Source of the DNA: Squalus acanthias
Taxonomy: Eukaryota
Direction: 5' to 3'
Assembly: GCA_030390025.1 (NCBI GenBank)
Contig: CM059432.1
Coordinates: 66,404,001-66,468,000, forward strand
DNA: 64,000 bases
Below, piece by piece: positions 1 through 64,000 of this stretch (position 1 is the stretch's first letter; every line of letters starts with the position of its first letter). The notes beneath the pieces were generated by a model. The model saw only the letters and a list, made by a program, of their open reading frames with translations, was not told where the DNA came from and searched no databases. Both the position numbers and the translations under genes were made by a program.

Positions 1-1174
1 TTTGATAAAGTGCCACATAATAGGCTTGCCAGCAAAGTTGAAGCCCATGGAATAAAAGGGACAGTGGCAGCATGGATACGAAATTGGCTAAGTGACAGGA
101 AACAGAGCATAGTGGTGAACGGTTGTTTTTCGAACTGGAGGAAGCTACACAGTGGTGTTTCCCAGGGGTCGGTACTAGGACCACTGCTTTTCTTGAAATA
201 TATTAATGACTCAGACTTGGGTGTAGAAGGCACAATTTCAAAATCTGCAGATGACACAAAGCTTGGAAGTATGGTGAACAGTGAGGAGGATAGTGATAGA
301 CTTGAAGAAGACATGGACAGGCTGGTGAAATGGGTGTAAACATGACAGATGAAATTTAACGCAGAAAAGTGCAAAGTGATACATTTTGGTAGGAAGAACA
401 AGGCGAGGCAATATAAACTAAAGGGTACAATCCTAAAGAGGGTGCATGAACAGAGAGACCTGGGGGTATATGTGCACAAATCGTTGAAGGTGGCAGGTCA
501 GGTTGAGAAAGCGGTTAAAAAAGCATACGGGATCCTGGGCTTCATAAATAGAGGCATAGAGTACAAAAGCAAGGAAGTTATGATGAACCTTTATAAAACA
601 CTGGTTCAGCCTCAACTGGATTATTGTGTCCAATTCTGGGCACCACACTTTAGGAAGGATGTGAAGGCCTTAGAGAGGGTGCAGAAAAGAGTTACGAGAA
701 TTGTTCCAGGGATGAGGGACTTCAGTTACGTGGATAGACTAGAGAAGCTGGGATCGTTCTCCTTAGAGCAGAGAAGGTTGAGAGGAGATTTGATCGAGAT
801 GTTCAAAATCATGAGGGGTCTAGACAGAGTAGATAGAGAAAAACTGTTCCCATTGGCAGAAGGGTCGAGAACCAGAGGACACAGATTTAAGGTGATTGGC
901 AGAAGAACCAAAGTTGACATCAGGAAAAACCATTTTACACAGCGAGTGGTAAGGATCTGGAATGCACTGCCTGAAAGGGTGGTGGAGGCAGATTCAATCG
1001 TGGCTTTCAAAAGGGAATTGGATAAGTACCTGAAGGAAAAAAATTTGCAGGGAAACGGAGAAAGGGCGGGGGGAGTGGGATTAGCTGAAGTGCTCTTGCA
1101 GAGAGACGGCACGGACTCGACGGGCCAAATGGCCTCCTTCTGTGTTGTACCCATTCTATGATGCTATGATTCTA
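1..1174 (+). mobile_element. CR1 LINE 3' portion (degenerate ORF2 RT domain plus 3' UTR), running off the window start
   Basis: ORFs 10-339 and 349-1161 carry CR1 RT motifs (GVSQGSVLGP, SADDTKL, YCVQFWAPH, RRLRGDLI, RTRGH, FTQRVV) split by stops. It ends in the CR1 (ATTCTATG)n-like tail at about 1153-1174. Confidence 0.93.
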
Positions 1175-2960
1175 AGGAAGAGGGTAGTCAGGAGCAATGT
1201 TGGCCCCTTAAAAACTGAAAGCGGTGATATTGTCAATGATAATAAGGAAATGGCGGACATGTTGAATAATTATTTAGCATCAGTATTTACAGTAGAAGAA
1301 AAGGATAACATGCCGGAAATCCCAAGGAAACTAATATTAAATTGGGGACAGTGACTCAATAAAATTAACGTAAGTAAAATAACAGTATTGAAGAAAATAA
1401 TGGCACTAAAGAGTGACAAATTCCCAGGGCCAGATGGTTTCCATCCCAGGATTTTAAAAGAAGTAGGTGAGCACATTGCAGATGCCCTAACTATAATCTT
1501 CCAAAGTTCTCTAGATTAAGGAACCATCCCTTTAGATTGGAAAATTGCGCCTGTCACTCTGCTATTTAAGAATGGTGAGAGGGAAACCAGGGAATTATAA
1601 ACCAGTTAACTTAACATCTGTTGTCGGGAAATTGCTAGAGTCTATAATTAAGGATAGGGTGACTGAAAATCTCGAAAATTTTCAGTTGATCAGAGAGAGC
1701 CAGCATGGATTTGTGAAAGGCAGGTCATGCCTGACAAACCTGATTGAATTTTTTGAAGAGATGACTAAAGTAGTGGACAGGGGAATGTCTATGGATGTTA
1801 TTTATATGGACTTCTAGAAGGCATTTGATAAAGTCCCACATAAGAGACTGTTAACTAAGGTAAAAGCCCACGGTATTGAGGGCAAATTATTGACCTGGTT
1901 CGGAAATTGGCTGAGTTGCAGGAGACAGAGAGTAGGGATAATGGGTAGGTGCTCAAATTGGCAGGAGGTGACTAGTGGTGTCGCACAGGGATCTGTGTTG
2001 GGGCCTCAACTATTCACAGTATTTATTAACAACTTAGATGATGGCATAGAAAGTCATACATCCAAATTTGCCAATGACACAAAGATAGGTGGCATTGTAG
2101 GCAGTGTAGATGAATGCATACAATTACAAAGAGATATTGATAGATTAAGTGAATGGGGAAAAACTGTGACAAATGGATTTCAATGTCGGCAAATGTGAGG
2201 TCATCCACTTTGGACCTAAAAAGGATAGAACAGGGTACTTTCTAAATGGTGAAAAGCTAAAAACAGTGGATGTCCAAAGAGACTTGGGGTCCAGGTACAT
2301 AGATCATTAAAATGTCATGAACAGGTACAGAAAATAATCAAAAAGGCTAATGGAATCTAGAGGACTAGAATACAAGGGGGTAGAAGTTATGCTGTAGCTG
2401 TACAAAAGTCTGGTTAGACCACACCTGGAGTACTGTGAACAGTTCTGGGCACCCCACCTTAGGAAGAATATATTGGCCTTGGAGGGAGTGCCAGAATGAT
2501 ACCCGGATTTCATGGGTTAAGTTACGAGGAGAGATTACACAAATTAGGGTTGTATTCCCTAGAATTTAGAAGGTTAGGGGGTGATCTGATCGAAGTTTTC
2601 AAGATATTATGGGGAATAGATAGGGTAGATAGAGAGAAACTAGTTCCGCTGGTTGGGGATTCTAGGACTAGGGGGCATAGTCTAAAAATTAGAGCCAGAC
2701 CTTTTAGGAGTGAAATTAGGAAACACTTCTGCACACAAAGGGTGATAGAAGTTTGGAGCTTTCTTCCGCAAATGGCAATTGATGCTAGATCAATTGTTAA
2801 TTTTAAATCGGAGATTGATAAATTTTTGTTAACCAAAAGTATTAAGGGATATGGGACAAAGGCGGGTATATGGAGTTAGGTCGCAGATCAGCCATGATCT
2901 CACTGAATAGCGGAACAGGCTTGAGGGGCTCAATGGCCTACTCCTGTTTCTATGTTCCCA
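1175..2960 (+). mobile_element. CR1 LINE, degenerate ORF2 (RT) plus 3' end, second subfamily
   Basis: Fragments NYKPVNLTSVVGK, QHGFVKGRSCLTNL, GVAQGSVLGP and RRLGGDLIEVFK, with multiple stops. 3' UTR TCAGCCATGATC...GGCCTACTCCTG tail at about 2890-2960. Confidence 0.92.
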
Positions 2961-2978
2961 CAGATAAATGATCATATA

Positions 2979-3388
2979 GGCCTTGAATTTGCGGTCGGAG
3001 GCTTCCTGTGGGGAAATGTCTCCATTCCGCAAATAAAATCTGCGCCTACCTGGTGGTCCAGGAGGTATGGAGACTCATGGTCCTGAGCCTCCAGGTTTTT
3101 AAATGTGTTTTACTTTTCTGTTTTTCAAAACTCTGGTAAAAGCAGGCCTTATGCCTGCTTTACCAAGCTTAAGAATTTCACGGGCATTCACTGGGCAGAA
3201 GTTGGGCAAAAAGACCAACTCTCTGCCCGCGGATGCCCTTTTCCCGGGGATGCGGATGATCTGTCAAGAAAATCCTTGACAGATCACAAGTTCCGGGTTT
3301 TAGCGCATCTACAGTGCATGCCTAAATCCAGAACTTGCGCGGCCCTTATGGGCACGTACGCACCCGTAGGGGCCACAAATTACGGTCC
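2979..3388. mobile_element. Non-autonomous PIF/Harbinger-like MITE
   Basis: Degenerate TIRs GGCCTTGAATTTGCGG / CCACAAATTACGGTCC. 3-bp TSD ATA at 2976-2978 and 3389-3391. Confidence 0.65.
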
Positions 3389-3419
3389 ATAATCTTTTTT
3401 AGTCACATAAGCCGAGGAC

Positions 3420-3649
3420 CCTTGGAGAACTCCCTGCTCATCTTAAAATACTGCCCTGGTTTATTTTACGTTCACAGGGCCTCAGTTTAACATCTCACCT
3501 GAAAGGCGGCACCTTTGACAGTGCAACACTCCCTCAGTACTGTACTGAAATGTCTGCTGAGATTATGTGCGACAGTCTCTGGAGTGGGGCTTCAACCCAT
3601 GACCTTCTAACTTAGAGGCAAAATTGCTACCACTGAGCCAAGGCTGACA
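3420..3649 (-). mobile_element. tRNA-headed SINE, SacSINE1/DeuSINE-like
   Basis: Minus strand starts GTCAGCCTTGGCTCAGTGG (A box) ... GGTTGAAGCCC (B-box-like), followed by the Deu-like core GGGAGTGTTGCACTGTCAAAGGTGCC...GATGTTAAACTGAGGCCC. Confidence 0.8.
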
Positions 3650-4323
3650 AGATAAAGGTGAGAGATTAGTTAAGATACATTATACAACATCATGAATAAA
3701 TTCTACATGATTTAGTTCATGTATTTAAATAAAGCTACATTTTGCTGCATTAAAAAATTCCTATGGATGCATGGAATAATCTTTGTTTACAAAGCCAATA
3801 CCTCTGCTAAGCTTGCTTAAATCTAGTTAACTATTTACAAGTGTGAGAATACTTCTCTCTCTCAGTTGTTTCAGTTAAAATGGGATATTAGGGGGGAATT
3901 TCTTCTGTACTATATGTGTAATGAAATCATATAAGGGATGGGTTACACACAATGCACAAAATAAATCTCCTTAGGGCATTGCAGTCTGTCACTGACGTAA
4001 CAGTCAGATTAGCTGCATCAAGAGGAAGACCACATGACAAAGATATTGTAGCTATTTTTTTTGTCATTTCATTAGTCATTACATTTTAAATTATCTTTCA
4101 TATCTAAGGAATATTCTTGCAACCAAAGTAAAAATTCATGGCAAGATTACACTTTCTGCAGATGACATGGCTGTTTGCACAGTAGAAACAAGATAATCAA
4201 ATGCATTAACAATCCAACTGATAATGCACAATTTAGTACATTTACCACTGCAAATTTATTGTGACATTAAGTTAATTTATCCAATGGAACTTTAGATCTA
4301 ATAGTGAAAACTAAATAGCTTTG

Positions 4324-4710
4324 AAAGAAAAGAAAGATTTGCATTTATATAGCGCCTTTCACGGCCAGCGGACGTCCCAAAGCGCTTTACAGTCAATGAA
4401 GTACTTTTGATGTGTGGTCACTGTTGCAATGTAGGAAACGTGGCAGCCAATTTGCACACAGCACACTCCCACAAACAGCAATGTGATAATGACCAGATAA
4501 TCTGTTTTTGTTATGTTGATTGAGGGATAAATATTGGCCAGGACACTGGGGATAACTCCGCTGCTCTTCTTCGAAATAGTGCCATGGGATCTTTTATGTC
4601 CGCCTGAGAGCAGACGGAGCCTCAGTTTAACATCTCATCCGAAAGACAGCACCTCCGACAGTGCAGCACTCAGAGGGGAGTGTGCTACTCACTGAGCCAC
4701 AGCTGACACA
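4324..4710 (-). mobile_element. SacSINE1/DeuSINE-like SINE with internal deletion
   Basis: Same A-box head and Deu-like core as the 3420-3649 copy. L2-like tail GGCGCTATATAAATGCAAATC(TTTTC)n. Confidence 0.8.
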
Positions 4711-4824
4711 ACCAGAAATGACTTAATCAACCTCAGTGAATAACTGACTTATTTTGTACTTGTGGTAATTTAGCTAACGAGAACCAGCTCAGGGATAAAT
4801 CACATTTCAGAGAGTATGAATGTC

Positions 4825-5574
4825 GGCCCTGAATTCGCTCTCAGAGTACGCCGTCATACCGCCTTTGAAATTGACCGCAAGTTCAGGATTCCCGCATGCG
4901 CGTGCGCTAAATCCCGAACTTGCGATCTGTCAAGTTCTGACTCTGCAGTGGCTTTGTTACATGTTTCACCTACCCATTGAAATCAACGTGCTGGCGAAAG
5001 TTCGTCTAATTGCCCACCTACTGCGCATTAATTACCCTGAAAATGTTTACGGCTGGTGCAAACAAGTGCAGGAGCCTGTTGCACAGCCTAAGGGGAGAGG
5101 GGATGAGAAAATTGTATTAATTTTAAGCTAGGTTTATGCTATAGCCTATAAAAAGCATCCTAATCGAGTTTTATGATTTTAAGGATACCTTCAGTAAAAA
5201 GACATTTCAGTGTTTCATCAAATTGCATTAATGTTGAAATCTTGGTTTGTGTATTAACTACTATTGTAATTTATTAATAAAGTAACACTTCTGGCTGCTA
5301 AATTATTTAAAATGAGTTGTGGGCAAATCAGCAATCTCCTCTGTTTCCTGATTGGCTAAGAGTCCGGAAGTGAAAGGAGCACCGCCCCACGTGATCCCAG
5401 GTTCACATACGCACAACGGTGTGCCCCTGGGATCCGTGGGCCACTACGCTGCGCACACACCTGAACATTTGAAAGCAAGTTTTCGCTTGCGGCTTCGCAT
5501 GAGGTAAGTGCGGATTTTGTTTGGATGTCGGCGGCGTACTCCTTAGCTACGCCGCCGACCGCAAATTCAAGGCC
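4825..5574. mobile_element. Non-autonomous PIF/Harbinger-like MITE
   Basis: TIRs GGCCCTGAATTCGC / GCAAATTCAAGGCC. Flanks GTC and ATC (imperfect 3-bp TSD). GC/CpG-rich arms around an AT-rich core. Confidence 0.7.
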
Positions 5575-5821
5575 ATCATGTTTTATGAAAGAATTAGTTA
5601 AAAGAAAATTGTAATTCATTTTTAATAGCTCAATGTCCAGGCTATTTTTCCTCAATGGTGAAAAATTGGTCACCATTTTAAAATTAAAAAATTTAAAACC
5701 ATGGGGTCACTGCTATGTGAGTGCACTTGCACCAATTTTCTTTTTCACTTGTGCCATGTACTCCTGTTCTTGGAGCATTAGGAACAGGAAATTGAAGCAG
5801 AGACCCGTATTGTCAGGTCTT

Positions 5822-6040
5822 CAACAACAACTTGTATTTATATAGCGCCTTTAATGTAGTAAAATGTCCCAAGGCGTTTTGCAGGAGTATTTTAAGACCA
5901 CATAAGGATAAATTAGGGCAGGTGACCAAAAGCTTTGTCAAAGAGGTAGGTTTTAAGGAGCGTCTTAAAGGAGGAAAGAGAGGTAGCGAGGCGGACAGGT
6001 TTAGGCATGGAATTCCAGAGCTTAGGGCCTAGGCAACAGA
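5822..6040 (-). mobile_element. L2-type LINE 3' end fragment
   Basis: Similar to the 3' end of the L2 at 7966-9530. (TTG)n tail. Further copies at about 32600-32770, 38040-38195 and 49852-50145. Confidence 0.75.
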
Positions 6041-6689
6041 AGGCTCATTTCGCCACATTTGTGCATGGTACTCATTTTATGGGAAGAGACGGGGGGTGGG
6101 AAGCTCCCACCTGAAACAGGCAGGAACAATTTAATTCTATGCAAATGATAACCAACTATTGCCTCCCGCATCATTTTACACCACTTATGATGGCATTGTG
6201 ACCGAGGATTTCCTGCTTATCTGGGGTCAAAGCTGATCACTGCGCTTTTAGAATGCAATTACGCCAGAATTCACACTACTTCATATGGAAATTAAGTTAC
6301 CGAGGAAACTGGCGTTCAACTATCCCCTCTGCTTGTGAATGGTGTAATTTTCCGTCGCTACAGACATCGAGGAAATTTAGAACAAATGTTTCAAACATAA
6401 TCGCAATTTTTAATTTTATGATTAATTTTCCAAGTGATGGTGATAAATAAATATAACAATAGCTCTTGCTGCGAATCCCAAGCATCTTCTGGCTAGTTTT
6501 CGGGCCTAGCCTTGCTATGTGACCAACGTGTGCATGAACCCAGAGGCCCAAATGGAGATGCAGAGCAACGTGGTGATAACAGGTAGGATTTTTTTAAAGT
6601 ATTTTGTGATGCATTTTCAGATGCAGTAATATAGTTTTTGCAAAGAGCTGTGACCTGTTAGAGATTAAATACAGCCACTAATGAGGTTT

Positions 6690-7011
6690 CTTCTTCTTCT
6701 TCGGCAGTCCCTCGGAACCGAGGATGACTTGCTTCCACACTAAAAATGAGTTCTCAGGTGACTGATGAGTCCAATGCAGGACCTACAGTCTCTGTCACAG
6801 GTGGGGCAGACGGTGGTTGAAGGGGCGAGTGGGTGGGGTGCTTGGATTGACGTGCGCTCCTTCCGCTGTTTGCGCTTGGCTTCCGCTTGCTCCCGGCGAA
6901 GAGACTCGAGTTGTTCAGCGCCTTCCCGGATGCTTCTCCTCCACTTTGTGCAGTCTTGGGCCAGGGATTCCCAGGTGTCGATGGGGATGTTGCACTTTTT
7001 CAAGGAGGCTT
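6690..7011 (-). mobile_element. RTE-clade LINE 3' end, 5'-truncated
   Basis: ORF 6740-7003 ends with the C-terminal CPTCDRDCRSCIGLISHLRTH zinc finger. (GAA)n tail. 8-bp TSD TGAGGTTT at 6682-6689 and 7012-7019. Confidence 0.9.
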
Positions 7012-7965
7012 TGAGGTTTATACACCAACTGTCAATCTATATTGGTTTATGTATAAAAAAATAGCAACTCATGATTTTTATTCCAAATCTCTCGATTTTT
7101 AAGAGTTTGTCTCTTGATTTATGAGACGGTGGGGTTGCCATTACTGCATTTTTGCTCCCCATCTCCAGAGAAAATTGTACTTAACCTGGAGTTGGTGGCT
7201 GCAGAGGCCACTGAATAATCCTGAGTGGAGCAGGCCTGCGCTTACCCCACTTATTGCAAATTAATTTCTCCTTCAACAGGCATTAGGCCCCTAATTTACA
7301 TATTTAAGGGGCCTAACCCCTCTTTTAGATCTATGCCCCGGACAACAAAAAAAGCCCCATGAATTTAGCAGTGGGACCAACGCCTGTGCAGATTGGGCAA
7401 AGGCCGTCTCACGTCTAAATTAGTATGCTTTGCACCCATTTTATGCCTGAAAAATGGGTGAAACGCATACCAGTTGCTAACCTTCATCTCTAAATACTTG
7501 CTTCTCCCTCTACCCCATGTACTATTTCAAAATACCCCACCAAAAAATCAAAGATTTGAGCAAAAATGGATTAAGCTGGTTTTTACTTCTTTTAAAACAT
7601 CTATAAGAGCACAAATGTTATGTGTATTTGCAATACAATATCCTTTTTTCTAAATTCCTTGTAAATCCTTTGGAGACACCAATTGTAACTATTTGCTACT
7701 TTGCAACAGTAGATACAGCAGTCAAATATGTGTAAATAAAACATTGTGCTCATTTTATTTTTAATCAGAATTAGTGCGTGGCTGCTTTAACGGAACTTTT
7801 GATCCAAGAATAGTATGGGTTACAAATTCAAATTACAAACGGCTCTATCATTGTAAAATGCAGAATTTCCTGTATTCTGAATTAATTAATTACTTATCTA
7901 TTGGGAATATTTAGAAACTTTTGCATTGAATCAGTACTTACAGACCAAAAGTGATATTCACGATG

Positions 7966-9530
7966 ATAACAATAATAACAAGTATTTATATAGCACTTTT
8001 AACATAGTAAAATGTCCCAAGGCGCTTCACAGGAGTGTTAGAAGACTAAAGAAAAATTGACACCGAGCAACATAAGGAGAAATTAGGTCAGATAACCAAA
8101 AGCTTGGTCAACAAGGCAGTTTTTAAGGAGTGTCTTAAAGGAGGAGAGAGAGGTGTGGAGAGGTTTAGGGAGGGGATTCTTGAGCTTAGGGCCTAGGCAG
8201 CTGAAGACACGACCACCAGTGGTTGAATAATGAAAATCGTGGGTGAGCAAGAGTACAGAATTGGAGAAGCACAGCGATCTCGGAGGGTTGTAGGGCTGGA
8301 GGAGGTAACAGAAATAGGGAGGGGCAAGGCCATGGAGAGATTAGAAAATAAGAATGAGAATTTTTAAATTGAGACGTTGCAAGTCCCAGAGCCAATCTAG
8401 GTCAGCGAGCACAAGGGTGATGGATGAACGGGACTTGATGTGAGTTAGGATACGGGCAGCAGAGTTTTAGATGAGTTCAAGTTTATGGAGGGTGGAAGGT
8501 GGAAGGCCAGCCAGGAAAGCATTGGAATAGACAAGTCTGGTGGTAGCAAAGGCATGGATGAGGGTTTCACCAGCAGATGAGCTAAGGCAGAGGCGGCGAC
8601 GGGTGATGTTACGAAGGTAGAAGTAGACGGTCTTGGTGATGGAGTGGATATGTGGTCGGAAGTTCATCTCAGGGTCAAATACAACACCAAGGTTGCGAAC
8701 AGTCTGGTTCAGCCTCAGGCTATTGTCAGGGAGAGGGATGGAGTTGGTGGCTAAGGAACAGAGTTTATGGCGGAGACCGAAGACAAAGGCTTCGGTATTC
8801 CCAATATTTAGTTGGAGGAGATTTGTGCTCATCCAGTACTGGTTGTTGGACAAGCAGTGTTACAAATCAGAAACAATGGAGGGGTTGAGAGAGGTTGTGG
8901 TGAGGTAGAGCTGGGTGTTGTCAGCATACTTGCTGAATCTGACATCGTGTTTTTGGATGATGTTGCCGAGGGGCAGCATGTAGATAAGAAATAGGAGGTG
9001 GCCAAGGATAGATCCTTGGGGGACTCCAGAGGTAACAGTGCCGGAGTGGAAAGCGAAGCCATTGCAGGTGATTCTCTGGCTATGACTGGATAGATAAGAA
9101 TGGAGCCAGGCGAGGGCAGCCCCACCCAGCTGGACAATGGAGGAGAGGCGTTGCAGGAGGATGATGTGGTCAAATGTGTCATAAACTGCAGACAGGTTGC
9201 GAAGGATGTGGAGGAATAGTTTACCACGATCACAGTCACATAGAATGTCATTTGTGTCTTTGATAAAGACCATTTCAGTACTGTGGCAGGGTCGGAAATC
9301 TGATTGGAGGGATTCAAACATGGAGTTACAGGAAAGGTGGGCATGGATTTGGGAGGCGACAACACGTTCAAGGACTTTGGAGAGTAAAAGGAGGATGGAG
9401 ATGGGGCAGTAATTTGCAAGGGCGGAGTGGTCAATGGTGTTTTTTTTGAGGAGGGGGTGATGACGGCAGATTTGAAGGGGAGGGGGAGAGTACCAGAGGA
9501 GAGGGACCTTTAACAATATCAACTAACATG
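7966..9530 (-). mobile_element. L2-clade LINE, degenerate ORF2 RT plus 3' end
   Basis: ORFs 8860-9522 and 8467-8853 carry L2 motifs (ESLQSDFRPCHSTE, GVPQGSILG, YADNTQLY, VRNLGVVFD, ETLIHAF). Confidence 0.9.
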
Positions 9531-9819
9531 AATTGCATCCAGTGTTCTGATTTCGTATGTGTACATTTGTTTTGTTAATTATGGTTAGGTTGCCTAGAAA
9601 CCTAACTTCGAAAGAATTGAGTGCTTGAAAACAGAACATTGAAAAGCAGCACAGTTCTGATGACTTCTGTTATTTGAACAAACTAAAAGCCTCCCATTTA
9701 ACTCCCTACTCGTGGTAGATGTTTCAATTTATGTTAGGCTAGTGCCAAATATGGTGCAAGAAGCTGAAGGTCATGATATCTTTTTGCAAGTAACCAGAAT
9801 GTTGATTAGAACCCTATGA

Positions 9820-10588
9820 GGGAGAAAATCCCCTCCTTTGCACCTCCCGTGGGGGTGCTAACGGGGCGTAAAGGCCTTTTTGCCCAGCCACAGTGCTGAC
9901 CGCACCTCCTGCCAAATTCCGCAGGAGGTTAGCGGCAGCACTACTGAGGTTGCCCCCTGATCTCACTGTGCCCAGATATCATGACGACATCTCTGGGCAC
10001 ATCGCCCCGGTAGCGCCCCGGCAGAAAAATTCCCCTTCGCCCCCTGCAGCAGCGCGGGGCGATGGCAGCGACTACTGTAGGGGACGCGAGCAGGGCGGCA
10101 GGCAGCTAGCGGGGCGTAAGTTAAAGGTGAGGTGATCGGCCACCCTGAAAAAAATGTCGGCTTTTCTGAAAAAATGTTTTTTTTGCTCCGGACGCGGGGT
10201 CTGTGCCATGATCGGTCAGCCCGGCACTCTGCTTGAGTGCCGGGCTGATCGCGCGTCACCCCCGCTCCCTGGTGCTGCAGGTGAGTTAAAAAAACTGCAG
10301 AGTTCGCAGCGTAGGGCCCTTCCCTTTAATTCAGGGAAGAGCCCCTGCAACGCGTCAGCGCCACGTGGCCCAGTGCATGGCGCTGCTGAGCCGTACGCCC
10401 CGGGTTGTGAACTTTCCCCTCCTTGCGCTCCAAGAAGGAAGTGGAGTGCTTGATTTAGCGCTCCACTTCCCTCTTGGAGCAAAAAGTGGGTATTTTAGAA
10501 AGGCTGGAAGAGGTTAGCGCCTGGCGCTAACTTTTCCAGCTTTTCTGATTTAGCGTCCCAAACAGGGCTTGAGGGGAATTTCTAGCCC
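9820..10588. mobile_element. Non-autonomous PIF/Harbinger-like MITE with internal palindromes
   Basis: TIRs GGGAGAAAATCCCCTC / GAGGGGAATTTCTAGCCC. TSD TGA at 9817-9819 and 10589-10591. Confidence 0.75.
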
Positions 10589-10613
10589 TGACTTTGCTAT
10601 TCAGAAGCAGTTC

Positions 10614-10800
10614 TTATCATAGAATCATAGAAGATAGGAGCAGGAGTAGGCCATTCGGCCCCTCTAGCCTGCTCCGCCATTCAATGCGATCATGGCTGAT
10701 CATCCAAATTCAGTACCCTGTCCCTGCTTTCTCCCCATATCCCTTGATCCCTTTAGCCTTAAGAAATATATCCAACTCCTTCTTGAATCTATTTAATTAA
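10614..10800 (-). mobile_element. CR1 3' end fragment
   Basis: Reverse complement of the CR1 3' UTR (GATCAGCCATGATC...GGCCTACTCCTGCTCCTATCTTCTATGATTCTATG). Confidence 0.85.
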
Positions 10801-11917
10801 TTGGCCTCTATAGAATGAATTGGCCTCTATAGATGTAGGGGACATTACATACTTTTTTCATTGTATTTATGTTTGATATTTTTCTCAGTGTTTTATGTTA
10901 ATTATAAATAAATGCATCAGTTGCAATAGTTTGTGAAAGCTTTTATCTATGCATAATATCTAGCATTCCAAAGTGAGTGTGATAAGTGGTCTGAGTGCCT
11001 TCATGAGAATTGCCTTACACTGCCCTAAAACTATTTGTACAATAATGTAACCTTGGGACGTAATAATAGTGCCTCCTTGTTATTGAACTAGATATTCGTG
11101 TCATTTGCACATGCCCTCACGTGTCTCTCCAATCTTTCTGAAGGCAGATCGAGAAAACACTGGGAAAGATGATACAAATTTGATGCTGTTATAACAGCAG
11201 TTATGATCTGACTCACTTAACTGAATCAGGTACAACTTACCTCCACATAATAATACAAAATAAAGAACACGCCCAGGACACCTAAAAAATGGGCTCCACG
11301 AATTTGGCAATGGGACCTCGCCTGCACAGATTGGGCGCAGACTGGACCACTGCTAGATTGATGTGCTTTGCGCCATTTGAAGCCCGTTAAATGGTTGCAA
11401 CGCACACCAATTTGTACCCCGATGTCTTTTAACTATCCTTCAGCATTCCTTATCTCCTAATCTCAGTGAAAGCCCTCACAGCTTTCCCCTTAATAAACCT
11501 GACTGCCCTTCCAGCCTTTGCTGGACCTGACTGATATTGTCTCTATTTCTTTTTTATATCTCCCTCTGTTCACGGCAAAAAGGAAGGTCTACCAGATACC
11601 TTCTGCCAAGCTCCGGGATGAGTAACTTCACACCACTGTAGCTGTGAGGTGATTTTGATGGGTCACGTTTATTTCCAACACCAGATCTCTGATTGGTCAC
11701 CTTGAAGGCAACACCTAATTTCTGATTGGTCCCCTTGGAGGACAAGACACACCCAGCAGTTTCTCTGGAATGTGTAATTAGATCCTGCCTGTCTAAGTAA
11801 TCAATGAGTTTGCCAAGTGTAATTCGAGCCATTCTGATGGCCTTGCTCCAGACAGAAGAGCTCACATAGAACAGACAGGGCTCACCCTCGTGGGTTAAGA
11901 CCTTCTCCCACCCCACA

Positions 11918-12700
11918 AACAAGTTCCTGCACTCCCCAACAACTTCCTAACCTTCCTCACACGCCCCTGAGTTTCTGACCTTTACTCTCCCCACCCAAGT
12001 TCCTGACCTTCTTCCCCTGCCTAAGTTCCTGACCTTCTCCCCCTGCCCAAGTTCCTGACCTTCTCTCCCTGCCCAAGTTCCTGACCTTCTCCCCCTGCCC
12101 AAGTTCCTGACCTTCTCTCCCCCTTACCAAGTTCCTGACCTTCTCCCCTTGCCCAAGTTCCTGACCTTCTCTCCCCCTGCCCAAGTTCCTGACCTCCCCC
12201 TTACCAAGTTCCTGACCTTCTCCCCACCCAAGTTTCTGACCTTCTCCCCTGCCCAAGTTCCTGACCTTCTCGCCCCCTACCCAAGTTCCTGACCTTCTCT
12301 CCCCCTACCCAAGTTCCTGACCTTCTCCCCCACCCAAGTTTCTGACCTTCTCTCCCTGCCCAAGTTCCTGACCTTCTCTCTCCGCCCAAGTTTCTGACCT
12401 TCTCTCCCCGCCCAAGTTCCTGACCTTCTCCCCCGCCCGAGTTCCTGACCTTCTCTCTCCCCGCCCAAGTTCCTGACCTTCTCGCCCCCTACCCAAGTTC
12501 CTGACCTTCTCTCCCCCTACCCAAGTTCCTGACCTTCTCCCCCGCCCGAGTTCCTGACCTTCTCTCTCCCCGCCCAAGTTTCTGACCTTCTCTCCCCGCC
12601 CAAGTTCCTGACCTTCTCCCCCGCCCAAGTTCCTGACCTTCTCTCCCTGCCCAAGTTCCTGACCTTCTCTCCCCGCCCAAGTTCCTGACCTCCTCTCCCC
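11918..12700. repeat. C/T-rich minisatellite with ~27-31-bp unit (CCAAGTTCCTGACCTTCTC(TC)CCC...)
   Basis: More than 20 tandem copies are visible. It explains the repetitive GRGREGQELG ORFs on the minus strand. Confidence 0.95.
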
Positions 12701-13081
12701 CCTCTGATCCCCTCTCCCCTTTTGATCCTCTCTCTCCCCCACCCATCCGGCAGAGATCCAGTGATGGGCCTCATCCCACGGAGCTGAGGAAAGCCTGGCC
12801 CACGCTGCACTGCAGGCCGCAACTGTTGGATAATGCGCATGCCCGTCCTCAGTAAACAACGTGCATGTGCAAAAGGGGATCGGGTGCGCACGCACGGCTC
12901 CGGGACACCGCACGCATGCGCAGAAGACCGCAAAAATATTTGTGCAAATAATCACTCGGATTGTGATTACTGGGACACACTGCCAAATTGCTTATTGTTT
13001 ACTGTCTTTGGGAAACAAAACTCCCATTAGCATATTAACCACCTATCGTTTCTGCCTCTTTTTTTAACTTGTGTGAAAACA

Positions 13082-13500
13082 TTATGCTTTGAAAAAAGAA
13101 GGCTGAGGGGTGACCTAATTGAGGTCTTTAAAATTCTGAAAGGTTTTGATAGAGTACATACAGAGAGAATATTTCCACTTGTGGGGAAGCGCATAACTAG
13201 AGGCCATCAATATAAGATAGTCACCAAGAAATCAAATAGGGAATTCAGAAGAAACTTCTTTACCCAAAGAGTGGTGAGAATGTGGAACTCGAAACCACAG
13301 GGAGTAGTTGAGGCAAATAGTATAGATGCATTTAAGGGGAGGCTAGTCAAGCATATGAGGGAGAAGGGAATAGAGGGTTATGCTGACAGAGTTAGATGAG
13401 GAAAGAAGGGAGGAGGCTCGAGTGGAGCATAAACACCGGCATGGACTGGTTGGGCCGAATGGCCTGTTTCTGTACCATATATCCTATGTAATCCTATGAA
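13082..13500 (+). mobile_element. CR1 3' end, 5'-truncated
   Basis: ORF 13073-13399 contains RRLRGDLIEVFK...FFTQRVV. Tail ATCCTATGTAATCCTATG. Confidence 0.9.
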
Positions 13501-13516
13501 TCACAGGATTAAAAAG

Positions 13517-15213
13517 TGTAAGGGGTTTTTGTGTCGTGCTTGTATCGCAGACTGTGCTGGTGCGGGGTTAGGCCTTCGTTGCCTAATACTATTGCTTGCT
13601 CTGGTCTCCGGCCAGCCTTGTTGCAATAAGCACCTGTGAGTGGTTTGACCCACTCGCCCTTACGGTTCTAACACTGGACTTAGGTGCGAGAGCAGTAATG
13701 CAGAGAAAAACTCAAATAGACCTGGTTGAATAGTACGAAATGGAAATCTTTATTGCATAGCGTCCAAGATCATGAAGTACATGTCATAGGCACAAATTAA
13801 CGATAGTACAAGTATACATACATTCATAAAGCTTGGTCTATGGTAATGAGGAACGCACGGCACATCGTAAAAATGGGAACACATTATACTTTATCCTTAA
13901 TAAAACCACCCTCCCTTATCAATACCTACACTACATCTAGATTTGTAGGATCGGGAAACATGCTCACCACTCGTGATACTTCGGAGAATTTTAAAGTGAG
14001 GCGCTTGGCTCGTTTCGCTGCAGCGCCTGACTGTCACGTGTTTGGAGGGGTCTCTGTACCCCACTTGTTTATCTTCGCTGCTGCTGCAAGCAGGCTGGGC
14101 TCCCCGTTGTCATGAAGAACTCGACAGTGCTCGGACCCGGCTGTAGAACTCAAAGAAAAGTCTTCCTGGACCGACACCAGTTGCCGGTAGAATTCAAAGA
14201 AGAGTCTTCCTGTATCGACACCAGTTGTCGATAAAATTCGAGGAAGAGTCTATGACCAGTTCGTGCAGTAACTGATAGAGTTCGTATAAATTCGGCGCGG
14301 TCGGGGTTTACTGACCGCGGCGGCACGTGGATTCTTCTTCTTCTCTTCTCAGCTCGTCTCGTCTCGTCTCTTCGGGCCTTCGGGTCCAAAACACCGTTTA
14401 CCGACACTCGGGATGGTGCACCCGGTTACTCGCCCTTCGTCGAGGCGGCTCATCCCGATTGAGCTCCACCCAACATTCGAATAACCGTCCAGTGCGGCTA
14501 AAAGTCCAGAGTCAACAGTCCAGAGAAACAAGAGCACGAATCAAGCAAATAAGGGTCGAATCAAGAGCATCAGCCGAGATAAGAGAAAAATAAGAGAGCG
14601 ATGGACATTTGTTGTCTATAGTTATAGTGCTGTGTTCCCTTATCTCCCACTCAAATCTTAATGTTTGTCCTTTGTGAAATATTGGCGCTCAAAACTCCCA
14701 GCATGGGGTGATTCTTGTCTTTAACGGGTTTCGGTAGCACCTGAGACTGGCCAACTACCCGTTAATGTTTTCCCCATTGTTGAACCGGCTAGGAGCCTCC
14801 CTGGCTGGGTTTTGGGGGCCCCCGAATACTTGTTTAATCACCCGAGAATGGCTCTCTCATTGTAGAGCCGTGGGGGTATTTGCGTATTGATGTGTCTGGA
14901 TGGGCCTTCGATTGCCCAGTACAATGGTCCTTACTTGTGCATGGAAAACGATTCCAGCACTCATATCTTTTGCTATTATCACAAATGCAAACAGGTTGCA
15001 TCCTGTCTTTATCAGTGCTTATCGAAAATGTTTATTCGAACGCCATCTTGTCTGCCCACTGTACTTCTGGAAACTTCTGCCACGATGCGCAGTGGCCATT
15101 TTACAGGCTTCTGTGTCCTGTTTAATCATGACAGCATTTCGTTTAAATAAACTGATCAAACGAATCTGCTTCTATCTCGTTATTTCGAATCGCGATAATT
15201 GCGAAACTTTACA
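13517..15213 (-). mobile_element. ERV-type solo LTR, 1697 bp
   Basis: Termini TGTAA...TTACA. 4-bp TSD AAAG at 13513-13516 and 15214-15217. Minus-strand AATAAA at about 13748-13753 and TATAA at about 14621-14625. CpG-rich with no coding homology. Confidence 0.8.
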
Positions 15214-16167
15214 AAAGTAACTTTCTTTCCAAATCACTTCTGTGGAAAATTGGTAAAAAGAAAATCCTGAAATGTGATAGTAGGCAAATCAGGTAAAATA
15301 ATTCAGCTTTGCATAAATGACCAATTTGCATGAGAACACAGGAATTAACCTGTTTTGTTAAATATTCTATGTTACAGATGGGTGCATGAAGTGAATAGAA
15401 GAGTACAGTGTACCCTGAAACTATAATGTCTGTGAGTCCTTAGTGATAAAATAAGCTCCGCTGTGGTATGCCCAACCTGCTATTCATGGGGAGGAACTGC
15501 TTTGCTCGCTATATGTAGAAAATCATACATATGGGAGATTCTAACCGTTCAGGGTGGGAAGTCGGCTGGTGAGATTTAAACGAGGCCCTGGAATTTAAAA
15601 AGCCCGCTCCTTATTTCCCAGACAGTAGATGAAGTTCCAACTCACCTCGCTACCCACCTACCCAAAACTCACCCGGAGTTAAAATCAGGGACCATGCTCT
15701 TATTGAATGCACTTAAAATGACGCTAAATGTAGTGTCCAGAACAATCACCCCCACCCCCACCACAGTTCCTAAAATCTCATTTGGTGAGAATATGTCCTT
15801 ATCTTTTACTATTGTAAAACAATGGAATGGAGCAAACAAGTCAAGCTATTAATTGAGATATAAACTTTTTAGTATCACTGATATAGGAAATATAATAATT
15901 GCGCTGAGAATTCAAAACATAACATAAAGACACAGCAAGTGAATTTCTGTGGGGCTTCCCCCAATAGTCCACTGTTATTTCTCACATCTTCCCCCATAGT
16001 GACAGCAAATGATTGGGGAACACCTGCGGAAATTCAACCTCTGAATTTTACTCTGGGAATGCAGCATAGTTTCAATACCACAAAGTTCATTTGTCAATAT
16101 GCCATCAGTCAGAATCTTTTAAACACTGGAAAGAAGAATCTTATTGCCGAGGAAAACCTAGATCATA

Positions 16168-17545
16168 GGCAAGGATTTTAATTTGGAAGCAGGTAGGGAG
16201 TGGGGGCAGATGGGAAACCTGGGAGAATGGATTTCCCTCAGGCCCTGCCAAATTTAATGGCAGGGCCTGATATACCTTTTTTTTATCTGTTTCCTGCCCG
16301 CAGCCAGCCAGATTGAGAGACTGGCTGGCTGTCGGGCGGTAGGCCTGGGGAGCAGAGAGGAGGAAGACCGGGATCACTGGAGGAGAAGGAAAACTGGCAT
16401 CTTCGGAGACGGTGGTAGGCCGGAATCGCCGGAGGTGGCTGAATGCCGGGATCGTCGATGGAGTAGGAAGACCGGGATGTTCGGAGGTGGTAAAAGGCCA
16501 GGATTTTCGGAGGTGGTGGAAGGCCGGGATCTTCAGAGGAGGAGGAAGGCCAGGATCGTTGCGGGGCGGGGGTGTCGGAAAGCCGGGAGCGGGGGGAGGG
16601 TTTGGAGATCAGGAGGGTGCACAGTGATCAGTCCGAGGGGAAGATTGGAGATGGGATGGGGGTGGGGGGGCAGATTGGAGGCCTTGGGTGTGGGGAGTTG
16701 GAGGCCTTGGGGGGGATCGGAGGCCTCGGGGGGCAGATCGGAGGCCTGGGGTGGGGGGGGCAGATTGGAGGCCTTGGGTGTGGGGAGTTGGAGGCCTCGG
16801 GGGGCAGATCGGAGGCCTGGGGTGGGGGGGCAGATCGGAGGCCTTGGGGGGATTCGGAGGCCTCAGGGGGGCAATCGGAGGCCAGGGGTGTGGGGAGTTG
16901 AAGGCCTCGGGGGGGATCGGAGGCCTCGGGGGGCAGATCGGAGGCCTGGGGTGGGGGGGCAGATCGGAGGCCTTGGGGGGATTCGGAGGCCTCAGGGGGG
17001 CGGATCGGAGGCCAGGGTGGGGGGATTCGGAGGTCTTGGGGGGGATCGGAGGCCTCAGGGGGGCGGATTGGAGGCCAGGGTGGGGGGATTCGGAGGCCTT
17101 GGGGGGTTCGGAGGCCTCAGGGGGGTGGATCGGAGGCCAGGGTGGGGGGATTCGGAGGCCTCAGAGGGAAGGTCGGGGGCAAATCGAAAGGCACGGGGGG
17201 CATGTCCAATTGCAGGGGGTTGAACGCTGGATTCAGCAGATAAGTGGAAAGGCACTTACCTCCGGGATCCAGGAGTCCTCGCCTTCCTTTAGCTGGCATG
17301 TTCCCTCAGGCCAGGAAAACCCGCCTGCCCACAGCTAAATTTAAAATGGTCGATCACCATGAAGCATGCAGCCTCATTATAATATTTAAATGACCAACCC
17401 ACCTCTTGGGAGCGGGTTAGATGCCCGCCGATTAAAACTGGAAGTGGGCGATTTGGATGCAGGTTGGCATCGGGATTCATATTTTTAACACTTTAACCTG
17501 CCACCCGACCCCAACCCACCCGTTTTTTGGGGATAAAATTCTCCC
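16168..17545. mobile_element. Harbinger-like MITE containing a G-rich minisatellite (about 16660-17180)
   Basis: TIRs GGCAAGGATTTTAA / ATAAAATTCTCCC. TSD ATA at 16165-16167 and 17546-17548. Internal repeats of GATCGGAGGCCT(C/G)GGGGG. Confidence 0.75.
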
Positions 17546-17633
17546 ATAGTTTCTAAAGAGCAAACCTTGAACTAGCTGTGAACAGCAGCATTGTTTTTGG
17601 ATGTGATGTTAGGAACTGAGCCATTGAAACTGT

Positions 17634-18310
17634 GGGGGGAATGTTAACCTAAAAAAACAGGTGGGTTAGGAGCGTGGGGATAGTTTAATTGTTAAAAATC
17701 GGAATCCCTACCTGAACCAACCTCCAACCCGCCTACTTCTGCTTTTAACGGAGGCGGGATGGGAGCCGGAATGGAGGAGGGCAACCAACCCGTTGCCAGG
17801 AGGTGGGGCGTCAATTTAAATATTATAATGAGGCTGGAAGTCTCTTTTTTAACCTCCATTTTGTGTTTAACTGTAGCTGGTCGGGTTTTACACACCTCGT
17901 AAAACCCGGCAGCTACAGCAAGGCGAGGATTGCTGCATCCAGGAGGTAAGTGCCTTTATACCTACCTCCTGGATCCAGGACCCTGCCTAGCCGCCCCTCT
18001 GCGAATCCTGAGCCTGGCCCTGATCCTCCAGCCCTGCTCCTCCGGCCCCGATCTTCCTCCAGCCCCCGCACCACCACGGTCTTCCGGAGGCCGGCCCCAA
18101 TCCTCCAGTGGCCGGCCACAATCTTCCATTCCCCCGCCCCTCCGATCCGACCACGATCCACCGGTGGCAGGCTACGATCTTCCCTTCCACCCCCTCCCGA
18201 CCCTCTGGCCCCAATCTTCCTTCCCCCCCTCCCCCCCCACTCCTCTGGTGGCCAGCCTCAATCTTCCTCCCCCACCCTCGCTCCCCCCCCGCTCCGATCC
18301 TCCAGAGGCT
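17634..18310. mobile_element. Truncated MITE of the same family as 16168-17545, in opposite orientation
   Basis: 17634-17960 aligns by eye to the reverse complement of 17245-17545 (shared ATTTAAATATTATAATGAGGCTG, AAGGCGAGGA and GGAGGTAAGTGCCTTT), then continues into a C-rich repeat. Confidence 0.7.
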
Positions 18311-19154
18311 GGCCCCGATATGCAGGAGGCTGAAAATTGCAGAGGGAGCCGCTCTAAAAAAATAATTTAATTGTGCTTGCCTGCTCTTCAGGGGTCCAGG
18401 CCTTGCTATCAGCACAAAGCCCCAGTGCACCCCAAAACTGCCACTGTGTTAGTTGGGTTTCACCAGGTTGACTATTGTCAATTCTACACCAAGTCGCTTT
18501 GAGGGTCGAGGTCACAGAAAGTCTCAGTCCTCTCCTTCATCATTGGTCATGTTTGGAGTGGGCGGAGGCTATACCCTCACCAAGCCATCATGGGTTGTAC
18601 AAAACTAGGCCAAAATCTGTCGTTTCTAGGTTCTGACCTAGTATCTGGCCCTTCCGATGAATTCCTGCCAAAGTTACAGTGGGTGTATGCTGAAAGGGCA
18701 AGGAACAGTAGTGCTCAGAGGTATCTAATGTCTTTGTTTACAGATTTATTTTGAGACAGTCATAGCTTCCATACCCTTGTCATGAGTTCTGAATGTAATC
18801 TCTTGTGTCTAATTTTCTTGGGTAAAATCACCACTAATGTATGTTTCTTACCTCTTTGAACTGCCTTACATCTGGCAAGAATTGTCTTCAATAAATGGAC
18901 ATTTCAGCACTCTACTAAGCCTATCTTTCCCCATCTTACTACCAATTTCATAATGAGTAGTGGTGGCACTAGTGGAGAATAGTGTGAAGTAGTGGTGAGG
19001 ACTTGTAGGCTGATCAACAGTCTGATAGACCACAACATGAACACGGCTGTAACTATCTTTATAATGATAGGGTGGTTAGTCTTTTATGGTGGGAGGGTTT
19101 TATGGGATCTCACAACTCTTGGGGGGGCACCCACACTCAAGATGTACACTTAAT

Positions 19155-19917
19155 GGGCCAAAAATTCGGCACTTGCCGGGTGAGTACGCGCTGTGTACTC
19201 ACCTGTAAGGCCTCCTGAAGTGCTGGTTTCCTGCATGCACTGCGCATGCGCAGGAAACTGGAACTTCCGGTCTCGTGAAGGGAGCGGTTCAGAGGTGAAC
19301 CGCGTGCGCGGTAGAGGCTGCGCGCACGCAGCAAACTTAGGTTTTTTTTCAGGTTTCTCCGGGAGGGTAAGTATTGAAGAAGCTGCGCTTTTAAAAAGGA
19401 GGCGCAAGACCCGTTTTCAACAAGGTAAGTGATTAATTAATTACAATTTAAAAAATTTTCAACAGGTTTATCTTTTTTAGATACTTTAAAGAAAGGTAAG
19501 TTTATTTTTAGCACTGTTAAAAAGTATTTTAATTTTTTCAAAATTTTAAATTTTTGTTTAAAGTAATTAATTTATTTAACTTATAGTTATTTTAAAAATG
19601 TGATGTTTTTTAAAAAATTATTTGAAGTTGAGGTGTTGTTTTGGGGCCGATTTCAATTCATAGATTTGACAGGTCTTCCTGTCAAATCTATGAATGAAAG
19701 ATGGTCTGCTGCCATTGGCTCGCCATGGCCCACGTGATCCCAGGGGACGCATCGCACTAACTACGCCCCTGGGATACACAAGCACTGCGCGCCCGCAGTT
19801 GGGGGAGGTCCAGGAGCTGAAGTCCCCGTGGGCCCAGAGGTCAACGGCAGGCGCGGTAGGTAGGTGCGCGCGGGATCCTTGCACCCGCGGGAAGCCAGGG
19901 AGCCTAATTTCTGGGCC
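19155..19917. mobile_element. Non-autonomous PIF/Harbinger-like MITE
   Basis: TIRs GGGCCAAAAATTCGGC / GCCTAATTTCTGGGCC. TSD AAT at 19152-19154 and 19918-19920. Confidence 0.8.
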
Positions 19918-21194
19918 AATGACTACACACAGGGTGGCTCACTCAGAATGTCAGAATGAATAGAACTTGATGTGGGAACAGCTTAGTTTCAACTTCTCAT
20001 ATTTCCCTGCACTGTATCTGTGAGTGATGACATTTTGTATTCATACTGTGTACATTTTAACCAACATTATCTCTTTTTTGATCTTTATCTTTATTGCAAT
20101 GTGATAAAGTCGCAGATTTTTCTGTCATGTTAAGACATGAACAACTTCATCAGTAGCTGAAAATAGCATGTTAAATAAAATGTGCAGTATGCATTTTAGT
20201 GAGATTGATGACCTGGCTGTTGTATTTATCAGCTGAGTTTTTCAACAAGTAGTTGCTGATCTTCCAATTGCTTCCTTGCAGAAATATGCTGTAAACTTTA
20301 TATTGATCCAGTTTGTACTTTATAGATGGAGTTTTATCATGAGCACTCTTCTTAAAACGTGAACAACAACGGAGATTTAAGTTAACTTCTATATCTTGTT
20401 TTTTCTCTCTCTGTTTCTGATGATTGTTTAAATATTTTTTTAAACAGCGAACACTGATTACAACAAGGGCTTGGAGAAATTACCAACCTTGATAGTGTGA
20501 GGAACAAAATTAAAATGAACAGCAGAACTGAAACATCCTGGGTCAATGATTATAGTGACAACCAGACTCCCTTCTTACTATTTATGTTGGTTGTGTTTTT
20601 CCTGTTAGGCTTCTGTTACCTGTTCTTTCATATTATCGTTTACATTCATGAAATTTGTGTTATTTTAAGCTTTGTTTGATTCTACTTCTGTATTATTAAC
20701 AATACGAAGTGAATTCTTATTTGCACTGCCAGGCAATTTACCAGCTGTTAATTGTTTTCTAACTACATTCGCTTTATCTGGTAATCTTGTGGCAATATAC
20801 TGTGTGACAGTGCAGTAGTATGCTGGTTGGTGTGAGGTTGCTATTCCTTACGCAGCGAGATCTTAATCTTGGTACAATGTCACGGAGGCAGAAACAGTTC
20901 TACATATGGAGGGAACAAGTAACAGGTGATTCAAACCAGCTCACTCTCGTGAATCCCCGCCAGAAGTAGGCCGGTACCTCATGAATAAGCAGAAATCAGG
21001 GTCCTATGGTGTAATATTAACACTAAATAGCAGAGGTCCCGCCCAGCACTGAACCTATTAAGTAAAATGTAGTAGGATTGGTTTCAGAGGGCCACTGGAA
21101 ACAATATTTAGAGATCTGTGTTTTTGTGTTTTTTGAATTTCCAAGCGGGTGTTCAGGAGAATTTTCTTGATCAGTATGTTTCCTACCCAACGAG

Positions 21195-22089
21195 AAAGGA
21201 TAGTGAACAGTGAGGAGGAGAGTGATAGACTTCAGGAAGACATAGACAGACTGGTGAAATGGGTGGACATGTGGCAGATGAAATTTAACGCAGAAAAATG
21301 CGGAGTGATACATTTTGGTAGAAAGAATGAGGAGAGGACATATAAACTAAATGGTTCAATCTGAATAGAGAGACCTAGGGGTATGTGTGCACAAATCTCT
21401 GAAGGTGGCAGGGCAGGTTGAGAAAGCAGTTAAAAAGGCTTACGGGATCCTGGGCTTCAGAAATAGAGGTTATAGAATACAAAAGTGTGGAAATTATGAT
21501 GAACCTGTATAAAACACTGGTTTGGCCCCAACTGGAGTACTGTGTCCAATTCTGGGCACCACACTTTAGGAAGGATGTGAAGGCCTCAGAGAAGGTGCAG
21601 TAAAGATTTACAAGAATGATTCCAGGAATGAGGGACTTAAGTTACATTGATAGACTGGAGAAGCTGGGGTTGTTCTCCTTGGAGCAGAGAAGATTGAGAG
21701 GAGATTTGATGGAGGTGTTCAAAATCATGAGGGGTCTGGACAGAGTAGATAGAGGAAAACTGTTCCCATTAACAGAAGGGTTGAGAACCAGAGGACACAG
21801 ATTTAAGGTGATTGGCAAAAGAACCAAAGGCGACGTAAGAAAAAACTTTTTTACACAGCGAGTGGTTAAGATCTGGAATGCACTGCCTGAAAGGGTGGTG
21901 GAGGCAGACTCAATCTTATCTTTCAAAAGGGAGTTGGATAAGTATCTGAAGGAAAAAATGCAGGGCTATGGGGAAAGGGCAGGGGGAGTGGGACTAGCTG
22001 AGGTGCTCTTGCAGAGAGCTGGCACGGGCTCGACGGCCGAATGGCCTCCTTCCGTGCTGTAACCATTCTATGATTCTATGATTCTATGA
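21195..22089 (+). mobile_element. CR1 3' portion (same subfamily as 1-1174)
   Basis: ORF fragments 21149-22062 closely match the 349-1161 ORF. (ATTCTATG)3 tail at about 22065-22088. Confidence 0.92.
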
Positions 22090-25000
22090 GACATGGATAT
22101 AGTCCTGGGGAACAAAATGGGTCAAGTGGGGAATGTCACAGTTGGGGAGTACCTCGGGAATAGTGATCATAGTATCGTAAGGTTTAGATTAGTTATGGAG
22201 AAGGGTGAGGAGCAATCTAGAATAAAAATACTTAACAAGAGGAGGGATAATTTCAGCAAATTGAGGAAGGATCTGGCCTGGGTAAATTGGAGTCAAAGAC
22301 TGGCAGGCAGAAACGTAATGGAGCAATGGACGGTCTTTAGAGAGTTGGTTCGGGTACAGTTGAGGTACCTTCCCACAAGGGGGAAAGGTAGGGCAACCAA
22401 AGCCAGAGCCAGAGCTTTGGATGATGAAAGAGTTAGAGAGTAGGATGAAGCAGAAAAAGGGGGAGTATGACAGATGTCAGCTTGATAATTCAAGGGAGAA
22501 TCAGGCTGAATATAAAAAAGTACAGTGGAGAAGTGAAAAAGCAAGTAAGAGGGGCAAAGAGAGAGTACGAGAATAGATTGGTGGCTAACATAAAAGGAAA
22601 TCCAAAGGTCTTCGATAGGCATATTAACAGAAAAAGGGTTGTCAGAGGAGGGACCAAAATGGAGATCTATTGATGGGGGCAGAAGGCATGGCTGAGGTAC
22701 TAAGGCCAGAATTTTGCGGGGGTCAGCGGGCACGATCAGTGGCGGGTCGGGTGGGAAAGACCCCGCTGTGAACCCGCCACCACGCGCCTTTCCCAATGTC
22801 GGGTCTGTGAGCGCTGAGTAGACCCAACACGCAGCGGAGGGGGACCCAATTCAGGTAATTCGTGGCTTATTTAGAGCCACTTAAGAATGATTTTCAGCTT
22901 ACCTTTTGCATTTGACAGCTTGCCCTAAGGGTCCACGCTGGGCGTGGATCATGTCTGTTAAGCTGAGGCAGGAGTTCTGTGGCCATTGACTCAGCTATTG
23001 AGTTGACAGCTTGAAATGTAAAGTAAAAGCTCCCACCTTACAGAGACATCTTCCCTCAGCCACAAGCTCTTCCTCACTGCATTTCCACAACAGATTCACC
23101 ATGCTGCAAGTCTTTACACAAGTCTCCATTCAGTCTGGCCTCATTACCTCTCTCACCATTGACAACACGCTTCTGTCATTGCAACTTCACCTGCCATCTA
23201 TTCCATCAGCATGGGTGCCCTTTATACTCTCTCACCTTGGTCCTCAGAATCGCACCATGATCAGCCCAAACACCAGCAGCACCAGGCACACCAGCAGCAC
23301 CAACAACAATACCAACCTTCTCCGCAATCACCTGATGCTGCACAGGACACAAGGCATCAGCACCCGATTGCATTGCTGCCCGGGAGGCCAGGGATGGCCT
23401 CACCATGGCCAGATTTACTTCACTTGATGCTGTACACCCTGGCTGCCACATGAGGTGCCAGGTTGGCACCACCCCACACCAACACCATAAAGCATCCCTA
23501 CAATGCCCAAGCCATTCCTTTCACACTCATGACCATTGCGGGAGGTACTGTTATAACTCACCATTCACTGCAACTCACTAAGCCACTTCCAAAGGTGCAC
23601 ACGAATCTGTCCAAGAATGCAAAGTGTTGAAAATAAATGTTTCAATGTTTGACACCACATTAACAGAAACTTTACATGAAGATTGGATAAAACACCCAAG
23701 TGTCTACCCTTGTGTGTTGTTAATTGGTATGATTGCACTAGGATGAGGGTGAGTGTGAGGGGTGGCTAGTGAGATGGGGATGTGATAATGTCGATAGAGA
23801 GGGATGGGTGGAGGTGCAAGGTAAGTTGGTGTGAGTAAGGATGTGCTGGAGTAGGATAGGGAAGGCAGAGTGATGGGGATGTGGCACAGCAGGATGAGGC
23901 AGAGTGTGGCTTTGTACTAACATTTCGTGATCTACTGAGACCATTGAAACATTTGTGCCACTGCACCCAGGTCCTCCTGACCACATCCCTGCTTGTGTCC
24001 TCCTCTGCAATGTGCAACCAGGCTGTGTTGATCTCATGGGGAGGTGTTTTCTGCCCATGGAAAGGGAAGAATACCTCCCTATGTGCTGTGACTCCCTCTA
24101 TAAGCATATGGAGGGAGTCATGGGAGAACCTGGGTGCAGCCCTGTGCCTTTGTGCAGTGCTTGTCAGTGTTTGCAGCACCTCAATGCTGTAGAACACTGA
24201 CAGCAAAACTGTCAAAATAAAGTTGGACATGGTCCCTTTAAGGAAAGCAGCTGATGACGCGTCATCAAATGACATCACCAGACCCGCTTCCTCTAATTGG
24301 CCAGGAAATGCGCTGGGTGGGCTTAACCAGCCCCATCAATGGAAATTCATTTTAGACAGCAGGATGGAGCCAGCAGTGGGATCGGGACCACTGTGGTTAG
24401 TAAAATCCCGGCATAAATGAGTACTTTGCATCAGTGTTTACCAAGGAAGATGACTTTGCCAAAGCTATGGTAAACAAGGAGGTTGCCAGGATACTGGATG
24501 AGATAAATATAGATAAAGAGGCAGTACTAGGAAGGCTGGCAGTACTTACAGTAGATTAGTCACCCGGTCCGGATGGGATGCATCCAAGGTTGCTGAAGGA
24601 AGTAAGGGTAGAAATTGCGGCAGTGCTGGCCACAATCTTCCAATCCTCCTTAGACACAAGGGTGGTGCCAAATCAAATGTTACACCCTTGTTCAAAAAAG
24701 GGGAGAAGGATAAATCTGGCAATTACAGGCCAGTCAGTTTAACTTCAGTGGTGGGGAAGCTTTTAGAAACAATAATCCGGGAGAGAACTAACAGCCACTT
24801 GGACAAGCACGGACTAATAAAGGAGAGCCAGCACGGATTTGTTAAAGGAAAATCGTGTTTGACTAACTTGATTGAGTTTTTTTGATGAGGTAACAGAGAA
24901 CGTTGATGAGGGCAGTGCAGTGCATGTTGTGTACATTTAATTTTTCAAAAGATGTTTAATAAAGTACCACATATTAGGCTTATTAGCAACATTGAAGCCC

Positions 25001-25870
25001 ATGAGATAAAAGGGGCAGTAGCAGCATGGATACAAAATTGGCTAAGGGATAGAGAACAGAGTTATGGTGAATGGCTGTTTTTCAGACTGGAGGGAGGTAT
25101 ACAATGACGTTCCCCAAGGTTCAGTACTAGGACCACAGCTGTTTTTGATATACATTAATGTCTTGTACTTGGGGGGTACAGTGGCACAATTTTGAAATTT
25201 GCAGATGACACAAAACTTGGAAGTGTAGTAAACTGTGAGGAAGATAGTAATAGACTCCAAGAGGACAGAGAAAGGCTGGTGGAATAGGCGGACACATGAC
25301 AGATGAATTTCAACACAGAAATGTGTGAGGTGATACATTTTGGTAGGAAGAATGAGGTTAGACAATACATGCTAAATGTTACAATTTGAAAGGGGGTGCA
25401 AGAAGAGAGAGACATGGGGTGTTTGTGCACAAATCTTTGAAGGTGGCAGGACAGGTTAACAAAGCAGTTTCTTAAGCATATGGGATCCTGGGCTTTATAA
25501 ACAGAGGCATAGAGTAGAAAAGCAAGGAAGTTATGCTAAGACTGTATAAAACACTGGTTCAGCCCCAGCTGGAGTATTGTGTCCAATTCTGGGCACCGCA
25601 CTTTAGGAAGGACGTGAAGGCTTTGGAGAGGATATAGAAGAGATTTACTAGAATGGTTTCAGGGATGAGGGATTACAGTTGCATGGATAGACTTGAGAAG
25701 CTGGGTTTGTTCTCCTTGAAGCAGAGGAGATTTGATAGAGGCATTTAAAATCATGAAGGATTTAGATAGAGTAAATAAAGAGAAACTGTTTCCATTGGCT
25801 GAATGGTCAATAATGATAGGGCACAGATTTAAGGTGATTGGCAAAAGAACCAGAGGCGACATGAGGAAAA
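22090..25870 (+). mobile_element. Old CR1 ORF2 (end of APE domain through RT), interrupted by a Harbinger insertion at 22704-24413
   Basis: Motifs GEYLGNSDH, NYRPVSLTSVVGK and QHGFVKGKSCLTNL. The sequence rejoins as GAGGTAC-TAA-ATGAGTAC across the insertion. Confidence 0.88.
22704..24413. mobile_element. Harbinger internal-deletion derivative (nuclease N/C stubs on +, Myb/SANT exon 1 on -)
   Basis: TIRs GGCCAGAATTTTGC / GTAAAATCCCGGCA. TSD TAA at 22701-22703 and 24414-24416. AAPRFSHDSLHMLIEGV Myb-like segment. Homologous to both ends of 54079-58302. Confidence 0.88.
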
Positions 25871-26015
25871 ATATATATTAATGACCTGGACTTGAGTATA
25901 GGAGGCATCATTTCAAAGTTTGCAGATGACACAAAACTTGAAAATGTAGTAAACAGTGAGGAGGATAGTTGCAGACTTCAGGACATAGACAGACTGGTAA
26001 AATGAGAAGACATGT

Positions 26016-28150
26016 GGGTGCTGGATTTTCCCAGTGGAGGTGGGTTCGCGGCGGAAGAGCTGGTTAGTGGGTTCCAGTCCCACTCCCAGATGCAGCCGCT
26101 CTGTCAAAAGGATTTTCCGTTGATTGGGCTTGTTAAGCCTGCCCTGCAGGGTTCCCGGCCAATGAAAAGGCAGCGGGTCTGATAACGTCATTTGATGACG
26201 CGTCATCAGCCGGTTTCCTTAAAGGGACCATGGCCGCATTCATTTTGACAGTTCTGCTGTCAGTGTTCTGCAGCATTGAGGTGCTGCAAACACTGACAAG
26301 CACTGCACAAAGGTGCACGACTGCACCCAGGCTCTCACATAACGCATGTCACAGCACGCAGGGAGATTCTCTTCCCATCCCATGGGCGGAAGAGACCTCC
26401 CCAGGACACCAACACAGCCTGGTTACACATTGCACAGGAGGGCAAAAGCAGGGATGTCATCAGGAGTACCCGGCTGCAGTGGCGCAAACCTTTCAATGAT
26501 CTCAGTAGATCACGAAACGTTACTGCAAAGCCACACTCAACCTCATCCTGCTGTGCCACTCATCACATCCCCATAACTCTGCCTTCCTACCCTACTCCTG
26601 CACATCCTTACTCACACCAACTTACCTTGCACCTCTACCCATCCCTCTCTATCTACATTATCACTTCCCCATCTCACTAGCCACCCCTCACACTCACCCT
26701 CATCCTAGTCTGTAGGGGGTGGTGGTGTGTGTGTCAGCTTCACCTCTGACCTCTGAGCGGTTCGAATCGCTCCCACTCCCTTGGTTCTAGACCTTGGACT
26801 TATTTGGGGGTTGTGACAAAAGTGCAGCAGACAACTGGTTTGGTGCAAGAACTTTTGATATTTATTCAAGAGAGTAAATATAACACAACAATCTGAACAC
26901 TCTAATAAAATGGGGAACACTTCGGTACAAGCGAGGGAAATTACATTAGAAGAATACCTCACCCCTCCCAATCCCACTTCACTAGCTAAATTAGACTCTG
27001 GAGGACCAGGGATAATGCTCACCAAACGAATCCTTGACAGTTGAGATGGTTCACAGTTTTGGGGATCGCTGTAGTACCCACTTTTCCTCTGTTAGAGATA
27101 GGGTTTAGAGTCTTTTTAAGTAAAAAGTTTTGTAAGGCCCTTGTTGCCGTGAGGTGTCTGATGGTCACTGGGGCTGTTGCTCTGGTTTCTTCTTGTGGGT
27201 CGGCCTGCTTCTAGAGCTGCTGGCCTTCTCGGTTGAATTTCTTTCTGTTGCCCCCTCGCCTTGTTGAACGGTCTGGTTCCGAGCTGTCGACCTCCTGGCT
27301 AGACACGTAACTGCTTGTTCCTTGAACTGCTTGTTCCTTGCTGCCTGCTGCTTGTCTGTGTGACTCCTGTGCTTCTGCTGTCCTGCTTGTTGCTTGAACT
27401 TGTTTCTGTTGAACTGTGTACGGTTGTACTCGAGAACTCCTTTCTGTTGTAACTGTGTAACTACTCCACCCTTTAACTTGTAGAGAACTTGTTGTAACTG
27501 CTGAACTGACTTCTTGAGAAAACAGGCCCTCAATTATACTAATTGGGGCCTCCCAATCAGTCCCGGTTTATTGCAAGATTTTGGCAGGCTCGTAAACAGT
27601 AACCTGTTTGTGAATGTGTGAAGTGGTTTCGGGATGGCTCCATCCTGTCGATCTGCTTGCTTGATTGTAGCTGATTGTTCTCATGTTGTGAGTTTCTTGA
27701 CTGGGCCTGGGATTTCTACAGAGTGGGTCTAAGTGATCTGTTTTATGCATGTTTTGATGGGTCCTGTAATTTGGGTGGAGACTGTTCTTCCTCGGGTTCT
27801 ATTGTTAGGATGTTAATGTCTGATAGGGGCCGATTTAACTCCAAGCGAGGTCATGTGGTTCCCCAGACAGTTTGCATTAACTCCAATATCCAAACTGTCT
27901 TTACAGAGTTTGAACCCACCTTCCTTTACAGCCTTTTCTCCCATACAAGTCCAGACATTTCTTTTAAAATACCAAATCTTGGTTTTTGCTCTAAAATGTC
28001 CTTCAGTTAGGCCCAATGCATTCCACCACCCTGAAATAGTTAGAAAAGAGTCCAAATTCTTTTTCCTTAGGGTTTGTCTTCGAGTTTTGGGGGATCTGTG
28101 AATTTTGAGAATCTTACAAGTCCAATCATACCAACTAACAACACACAACA
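26016..28150 (+). mobile_element. Truncated Harbinger derivative (left TIR plus Myb exon 1), interrupted by the solo LTR at 26711-28118
   Basis: TIR-like GTGCTGGATTTTCCC. Sequence closely matches the reverse complement of 62160-62860. It rejoins as CATCCT-AGTC-CAATCATACC across the LTR. It sits within CR1 fragments at 25880-26015 and 28155-28730. Confidence 0.8.
26711..28118 (-). mobile_element. ERV-type solo LTR, 1408 bp
   Basis: Termini TGTA...TACA. 4-bp TSD AGTC at 26707-26710 and 28119-28122, cleanly splitting the host Harbinger. Minus-strand AATAAA at about 26861-26866 and TATAA at about 27534-27538. Confidence 0.85.
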
Positions 28151-28154
28151 CACA

Positions 28155-28730
28155 TCCTTGGCTTTATAAATAAGGCATAGCGTACAAATACAGAGAAGTT
28201 ATGCTGAACCTTTGTAAATCACTGGTTAGGCCTCAACTGGAGTATTGTGTCCAATTTTGGGCACCACACTTTAGGAAGGATGTCATGGCCTTGGGGTGGG
28301 TATAGAGATTTACCAGAATGGTACTAGGGATGAGGGACTTCAGTTATGTGGTGAGACTCACAGAAGCTGGAATTGTTCTCCTTCGAGCAGAGAAGGATAA
28401 GGGGAGATTTAATAGAGGTGTTCAAAATTATGAAGGGTTTTGATAGAGAAGGTAAGGAGAAGCTACTTCCACTGGCAGGAGGGTCGATAACCAGAGGACA
28501 CAGATTTAAGATAATTGGCAAAAGAACCAGGGGAGATGAGGAGAATTTTTTTTGTGCAGCGAGCGGTTATAATCTGGAGTGCAGTACCTGAAAGGGTGCT
28601 GGAAGCAGATTCAAGAGTAACTTTCAAAAGGAAATTGGATATACTTGAAATGAAAACATTTGCAGGGCTGTGGGGAAAAAGCAGGGGAGTGGGACTAATT
28701 GGAAAGCTCTTTCAAAGAGCCGGAACAGGA
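28155..28730 (+). mobile_element. CR1 3' portion
   Basis: Motifs RRIRGDLIEVFK and ITRGHRFK. A degenerate minus-strand CR1 APE-like fragment follows at about 28760-29160. Confidence 0.85.
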
Positions 28731-29478
28731 TCATCCACTTTTAACTCATCTACCTGATCTATTTCACTACTCAAAACTCCTCTCTAGTAACACCTCTCCC
28801 CTTGTAGGCATACCAACATACTACTTGAGGAAGGAGTGCTGCATATATTTTAGGAATTCCATTCCTTTTGCTCCATGTACTCCCTCCCTGTCCCAATCAA
28901 TGAGGGGGGTAATTAAAATCTCCTACAATAATAGTTTAATTATTCACACTCATCTCCCTGATCTGTCTGCAGATCTCCTCTTCCAATTCCCTCCCCACTA
29001 AGGCAACAATCCCTTTTTTATATTTGATCTCTAACCATATTGACTCTGTCTGAACCTCTTTTGTGTACATCAGCTCTCTCTACAGCATATATATTCCTTA
29101 TTTCAACAATATTGACATTCCTGCTCCTTTATTACCCATTATATCCTAAATATTATTATCCAACATACAGGAAACTCTTGTTTAACCGGCACCTAAATAT
29201 CCGGAATTCTCGCTTAACCTGGCAAAAATCATCCTCCAAAAACTCCTCTCAAATAACTGGCAATGTTGCCGAGTCGCAGTCCGAGTCTCCCGCGAACGCC
29301 GAGTACTCCGAAAACTGCCTCTCAAATAACCGGCAATGTTGCCGAGTCCGAGTCCGAGTCCGAGCCCGAGCCCGCGAACGCCGATTTAGTCAGTAGGGGT
29401 AGTTTTCAAAAGTGCCACTACTCGGCCTCCTGGCGCTGTCGGAAGTCCGAACAGTGCAGTAGCAGGAGTCTGATTCTC

Positions 29479-29978
29479 CCACACTGCCGGGAGTCTCTTC
29501 TGATCGGCCATTTTGCTGTGTGTCTCCCACGCTGCTGGGAGTCTCTTCTGATCCACCATTTTACTGTGTGTCTCCCACGCTGCTGGTACTGTAGTCTCTT
29601 CTGATACACCATTTTACTGTGTGTCTCCCATGCTGCTGGTACTGTAGTCTCTTCTGATACACCATTTTACTGTGTGTCTCCCACACTGCCGGGAGTCTCT
29701 TCTGATCGGCCATTTTGCTGTGTGTCTCCCACGCTGCTGGGAGTCTCTTCTGATCCACCATTTTACTGTGTGTCTCCCACGCTGCTGGTACTGTAGTCTC
29801 TTCTGATACACCATTTTACTGTGTGTCTCCCATGCTGCTGGTACTGTAGTCTCTTCTGATACACCATTTTACTGTGTGTCTCCCACGCTGCTGGAAGTCT
29901 CTTCTGATACACCATTTTACTGTGTGTCTGCCACGCTGCAGGCAGTCTCTTCCTAGCCACCATTGTTCTGTGTGTCTT
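29479..29978. repeat. Tandem array of 48/53-bp units inside the Tigger 5' region
   Basis: About 10 units of CCACGCTGC..GTCTCTTCTGAT..CCATTTTACTGTGTGTCTC. Confidence 0.95.
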
Positions 29979-30016
29979 TCCATCTTCATCGGCAATTATC
30001 TCCTCCATTTTGCATT

Positions 30017-31821
30017 ATGGAATTCCCAAAAGCTGGTCCAAGCAAAAGGAAGAGAGTGGTCTTAACTTTAAAACAGAAAATTGAGATATGCCAACGACTA
30101 GAAAGGGGAGAGAAGCGTATCAACATTATGAATGAATTCAAAATCGGTTCGTCAACAATCTACGACATCAAATCGCAGAAGGATAAGCTGCTCAAGTTTT
30201 ATTCAAGCTCGGAGACATCTAACAGTGTAGAGAAACGGCGTACGCTTCGTAAGCCTAAGCTTGAAGAGCTGGATACCGTGCTTTATGAATGGTTTTCTCT
30301 TAAGCGTTCAGAGGGTGTTCCAATTTCCGGACCCATGCTAATCGAGAAAGCGAAGGATTTCTATGTAAGGATGGAGCTCACTGACAAGTGTGCTTTCTCC
30401 GAGGGATGGCTAACGTGCTTCAAGTTACGGCACGGGATACGACGACTCGATATTTCCAGGGAGAAGAAATCAGCTGATCACGACGCCGCAGAAGAATACT
30501 GCGATTATTTCAATCGGATTGTGCAGCAACATGATTTGTCGCCAGCACAGTTATACAATGCCGATGAAACTGGCTTGTTTCGGAGGTTTTTGCCAGAATC
30601 AATGCTTGCTGGGGCTAGTGAGGCTAATGCTTCAGGTTACAATAAAAATAAAGATCGTGTAACCGTGCTAACATGTGCGAACGCCGCTGGATCACACCGG
30701 GTTAAACTTCTTGTTATCGGGAAGTATAAAAATCCCCGTGCATTTAAAAATGTGAGGCACTTACCTGTTGAGTACAAAGCTCAAAGAAATGCTTGGATGG
30801 ATACGGAAATCTTCTCCGATTTGTTCCATCATATTTTTGTTCCATCTGTGAGGGAACATTTCTTAAAATAGGGAAACCTGAAGATAGCAAATGCATTTTA
30901 TTGCTTGATAATTGTAGAGCCCATCCGCATGAATCCGAGTTGGTTTCGGGAAATATTTTCACCATTTATTTGCCACCCAATGTAACTTCTCTCATCCAAC
31001 CCATGGACCAGGGCGTTATCCAAAATCTGAAGTGTCATTACAAGAAAGACTTCCTACGTAAACTGATAAGCCAAGATGACAATATTCAAGAATTTCAGAA
31101 GGAATACAATATTAAAGATGCCATCTATAATGTTGCATGTTCCTGGAAATTGGTGAAAGGTCACACTCTGAGGCAAGCCTGGCGCAAGTTGTGGCCTTCT
31201 GTAATGTTTGCTGAAGGTTCTTCTTCAGAGGAGGAATTTCATGGGTTCAATGTTCATTCCAAGAAGAGTACAATAATGGAAATGGCTGGCATGGTGAAAA
31301 ATGTAGGCCCAGCAAACCCTCTACATCACCTCAGTGAAAGTGATATCGAGCAGTGGGTTGATGCAGATAGAGAAGTTGGTGTTGTGCATATGCTAAGTGA
31401 TGATGAAATAATTGAGAATGTTTTGAATCCAAAGAAAGAAAAGGAAAGTGAGATGGAAAGTGAAGAGGATGATATTTCTGAAGAAGAGAAGATTTCTTGG
31501 GCTAAAGCTGCAGAAGGATTATCTTCATTCCTCAAATTTGCTGAAAGGCAGACTTGCTACTCTGCCCAAGAAGTTATGCAACTCCATATTCTGCATTCCA
31601 CCTTTCTACAGAAAAGGCAAGAGTCCACTAAGCAAACCGACATCCGCAACATGTTTAAGAAAGCTTCCAAAAGAGTCGCAGCAGCGGAAGTGCCTGAAGA
31701 ATCTGTGGCATCTGTGGAACTGCGTGTTCCTGGTGACCCAGCTGGACGGATATTCCTGATGAACCAGATGACTCGGAATAAGTGTACAGTCAACTACAGT
31801 ACTGTATACAGTCGTTTATAA
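30017..31821 (+). pseudogene. Tigger/Jerky-like DD32D transposase (CENP-B-type HTHs plus DDE_1), frameshifted near 30865
   Basis: [36 protein letters not shown]; catalytic [14 protein letters not shown] and QPMDQG with 32 aa between D2 and D3. Two overlapping ORFs (to 30871 and 30793-31821). A probable second frameshift near 31745 would put the natural stop at about 31781. Confidence 0.92.
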
Positions 31822-32911
31822 GTTTTGTTTTACTGTTAAGTAATTAAAGAGTTATGGATTACCCTCAACTGGCAGTACTGTACTTAATCAAGCATCTTCC
31901 ACCATCCATTTAACACAACATTCTGTAGGTGAGTACCCAAATACTGTATACTGCACATTTCTTGATTTTTTTATTTTTCTTTGTTAAAAATAGCCTCGGT
32001 AGATATAACTCTCCGTTATCCGGAACTTTCGATCAACCGGCACCACGCCGGTCCCGTCGGTGCCGGTTAATAAAGAGTTTCCTGTACTTATTTTCCATTC
32101 CTGCACAGTGTGCAGCCGAGTTACTGTTTGTGCTAATAAATCTATAGTTTACTGTGACATAATTGCTTTTAATTCTCCCAAGTTATTTCCCACACCCTGA
32201 ATGTTGCAATACATACACAAGCAAACACAATGTTACGCTGTATTGCTCAATCAGTGCAGTATAAATCTGAGGCTGTCATGTTGAAGCTGTATAATTGTCT
32301 GGTGAGGCCACACCTTGAATACTGCAATCAGATCTGATCACCAAAGATGAGGGAAGTATCTAAGCCATGCAAGCAGTGCGAAGATGGGCACTGGTCACAA
32401 GGGCTGATTTTCCTAGCATTGCACTTTGAAATTTAATGCTAGTCTTGCCCCAATGATGTTATAACTACACGTGACCTGTTTCTCTTCATTTTCACTAGTC
32501 ACAAGTCAATTGATAGCAGCTCCCATTCAGACGGAGCACTATAGCACTTCAAACAGCATTGTAAATGCAGAAAAACAGGCTGCCAATTTTGCAAAAAGTG
32601 ACTAAAACCTACCTCTTTGACCAAGCTTTTGGTCATCTGCCCGAATATCTCCTTATGTGGCTTGGTGTCAAATTTTGTCTGATAACGCACCTGTAAAGCG
32701 CCTTGGGATATTTTAGTACGTTAAAGATGATATATATATATATATATATGCACAAGTTGTTGTTGTTTTGTGGACTACTGGTGTGATTTTTACAACAACT
32801 TTTCTTCTGCTGAAAGATTGCTCTGCTGGTCCTAATTTTGGGTGAGAGCTGGGAATTCAGGCAGGTGCTGTCTACTGCACTAGCATGGGGGCCCCTTTTG
32901 GTAAACTCTAT

Positions 32912-35282
32912 GGAGGAGAAATTCGCACCATTTATTACTTGCACCAGCCCCGTTTGGGGCGCTAAAACTTTAAAAGTTGAAGAATTAGCGCCAGGCTCTA
33001 ATCATTGTCGACTCCTGCGAAATTCATTGTTACAGCTCCAAGAGGGAAGTGGAGCACTAAAACAAGCGCAACACTCCTAACTTAGGGCGCTAACCTCTGA
33101 GAGCGGGGCGCTACCGGCAGAGCGATAAAGAAGGTCATGCGCAGTCCAAACGGCATTCTTTAATCACACAGGCTGCTTCCATCTCTTAAAGGGAAGGGCT
33201 AATCCCGCTGTATAGCCTCATAGTCATCAGTGGTGTTTTCCAACATGACCTGGGCGACTGCCATTGCAGCCCCCATCACTTTCAGAAAGTAGAGCATTTG
33301 GAGATGTTTGAGGAAAAGTGTAAAAAAAATTTGCACAGGCTGGTGCAAGTAATAAATGGTGCGGTCACTGAAGGCGCCTTTTTCGCGATGTTCAAGCAAC
33401 ACGGAAGCATTCCCTTTAATTACCACACCTGCAGCGCACTTCCGAGTGCACAACACCTCCTCTTACTGGCGTTGTTGGCGCAAGGCGCTAAAGCAGGGTA
33501 CTGAAGGAGGTGGCCCGAGAGATAGCGGATGCACTAAGTATGATTTTTCAGAATTCATTAGACTCGGGAACAGTGCCCATGGATTGGAGGGTAGCTAACG
33601 TTACCCCACTATTCAAAAAGGGGGGTAGGGAAAAAGCAGGTAATTACAGACCTGTAAGCCTTACATCAGTTGTGGGCAAAATGCTGGAGTCCATCATTAA
33701 GGATGAAATAGCGGAGCACTGAGCAAATGGGGACAGGATAGGACAGAGTCAACATGGATTTACAAAGGGTAAATCGTGCTTGACTAATCTATTGGAATTT
33801 TTTGAGGGAGTAACTGGTAAAATAGATGGGGGAGAGCCAGTAGATGTGGTGTACCTGGACTTCCAAAAGGCCTTCAACAAGGTCCCACATAAAAGATTAG
33901 CATGGAAAATTGAAGCTCATGGGATAAAGGGGAAAGTATTGACGTGGATAGAGAACTGGCTGTCAGATAGAAAACAGAGAGTTGGAATAAACGGCTCATT
34001 TTCTGAATGGCAGGCAGTAACAAGTGGGGTACCACAGGGATCTGTCCTGGGTCCCCAGCTGTTCACAATTTACATTAATGACCTGGATCAGGGAGTCGGA
34101 TGCAGCATTTCCAAATTTGCAGACGACACTAAACTAGGAGGGGGGGTGGGCTCAGAGGAGGAGACCAGGAAGCTCCAGAGCGATTTGGACAGACTGGGTG
34201 ATTGGGCGGATAAATGGCAGATGCACTATAATGTGGACAAGTGCGAAGTTATCCACCTTGGGTGCAGGAACGGGAGGGCAAATTATTATTTAAATGGCAA
34301 TAAATTGGGAGAGGGGGAAGTACAGAGAGACCTGGGTGTTCTTGTACACCAGTCACTGAAGGCGAGCATGCAGGTGCAACAGGCGGTCAAGAAGGCAAAC
34401 GGTATGCTGGCCTTCATAGCAAAAGGGTTGGAATACAGGAACAGGGATACCTTGCTGCAGCTGTACAGGGCACTGGTGAGACCACACCTCGAGTACTGTG
34501 TACAGTTTTGGTCGCCTCATCTGAGGAAAGATGTTCTTGCCATGGAGGGGGTGCAGCGGCGATTCACCAGGCTGATACCAGGAATGGCGGGATTGACCTA
34601 TGAGGAGAGACTATGTAGTTTAGGGATGTACACACTGGAGTTTAGAAGATTGAGAGGGGACCTCATAGAAGTGTATAAAATTCTGACAGGTCTAGACAGA
34701 CTAGATGCAGAAGGAATGTTTCCCTTGGTGGGTGAGAACAGAACTAGAGGACATAATTTAAGGATAAGGGCTAAACCATTTAGGACAGAAATGAGGGGGA
34801 ATTTCTTCACTCAGAGGGTGGTGAACCTGTGGAACTCATTGCCACAGAGGGCAGTGTACGCCAGCTCATTAAATATATTTAAGAGGGAATTAGATATATT
34901 TCTACAAGCAAAAGGGGTTAAGGGTTACGGAGAGAAGGCGGGGACGGGATACTGAATTGGAGGATCAGCCATGATCTCATTAAATGGCGGAGCAGGCTCG
35001 AAGGGCCGGATGGCCTACTCCTGCTCCTATCTTCTATGTATCTACGTATCTATGAAAGGCAATTTTGTATCGAGGCTGTTAACGGGGCGTTGCACACGCA
35101 TTTACGTCATCATGTGAGAGGTGCCAGAGGCCTAGGCGCTAACAGTCAGCGACGGCGCTAATTCACCACTGAAGGTTGCGTGCAGCGTTGGATTTGCCGC
35201 GGCCGGGTGCTCACCCCTTAGCTCCCCATAGCCCCCCCACCAGGTGCTAACGGGAGGCGCTAACCTACCGAATTTTGATGCC
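32912..35282. mobile_element. Harbinger-like MITE related to 9820-10588, split by a CR1 insertion
   Basis: Left GGAGGAGAAATTCG, right CGAATTTTGATGCC. Shares GCTCCAAGAGGGAAGTGGAGC and TTAGCGCC motifs with the 9820 element. Confidence 0.55.
33494..35054 (+). mobile_element. Relatively young 5'-truncated CR1 (RT domain to 3' tail)
   Basis: ORFs 33510-33722 and 33780-34955 are in the same frame, separated by one TGA. Intact YLDFQKAF, GVPQGSVLGP and FADDTKL. 3' UTR and (TCTATGTA)n tail. Confidence 0.95.
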
Positions 35283-35879
35283 GTTATATGTGCTACTTAG
35301 ACGAAGAGGAGGATGATAAACCGAACAACGTTTGAATGCCAGGGAGGTGAAGCAGCACTAAAGGAGGAGAGTACTTATACGCCATTACCCTGTTGAATGA
35401 ATTTATTGGCTACGGAAAATTTATGTAAGGAGCGTTCCACTCTGTGGATGCGCATAGTATTACACGTGTGCCATCTATCACCCCCTATATTTTGATGTAT
35501 TGTTTGGATCTGATGAACAGTTTACTAGTAATTTGCTGAACTGCTGACTAATGCTATAAATATCATCTGTGCCCCCATCTCCCTCCTGGTAGCCCATGAG
35601 GCATAGAAATTCAAAACCATTGTGACCTTGACTATCATGGATGGCACCGTGCCAACCTTGCAATCTGACTGGCGGTCGTCCTGCAACAGCTCACAAATGT
35701 TTAATACCTCAAAAGATTTTTGGGTAGGGCAATATAGGCAAAGAGCTGGATTTCCCTCTTGTTGGTGGTGTAGCAGCAGGGCCGGACTTCCGCCTGCTGG
35801 TTTGACCCTGTTGAAAACTCCCCAGAGCACATTAGGCATGTAGGGTGGGTACCCAGTGGGATCCCTGCCAACCAAGAGG

Positions 35880-36263
35880 GATTTATTCAGTTACTTAAAT
35901 AAATCTGGAATAAAAAGCTAGTATCAGTAATGGTGACCAAGAAACCACCAGATTGTCGTAAAAATCCATCTCGTTCACTAATGTCCTTTAGGGAAGGAAA
36001 TCTGCCGTCCTTACCTGATCTGGCCTATATGTGACTCCAGACCCACAGCAATGTGGTTGACTCTTAACTGCCCTCTGAAATGGCCCAGAAAGCCACTCAG
36101 TTGTAACAAACCGCTACAAAGAAATGTACAGTACTGTGGGAGTACCTTCACCACACAGTTCAAGAAGGCGGCTCACCACCACCTTCTCAAGGGCAATTAG
36201 GGATGGGCAATAAATGCTGGCCTTGCCAGCGATGCTCTCATCCCATGAACGAATTAAAAAAAA
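35880..36263 (+). mobile_element. SINE/LINE 3' fragment with A-tail
   Basis: Ends GGGCAATTAGGGATGGGCAATAAATGCTGGCC...AAAAAAAA, a motif typical of a common elasmobranch retroposon tail. Family not assigned. Confidence 0.6.
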
Positions 36264-36594
36264 TTTTTTTTAATTATCGGGGCTCATATTTCCAGCAAAA
36301 AACAAAACTTTTCCCCATTCCATAAATATGTTGGATTGTTACTGCAGCAAGATTTATTCTCCTATCATTATGCAGCTGTTAGAAAATTAATTTATCATAT
36401 GCATACCAACTACAATAAATTTGCAGGTGTAAATTAACTTTTATAACATAAGAAGGCACCAATCCCAAACAGTTTTGATTTACAACTACATAGAACTGTC
36501 TACTGCTGTATTCAACACAATTAAAGTCTCCATTGCCCATTGGGGCAGTGAATAAATGAATAGCAGCTAGTATATTTTAATACATTTTGGACAG

Positions 36595-36618
36595 GTGCTT
36601 GATATACCCATAAGAGAG
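36595..36618 (+). CDS. Candidate 24-nt microexon (VLDIPIRE) of an unidentified host gene
   Basis: TTTTAATACATTTTGGACAG acceptor and GAG|GTAAGT donor. Length is a multiple of 3, open only in phase 0, and lies in non-repeat DNA. Confidence 0.3.
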
Positions 36619-37485
36619 GTAAGTTATCATTTTATTTTTCATGAAGTTTTTCTGTTTTAATCTGGTGATCTTTACCTCCAGGGTGTGGGCTAGTTAGCGT
36701 GCAGGAAGGGAGGATTCCTGATGGGCTGTGTACCCACTGCTTTTGTTTTTTAAACAAACACAAGAAAGAAAAATATAATGATAGTAGCGGAGTGCAGGAG
36801 GCAGGTGGTTATTCTCCCTTGTTTTGGGAGTGATGATCCAATCATGAAAGTACAACCTTATGACACAATCTAACACAATGAGATTCATTTTAACCCTCCC
36901 TGGGCAAACATCAGCATGATGTCCTCCGCCTGCAGCCTGGGGCTCAGTTCCATATTCCGAGGGGGGGTGAGGAGGGGTGGGTAGTTGGCAAGAATTCAAG
37001 CAGCTCAGCCGTAGGATCAAACCAGAAATGTTATCCAAAGATCGCGGGGCATAAGTGGGGGGTAAGCAAAGTGCGCAGGGCATAGACCCGGGATCGCGGG
37101 TTTGGAGGTGAGGGTGGCCGATTGTGGCAGAAGGTTTGCTTGAGGGGCCGGGGGGAGTACTCCTGCTTTTCTTGGCTCACAAGCAGTGCTATATAAAGCA
37201 CTTACCTGCTTCATCCGACTGTTCCCATCTCCAGTTAGTTGTTGGGTTTCCCCAGCCCTGGGACACCCAGCTGGCCGGCCAGCATTAGATTTAAAACAGT
37301 CATCAAAATGAAGAAAGAACAAAGAAGAAACACCAACTTTTTCAGGAACAGCCTGCAACAGTTCCTTTAAGGACCACTGGTTAGGCTGCTCAACGTCAGG
37401 TACCAAGTTACGCAGCGAGTTGTTATGATCTGGAATGCACTGCCTGAAAGCAGATTCAATAGTAACTTTCAAAAAGGAATTGGGG

Positions 37486-37880
37486 CTATAAGAACATAAG
37501 AACTAGGAGCAGGAGTAGACCAATCGGCCCCTCGAGCCTGCTCCGCCATTCAATGAGATCATGGCTGATCTGATCCCACCTCAACTCTAAAGAACACAAG
37601 AAGCAGGAGCAGGACCAGGCCACTCGGCCCCTGGGCCCGCTCGCCACCCACAGGGCCTTGACCGATCCGAACTCAAACACATGTCCAATTTCCAGCCCGC
37701 TCCCCGTAACCCCTGATTCGCTTTACTTCTAGGAAACGGTCTATTTCTGCTTTAAATTTATTTAATGAAGTAGCTTCCACAGCTTCCTGGGGTAGCAAAT
37801 TCCACAGACCCACTACCCTCTGAGTGAAAAAGTTTCTCCTCATCTCAGTTTTGAAAGAGGAGCCCCTTATTCTAAATACT
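37486..37880 (-). mobile_element. CR1 3' end with a doubled 3' terminal module
   Basis: FKTEMRRNFFTQRVV...GYGERAG on the minus strand, followed by two successive GGCC..TCCTGCTCCT..TTCTT tails. Confidence 0.85.
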
Positions 37881-38213
37881 ATACTGAATTTCTCCTCCGT
37901 AGAGCTAACCAAAAGGGCCCCCCATGCTACTGCAGTAGACAGCGCCTGCCTGAACTCCCAGCTCTCACCCAAAATTAGGACCAGCAGAGCAATCTTTCAG
38001 CAGAAGCAAAGTTGTTGTAATAATCACACCAGTAGTCCACAAAACAACAACAACTTGCATATATATAGCATCTTTAACTTACTAAAATATCCCAAGGCGC
38101 TTTACAGGAGCGTTATCAGACAAAATTTGACACCAAGCCACATAAGGACATATTGGGCAATGACCAAAAGCTTGGTCAAAGAGGTAGGTTTTCGTCACTT
38201 TTTGCATCATTGG

Positions 38214-40737
38214 CAAGAAGGTGGTCACAGAACTCTGCCACCTCCTGCAACTAGACCTGTAGCCTGAGAGCAGGGTGAGCACGGCTCTCGCAATGGTAGT
38301 CAAGGTCATCGTGGCCCTCAATTTCTTCGCCAGCGGATCCTTCCAGTCTTCAGCAGGAGACACAGCTAACGGCCGCAATTTTCTCCTCGGTGTTGGGATG
38401 GGTGCGAGTCAGCTGGTTTCCGGGTTCTGGTCCCGCCCCCAGATGTGATTTTCCCTTGATTGGCCTTGTTAAGTCTACCCTGCGGGCTTAACGGCCAATT
38501 ACAGGAAGCGGGTCTGATGACATCATTTGATGATGCGTCATCTGCTGATTTCCTTAAAGGGACCATGCACAATTTTATTTTGACAGTTGATTTTTCAGTG
38601 TTTGACAGCATTGAGGTGCTGAAGACACTGACAATCACTGCACAAAGGTGAACTCTTGCACCCAGACTCTCCAATGACTCCCTCCATATGCTTATGGAGG
38701 GAGTCACAGTATGCAGGGAGGTTCTCTTCCCTTCCAAAGGCGGAAAAGACCTCCCCAGGACACCAACTTACCTTGCACCTCCACCCAACCCTCTCTATCT
38801 ACTTTATCACTTCCCCATCTCACTAGCCACCCCTCACACTCACCCTCATTCTACTGCAAGCATACCAACTAACAACACACAAGGGTGGGCACTTGAGAGG
38901 TTTAGCCAATGTCCATGTGAAGTTTCTGGTAATGTGTTGTCATACAGTGAAATCTCATTTTCAAAGAGTGCCCCTTATTGGACAGATCTGAGCGCACATT
39001 GAGAAGTGTCTTACTGAGTTCCAGTAATTGTTCAGTCATAACTCCACCCCCCCCCTGCTCTGCTATAGTGATGCGTGTGCATGGAATGCCTTGGACATTA
39101 AAGGGATGCTTCACGGTGCTGGTGTGGGATGGTGTCAATCTGGTGCATCATGTGGCAGCCAGGGTTTACAGCATCAAGTGAAGAAAGTCTGGCCATGGTG
39201 ATGCCATCGCTGGCCTCCCGGCCAGCAATTTTGTCAGGGGCTGATGTCCTGTGTCCAGTGCAGCATCAGGTGATGGCGGCAAAGGTTGGTGATGAGGTTT
39301 GTGATGTTGGTGTTGGGGATGATTGTGGAAGGATTCGGAGGACCAAGGTCTGATTGTTTCATTGGCTCCGATGTTGCTGGAATAGATGGCATCTGTAGGT
39401 GAGATGACAGAAGCGATCTGTCACTGGTGAGAGAGGTTCTCCCAATGAGGTGGCACTGGACATACAGTTAGATGTAAAAATTTGTTAGCTAAAGAAATCT
39501 GTATATGTATTAAAAATGCAGTAACCAACACTTTCTTTGCTCTGAAACTCACCATGTGCAACATTGCATCCTTGACACCACTTCTGCAGCTGTCATCTTT
39601 TCACAAACATTAGACCAGACTCACAACACGCCACACTTACCTGCCGTGTTTTCCGGACATCGTGAAACCCGACCCAAAAGCTGGAAAATTGAAAAACAGC
39701 CTGAAAACTACTCACATGTACCTGGTAATAGGCAGGTAATTGGCTTTAATCCGTTTCCCGCCATTAGGTGTCGGCTCCATTCGCAAATCAGGGACCCGAC
39801 ACTTGTGAAAGTTGTTTGGAGGCGGGTTGATGGCGGATGCGGAACCCGCCGTCAATCAAAACGACTTTAACCTCTGACCCGCCTCCAAACCCGCCCTCTG
39901 AGCAGCCGGCAAAATCGAGGCCAACATCTCACAGTTTGCCGTCCATCGCTGTATCCGGGAGGTCACTGAGGCTCTCTACACCAGGAGAAGGGATTACATT
40001 GTCTTCTCTTTGAGCAGAGAGAAGCAGGAGGAGTATACATGTGGCTTTGCCAAGATAGCAGGCTTCCTCGTGGTGCAGGGCGCCATTGACTGCACACATG
40101 TGGCTTTGCGGGTGCCGTATAACAATCCTGAGATCTTCCGTAACTGCAAAGTCTACCACTCTCTTAATGTGCAGTTGGTGTGCGACCATGCCCAGCACTT
40201 CCTGATGGTCAATGCCCGCTTTCCTGGCAGCAGCTATGCTGGCCATGACATGGGCATCTATCTCCTGCCACAGACTTCGCGAGGTGTGTGGTGAGGGCTT
40301 CCTTCCAGTGTATGAGAAGAGGACAGCCCGCCTCCTCTCCATGGCCACAACCAGTGCCTCCAGAGCTGTGTTGGAAAATCTCCAAGCTCTCTCCCTATGA
40401 GCACACTCTGCCATGGCTTTGCAGTACCTTCTTCTTGCAGCTACAGTTCTGAGTGGCTTGACAATGAGGTGCTGCAGCATCAGTGCACTTCCCCTTAAGT
40501 ATTGAATAAAGGCTGTGTCACACATGACTGGAAATTAGACTGGACCCAATATTGGCCCACCTGTTGAGCGTTAAGCCAATGAGTATCAGTTTTAGTGCTG
40601 AAATCTAGACTATCATCAAGTTAATGAGGACTGAGCGCGAATTTTGCGTGTTACTTAGACCATTTTGAGGTGGCACAGCTGAACATCATTGGGCCTTAAC
40701 ACTGCCCGTTTCGTGGCCATATCCAATTTCTAGGTCC
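38214..40737. mobile_element. Deleted Harbinger (HARBI1-like nuclease fragment on +, Myb-like fragment on -), interrupted by a second Harbinger
   Basis: FFASGSFQSSAGDTAN|ISQFAVHRCI continues across the insertion. GAIDCTHVALR and NARFPGSS at 40010-40235. MAECAHRERAWRFSNTALEALV on the minus strand at about 40250-40415. TIR-like CAATTTCTAGGTCC at the right end. Confidence 0.82.
38371..39922. mobile_element. Harbinger internal-deletion derivative nested in another Harbinger
   Basis: TIRs GGCCGCAATTTT / AAAATCGAGGCC. TSD AAC at 38368-38370 and 39923-39925. Same structure as 22704-24413. Confidence 0.88.
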
Positions 40738-41042
40738 ATAAGTTGCAATAATAATACAGGTGGTTATACTTACAACACAGTGGTTGTTTTCCTTCCCGAT
40801 ACACGATAGCACAATGGATCAGCAATAACATATCACAGTGCACTGCTACATTAACTCTGCCTAGCAATCTCACAAGCATGCCAGCACTGTGCTTTAACAA
40901 TTGAATCTCAACTTTAAAGTTACATGTTTAAAAGTAGCAAACTGAATCTAATTATCTGTGTTTTAATCCAGGTTCGCTGACTTGTTATCACTAATGTAGC
41001 TCTCTTCGTCACTGATTTTCTTCAGTAATTGTTAGAGGTACC

Positions 41043-44000
41043 TGTAATGTACTTGGGTAGAACAAATGAAGGCCAGAGACATGATGAGTTGCTAGTCCAT
41101 GTGGCTTGTTTATTAGGCCAGAGTGAACTGAGCATGCTCATACCAAACCACATGATAATACATTACACTGCTTTCCCCCTTAAAAAAGTATGTATTTCCC
41201 TCTCAAATACAACAAACCTATAGTCCCACATTTCCCAGCATTACATGTACTCTCTGAAAAGGTCTACTTGGCCTTGACCAGGGTTGTAGTGGAGTTTTAG
41301 GTGGTTTGTTTCTGCAATTTTGGCAAATGCTGCATTTGCTGACAAGTGATTCAAGATCACTGTCCAATCCAGGCCAGGAAACAAAGCTTCTTGCAATTGA
41401 TTTCATACTGACGAACCCTGGATGTTCAGTATGAAGGTTGGCCAGAATTCTATCTCTCAAAGAAGTAGGTACCACCACTCTGTTTCCTCACTTGATACAA
41501 CCTTGCTCACAAGACAATTCAGTACGACGATTATGAAATGGTTTCAATTCTGTGTCTACACACTGATCAGTTCATCCATTCAAAGTGTTTTGATACACTC
41601 TTTTCAGTACTGAGTCCTTTTGAGTCTCATCTTCAATCTCAGTTGCAGTCACCGGAAAGTTTTCCACCTAGTGTGGAAATTGCACCTTCACTCCCAACAC
41701 GAGTCCTCATGTGGCAACCTGGACAAGGCATCTGCGATTGCGTTTTGCTTTGAAGTGCGATATTCAATCGTGTAGTCATATTGTGACAACAACACTGCCC
41801 AATGTTGCATTCTTGCTGCGGCAATTACAGGGATGGTAGATTTGGGCCTCAATAGCTAGGAGCAGTTTGTGATCGGTTATCAGGGTAAACTTTCTACCGA
41901 TCAGGAACTGTTAGAATTTCTTGATTTCAAACACTATGGCGAGTGCTTCCTTTTCAACTTGCATGTAGTTTCTTTTGTTCTTCGTGAGGGGTCGTGATGC
42001 AAATGCGATTGGTTTCTCTTTGCCGTCATCCATTACGTGGCTTATGACAGCTCCCACATCGTAGCTGGAAGCATCACACGCTAACTTAAGCTCTGTGTGG
42101 GAGTACACAAGTAGAGCATCGCTAGAGAGACTTCTCTTACAAGTGTCGTAAGCTTTCTGTTGCGCTTTCATCCACTTCCACTGGACATCCTTCTTGAGGA
42201 GCTCATGCAATGGAGCTAACATGGTCGCTAACTCAGGTAAGAAATGTGCGTAGTACTGGACCATTCCAAGGAAAGATCTTAACTCAGACACGTTCTGTGG
42301 CTTTGGAGCATTGATGACAGCATCAACCTTTTCCTTAACTGGTTGCAAGCTATTTGCATCAACTTTCAGACCAAGGTGCACAACCTTGGGCTGCACAAAA
42401 GCACATTGGCTCCTTTTCAATTTGACATTGTGGGCATTCAACCTTTGAAGCATTATATCTAGCACTTCTAGTTCTTCTTCCTTGCTACTTGTTGCGATCA
42501 GCCCATTGTCTTGATTGCATAAGCAATTTGGAACTCCTTGCACAATCTTATTCGCCGTAGCCTGGAAGATTTTGGGGGAAGACTTTATACCATACTGCAA
42601 CTTGGTGTATGTGCACAGTCCCTTGTGTGTGTTGATGGTGAGATACTGTTGACTCTCTTTGTCGACATTCAGCTGAGCATAAGCATGCAACAGCTCAAGC
42701 TTGGAGAAAACCTTTGACCTAGAGAGTGCTGCATACAAATCTTGTGATGTAGGTAACGGGTACTGCTCATTGTCAACTGCTTGGTTGATAGTAACTTTGT
42801 AGTCACCGCACAAGCGTACAGTTTTGTCTGCTTTGGGCACTACCAAAATCGGGGTAGCCCATTCACTTTTCTCAGTTTTTACTCACACTCCTTTCTCTCT
42901 CAGCCTCGCTAACTCTTCCTCTACCTGACTTTTCAACACATCGGGGACCAGCCTTGCCTTACAATAGACAAGCTTTGCGTTTGACTTGATGCGGATATGC
43001 GTGTCATACCCAGTGATCTCCTCAAAACTGTCCGTGAACATGCTTTCATACTTGTTCAGCATTGTGTCAAGTTGATTCTTTGAAGCATCTACACTGAAGA
43101 CATTTTTCCAGTCTAGTTTGAACTTTCTCAACCAATCTTTGCCCATGAGGGTTGGCCTGTTGTTGTAGCTCGCTGCACTAATAGGCAGCTTTACTGACTG
43201 GCCATTGTGTTGAACTGTACATTCCATTTGTCCACATGTCTCTAGGATTTCTCCGAGTAGGTTTTTAACTCTACGGTACTCTTTGTAAGTGGTACTTGAT
43301 TAAACTTACTCTCATATGCGTCCTTACTCATGATAGAGCAGTCCGCTGCCGCGTCGATATTGCTCGTTGATGAAAAGTTTTGTATGGAAGTCTTTCTCAC
43401 AACTGCTAGCATTGCTGTTAGTGGCATAGATACTGTAGATGCCTCGTTCTTTAACATCAGGTGTATTTACTTCAATATTGTGAACAATATTGTTGTCGCT
43501 GCTTTGCATTGCCACGAGAATGGTTCTTACTTTTGGTCTAGCTCTGCAAGCTGTTGAAATATGGCCTTGCTTCTGGCAGTGAAAACACTTCACATTTCTG
43601 TATTGGCAGGACTGTGGTGAGTGATTTCCATTGCAGCGATAACAATTCACTGAATTATTCTCACCGACATGCTTTTGACTCGGTCTCACAGCTTTAGGTT
43701 TGGGGGTGGCTTTGTGACTGTAGACCTTAGTTTCACTAATCACTTGAGTTGGAAGGAGCTCCCTAGCAGTCTTAGACACCATCTCCAGAGAGAGCGCAAT
43801 TTTGCATGCTATGTCAAACGTTAGGTTTGGAGTGTTCAGTAACTTGGACTGTGTGCACTCATCCACCAGTCCACACACAACGCACAATCCAAAAATGTGC
43901 CGAAGTTACAATGCAATGATAGGTTCTTAAGAGCTACAATGTACTCACTGATGATTTCTCTTTGTTTTTGGTTTCTGGTGCTAAACATACAGCTCTCTGC

Positions 44001-44694
44001 TATTTCTAATGGCTTTGGGTCAAAATGGTCCTCGAGTTTCATGACAATGTCTTCAAATGACGCATCCTTCACTTTTCCTGGCGTGAGTAGGTTTGTCAAA
44101 GTTCTGTAGACTTCTGTAGACATTTTCCATTAGAAAAATTGCTTTTTTACACAAATTACTTTATTTAGAGCTTGAACATTCAAATCTGCACCTTCGGTCT
44201 CAATAATGTTATTGGCCCTAAAAATCATCTCCATCCACTCAATGTAAGAACTGAATGGTTCACGAGCTCGGTCATACATGCCGAGGCTTCCGATGAATCC
44301 TGTAGGCACGGCCATGATTGTCCTAATCCCGTTGAACAGTGACTCAGCACGCCACTTGTGTACCTGTGAGAATCAACGCCGCTGTTGCTGTGTATACATA
44401 CATGTAAAGGTGAAGCACAGATGATTCTGCATGAACATTAACGGTAAAGCATTGCAAAAATTCAGTTTAGGTATCACAAATTCACCTTAAACTTGTCCAT
44501 TCAAAGGTTAACACTTTGTCCTTCCATGATCCCTAAAAATGGCTTTGGGATACCATCCTCATTGCCAAAATGTAATATACTTGGGTAGAACAAATGAAGG
44601 ACAGAGACACGATGAGTTGCTAGTCCATGTGGTTGTTTATTAGGCCAGAGCGAACTGAGCATGCTCATACCAAACCTCGTGATAATACATTACA
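41043..44694 (-). mobile_element. Degenerate Ty3/Gypsy LTR retrotransposon with most of the integrase deleted
   Basis: LTRs 41043-41167 and 44571-44694 (TG...CA). TSD GTACC/GTGCC. PBS TGGCAATGAGGATGGTAT (44550-44567) matches the tRNA-Ser(GCU) 3' end with CpG decay. PPT AGGGGGAAAGCAG. Fragmented gag (two CCHC knuckles), protease, RT-RH (VRLCGDYK, LACDASSY) and HHCC. Confidence 0.93.
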
Positions 44695-44831
44695 GTGCCG
44701 AAATTCTGGCAGTCTCACTGTGCTGGAGGAAGTGCAGCAGAGTGGAATTGCCAGCTGCCTGTGGAGGTGGATACAGATCCTGTCCCAAATTTCAGGAGCA
44801 GAATCATTAACTTAATTGGGCAAGTGCCCCA

Positions 44832-47800
44832 TGTCATAAGAATGAGCCTTACGCGTGGTGAACTTAAAGTAAGCTTTAATCAACTAAAAAGGTGCTACAT
44901 ACAAAAGAGGTCTTACTCTATGCCTCTCCAGGATCCAACTGATCAGCCCAGTATTTATCCTGGACTAATCACAGGAAGTGATGTAATAAAGTTCAAGTCA
45001 CAGGAAGCTGTATTGTGTTACCACATTCTCCCCCCCCAAAAGATTAGGAGGCCGGGATGAAGTTTGAGTCACAGGAAGCTGTATTGTGTTACCACATTCT
45101 CCCTCCATTTCGTAGCCGCTGGACGAGGGAGAGCCGCACCCGTTTGGGTTCTCGTAGCGGTAGAGGGCCCCTAGCCCGTTTACCCGCCGCGGGCCGTGGA
45201 CCAGAGTCCGAGTGATCCAGCCCATTCTGTGAGGGGTCAGGACGATCCTGACTGTGTACTGGTGCCCGAACGGGTGTCGGGCAGGGCTGTGGCAGATCCG
45301 TTTCCGAGCGTATGGTACGGGGTGGATCGTGGCTGCGCGTGCGAGCCCCGACGGGCTCATAGTCAGTCTGCCCCAGGTCGGCACGCTGGAGTGAGGTACC
45401 AGCCGGCGTCAGATCCAGATCGTGATGAGAGGCACCTGGCGAGCCCAGAGATGTGCCTGGTACAATATCATCCCCTGGTGTCCCTCTATGTTTCGGCGGG
45501 CAGGAAGCCAGATCCCGCAATGACACGGTAGATTCCCGACCGTCAGGATACCGAATATAGGCGTAGGTAGGGTTGACGTCAGTGAGCTCAACCTCATCTA
45601 CCAGGGGGTCATTCTTAGACGCCCGAACATATCTTCGGAGTAGCACTGGTCCCGGTGCAGTCAGCCACGACGGGAGAGATATCCCATAGGATGAGCGACG
45701 CTGAAATCGGAAGAACCGTTCATGAGGCGTCGTATTTGTGGCGGTCGAAAGGAGGGACCGTGTGGAGTGTAATGCGTCTGGAAGTACTGCTTCCCATTGC
45801 TGGTTGGGTAGGCCCCGAGATCTCAAAGCCAGACGTACCGCATTCCAGATGATAGCGTTAAAACGCTCGACTTGCCCATTCCCGACCGGATGATAAGGCA
45901 TCGTTCTGCTGGCAGCAATACCCCGTTCCGAGAGATAGGCCTTGAGTTCTCCTGACATAAAAGAAGGGCCCCGATCCGAATGAACATAGGATGCCATGCC
46001 ACAGAAAGCAAATACCTGCTCAAGGCAGCTGATAACCGTGGTCGTCAGCATATTGGGGCAGGGAAAGGCAAACGGAAAACGGGAATACTCATCGACCATG
46101 GTCAATAGATAAGTGTTGCGAGTTGAAGAGGGCAACGGCCCCTTAAAATCGATGCTAAGCCGTTGCATTGGCTGGGTCGCATGTATGAGTATACCACCCG
46201 AGGGGCGGAAAAACTGAGGTTTCAATTCCGCACAGACTCTGCAGTCCGAGCACATCTTCTTTACATCCCCGGTAGAGAATGGGAGATTTCGGGACCGCAC
46301 GAAGTGTAGCATGCGAGTAACGCCCGGATGACACAACCCATCATGGATGTCTACGAGCGTAGAGGGTACCATGGCGGAGCAGAATGCTCTTGTGAGGGTA
46401 TCCGGAGCCACATTCTCCTTGCCAGGTCGATAGTGGATGGTGTAACCAAAAGAGGCCAATTCCAGCCGCCAAAGCTGGATTTTATTATTTTTAATTTTGG
46501 TCCGTTTTCGATTATCGAGCATGAAGGCGACCGATCGCTGGTCCGTGATTAAGGTAAAGTGCTGGCGAGCTAGGAGATGAGTCCACTTCCGTACTGCCTC
46601 TATGATGGCTGTAGCTTCTTTCTCGACTGGAGGATAATGTAGCTCAGCCCCTTGAAAAGTCCTGGACAAAAATGTCACCGGACGACCTTCCTGATTCAGA
46701 GTGGCCGAGATCGCCACCTCCGAGGATTCACACTCAACAACAAAAGGAAGACTCTCATCGATGGAGTGAAGAGCCGCTTTCTCCAACTGTTTTTTCAGGA
46801 GGTTAAAGGCTGCAACAGCCGCTGTGTCTAGTGGGAATGTGCTGGCCTTCAGTAGAGGTTGGATTCGGTCCGAGAAGTTAGGAATCCATTTAGCATAGTA
46901 TGCAAACAGGCCGAGGGCCCGGCGCAAGGAGGCCGGATTCTTAGGTGGCGGGAGTTTTTGGAGTGGGCGAAGCCTTTCAGGGTCAGGTTTAATGATGCCA
47001 TTGCCCACACAATAGCCAAGGATGTTGATGGTTGGTTGTGACTCAATGGATTTAGCCGCATTTAATGTCAAATTACGGTGCTGGAGTGCATCCCAAAATC
47101 GTTGGAGATTGGCGTCATGTTCCCGCTGATTGCGACCTGTGACAGTAATATTGTCCAGATAAGGAAACGTATCCTTTAAGTCTTCCTGTTTGACCAGGTC
47201 ATCCATTGCTCGCTGGAAGACAGCCACTCCATTAGTGACCCCAAAGGGGAGGCGACGAAATTGATACAGCTGTCCATTGGCTTCAAAGGCCGTATACTGC
47301 TTGTCTGAGACCTTCAAGGGTACCTGATGATAGGCACTTTTCAGATCATATGTTGAGAACACCGTGTACTCAGCCAGTTTATTAACCATATCATCGATGC
47401 GCGGCAATGGGTATGCGTCCAAGTCCGTATATTGATTGATGGTCTGTGAATAGTCAATGCACAGCCGTTTCTTGTGAGGTTGTAGAGGGTTCTTAACAAT
47501 AACGACCTGGGCGCGCCATGGCGACGAACAAGGCTCGATGATATCCTTTGCTAAAAGCCGAGAAATCTCAGCCGCAATAAAAGACTGGTCTTCCTGACTG
47601 AAACGTCGTGACTTTGTTATAATCGGTTTGCATCGAGGACGGATACTGGTAAACAGTGAGGATTCATCCAGTGAAGCTGCTGACAATGCACAGAACGGTA
47701 ATCGAGGTTGTATATTAGAAATAGTGAGTTCAGGTTTGGATCCGCCGAACTCAATGGTGAGCTTCTTATGCTGCTTTTGAAAATCTAGCCCTAAGATAAG

Positions 47801-49311
47801 ATCACTACATAAGTCCTTGAGCACCGAAAGCCGGGTGGAGGGATACCTGTGACCATTAAGTGTTATTTCAACCATACAAAAGCCAGAAATTCTGGTATTA
47901 AGTGATGACTGAGCCATCGCAATTGCCTGGTCCGATGGGAAAACATGTAGCTTTAACTCTGCAACAATCTGTTCCCTAATGAAACTATCAGTGCTACCTG
48001 AGTCAATTAAGGCATCTAAAGTATGTCCATTAATTGATGCTTTTGTAGCTGCATGGAATAGGTTCTGAGGACAAGCAGCTGTAATTGGTGTCGTTGCACA
48101 AAGAGTGGCTGAAACTCTAGGTGTGTTTCTTCGAGAGAAAACCCGAGAGGAAGCACGATAGATTTTAGCCGGAACATCTTGATAGGCCCTTACCGGGGCA
48201 GTTCGGTAGGACTTAGCTTGATAAGCCCTCGTAGAGGCTCTTGATAGGCAAACCTTTGCAAAATGACCCTTTTTGTTGCAATGACTGCAAAACGCATTGC
48301 GAGCAGGGCAGAATTTCCGAGGGTGAAACTCATCACCACAAAAGAAGCATTTCTTAGATTGCCAAGAGGCTGCCACAGTGGGGTCATCATCCTCTTCATC
48401 AGTGAAGTCATCAGATTGATCGTCAGGGATAAAGTCCTCCCTAATAGAGTTCACCTGTGGCCTCTTAAATTGCCTGACTGTAGTTAAGGCAGCAGACCGA
48501 GGTCTGGGCACTGTATAAAGGTCTGCATTTCTTTTTGCCAGATCTAGAGAGCAAGCCATGTCATAAGCTCTCTGAAGCTCAAGTGTCTTACTTTCCAGTA
48601 GATGTTGGCGTATAAATGGGGAGGCAAGCCCGCAGATGAAAGCATCACGGATCATTTCTTCACGGTACAGCTCAGCTGAGGCCGCCTGAAAGTTACAGTC
48701 CATACTAAGTCTGCGAAGCTCTTGGAGGAATTTATCAATGGATTCCTCCGGCCCTTGTTGGGCTGTAGCTAGTAGATGTCTGGCATAGACCTCATTCGGT
48801 GTCTTAGTATATAGTCTTTTAAGCGTCCGAATTGCCTCCTCGTAACTGCCCCATTCCTCGACATACTGAAATACATTCGGGGTGACACAGTTGATGAGTA
48901 TCCGCAATTTTGAGTCATCATCAGCCTTGCAATATTCGAGAAAATTGTCAAACGTGCGATACCAGTGTTTCCACACCTTACCGGCTGCTGGGGTGTTTGG
49001 GTCCAAGTCAAGACGCGATGGTTTAAGGATGTTTTCCATGATGGGTGATTCCCTGGATCCTTAGTTCCGAGTTCGTCCAAAAAGTTTGAGTGCGAAGTTT
49101 TTCAAAGTTGATTAAATTGTCGTAAGAATGAGCCTTACGCGTGGTGAACTTAAAGTAAGCTTTAATCAACTAAAAAGGTGCTACATACAAAAGAGGTCTT
49201 ACTCTATGCCTCTCCAGGATCCAACTGATCAGCCCAGTATTTATCCTGGACTAATCACAGGAAGTGATGTAATAAAGTTCAAGTCACAGGAAGCTGTATT
49301 GTGTTACCATA
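44832..49311 (-). mobile_element. Young full-length Ty3/Gypsy LTR retrotransposon
   Basis: 194-bp LTRs 44832-45025 and 49118-49311 with 2 mismatches. 5-bp TSD CCCCA at 44827-44831 and 49312-49316. PPT GGGGGGGGAGAA at 45026-45037. Confidence 0.97.
45089..49039 (-). CDS. Single-ORF Gag-Pol polyprotein, 1316 aa (Gag with two zinc knuckles, protease, RT, RNase H, integrase)
   Basis: CFFCGDEFHPRKFC and CSHCNKKGHFAKVC; LIDSGS; RLCIDY, YDLKSAYHQ, LPFG, YLDN; EKEATA, TDQRS; HDGLCH..CRVC; SIDFKGP, HSDRG, GNGQVER. Domain order PR-RT-RH-IN. Confidence 0.96.
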   Translation of the reverse strand: MENILKPSRLDLDPNTPAAGKVWKHWYRTFDNFLEYCKADDDSKLRILINCVTPNVFQYVEEWGSYEEAIRTLKRLYTKTPNEVYARHLLATAQQGPEESIDKFLQELRRLSMDCNFQAASAELYREEMIRDAFICGLASPFIRQHLLESKTLELQRAYDMACSLDLAKRNADLYTVPRPRSAALTTVRQFKRPQVNSIREDFIPDDQSDDFTDEEDDDPTVAASWQSKKCFFCGDEFHPRKFCPARNAFCSHCNKKGHFAKVCLSRASTRAYQAKSYRTAPVRAYQDVPAKIYRASSRVFSRRNTPRVSATLCATTPITAACPQNLFHAATKASINGHTLDALIDSGSTDSFIREQIVAELKLHVFPSDQAIAMAQSSLNTRISGFCMVEITLNGHRYPSTRLSVLKDLCSDLILGLDFQKQHKKLTIEFGGSKPELTISNIQPRLPFCALSAASLDESSLFTSIRPRCKPIITKSRRFSQEDQSFIAAEISRLLAKDIIEPCSSPWRAQVVIVKNPLQPHKKRLCIDYSQTINQYTDLDAYPLPRIDDMVNKLAEYTVFSTYDLKSAYHQVPLKVSDKQYTAFEANGQLYQFRRLPFGVTNGVAVFQRAMDDLVKQEDLKDTFPYLDNITVTGRNQREHDANLQRFWDALQHRNLTLNAAKSIESQPTINILGYCVGNGIIKPDPERLRPLQKLPPPKNPASLRRALGLFAYYAKWIPNFSDRIQPLLKASTFPLDTAAVAAFNLLKKQLEKAALHSIDESLPFVVECESSEVAISATLNQEGRPVTFLSRTFQGAELHYPPVEKEATAIIEAVRKWTHLLARQHFTLITDQRSVAFMLDNRKRTKIKNNKIQLWRLELASFGYTIHYRPGKENVAPDTLTRAFCSAMVPSTLVDIHDGLCHPGVTRMLHFVRSRNLPFSTGDVKKMCSDCRVCAELKPQFFRPSGGILIHATQPMQRLSIDFKGPLPSSTRNTYLLTMVDEYSRFPFAFPCPNMLTTTVISCLEQVFAFCGMASYVHSDRGPSFMSGELKAYLSERGIAASRTMPYHPVGNGQVERFNAIIWNAVRLALRSRGLPNQQWEAVLPDALHSTRSLLSTATNTTPHERFFRFQRRSSYGISLPSWLTAPGPVLLRRYVRASKNDPLVDEVELTDVNPTYAYIRYPDGRESTVSLRDLASCPPKHRGTPGDDIVPGTSLGSPGASHHDLDLTPAGTSLQRADLGQTDYEPVGARTRSHDPPRTIRSETDLPQPCPTPVRAPVHSQDRPDPSQNGLDHSDSGPRPAAGKRARGPLPLREPKRVRLSLVQRLRNGGRMW

Positions 49312-49659
49312 CCCCACCTATGTAAGGGTTTCAGAAATGCCCGCTTTGACAATGGCGAGGAAAATTGGACTGGTACCATGAGCTGCAAGAGAAGAACAGA
49401 GGCCCTAGTCAGGCTGAAGAGAAGGAGATGAGGCAGTTGTTCAGTACTCCGAAGAGAGCAAGTGGGCCTTCTTATGAAGGTGATCGATCCCGCCTGTATC
49501 AATAACACTTCAAAGTAGATGCACTTTGGTTTGTACACACGTGTAGTTGGGTAAGGACGGGTGCAGCATGACTGCCTAAGATGCAAACTCATTTCCCTCT
49601 TTTGCCTCCTCAAATTCTCCTCTTCCTCCTCCAGAACCAACAAATATAGAGCTACAAAA

Positions 49660-49790
49660 AGCAGCGAAAAAACAACCGATCCTCGAAATCTGAAACAGAA
49701 AATGCTCGAACCACTCAGCAGGTCAGTCAGCAGCTGTGGCGAGAACAGACAAAGTAACGTATCAGGTATGGCCTTTCATCAGAACTAGAA
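49660..49790 (-). mobile_element. Penelope-like element terminal fragment (second copy at about 53765-53860 on +)
   Basis: CTGATGAA..GG..CCTGA(A/T)ACGTTA.CT.TG...GCTG.CTG.CCTGCTGAGT..TTC.AGCATTT.CTG motif in both copies. Confidence 0.6.
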
Positions 49791-50382
49791 AAAAATGACT
49801 GATGACAGTATTTAAAAACAGACAAAGTGAAGCAGAAGGAAAAACCACATAAACAACAACACCAACAACTTGCCTTTATATATTTCTTTTAATGTAGTAA
49901 AAAGTCCCAAGGCACTTCAGGAGCGTTATCAAACAAAATTTGACACCAAGCCACACAAGATATTTGGACAGGTGACAAAAAGCTTGGTCAAAGAGGTAGG
50001 TCTTAAGGAGCGTTTTAAAGGAGTAGAGAGAGGTAGAGAGGTGGAAAGGTTTAGGGAGGGAATTCCAGAGCTTAGGGCCTAGGCAGCTGAAGGTACACCC
50101 GCCAATGATGGAGCCATTAAAATCAGGGATGCGCAAGAGTGCGCACATATGAGAGAGAAAGTAGAATGATCAGTAAAGTGCTTAAATAGAAAGCAGGAGA
50201 TGGTTAAATGGCCGAAGTAATACTAACACAAGATGATAGGAAGAAGCATAACAAAAGAAATTAAAGCCATTTTATAGACACAGAGAGCATGTGAATAGCT
50301 GAAACAGTGGAAGGTAAGGCAGACCAGATAGCAAAAACTGGTCAAGTGGCTAAAGTTAAGGTGTGTGGTTATGAAAGTCAAT

Positions 50383-51822
50383 GGCCGGAATTTTCCCTAC
50401 CGAGTCTGGTTGGGTGCGTGCGGGCCACGTAGCGGGTCGGTACCGCGATGTATTGATCAACCCACTCGTCAGCGCGACTTTAGTGTAATGGCTCCTATTA
50501 AGGCAGACATGCGCATTTCCCGACCCTATTAAATGGTGCGGGTCTGATGATATCATCGGTGACTCATTTCCAGTGGAGATATTTAAAGCAGCCTTAGCCA
50601 CATTGCATTTGAAGGTTCACGTAGGAGTGTGGAGGGAGTATTGGAGAGGAGGGTCTTGTTGTGGAGAAATAGAAAAATTAATTCACAAAGACAGAGGGGC
50701 TGCACCCCGCTTTTCCGATGAGTCCCTATATATTCTTGTGGAGGGAGTCAGAGCACGCAGTGAGGTCCTCTTCCCTGCTAATTGTGGAAGAGACCTGCCC
50801 AGCAGACCAAAGGAGCCTGGCTTTAAATTGCTGAGGAGGTCAACAGCAGTGATGTCGTAAGGAGGACCTGGCTCCAGTGCAGGAAACAATTCAATGATCT
50901 CCTGAGGTCAGGAAAGGTGAGTGCATGTCCACCCATCCCTCTCTCTTTATCTACATATTCACATCCCCATCTGACTAACCACCCTCATCCTAATGTAATC
51001 ATACTAAATAACACCACAGAAAGAGGCCATTTGGCATTTGCAACACATTCCCTTATAGTCACCATCTACACTCATGCCTTCACTCAGACTTCTCTTCTTT
51101 CCCTCCTTGCAGGAGAAGAGAGCCCACAACAACAGGGAGAGGGCGAGAACCAGAGGTGGCCCTCCATCCATCACTACTTTCACTGCAGCAGAGGAGGTGG
51201 CCCTAGAGGTCTCAAGAGTTGCTGGCCGTGGGAGTCAGAGAGAGGAGGACCGCTTAGCAACCTGGTGACAGAATTACAACTCATACAGCCACATGGCATA
51301 CAGCAGTCACTTATATGGTAACTGATGTCAGCAACCAGTGAATGTTCATCATGTGCATAATGGTATCGTTACTTATTCTTAATATAACATTTCTAAATCA
51401 TCTCTTTACTCTCCCACAGGGCCATCAAGAGCCCCCCCCTCACCACCCCCCCCCCCCCCCCCCGGCCACTAGTCAACTGCAGGAGGAAGACAACTCCTCA
51501 GAGGAGCCTCCAGCCTCTGAGGGTGCACCGTCAACAGACCCAAGCGCACCCAGCACCAGCGCAGATACACACATGTCGGTGGGTCCTGTGCGAGATAGAG
51601 TAGTGTTGTCACCTGGTGTCTCACACTTCACAAGTGAGCAAGAGTAGATGGTGTTGATAGGAAAAGCAGTGGAGAGTCCTCGCCGGAGGGCGCAGGGCGC
51701 TCCAAGCTTTGCTCAGCTGCATGCTGACGCTGAACCTTGGGGGCCATCGAGAAAGAGGGTGATCCTGGAGGGGCAGCAAGAAATGCAGGAGGCTCTGGCA
51801 GGTTTTGCAGTTGCGATGTCTG
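50383..51822 (+). mobile_element. 3'-truncated Harbinger carrying a degenerate three-exon Myb/SANT gene
   Basis: TIR GGCCGGAATTTTCC. AAPRFSDESLYILVEGV. Donor AG|GTGAGT at about 50916, acceptors at about 51112 and 51419. Colinear with 54079-55620. Confidence 0.85.
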
Positions 51823-53164
51823 ATTTTAAGATAAGGATAAGGGGACCCTATCATTGTTCTGTGAGGGGGCGGGGGTGGGCATGCGGCAAGAGGAAATGGG
51901 TAAATAGAATAAATCTGAGAAAAATTGATAAATGTTGTATTACGTTTTCAAAGCCTTTGTCAAACAATAGCTATTATTTGCCAAACTTACCTCTGCTTTC
52001 CTCTAAGTAAAGGCCCTGAACTGCATGCTAGGAACTGTTATCTGACCGGAGGCCTTCAAGCCCAAGCACTACAAATCCCAGTGCGCATGTGCAAATTTCG
52101 GCACAGTACCTGAGCATAGTTGTTGACATGCAGCTTCTTTGAAGGAACATTTTTCAAATGCTAATTTTAAATAGAAATGAGGTAATCTGAGATAAATTAG
52201 ATGCACAAATCGGCTTAACCTTTGCTGCAGTGACATTAAAATAGTGGTCAGCAGGATGCTTGAAGTGCTGAATTTAAACTGGTGATAATATGACGCAAAT
52301 AAGCCAGTCGTGCATCATATCATCTAGTTTTAGAAGTAGCTCACTGCCAGATTGATATGCTCATCTTGTTTATTTCACCGCAGTATATATTAATGTCAGG
52401 AGTGGAAATGACCAAGAACCACAGAATAAGCTGTTTCCTTAAGAATCTGAGAAACTCCCCACACATATTTAAAACTTTCAGCAAGTGATGCAGCCTCTGA
52501 GATCCTGTTTTTCTAGAATCAGGTGTTTAATCTGAGGTGTATGTTGGAGCACAGTGTATAAACAGTCTACTGACACAATCACACTGGACTTGTTTTACTT
52601 TCTGTTCTAATGAACCTCTTTTTACCAGGACATAGATCCGTCCTGCAAGCAAATTAAACATGCTAATATCTTGGGCTGAGCTGCTGTATGTAAATACACA
52701 TGTCACAAACCAACTTATAAGGAAACTGCTGCACTAAAATACAAATACATGACAAAGTTTTATGATCTTACTGAAGTTCTTTCAGGGAAATGTTGATGTG
52801 GAACAAACTGTGAAGCACAAAATCAGCCTGTCGGTTCTTTCCAATCTCCTTAACAGACGTAGAGGATTTGTTTTGGTTTTAAACAGGATGTGGTTTCTGT
52901 TTAAAAGTTCTGATCAGTTTAAACTATTTCCCATGAAGTTCTTCATAACTATAGGATTTAGAAAATGCTATACGTAACAATAAGTTCCCGCCCCCTCCCC
53001 CCCCACCCCCCGCCCCGCCCCCCGCCCATCCCTTCTCAGCAGCTCAGGCATTATACTTTCTTTCTGACTGCACATTATTAACAAAAAATGTAAGTACAAT
53101 GACAATGCACTTACACATTATAAGGTAATTTGTGCTGCTCACCATGACACTCATGAGAAGCTCC

Positions 53165-53360
53165 TGGAAAGAAAAAAGAAAGAACCAACAAAATACTTTT
53201 GAAGTGTAGTCACTGTTGTAATGCAAAGGAAATGTAACAGCTAGTTTGCGCACAGCAAGATCCCACAAAGTGCCATGAGATAAATGTTTTGGAAAATCTC
53301 TTTTGTTTTAATTGATGTTTATTGAGGGATAAATGTTTGCCAGAACACCGGGAGAAATTA
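53165..53360 (-). mobile_element. SacSINE1-like SINE 3' fragment
   Basis: Similar to 4395-4555 (TACTTTTGAAGTGTAGTCACTGTTG...ATTGAGGGATAAAT). Confidence 0.7.
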
Positions 53361-54359
53361 GTGACTAACCTCCTTGGGTAGAAGCTAAGCGAGGTTTCTT
53401 TAGGGTCGAGCTGGCCCCAGGATGACAGGCCTGCTGATGGAAATTCAAAAACAAGTTAATCTTCTGTGGCAGACTCAGTAATCCGAGACCTAATCTAGAC
53501 AGGTCTGCAGTATTCCACAGATCTGTTGGTGGTTAAACTGCCAGCCCAGCTCATTAATGGAAGCTGGAGGGGAAGACTTGTCACTGGGGTTTGGGATTCT
53601 TCCTGGTCAACTCCAGCTAACTCCGCAAACCAGTCTCTTAATGATCAGGGTGGAGAAACAGTCGGAAACTTACCACTGCTCAGCTGTCAGGCAGCAGGGT
53701 TTTCTGTGGTTAAACTCCTGCGCAGCACCTGGTGAACCCTGGGCCTTGGCACAACCAACATTTTCCTATGATGAAGGGTCACAGACCTGAAACGTTAACT
53801 CTGTTTCTCTCTCCACGAATGCTGCCTGGTCTGCTGAGTATTTCCAGCATTTTCTGTTGTTATTGCAACATTTTCCTAAACTGTCTGGATTTAGTTAAGT
53901 GGGGTGTGTCCCTATGAGCAGAGTGTGTGCACTCCATATTGCGCTGACAGAAACTCTGCTTGTGTGGATTTTTCAGGAGCTTGAATGAAGGCTGCTAAAC
54001 ACGGTGATCAGTGTATCAGTTGCCCAGCTGACAAAGAACAAAAAAATATTCAATATTGTTAGGGTGCCCAAAAATGTAGGCCAAATTTTCATTACCTGGG
54101 CGGGTCGGGTGCGGGCGGTCGGCATTGTGGCTCGGAATCCCGTTCTTCTTTTCATCCTGCTCATCTGAGCGACTTTCCGTTAATGGCGCCTATTAAGGCA
54201 GGCCTGTGCGTTACCCGGCCCTATTTAATGGTGCGGGTCTGATTACTCATTTCCAGCAGGGATGTTTAAAGCAGCCTTGGCCACATTGCATTTGAAGGTT
54301 TATCTAGGAGTGTGTAGGCAGTACATATCACCATGTGGTTATTGCTCAGCCTTGCAGAG

Positions 54360-56175
54360 ATAGCTTCACAAAGACAGAGGGCTGCACGCAGGTTTTCAGA
54401 TGACTCCCAACATATTTTTGTGGAGGAAGTCAGAGCATGCAGGGAGGTCCTCTTCCCCGCTGATGGGCACAAGAGACCTCCCCAGGAGCCAAAAAGAGCC
54501 TGGCTCCAAATTGCAGAGGAGGTGAACAGCAGGGATGTGGTGAGGAGGACCTGGATGCAGTGCTGGAAGCACTTCAGTGATCTCATGAGATCAGGAAAGT
54601 GAGTGCAAAGCCACACTCAACTTCATCCTGCTGTGCCTGTCATCACATCCCCATCACTCTGCCTTCCCAAGCCTACTCCTGCACATCATTACTCACACCA
54701 ACATAACTTGCACGTCCACCCATCCCTCTCTCTCTATCTACATACTCACATCCCCCTCTGACTAACGACCCCTCACACTCACCCTCATCCTAATGCAATC
54801 ATACCAACTAACACCACTCAAGGAGGCCATTTGGTATTGTCACCCCACTCCATCATAGTCACCCTCTAAAGATGTAACCCACACATTCCTTACACTCATT
54901 CCATCAGTCTCACTCAAACTTCTCTTATTTCCCTCCTTGCAGGAAAAGAGAGGCGACAATAACAGCGAGAGAGAGCGAACCGGAGGTGGCCCTCCATTCT
55001 TCGCCACTTTGACAGCAGCAGTGGAAGTCGCCCTGGAGGTGTCAGAAGTTGCAGAGCAGCTGGCGGATGGAGTCGGATAGAGGAGGACCTCTCAGCAAAC
55101 AGGTGACAGAATTACATCTCCTACAGCCACATGGCAATACAGCAGTCACTCATATGGTGACTGATGTCGGCAGCCAGTGAATATTCATCATGGGCATAAT
55201 GGTATCGTTACCCATTCTTGATATAACATTTCTAAATCATCTCTTTACTCTCCCACACGTCCATCAAGGGCACCCCCCACTGTCCAGGCGTAAGAGGAAG
55301 ATGACTCCTCAGAGGAGCCTCTGGCCTCTGAGGGTGCACAGTCACCAGACCTAAGCACCGATACACACACCTTGGTGGGTCCTACGTGAGATAGAGTAGT
55401 GTTGTCTTCTGGTGTCTCACAAGTCACAAGTGAGCAACAGCAGATGGTGGAGACAGGGACAGCAGTGGAGACTCCTCGCCAGAGGGTGCAGGGCACTCCC
55501 AGCTCTGCTTAGCTGCATGTAGACACTCAGCCTCGGGGGCCATCGAGAAAGAGGGCAATCCTGGAGGTGCAGGAAGAAGTGCAGGAGCCTCTGACAGGTT
55601 TTGCAACTGCGATGTCTGTAAATGTGCAGAGAATGGAGAAGTCCATCTCCAACATGAGCAACCACCATGTCACAGGCATAGAAGGGATGACCACCTGCAT
55701 GAACCAGCTAATGCGCCACTCACATGAGTACATGCTATCTATGGAGAGTAGATGGCAGAGGCTCATAGACCTCCTCTCGAGGAGCGATGTCAATGTAGAC
55801 TTGGGTCTTCATGGCCACACTGCTGTGCAGCAAGGTTCTCTCCAGCTCCTTGCTGGCAGAGAAGTGCGACTGGCCCATGAGAGAGATGATGGTGAGAGGG
55901 GATATGGAAGTGGGAGCTCCTCTTAAAGCGCTCACACTTCTCTCCCATTGCCTCCCCCTCAGTCAGAGCCCCAGATGCCTCCTCAGATCGTGATAGCCGA
56001 GTCTGCCCCTGCACAGTCGCAGGAGGAGCAGACTTTGGCGGGGCCATCACAGGCTCCAAAATCCAGAGGATGTCCACCAAAAGTGTCTACGCAGTCTCAG
56101 CAGGGAAGTGAGCAGCCTGCCTCCACCTCTGCTGAAGCCACAGGGGGTGCACCTCGTAGGAGCAAGTGTAAATGA
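54360..56175 (+). pseudogene. Harbinger Myb/SANT-like (NAIF1-type) DNA-binding protein; exons about 54360-54598, 54943-55102 and 55259-56175
   Basis: AARRFSDDSQHIFVEEV...AWLQIAEEVN...RTWMQCWKHFSDL. The start is probably decayed to ATA. Splice sites are partly mutated relative to the 50383 copy, and there are in-frame stops. Confidence 0.8.
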
Positions 56176-56508
56176 AAAATGACACAGAAGTAGATGCACA
56201 AGGGTAAGCACATGGGTGCTTAAAGAAGTGTTGCTGTTAAGGTTCCGTTACTGTTATGTCACATATAAAACTATTTATTTTCACCAACTTCCGGTCATGG
56301 TCATTTTTGTCTGCTACTTTGGAAGTGGCTTAGTGAGTTGGAGTGAATAGTGAGACATAACATTACCTCCAGCAATGGGGGTCAGTGTGAAAGGAATGGC
56401 TTGGTCATTGTAGGGATGCTTTATGGTGTTGTTGGGGTGGGGGGAGGGGCGGGGGTGGGGGGGGACTTGGCACAGCATGTGGCAGCCATATCGGTATAAT
56501 GCAGGAAG

Positions 56509-57637
56509 TTAAGTAAATCTGGACGTGATGAGGCCATCCCTGGCCTCTCGGGCAGCAATGTGCTCCGGTGCTGCTGGCATCTGGCCCTCAGGTTCCTCCT
56601 GTTCCTCCTCCTCGTCTTCCAGCTGATGCTCCTCCTCCTCCTCCTCCTCTGAAGAGGCTGTGCGCTCAGTGCCTTGCTCCTCATGCAGCACTAATCCTCG
56701 TTGCTGCACTATGTTGTACAATGCGCAGCAGACGACAACGATTCTGGATACCCTGGCTCGTGCGTACTAAAGATCCATATCTGTCAAGGCATCTGAAGCG
56801 TATTTTCAGTATGCGTATTGTTTGGTCTATGACACATCTGGTGGACAAGTGACTTTCATTATATCTCTCCTCGGCCTCAGTACTTGGCCTCCTCAAGGAT
56901 GTCATAAGCCATGTTCTCAGTGATAGCCCTTGTCTCCAAGCAGCCAGCCGGTAAGTGTGTTTGGAGGTGTGAAGAGCTGAGGGAGGGTGGACTGGTGCAG
57001 GACGAAAGAGTCATGAGAGCTGCCAGAGAATTTGGCGCACACATGCATAATCATCTTTTTATGGTTGTAGACGAGCTGCACATTGAGGGAGTGGAAGCCC
57101 TTGCAGTTCACAAACACTCCTAGGTGATGATGAGGTGCCCTGATGGCCTCATGTATGCAGTCGATAATGCCCTGCACCCATGGGAAGCCAGCCAGAGCAA
57201 CAAAGTCCAGTGCCCGCTCAGTAACATGGGCTTCATCAGTGGCAAAGTTAATATAATTGGCTGACTTGTCAAACATGGCATCGGTGACCTGTGTGATGGA
57301 TCTGTGGGTGGCTGACTGAGATCCCGCAAATGTCTGCTGCAGTTGCTGGAAGGAGCCTGAGGCGAAGAGGTTGAGGGCGCTGGTGACCTTGACAGCCACT
57401 GGTAAGGCATGTCCACCAGGTTCTCTGGGCTGCAGGTCTAGTTCCAGTAAGCTGCAAATGTCTGCGACAACCTGGTGCAATAGCCTAAGCCTCCTTTGGC
57501 ACTGCTGCTTTGTGATGTTGAGGAAGCTCAGCCTCTGCCTGTATACCCTGTGTTGGGGGTATCACCTCCGGCAAGGTGCAGCCCTGCGCTGATGCCCTCT
57601 GTCCTGTGGAGCATCAGGTCATTGAGGAGAAGGTTAT

Positions 57638-57668
<31 letters not shown>

Positions 57669-57753
57669 AGTGGTGTGCCTGCTGCTGCTAGTGTTGGGGC
57701 TCATCCTGGTCCAATTCTGAGGAACAAGGTGAGACAGTATAAATGGCACCCAT
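56509..57753 (-). pseudogene. HARBI1-like DDE transposase (Harbinger nuclease), frameshifted
   Basis: [58 protein letters not shown], plus an acidic tail and an N-terminal poly-Q. Confidence 0.9.
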
Positions 57754-58527
57754 GCTGATGCAATAGATGACAGGTCAAGTAGAGATCAGAGAAGCAATCT
57801 GTCAATGGTGTGATAGTTAGTAGCAATGAGGTGAGAGTGGCTTTTGAAGTTGCAGTAAAGACTTGCAAACTGTTGTCACCTAAATCTGTGCTCAAAATGC
57901 ATTCAGCAAGAGCCTTTCCCTTAGGCAAGTAAGCAGGTGTCATGTGGCAGTATTTATTGTGCTTTCCAAGCTCTGCAGTAATGACCTCCAGCAATGGCCA
58001 CTGAACTTCCGCCTGAGCTTGACAGACGTGGTTCCTGAGCTGTGTGATTCCTGTGTTCATCCAGTGAAATTCAGAAGGTCTGGTTAAAAACACTGTTAAG
58101 GGTCTGACAACAAGGTATTAATGAGCTAAATTAGGTTGCCCACCTCTGTCGTTCGGGTCCGTGCCGCGCTGACAAACGCGCCCGAGTTAAAGGCGCGAGG
58201 AGGCAGGATGACGACGGGGTCCCGACGCGCTCCCATTTATTGTGAATTTTACTCCCGACTCGCCTCCAATCCCGCATGGACGGCAGCATGAAAATTCCAA
58301 CCATAATTTTTCTTTGTTAAAATACCTAAGCCATGACCAAAAATTTGAATAGAACAAGCAAACATACCTAAAAACTTGTACAGTTGTATTTAACAATTGG
58401 GAATATATTGCTTTTCACCAAGCACAGAAAAATATATCAATAACTGTTATTATTTTTCAATATAAGTGACTGGGTTAGACAATCAACTCATGGCCAGCCA
58501 TTTTTCTGGTGTAAAATCTGTGTTAGA

Positions 58528-58707
58528 CCTCTGAATTTTGCATTGTGATCTGCTGCACCCAAACTGTGCCAGAAGCGCGGCAAGCACCGTAATAGTTAGG
58601 GTGACTTTTATTCATCCATGCGCCCGCTTGAAACAGGAGTTAGGCTCTTTCAATTTGCGAATTGGGATGCTACATCAGTCATACAATCCCAAATACAAAA
58701 TTCAGGT
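58528..58707. mobile_element. Short Harbinger-like MITE (similar small remnants at about 15936-16039, 7150-7480 and 11290-11420)
   Basis: Inverted termini CTGAATTTTGCA / TACAAAATTCAG. Confidence 0.45.
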
Positions 58708-59234
58708 ACAACTGGGCGAAACTTGCTTCGCCTAAATGCACTAGATATTGAGCGGACTAACCAGTGATCCTTAAAGGTATCACTGGAAGCTGCTGAAAAA
58801 AAGCCCAAGAAATTGTCACTTGTTATTTTTGTGGGTTCAGAGAAGCAAGTTTGGTCCTCCTGGGCTAACAAAAAAACTCTGCTGCCACTGTATTTGCATT
58901 TGACAGCAAGGTTAAAATGAACCATCGAAGACCCACCACCACTCAGGATCACCCTTCAAAACACAAAAGCGTACATCTTCTATGAATCGCTAAAAAGCAT
59001 ACTTGTCTCTTTCTACAACTGTGTTTTCTAACCCACTGTCTGAATAAAAGCATGCTGAATTTTACAACGTTTAGTTACTTTTGAAAATTGATCATTTCAA
59101 AATGGAACAGCAAAACTTTCACAGGTATAAAATCTCCAAACCAATATCAAAACTCACTGAATGTAGCAGATAAGATTCGGTGAAAAACTGTGTAAATGAT
59201 TTGATATTTGGTATTTAACATGCAAACTCTAAGT

Positions 59235-60031
59235 CTTCTTCTTCTTAGGCAGTCCCTCGGAACCGAGGATGACTTGCTTCCACATTAAAAATGAGTTTGC
59301 AGGTGACTGATGAGTCCAATGCGGGACCTACAGTCTCTGTCACAGGTGGGGCAGACGGTGGTTGAAGGGACAGGTGGGTGGGGTGCTTGGATTGACGTGC
59401 GCTCCTTGCGCTGCCTGCGCATGGCTTCTGCTTGCTCCCGGTGAAGAGACTCGAGGTGTTCGGCGCCTTCCCGGATGCTTCTCCTCCACTTTGTGCGGTC
59501 TTGGGCCAGGGATTCCCAGGTGTCGGTGGGGATGTTACACTTTTTCAAGGAGACTTTGAGGGTGTCCTTGAAGCGTTTCCTCTGCCCACCTGGGGCTCTC
59601 TTGCCGTGCCGGAGCTCCGAGTAGAGCACTTGTTTTGGGAGTCGCGTATCGGGCATGCGGACAATGTGACCCGTCCATCGGAGTTGATCGAGCGTGGTCA
59701 AAGCTTCGATGCTGGGGATGTTGGCCTGAGCAAGAACACTGACGTTGGTGCACCTATCCTGCCAATGGATTTGCAGGATCTTGCGGAGGCAGCATTGGTG
59801 GTATCTCTCCAGTGCTTTGAGGTGCCTGCTGTACATGGTCCATGTTTCTGAGGCATATAGCAGGGCGGGTATCACTGCTGCTCTGTAGACCATGAGCTTG
59901 GTGCTGGGTTTGAGGTCCTGGTCTTCAAACACTCTCTTCCTCAGGCGACCAAAGGCTGCACTGGCACACTGAAGGCCGTGTTGGACTTCGTCGTTGACGT
60001 CTGCCCTTGTTGACAGTAGGCTCCCGTGGAC
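59235..60031 (-). mobile_element. RTE-clade LINE 3' end, 5'-truncated
   Basis: Open ORF 59285-60034 (LLYASETW, QLRWTGHIVRM, C-terminal zinc finger). (GAA)n tail. 12-bp TSD CAAACTCTAAGT at 59223-59234 and 60032-60043. Confidence 0.95.
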
Positions 60032-61094
60032 CAAACTCTAAGTACATTTGCTTTAATCCACCAACTCATGTTCCTAATATGTAGAAATATTTTTGGGTTC
60101 CCTATTCATTGCAGTTTTTCAGTGTTTCTGTTTCCTTGAAGGTTCCAAATAATCAGTGATTATTTTTACTCAACAATTTTCTCCAACTCCTGCAGGCATT
60201 GGTTTGTTGTTAAGGGCTTTGTGTGGCCTTTGATATCTCACGGAAGTAGGCATTATTCATGTATGAACCTTGATAGTTTGTGTTGCCAGGCTATTACATC
60301 ATGGAAGCCATCGCATTTGAGTCCAACCCTGTGCTCATCTGATATCCATACATGGGCATTTCCAGTAAGGGATGCTGGGTGGCACCAGAATCAGGGAACC
60401 TGGGAGATTTTCACTCCCGATCCTAGGGCTGCTTAATCCACTAATCCAGCTGAGATCATATAACTTCACATAAAGCAGGGGTCAAACCTTAGGTCTTGTT
60501 AGTCTGTGGCTCATGTTTACAATTTCACTAAAATAGCATACACAGGAAATCTTGCTCCTATATTTTAATTTACCATGAACTGTATTTGCATGGCTCATTG
60601 TAGTTGTAAACATTGAAACCACCTGTACTATTTTTAATGTGACAAACTTGTGGGTCAGAGAGATATTACTTTTAGTTCATTTTAAGAATATCAGAAAAAG
60701 CTGGCGATATTGAAATAAGGAATTCAACCGTACAGTTAACAGTAAAGCCACAATGTGAAAATATATAATTTTATTTCTGCCATATTTATAATGGTAAAGT
60801 AGCTGCATGCGAGATTATTGAAAGCTATTGGGGAGTTTAGAAGCTGTACTTGCTATATGTTGATTTTCTGCTGATGGATTTTCCAATATGATAGCCAGGA
60901 ATCTCTAAAGAGAGCTGAAAAGCGCCCCAAATAGAATTGTGGGAAATGTGAATGTGCTCTCTACACTTAAAATATACTTAAAAATATGAAATGTGTGTTC
61001 AGCACTTAAGCTGTGAGTAGCTTCTATTTACATTTGCCAGTAATGTTACATACAATCAGTGATGGACATCCATTTCCCTGTCATCTTACACTGC

Positions 61095-62860
61095 GGGCTG
61101 AATTTTGCTGGTGTTCAGAGTGCAGGTTTGGAGGCGGGTTCACTGTCAAAATCAAAATGATTGACAGCGGGTTGGGAGCCTGCTGCGAACCCACCTCTAT
61201 GTAAGTTTCCAAAGTGTCGGGTCTGCGATTTCAGAACAGATCCGACACCAAGCGGCAGGGGAGGCATTTAAGATACTTAACTGCTTGATAAGTGCTTGTT
61301 TACCACTATGTCGCCAGCCTTTTTCTATTTTACCACATTTTTAACGAAGTTCACATCATTCGGAGATCACGTCAGGTAAGTAGGTCGGGTTCTCTATGTC
61401 TCCCCATTGCTGTGAATAGGTGACAGCTGCAAAAGTGGTCTGAAAGCTACCATTTCACAGCTGGTCACTTTCCAATGTCAGAAGCTTGAGCCTTCAGGAC
61501 TTGGAAGACACTTTTGAGCTGTATGCAGTTTGAAAGTGTTTGGAGTAAACTCTCTATCCACTGTCTCCTCCTTGGAGCAAGCTCTCTCACCATTGACAGA
61601 TCACTTCTGTCATCTCAATTCAGCTGCCATCTATTCCAGCAACATCGGTGCCCTTGAAAAAATCTCACCTTGGTCCTCTGAATCCCTCCACGATCAGCCC
61701 CAACACCAACATCACCAGGCACACCAACATCACCAACAACACTAACCTTCTCCGCAATCACCTGATGCTGCACAGGACACAGGGCAGCAGCACCCGACAA
61801 CATTGCTGCCTGGAAGGCCAGCGATGGCATCACCATGGCCAGATTTACTTCACTTGATGCTGTACACCCTGGCTGCCACATGATGCGCCAGGTTAACACC
61901 ACCCCACACCAGCACCATAAAGCATTGCTACAATGACCAAACCATTCCTTTCACACTCATCACCATTGTGGGGATACCGTTATGTCTCACCATTCATTGC
62001 AACTCACTAAGACACTTCCAAAGGTGAGCACAGATCTGTACAATAAGGCAAAGTGTTGAGAATAAAGATTTCAATGTTTCACAACACATTAACAAAAAAT
62101 TTACAAGAACATTGCATAAAACACCCAAGTGCCTACCCTTTTGTGTGTTGTTTGTTGGTATGATTGTACTAGGATGAGGGTGAGTGTGAGGGGTGACTAG
62201 TGAGATGGGGTAGTGATAATGTAGATAGAGAGGGATGGAGTGGAGGTGCAAGGTAAGTTGGTGTGAGTAAGGATGTGCATGAGTAGGGTAGGGAAGGCAG
62301 AGTTATGGGGATGTGATGAGAGGCACAGCAGGATGAGGTTGAGTGTGGCTTTGCAGTACGTTTCGTGATCTACTGAGATCATTGAAAGGTTTGCGCCACT
62401 GCACCCAGGTACTCCTGACGACATCCCTGCTTTTGCACTCCTGTGCAATGTGCAACCAGGCTGTGTTAATCTCCTGGGGAGGTCTCTTCCGCCCTTGGAA
62501 GGGAATAGAACAGCCCTGCGTGCTGTGACTTCCTCCATAAGCATATGGAGGGAGTCAAGCGAGAGCCTGGGTGCAGCTGTGCACCTTTGTGCAGTGCTTG
62601 TCAGTGTTTGCAGCACCTCAATGCTACAGAACACTGACAGCACAACTGTCAAAATGAATGCGGCCATGGCCCCTTTAAGGAAAGCGGCTGATGAGCGTGT
62701 CATCAAATTAAGTCATCAGACATGCTTCCTTTTAATTGGCCGGGAACCCCGCAGGGTACGGAAAATCCTTTTCACAGAGCGGCTGCACCCGGGTGCAGGA
62801 CCGGAACGAGCCAATCACCTCTCCTGCCGCGATCCCGCCTCCGCTGGTGAAATCAAGGCC
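61095..62860. mobile_element. Harbinger internal-deletion derivative
   Basis: TIRs GGGCTGAATTTTGCTGG / CTGGTGAAATCAAGGCC. TSD TGC at 61092-61094 and 62861-62863. Colinear with 22704-24413. Confidence 0.88.
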
Positions 62861-64000
62861 TGCGTATTCATCAAATTCTGTTGTGTCACTCTATTTTACC
62901 AATGATCCTGATGTAGTCTTGAATAGTTAATAAAACTACAGAATGTCGAGGTGGGCACATTTATGTATTTGTCCACTGAAGCCTATCAACATAAGAAGGT
63001 AGGAATACGAAAAGGCCATTTTGCCTATTAAGCTCACCTTATCATTGAGGTTCCCATTTTTGAATCCAGGCAGATCATTTTAATTTCCATACTGTCTTGA
63101 CATCAAACTCACATCCCTTTACTCCCTCCTGAGTTAAGAATTTGTCGATTTTCATTTTGAAAAATTCAATGGTGTCAGCATTTGCTGCAGTGAGTTGCAG
63201 TCTATTCAATAAAACAACATGATTAAATGCAAAAACATTACTTTTCTAGTTATTGTCACTCTTCATAGCTTGCATTCAGGTTCCCTGGTTCTCTGCAACA
63301 CAAAGAATTTCTCTACATTCAACTTTTTAATTCCCTCCATGATTTTAAAATCTTGGATAAGAGCTGATCATTCAGAACTGACAACACAGTTAATTACTTT
63401 ACTTTCCTACTTAGCTACTTCATTATCAAATAGACAACTTCCTTTTTATCTTGTGTGGGAAAATATTGGGATTGTTTTTGTGGCCAATAAATCCAAGTCA
63501 ACACAAATTTATGATTGGATAAATTAATTATTTAATAATAAAATAAAGGTTAACGTGAGAAAATGTAATACTAACCCATAATTTTAAGTGTCAATGTAAG
63601 CGTGGATGACTTTTTTTCATTACCTTTAATTATAAATTTTGGACCATATTGGATTAATTATGTCAATAAAAAGGAATACTGTAATAGTATCCTCTGGCTA
63701 AGTTTCCTGCCTGAGTATCTATTCCTATCCATAGCTTAGGACCTAGCCTCAATCATTTGAGTGTCACCAGGAGAGACTTCCACTCCATCTTATTCCTGTT
63801 CAGAAGTTGTGCCTTCCTTCTTCCCGCTCATGGAAACTTGCTGCATCCAAGTGTCTCTACATGTGTAGCTGACATTCTGTTTCCTGTTCTCTAGCTGGGG
63901 ATAGTTTTTTTTTCCAAGGCTGACACACCATCTGTGCTCAATCGCTGGTTCTTCCCCGCTCACTTTTCCAAGATTTTGAAATATAGGTACCTTACACTTC

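Follow-up and report, generated by a model that had tools for sequence, protein, structure and literature searches.

A young Ty3/Gypsy retrotransposon in the genome of Squalus acanthias is very likely to prime minus-strand DNA synthesis with its own RNA. The element lies in a stretch of 64,000 nucleotides (assembly GCA_030390025.1, contig CM059432.1, positions 66,404,001 to 66,468,000), which we refer to as the window and to which all coordinates below apply. A previous sequence-only reading of the window had proposed tRNA-free self-priming outside the chromoviruses, and this proposal is supported by covariation between the primer-binding position (PBS) and an LTR arm in 35 families, by a tree of reverse transcriptase (RT) and RNase H sequences, and by aberrant insertions in which the arm is joined to minus-strand DNA. 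Judging from these comparisons, we conclude that the PBS-LTR pairing is real, conserved and very probably functional.

Structure and surroundings of the element

The element, which represents family A of this genome, and the PBS of its neighbour have the following features.

49311-44832, minus strand: whole element, with 194-bp LTRs, a target duplication and a 1316-aa frame
49118..49311, minus strand: 5' LTR, 194 bp, ending in CA, with 2 mismatches relative to the 3' LTR
49244-49238, minus strand: TATA-like box ATAAATA, 67 nt above the arm
49161..49171, minus strand: putative primer arm, LTR nt 141-151, terminating in an ATTAAA hexamer
49148..49160, minus strand: small hairpin beginning at the first base past the arm, predicted by folding
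49121..49139, minus strand: U5 hairpin of family A, predicted by folding
49117, minus strand: one-base spacer (A) after the CA of the LTR
49106..49116, minus strand: primer-binding position, complementary to the arm, no TGG
45089..49039, minus strand: single gag-pol frame of 1316 aa (Gag, protease, RT, RNase H, integrase)
45057..45105, minus strand: second purine tract and partial copy of the LTR start
45026..45037, minus strand: polypurine tract adjoining the 3' LTR
44885-44875, minus strand: second copy of the arm, in the 3' LTR, a candidate primer source
44832..45025, minus strand: 3' LTR; TGGGG target duplication (5-bp) on both flanks of the element
44550..44567, minus strand: decayed tRNA-Ser PBS of the neighbouring Gypsy element, 3 nt after its LTR (about 44694-44571)

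The paired LTRs, the purine tract and the target duplication are those of a Ty3/Gypsy LTR retrotransposon, and a profile search recovered the domain order protease-RT-RNase H-integrase that marks this group, with Ty3 as the best solved relative. The TATA-like box, which also occurs in families B and C of the same genome, had been placed about 65-70 nt from the arm, in agreement with the 67 nt measured. No chromodomain was recognised by Pfam at E values up to 1 in the C-terminal 183 aa, nor was one matched across the whole frame, and a Tf2-type SH3 domain found no match in the 1316-aa frame. A possible intron within the LTR was discarded by eye (33 nt, not conserved), and a search for polyadenylated retrocopies that could map the poly(A) site gave none at +15 to +25.

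Several variations in the layout of family A were observed. In three of four other copies (L232-L235), the upper purine tract and a partial LTR start lie 71 nt above the true one, and in the fourth the 3' LTR follows directly after the upper tract, which suggests that both purine tracts are usable. A head-to-tail array of family-A elements shares single LTRs with a period of 4,247 nt (L238, L239; G000:C1:561800-575600). Furthermore, four runs from two organisms contain a variant, shorter LTR whose changes relative to window positions 49309-49116 flank the arm, with none inside it.

The neighbouring Gypsy element (window 44694-41043) is decayed, has short LTRs and is presumably Mag-like. The sequence-only reading had used its tRNA-Ser PBS as an internal control, which holds because 15 of 18 bases match the 3' end of host tRNA-Ser(GCT) even though the site is decayed. 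Elsewhere in the window are a Tigger/pogo-type transposase with CENP-B, Tc5 HTH and DDE_1 domains in two overlapping frames (29957-31821, plus strand), a DDE_Tnp_4 transposase piece (56917-57561, minus strand), an RT piece of a probable LINE (33723-34955, plus strand) and minisatellite arrays at 11900-12750, 16300-17200 and 29440-29980 with units of about 26, 21-27 and 48-53 nt. Large tandem tRNA arrays were also seen in the genome (G000:C26:38.9-41.9 Mb; C29, C2208), with a tRNA-Ser-type sequence every 1.62 kb and tRNA-Lys about every 1.78 kb.

The PBS is complementary to an arm of the LTR

The CA that ends the 5' LTR at 49118 is followed by one A (49117) and then by TTTAATCAACT (49116-49106), which is the exact complement of LTR positions 49171-49161, just as the sequence-only reading had described. 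The element does not have a TGG PBS that matches a tRNA 3' end, as would be expected of Mag or CsRN1. An 86-nt stretch folded into a three-way junction (z = -3.4) that none of 200 shuffles equalled in stability, and folds of 111-186-nt stretches were unremarkable (z -0.2 to -1.1). The score of the anchored 11-bp pairing was reached by none of 20 shuffles.

Family A comprises 3,865 LTR matches and 1,813 exact junction matches in the genome. The arm and PBS were unchanged in 30 of 30 copies examined, which as the best matches form a selected set, and these copies together with the exact junctions rule out a local rearrangement of this copy; the appearance of a TGG PBS in other copies, which would have counted against the proposal, was likewise not seen. 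The additional five U:A pairs proposed to form after a bulge are present in this copy but are not conserved, as a G interrupts the A run in many copies, the U run is replaced in a variant LTR, and the extension is absent from families B and C. Compensating changes in the 5' LTR were found in none of 15 family-A copies with variants at PBS positions 4-11, the only positions considered, which indicates that primer-templated PBS repair was not seen within family A and weighs against self-priming.

Covariation among relatives

Gag homologues of about 1,200 aa were found in crustaceans, a cnidarian, a mollusc, a flatworm and moths. No relatives were found among viral contigs, a protein search of the element's own genome returned the same family alone, the ESM Atlas gave generic Gag clusters and nothing more specific, and a search with Pfam PF24626, intended to supply a sushi-type control, gave distant Gypsy elements. 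From a metagenome scan we used the best 80 of 226 confirmed stretches, of which five were left out, their upstream DNA being too short; the 75 that remained were grouped, along with the window and single copies of families B and C, into 44 families.

At least 10 Watson-Crick pairs between the PBS position and an LTR arm were present in 35 of the 44 families, 34 of which beat all 20 shuffles, so a loss of complementarity in relatives, the other outcome that would have spoken against the proposal, did not appear. The arm lies 24-76 nt upstream of the PBS position in these 35 families, and the spacer is a single base in all of them (33 A, 2 T) in a search that permitted 0-3 nt after a CA and in which one family was re-registered by one base by hand. 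The LTR end was set independently by the direct repeat wherever both LTRs were present. The 35 families contain 32 distinct 11-mers, with a mean pairing of 10.7 of 11 with their own LTR as compared with 7.4 with the LTRs of other families, which indicates that no single tRNA explains the pairing. For 16 chosen positive families, 95% of cells were paired and 10 of 13 pairs had changed on both sides, a result reached by none of 500 shuffles and only weakly by slid controls. Compensatory change in relatives, which the sequence-only reading had set as a check, is thus seen.

Within family C, subfamilies exchange C:G for T:A in the helix. Among its mixed copies with both LTRs, the odd base is only in the 5' LTR in two of three and in both LTRs, at a CpG, in the remaining one; two more mixed copies are without an LTR pair. 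As a separate observation, helix pair 10 is G-C in 32 of the 35 families while neighbouring pairs vary, which may reflect a protein contact.

The structures beside the helix are conserved to different degrees. A hairpin of at least 4 bp that starts right after the arm is enriched, as it occurs in 21 of 35 families versus 9.3 expected. A stem at the end of U5 shows no enrichment (17 of 35 versus 20.1 expected), and a leader-loop duplex is present in 13 of 28 versus 10.9 expected. That the duplexes flanking the Tf1 primer are not conserved counts against self-priming, as does the lack of pairing signal in 9 of the 44 families. Inspection by eye showed that one of these nine is without a PBS, one is without an arm, three are decayed and four have no visible LTR end; the letters CA-TGG occur somewhere upstream in three of the nine.

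The element falls in a clade apart from chromovirus proxies

In a quick RT-RNase H tree, the element and 28 other rows form one clade (SH-aLRT 100, long stem) that is separate from the sequences used as chromovirus proxies, namely plant chromovirus-like proteins and a fish chromodomain element. Forcing the clade together with the fish chromodomain element was rejected (AU p 0.02). Five rows were dropped for short matches, and the tree does not contain Tf1, sushi or Cigr-1 themselves. By its chromodomain search, its structure and its place among these proxy sequences, we judge that the element is not a member of the Tf1/sushi group, consistent with the earlier view of a different lineage.

Aberrant insertions join the arm to minus-strand DNA

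Self-priming predicts faulty cDNA in which the LTR end, spacer and PBS are followed by the complement of the sequence upstream of the arm, and we searched for junctions of this kind. In total, 23 aberrant junctions were found over three families of this genome: 3 in family A (2 from a first pattern, 1 from a second), 16 in family B as compared with 318 normal junctions, and 4 in family C, one pair of which is a duplicate. Two of three further exact matches to the second pattern in family A were set aside as ordinary copies with leader mutations.

Some of these insertions appear to record where the first DNA piece ended. All four insertions with paired 60-bp mini-LTRs, joints that have no background rate, join at LTR nt 151-155 through a 5-nt match beginning at the last base of the arm. 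Seven family-B copies run from U3 to the arm, the spacer and 18-27 nt of minus-strand U5 and then into sense U5, which restarts at the last A of the hexamer in six copies and three A's before the arm end in one; a family-C copy has the same layout with an internal piece between, and its U5 restarts at the last A. Twelve joints therefore locate the terminus of the first DNA piece where the arm ends, 11 of them within one base, and since an extra A may be untemplated, the cut is placed to within one base. The aberrant copies strongly suggest that DNA synthesis over U5 is primed from the end of the arm, where the first DNA piece also terminates. In contrast, five separate family-B insertions (L259, L261, L262, L266, L269) read through the arm and end near LTR nt 160 rather than at the cut site, which argues against self-priming; their shared end could be a start site or a cryptic integrase end. 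The remaining aberrant copies extend to LTR nt 1 or beyond the purine tract, up to 1,620 nt.

Proposed mechanism and alternative explanations

Based on these results, we propose that the LTR arm pairs with the PBS position, a step to which the covariation attests, and that the RNA would then be cut where the arm stops, either flush with the end of the poly(A)-type hexamer or one base earlier, beside the small hairpin. In the window, the inferred cut lies between 49162/49161 or 49161/49160, and if it falls one base before the helix ends, the customary 2-nt overhang beyond the CA would result. By analogy with Tf1, the cutting enzyme may be the RNase H of the element. The aberrant insertions support the next step, in which RT extends the 3' end of the arm across U5 and the first DNA piece ends at the cut site and not at a cap farther upstream. 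This piece would then be transferred to the 3' end of the RNA through the short stretch between the hexamer and the poly(A) site. With its hexamer buried, the 5' LTR may also be spared early polyadenylation.

The copy of the arm that acts as primer bears on this mechanism. In 22 of the 23 aberrant junctions the primer side contains U3, a region confined to the 3' end of the RNA, and this indicates that the 3' end is able to act as a primer, at least in a side reaction, as the sequence-only reading had allowed. Four junctions, one pair being a duplicate, pass the purine tract into internal sequence for about 250 to 1,620 nt in all, and eight copies combine a U3-bearing primer with the cut-site joint in one molecule. 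On this evidence it is possible, if doubtful, that the 3' end of the genome RNA, cut at the hexamer, is the normal primer, acting within a circle or on a dimer partner, which would be a sub-case of self-priming. R homology would then be needed little, if at all, since the first DNA piece would jump from one end to the other or to the partner RNA. However, aberrant copies record failures and need not mirror the normal route; plus-strand DNA is another possible source of U3-bearing junctions from LTR nt 1; the local 5' hairpin should be the first structure to form; and one aberrant copy has a primer side reaching no further than LTR nt 96, which lies 28 nt below the TATA-like box and would suit a capped 5' piece. 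For the clade as a whole, we consider it rather unlikely that the hexamer region at the 3' end normally anneals to the PBS, is cut and extended, and yields a first DNA piece whose joining to the 3' end takes little repeat homology or none. If it did, a single site would serve priming, 3'-end formation and strand transfer alike. Because the aberrant copies are failures, part of which may stem from plus-strand switching, we favour the 5' copy over the 3' end, and our expectation is evenly poised that the 5' copy, as a local hairpin, is the normal primer while priming from the 3' copy is a side reaction. Such a side reaction would remove the homology for transfer and leave aberrant copies behind.

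An unlikely explanation is that DNA folding back, chimeric assembly or plus-strand template switching produced the aberrant junctions; self-priming would then be supported by covariation alone. Full palindromic copies (e.g. L264, L273, L276) could arise when plus-strand DNA folds back, and an inverted repeat fixes the junction by whatever route. Part of the junctions could stem from nascent plus-strand DNA that switches templates at the 11-13-bp inverted repeat, which requires the pairing but no RNA cut. However, exact 5-bp target duplications with separate flanks were found in four of four mini-LTR copies, in 10 of 17 scored family-B and -C copies, and in L254 and L255, which indicates that the aberrant copies are integrase products and not assembly chimeras; in three more of the scored copies the duplications differ by one base, as judged by eye. 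Furthermore, a search for such junctions at two control sites, both internal 10-bp inverted repeats, yielded 0 and 0, and two of the four mini-LTR insertions carry the complement of the arm for 56 and 117 nt, yet their own LTRs are without the arm.

The association with a poly(A) signal raises a further alternative, namely that the duplex merely masks this signal in the 5' LTR while something else primes synthesis. In 20 of 35 families the last six bases of the arm are AATAAA or ATTAAA, and masking of a poly(A) signal is known in retroviruses. This alternative is nevertheless very unlikely, as the 15 families with other hexamers keep the helix, the helix begins one base past the CA in every case, at the place a primer end has to occupy, no alternative site for a primer was observed, and masking does not predict the arm/minus-strand junctions. 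Priming by a host RNA, such as a tRNA half or other small RNA, with the LTR match being secondary, is highly improbable: letters are conserved beyond pairing (the G-C at pair 10), the core 11-mer is common to families A and B and one subfamily of C, and the host tRNA set was seen in part (13 of 30 loci scanned, Lys and Cys only), but each of the 32 different 11-mers matches its own LTR, there is no TGG start, and the comparison with host tRNAs suggested by the sequence-only reading gave, for the three isotypes compared (tRNA-Ser, -Lys and -Cys), a best match of 6-7 of 11.

Significance and comparison with known systems

In the literature covered, the demonstration of self-priming is confined to fission-yeast Tf1, and the mechanism counts as a hallmark of the Tf1/sushi group. 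Our results suggest that a separate clade self-primes too, with relatives in cnidarians, molluscs, flatworms, crustaceans, insects and a vertebrate-sized genome, and with a geometry that differs from that of Tf1 and is tied to the poly(A) signal. This is significant for whether hairpin priming is ancestral or convergent, a question raised in PMC3601003. The aberrant copies also allow primer ends to be mapped for any self-priming candidate with nothing but genome sequence, and the more than 1,800 near-identical copies of family A make RNA ends easy to map in host tissue.

The single frame of about 1,200 aa and the short LTRs presumably fit Cigr-1, a likeness in layout. Cigr-1 of Ciona and the mollusc Cigr-1/MolGy clades are likewise non-chromovirus animal Gypsy elements (PMC6238403); the main text of that source makes no mention of primer binding or tRNA, and its supplements may name the clade. 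In the literature covered, which was partial and without most subscription journals, Repbase and supplements, no report of self-priming in a non-chromovirus animal Gypsy clade was found.

Self-priming is predicted for Tf1/sushi, Tcn1 and TAR elements in a set of sources that includes PMC6317226, PMC3601003, PMC6934838, PMC4600332, PMC13524379 and PMC10886601. For the TAR lineage (Houba and Osr-1, plant Ty1/copia) and the Tcn1 chromoviruses, the prediction likewise comes from PBS-LTR complementarity; these elements differ in belonging to another superfamily or clade, in having plant hosts and in being known from prediction only, and they suggest that self-priming arose more than once (PMC6317226).

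The closest likeness is with Tf1 and Tf2 of Schizosaccharomyces pombe, Tj1 of S. japonicus and the Tf1/sushi chromoviruses, which are also Ty3/Gypsy elements with a PBS complementary to about 11 nt of their own LTR and no tRNA site. Tf1 uses the first 11 bases of its RNA as primer after an RNase H cut between bases 11 and 12 (PMC7175516, PMC11042837); a cut beside the duplex is thus shown for Tf1 (PMC7175516), and we infer one here. PMC11042837 further indicates that the Tf1 primer can be copied into the cDNA end, another point of likeness, and describes tandem Tf1/Tf2 insertions, which the head-to-tail array of family A resembles. Unlike the Tf1/sushi group, our element is without a chromodomain and falls in a separate RT clade relative to the proxy sequences. 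The three-duplex "pretzel" structure of Tf1 (PMC10085805) is not conserved in this clade, in which the hairpin right after the arm is conserved instead. The Tf1 primer is the extreme 5' end of the RNA; for the primer here, the TATA-like box upstream of the arm and the aberrant copies, most of whose primer sides reach U3, argue against such a position. Taken together, these comparisons suggest that the self-priming route of this clade is Tf1-like in its working and differs from the yeast case in geometry, and that it appears to be a variant linked to the poly(A) signal.
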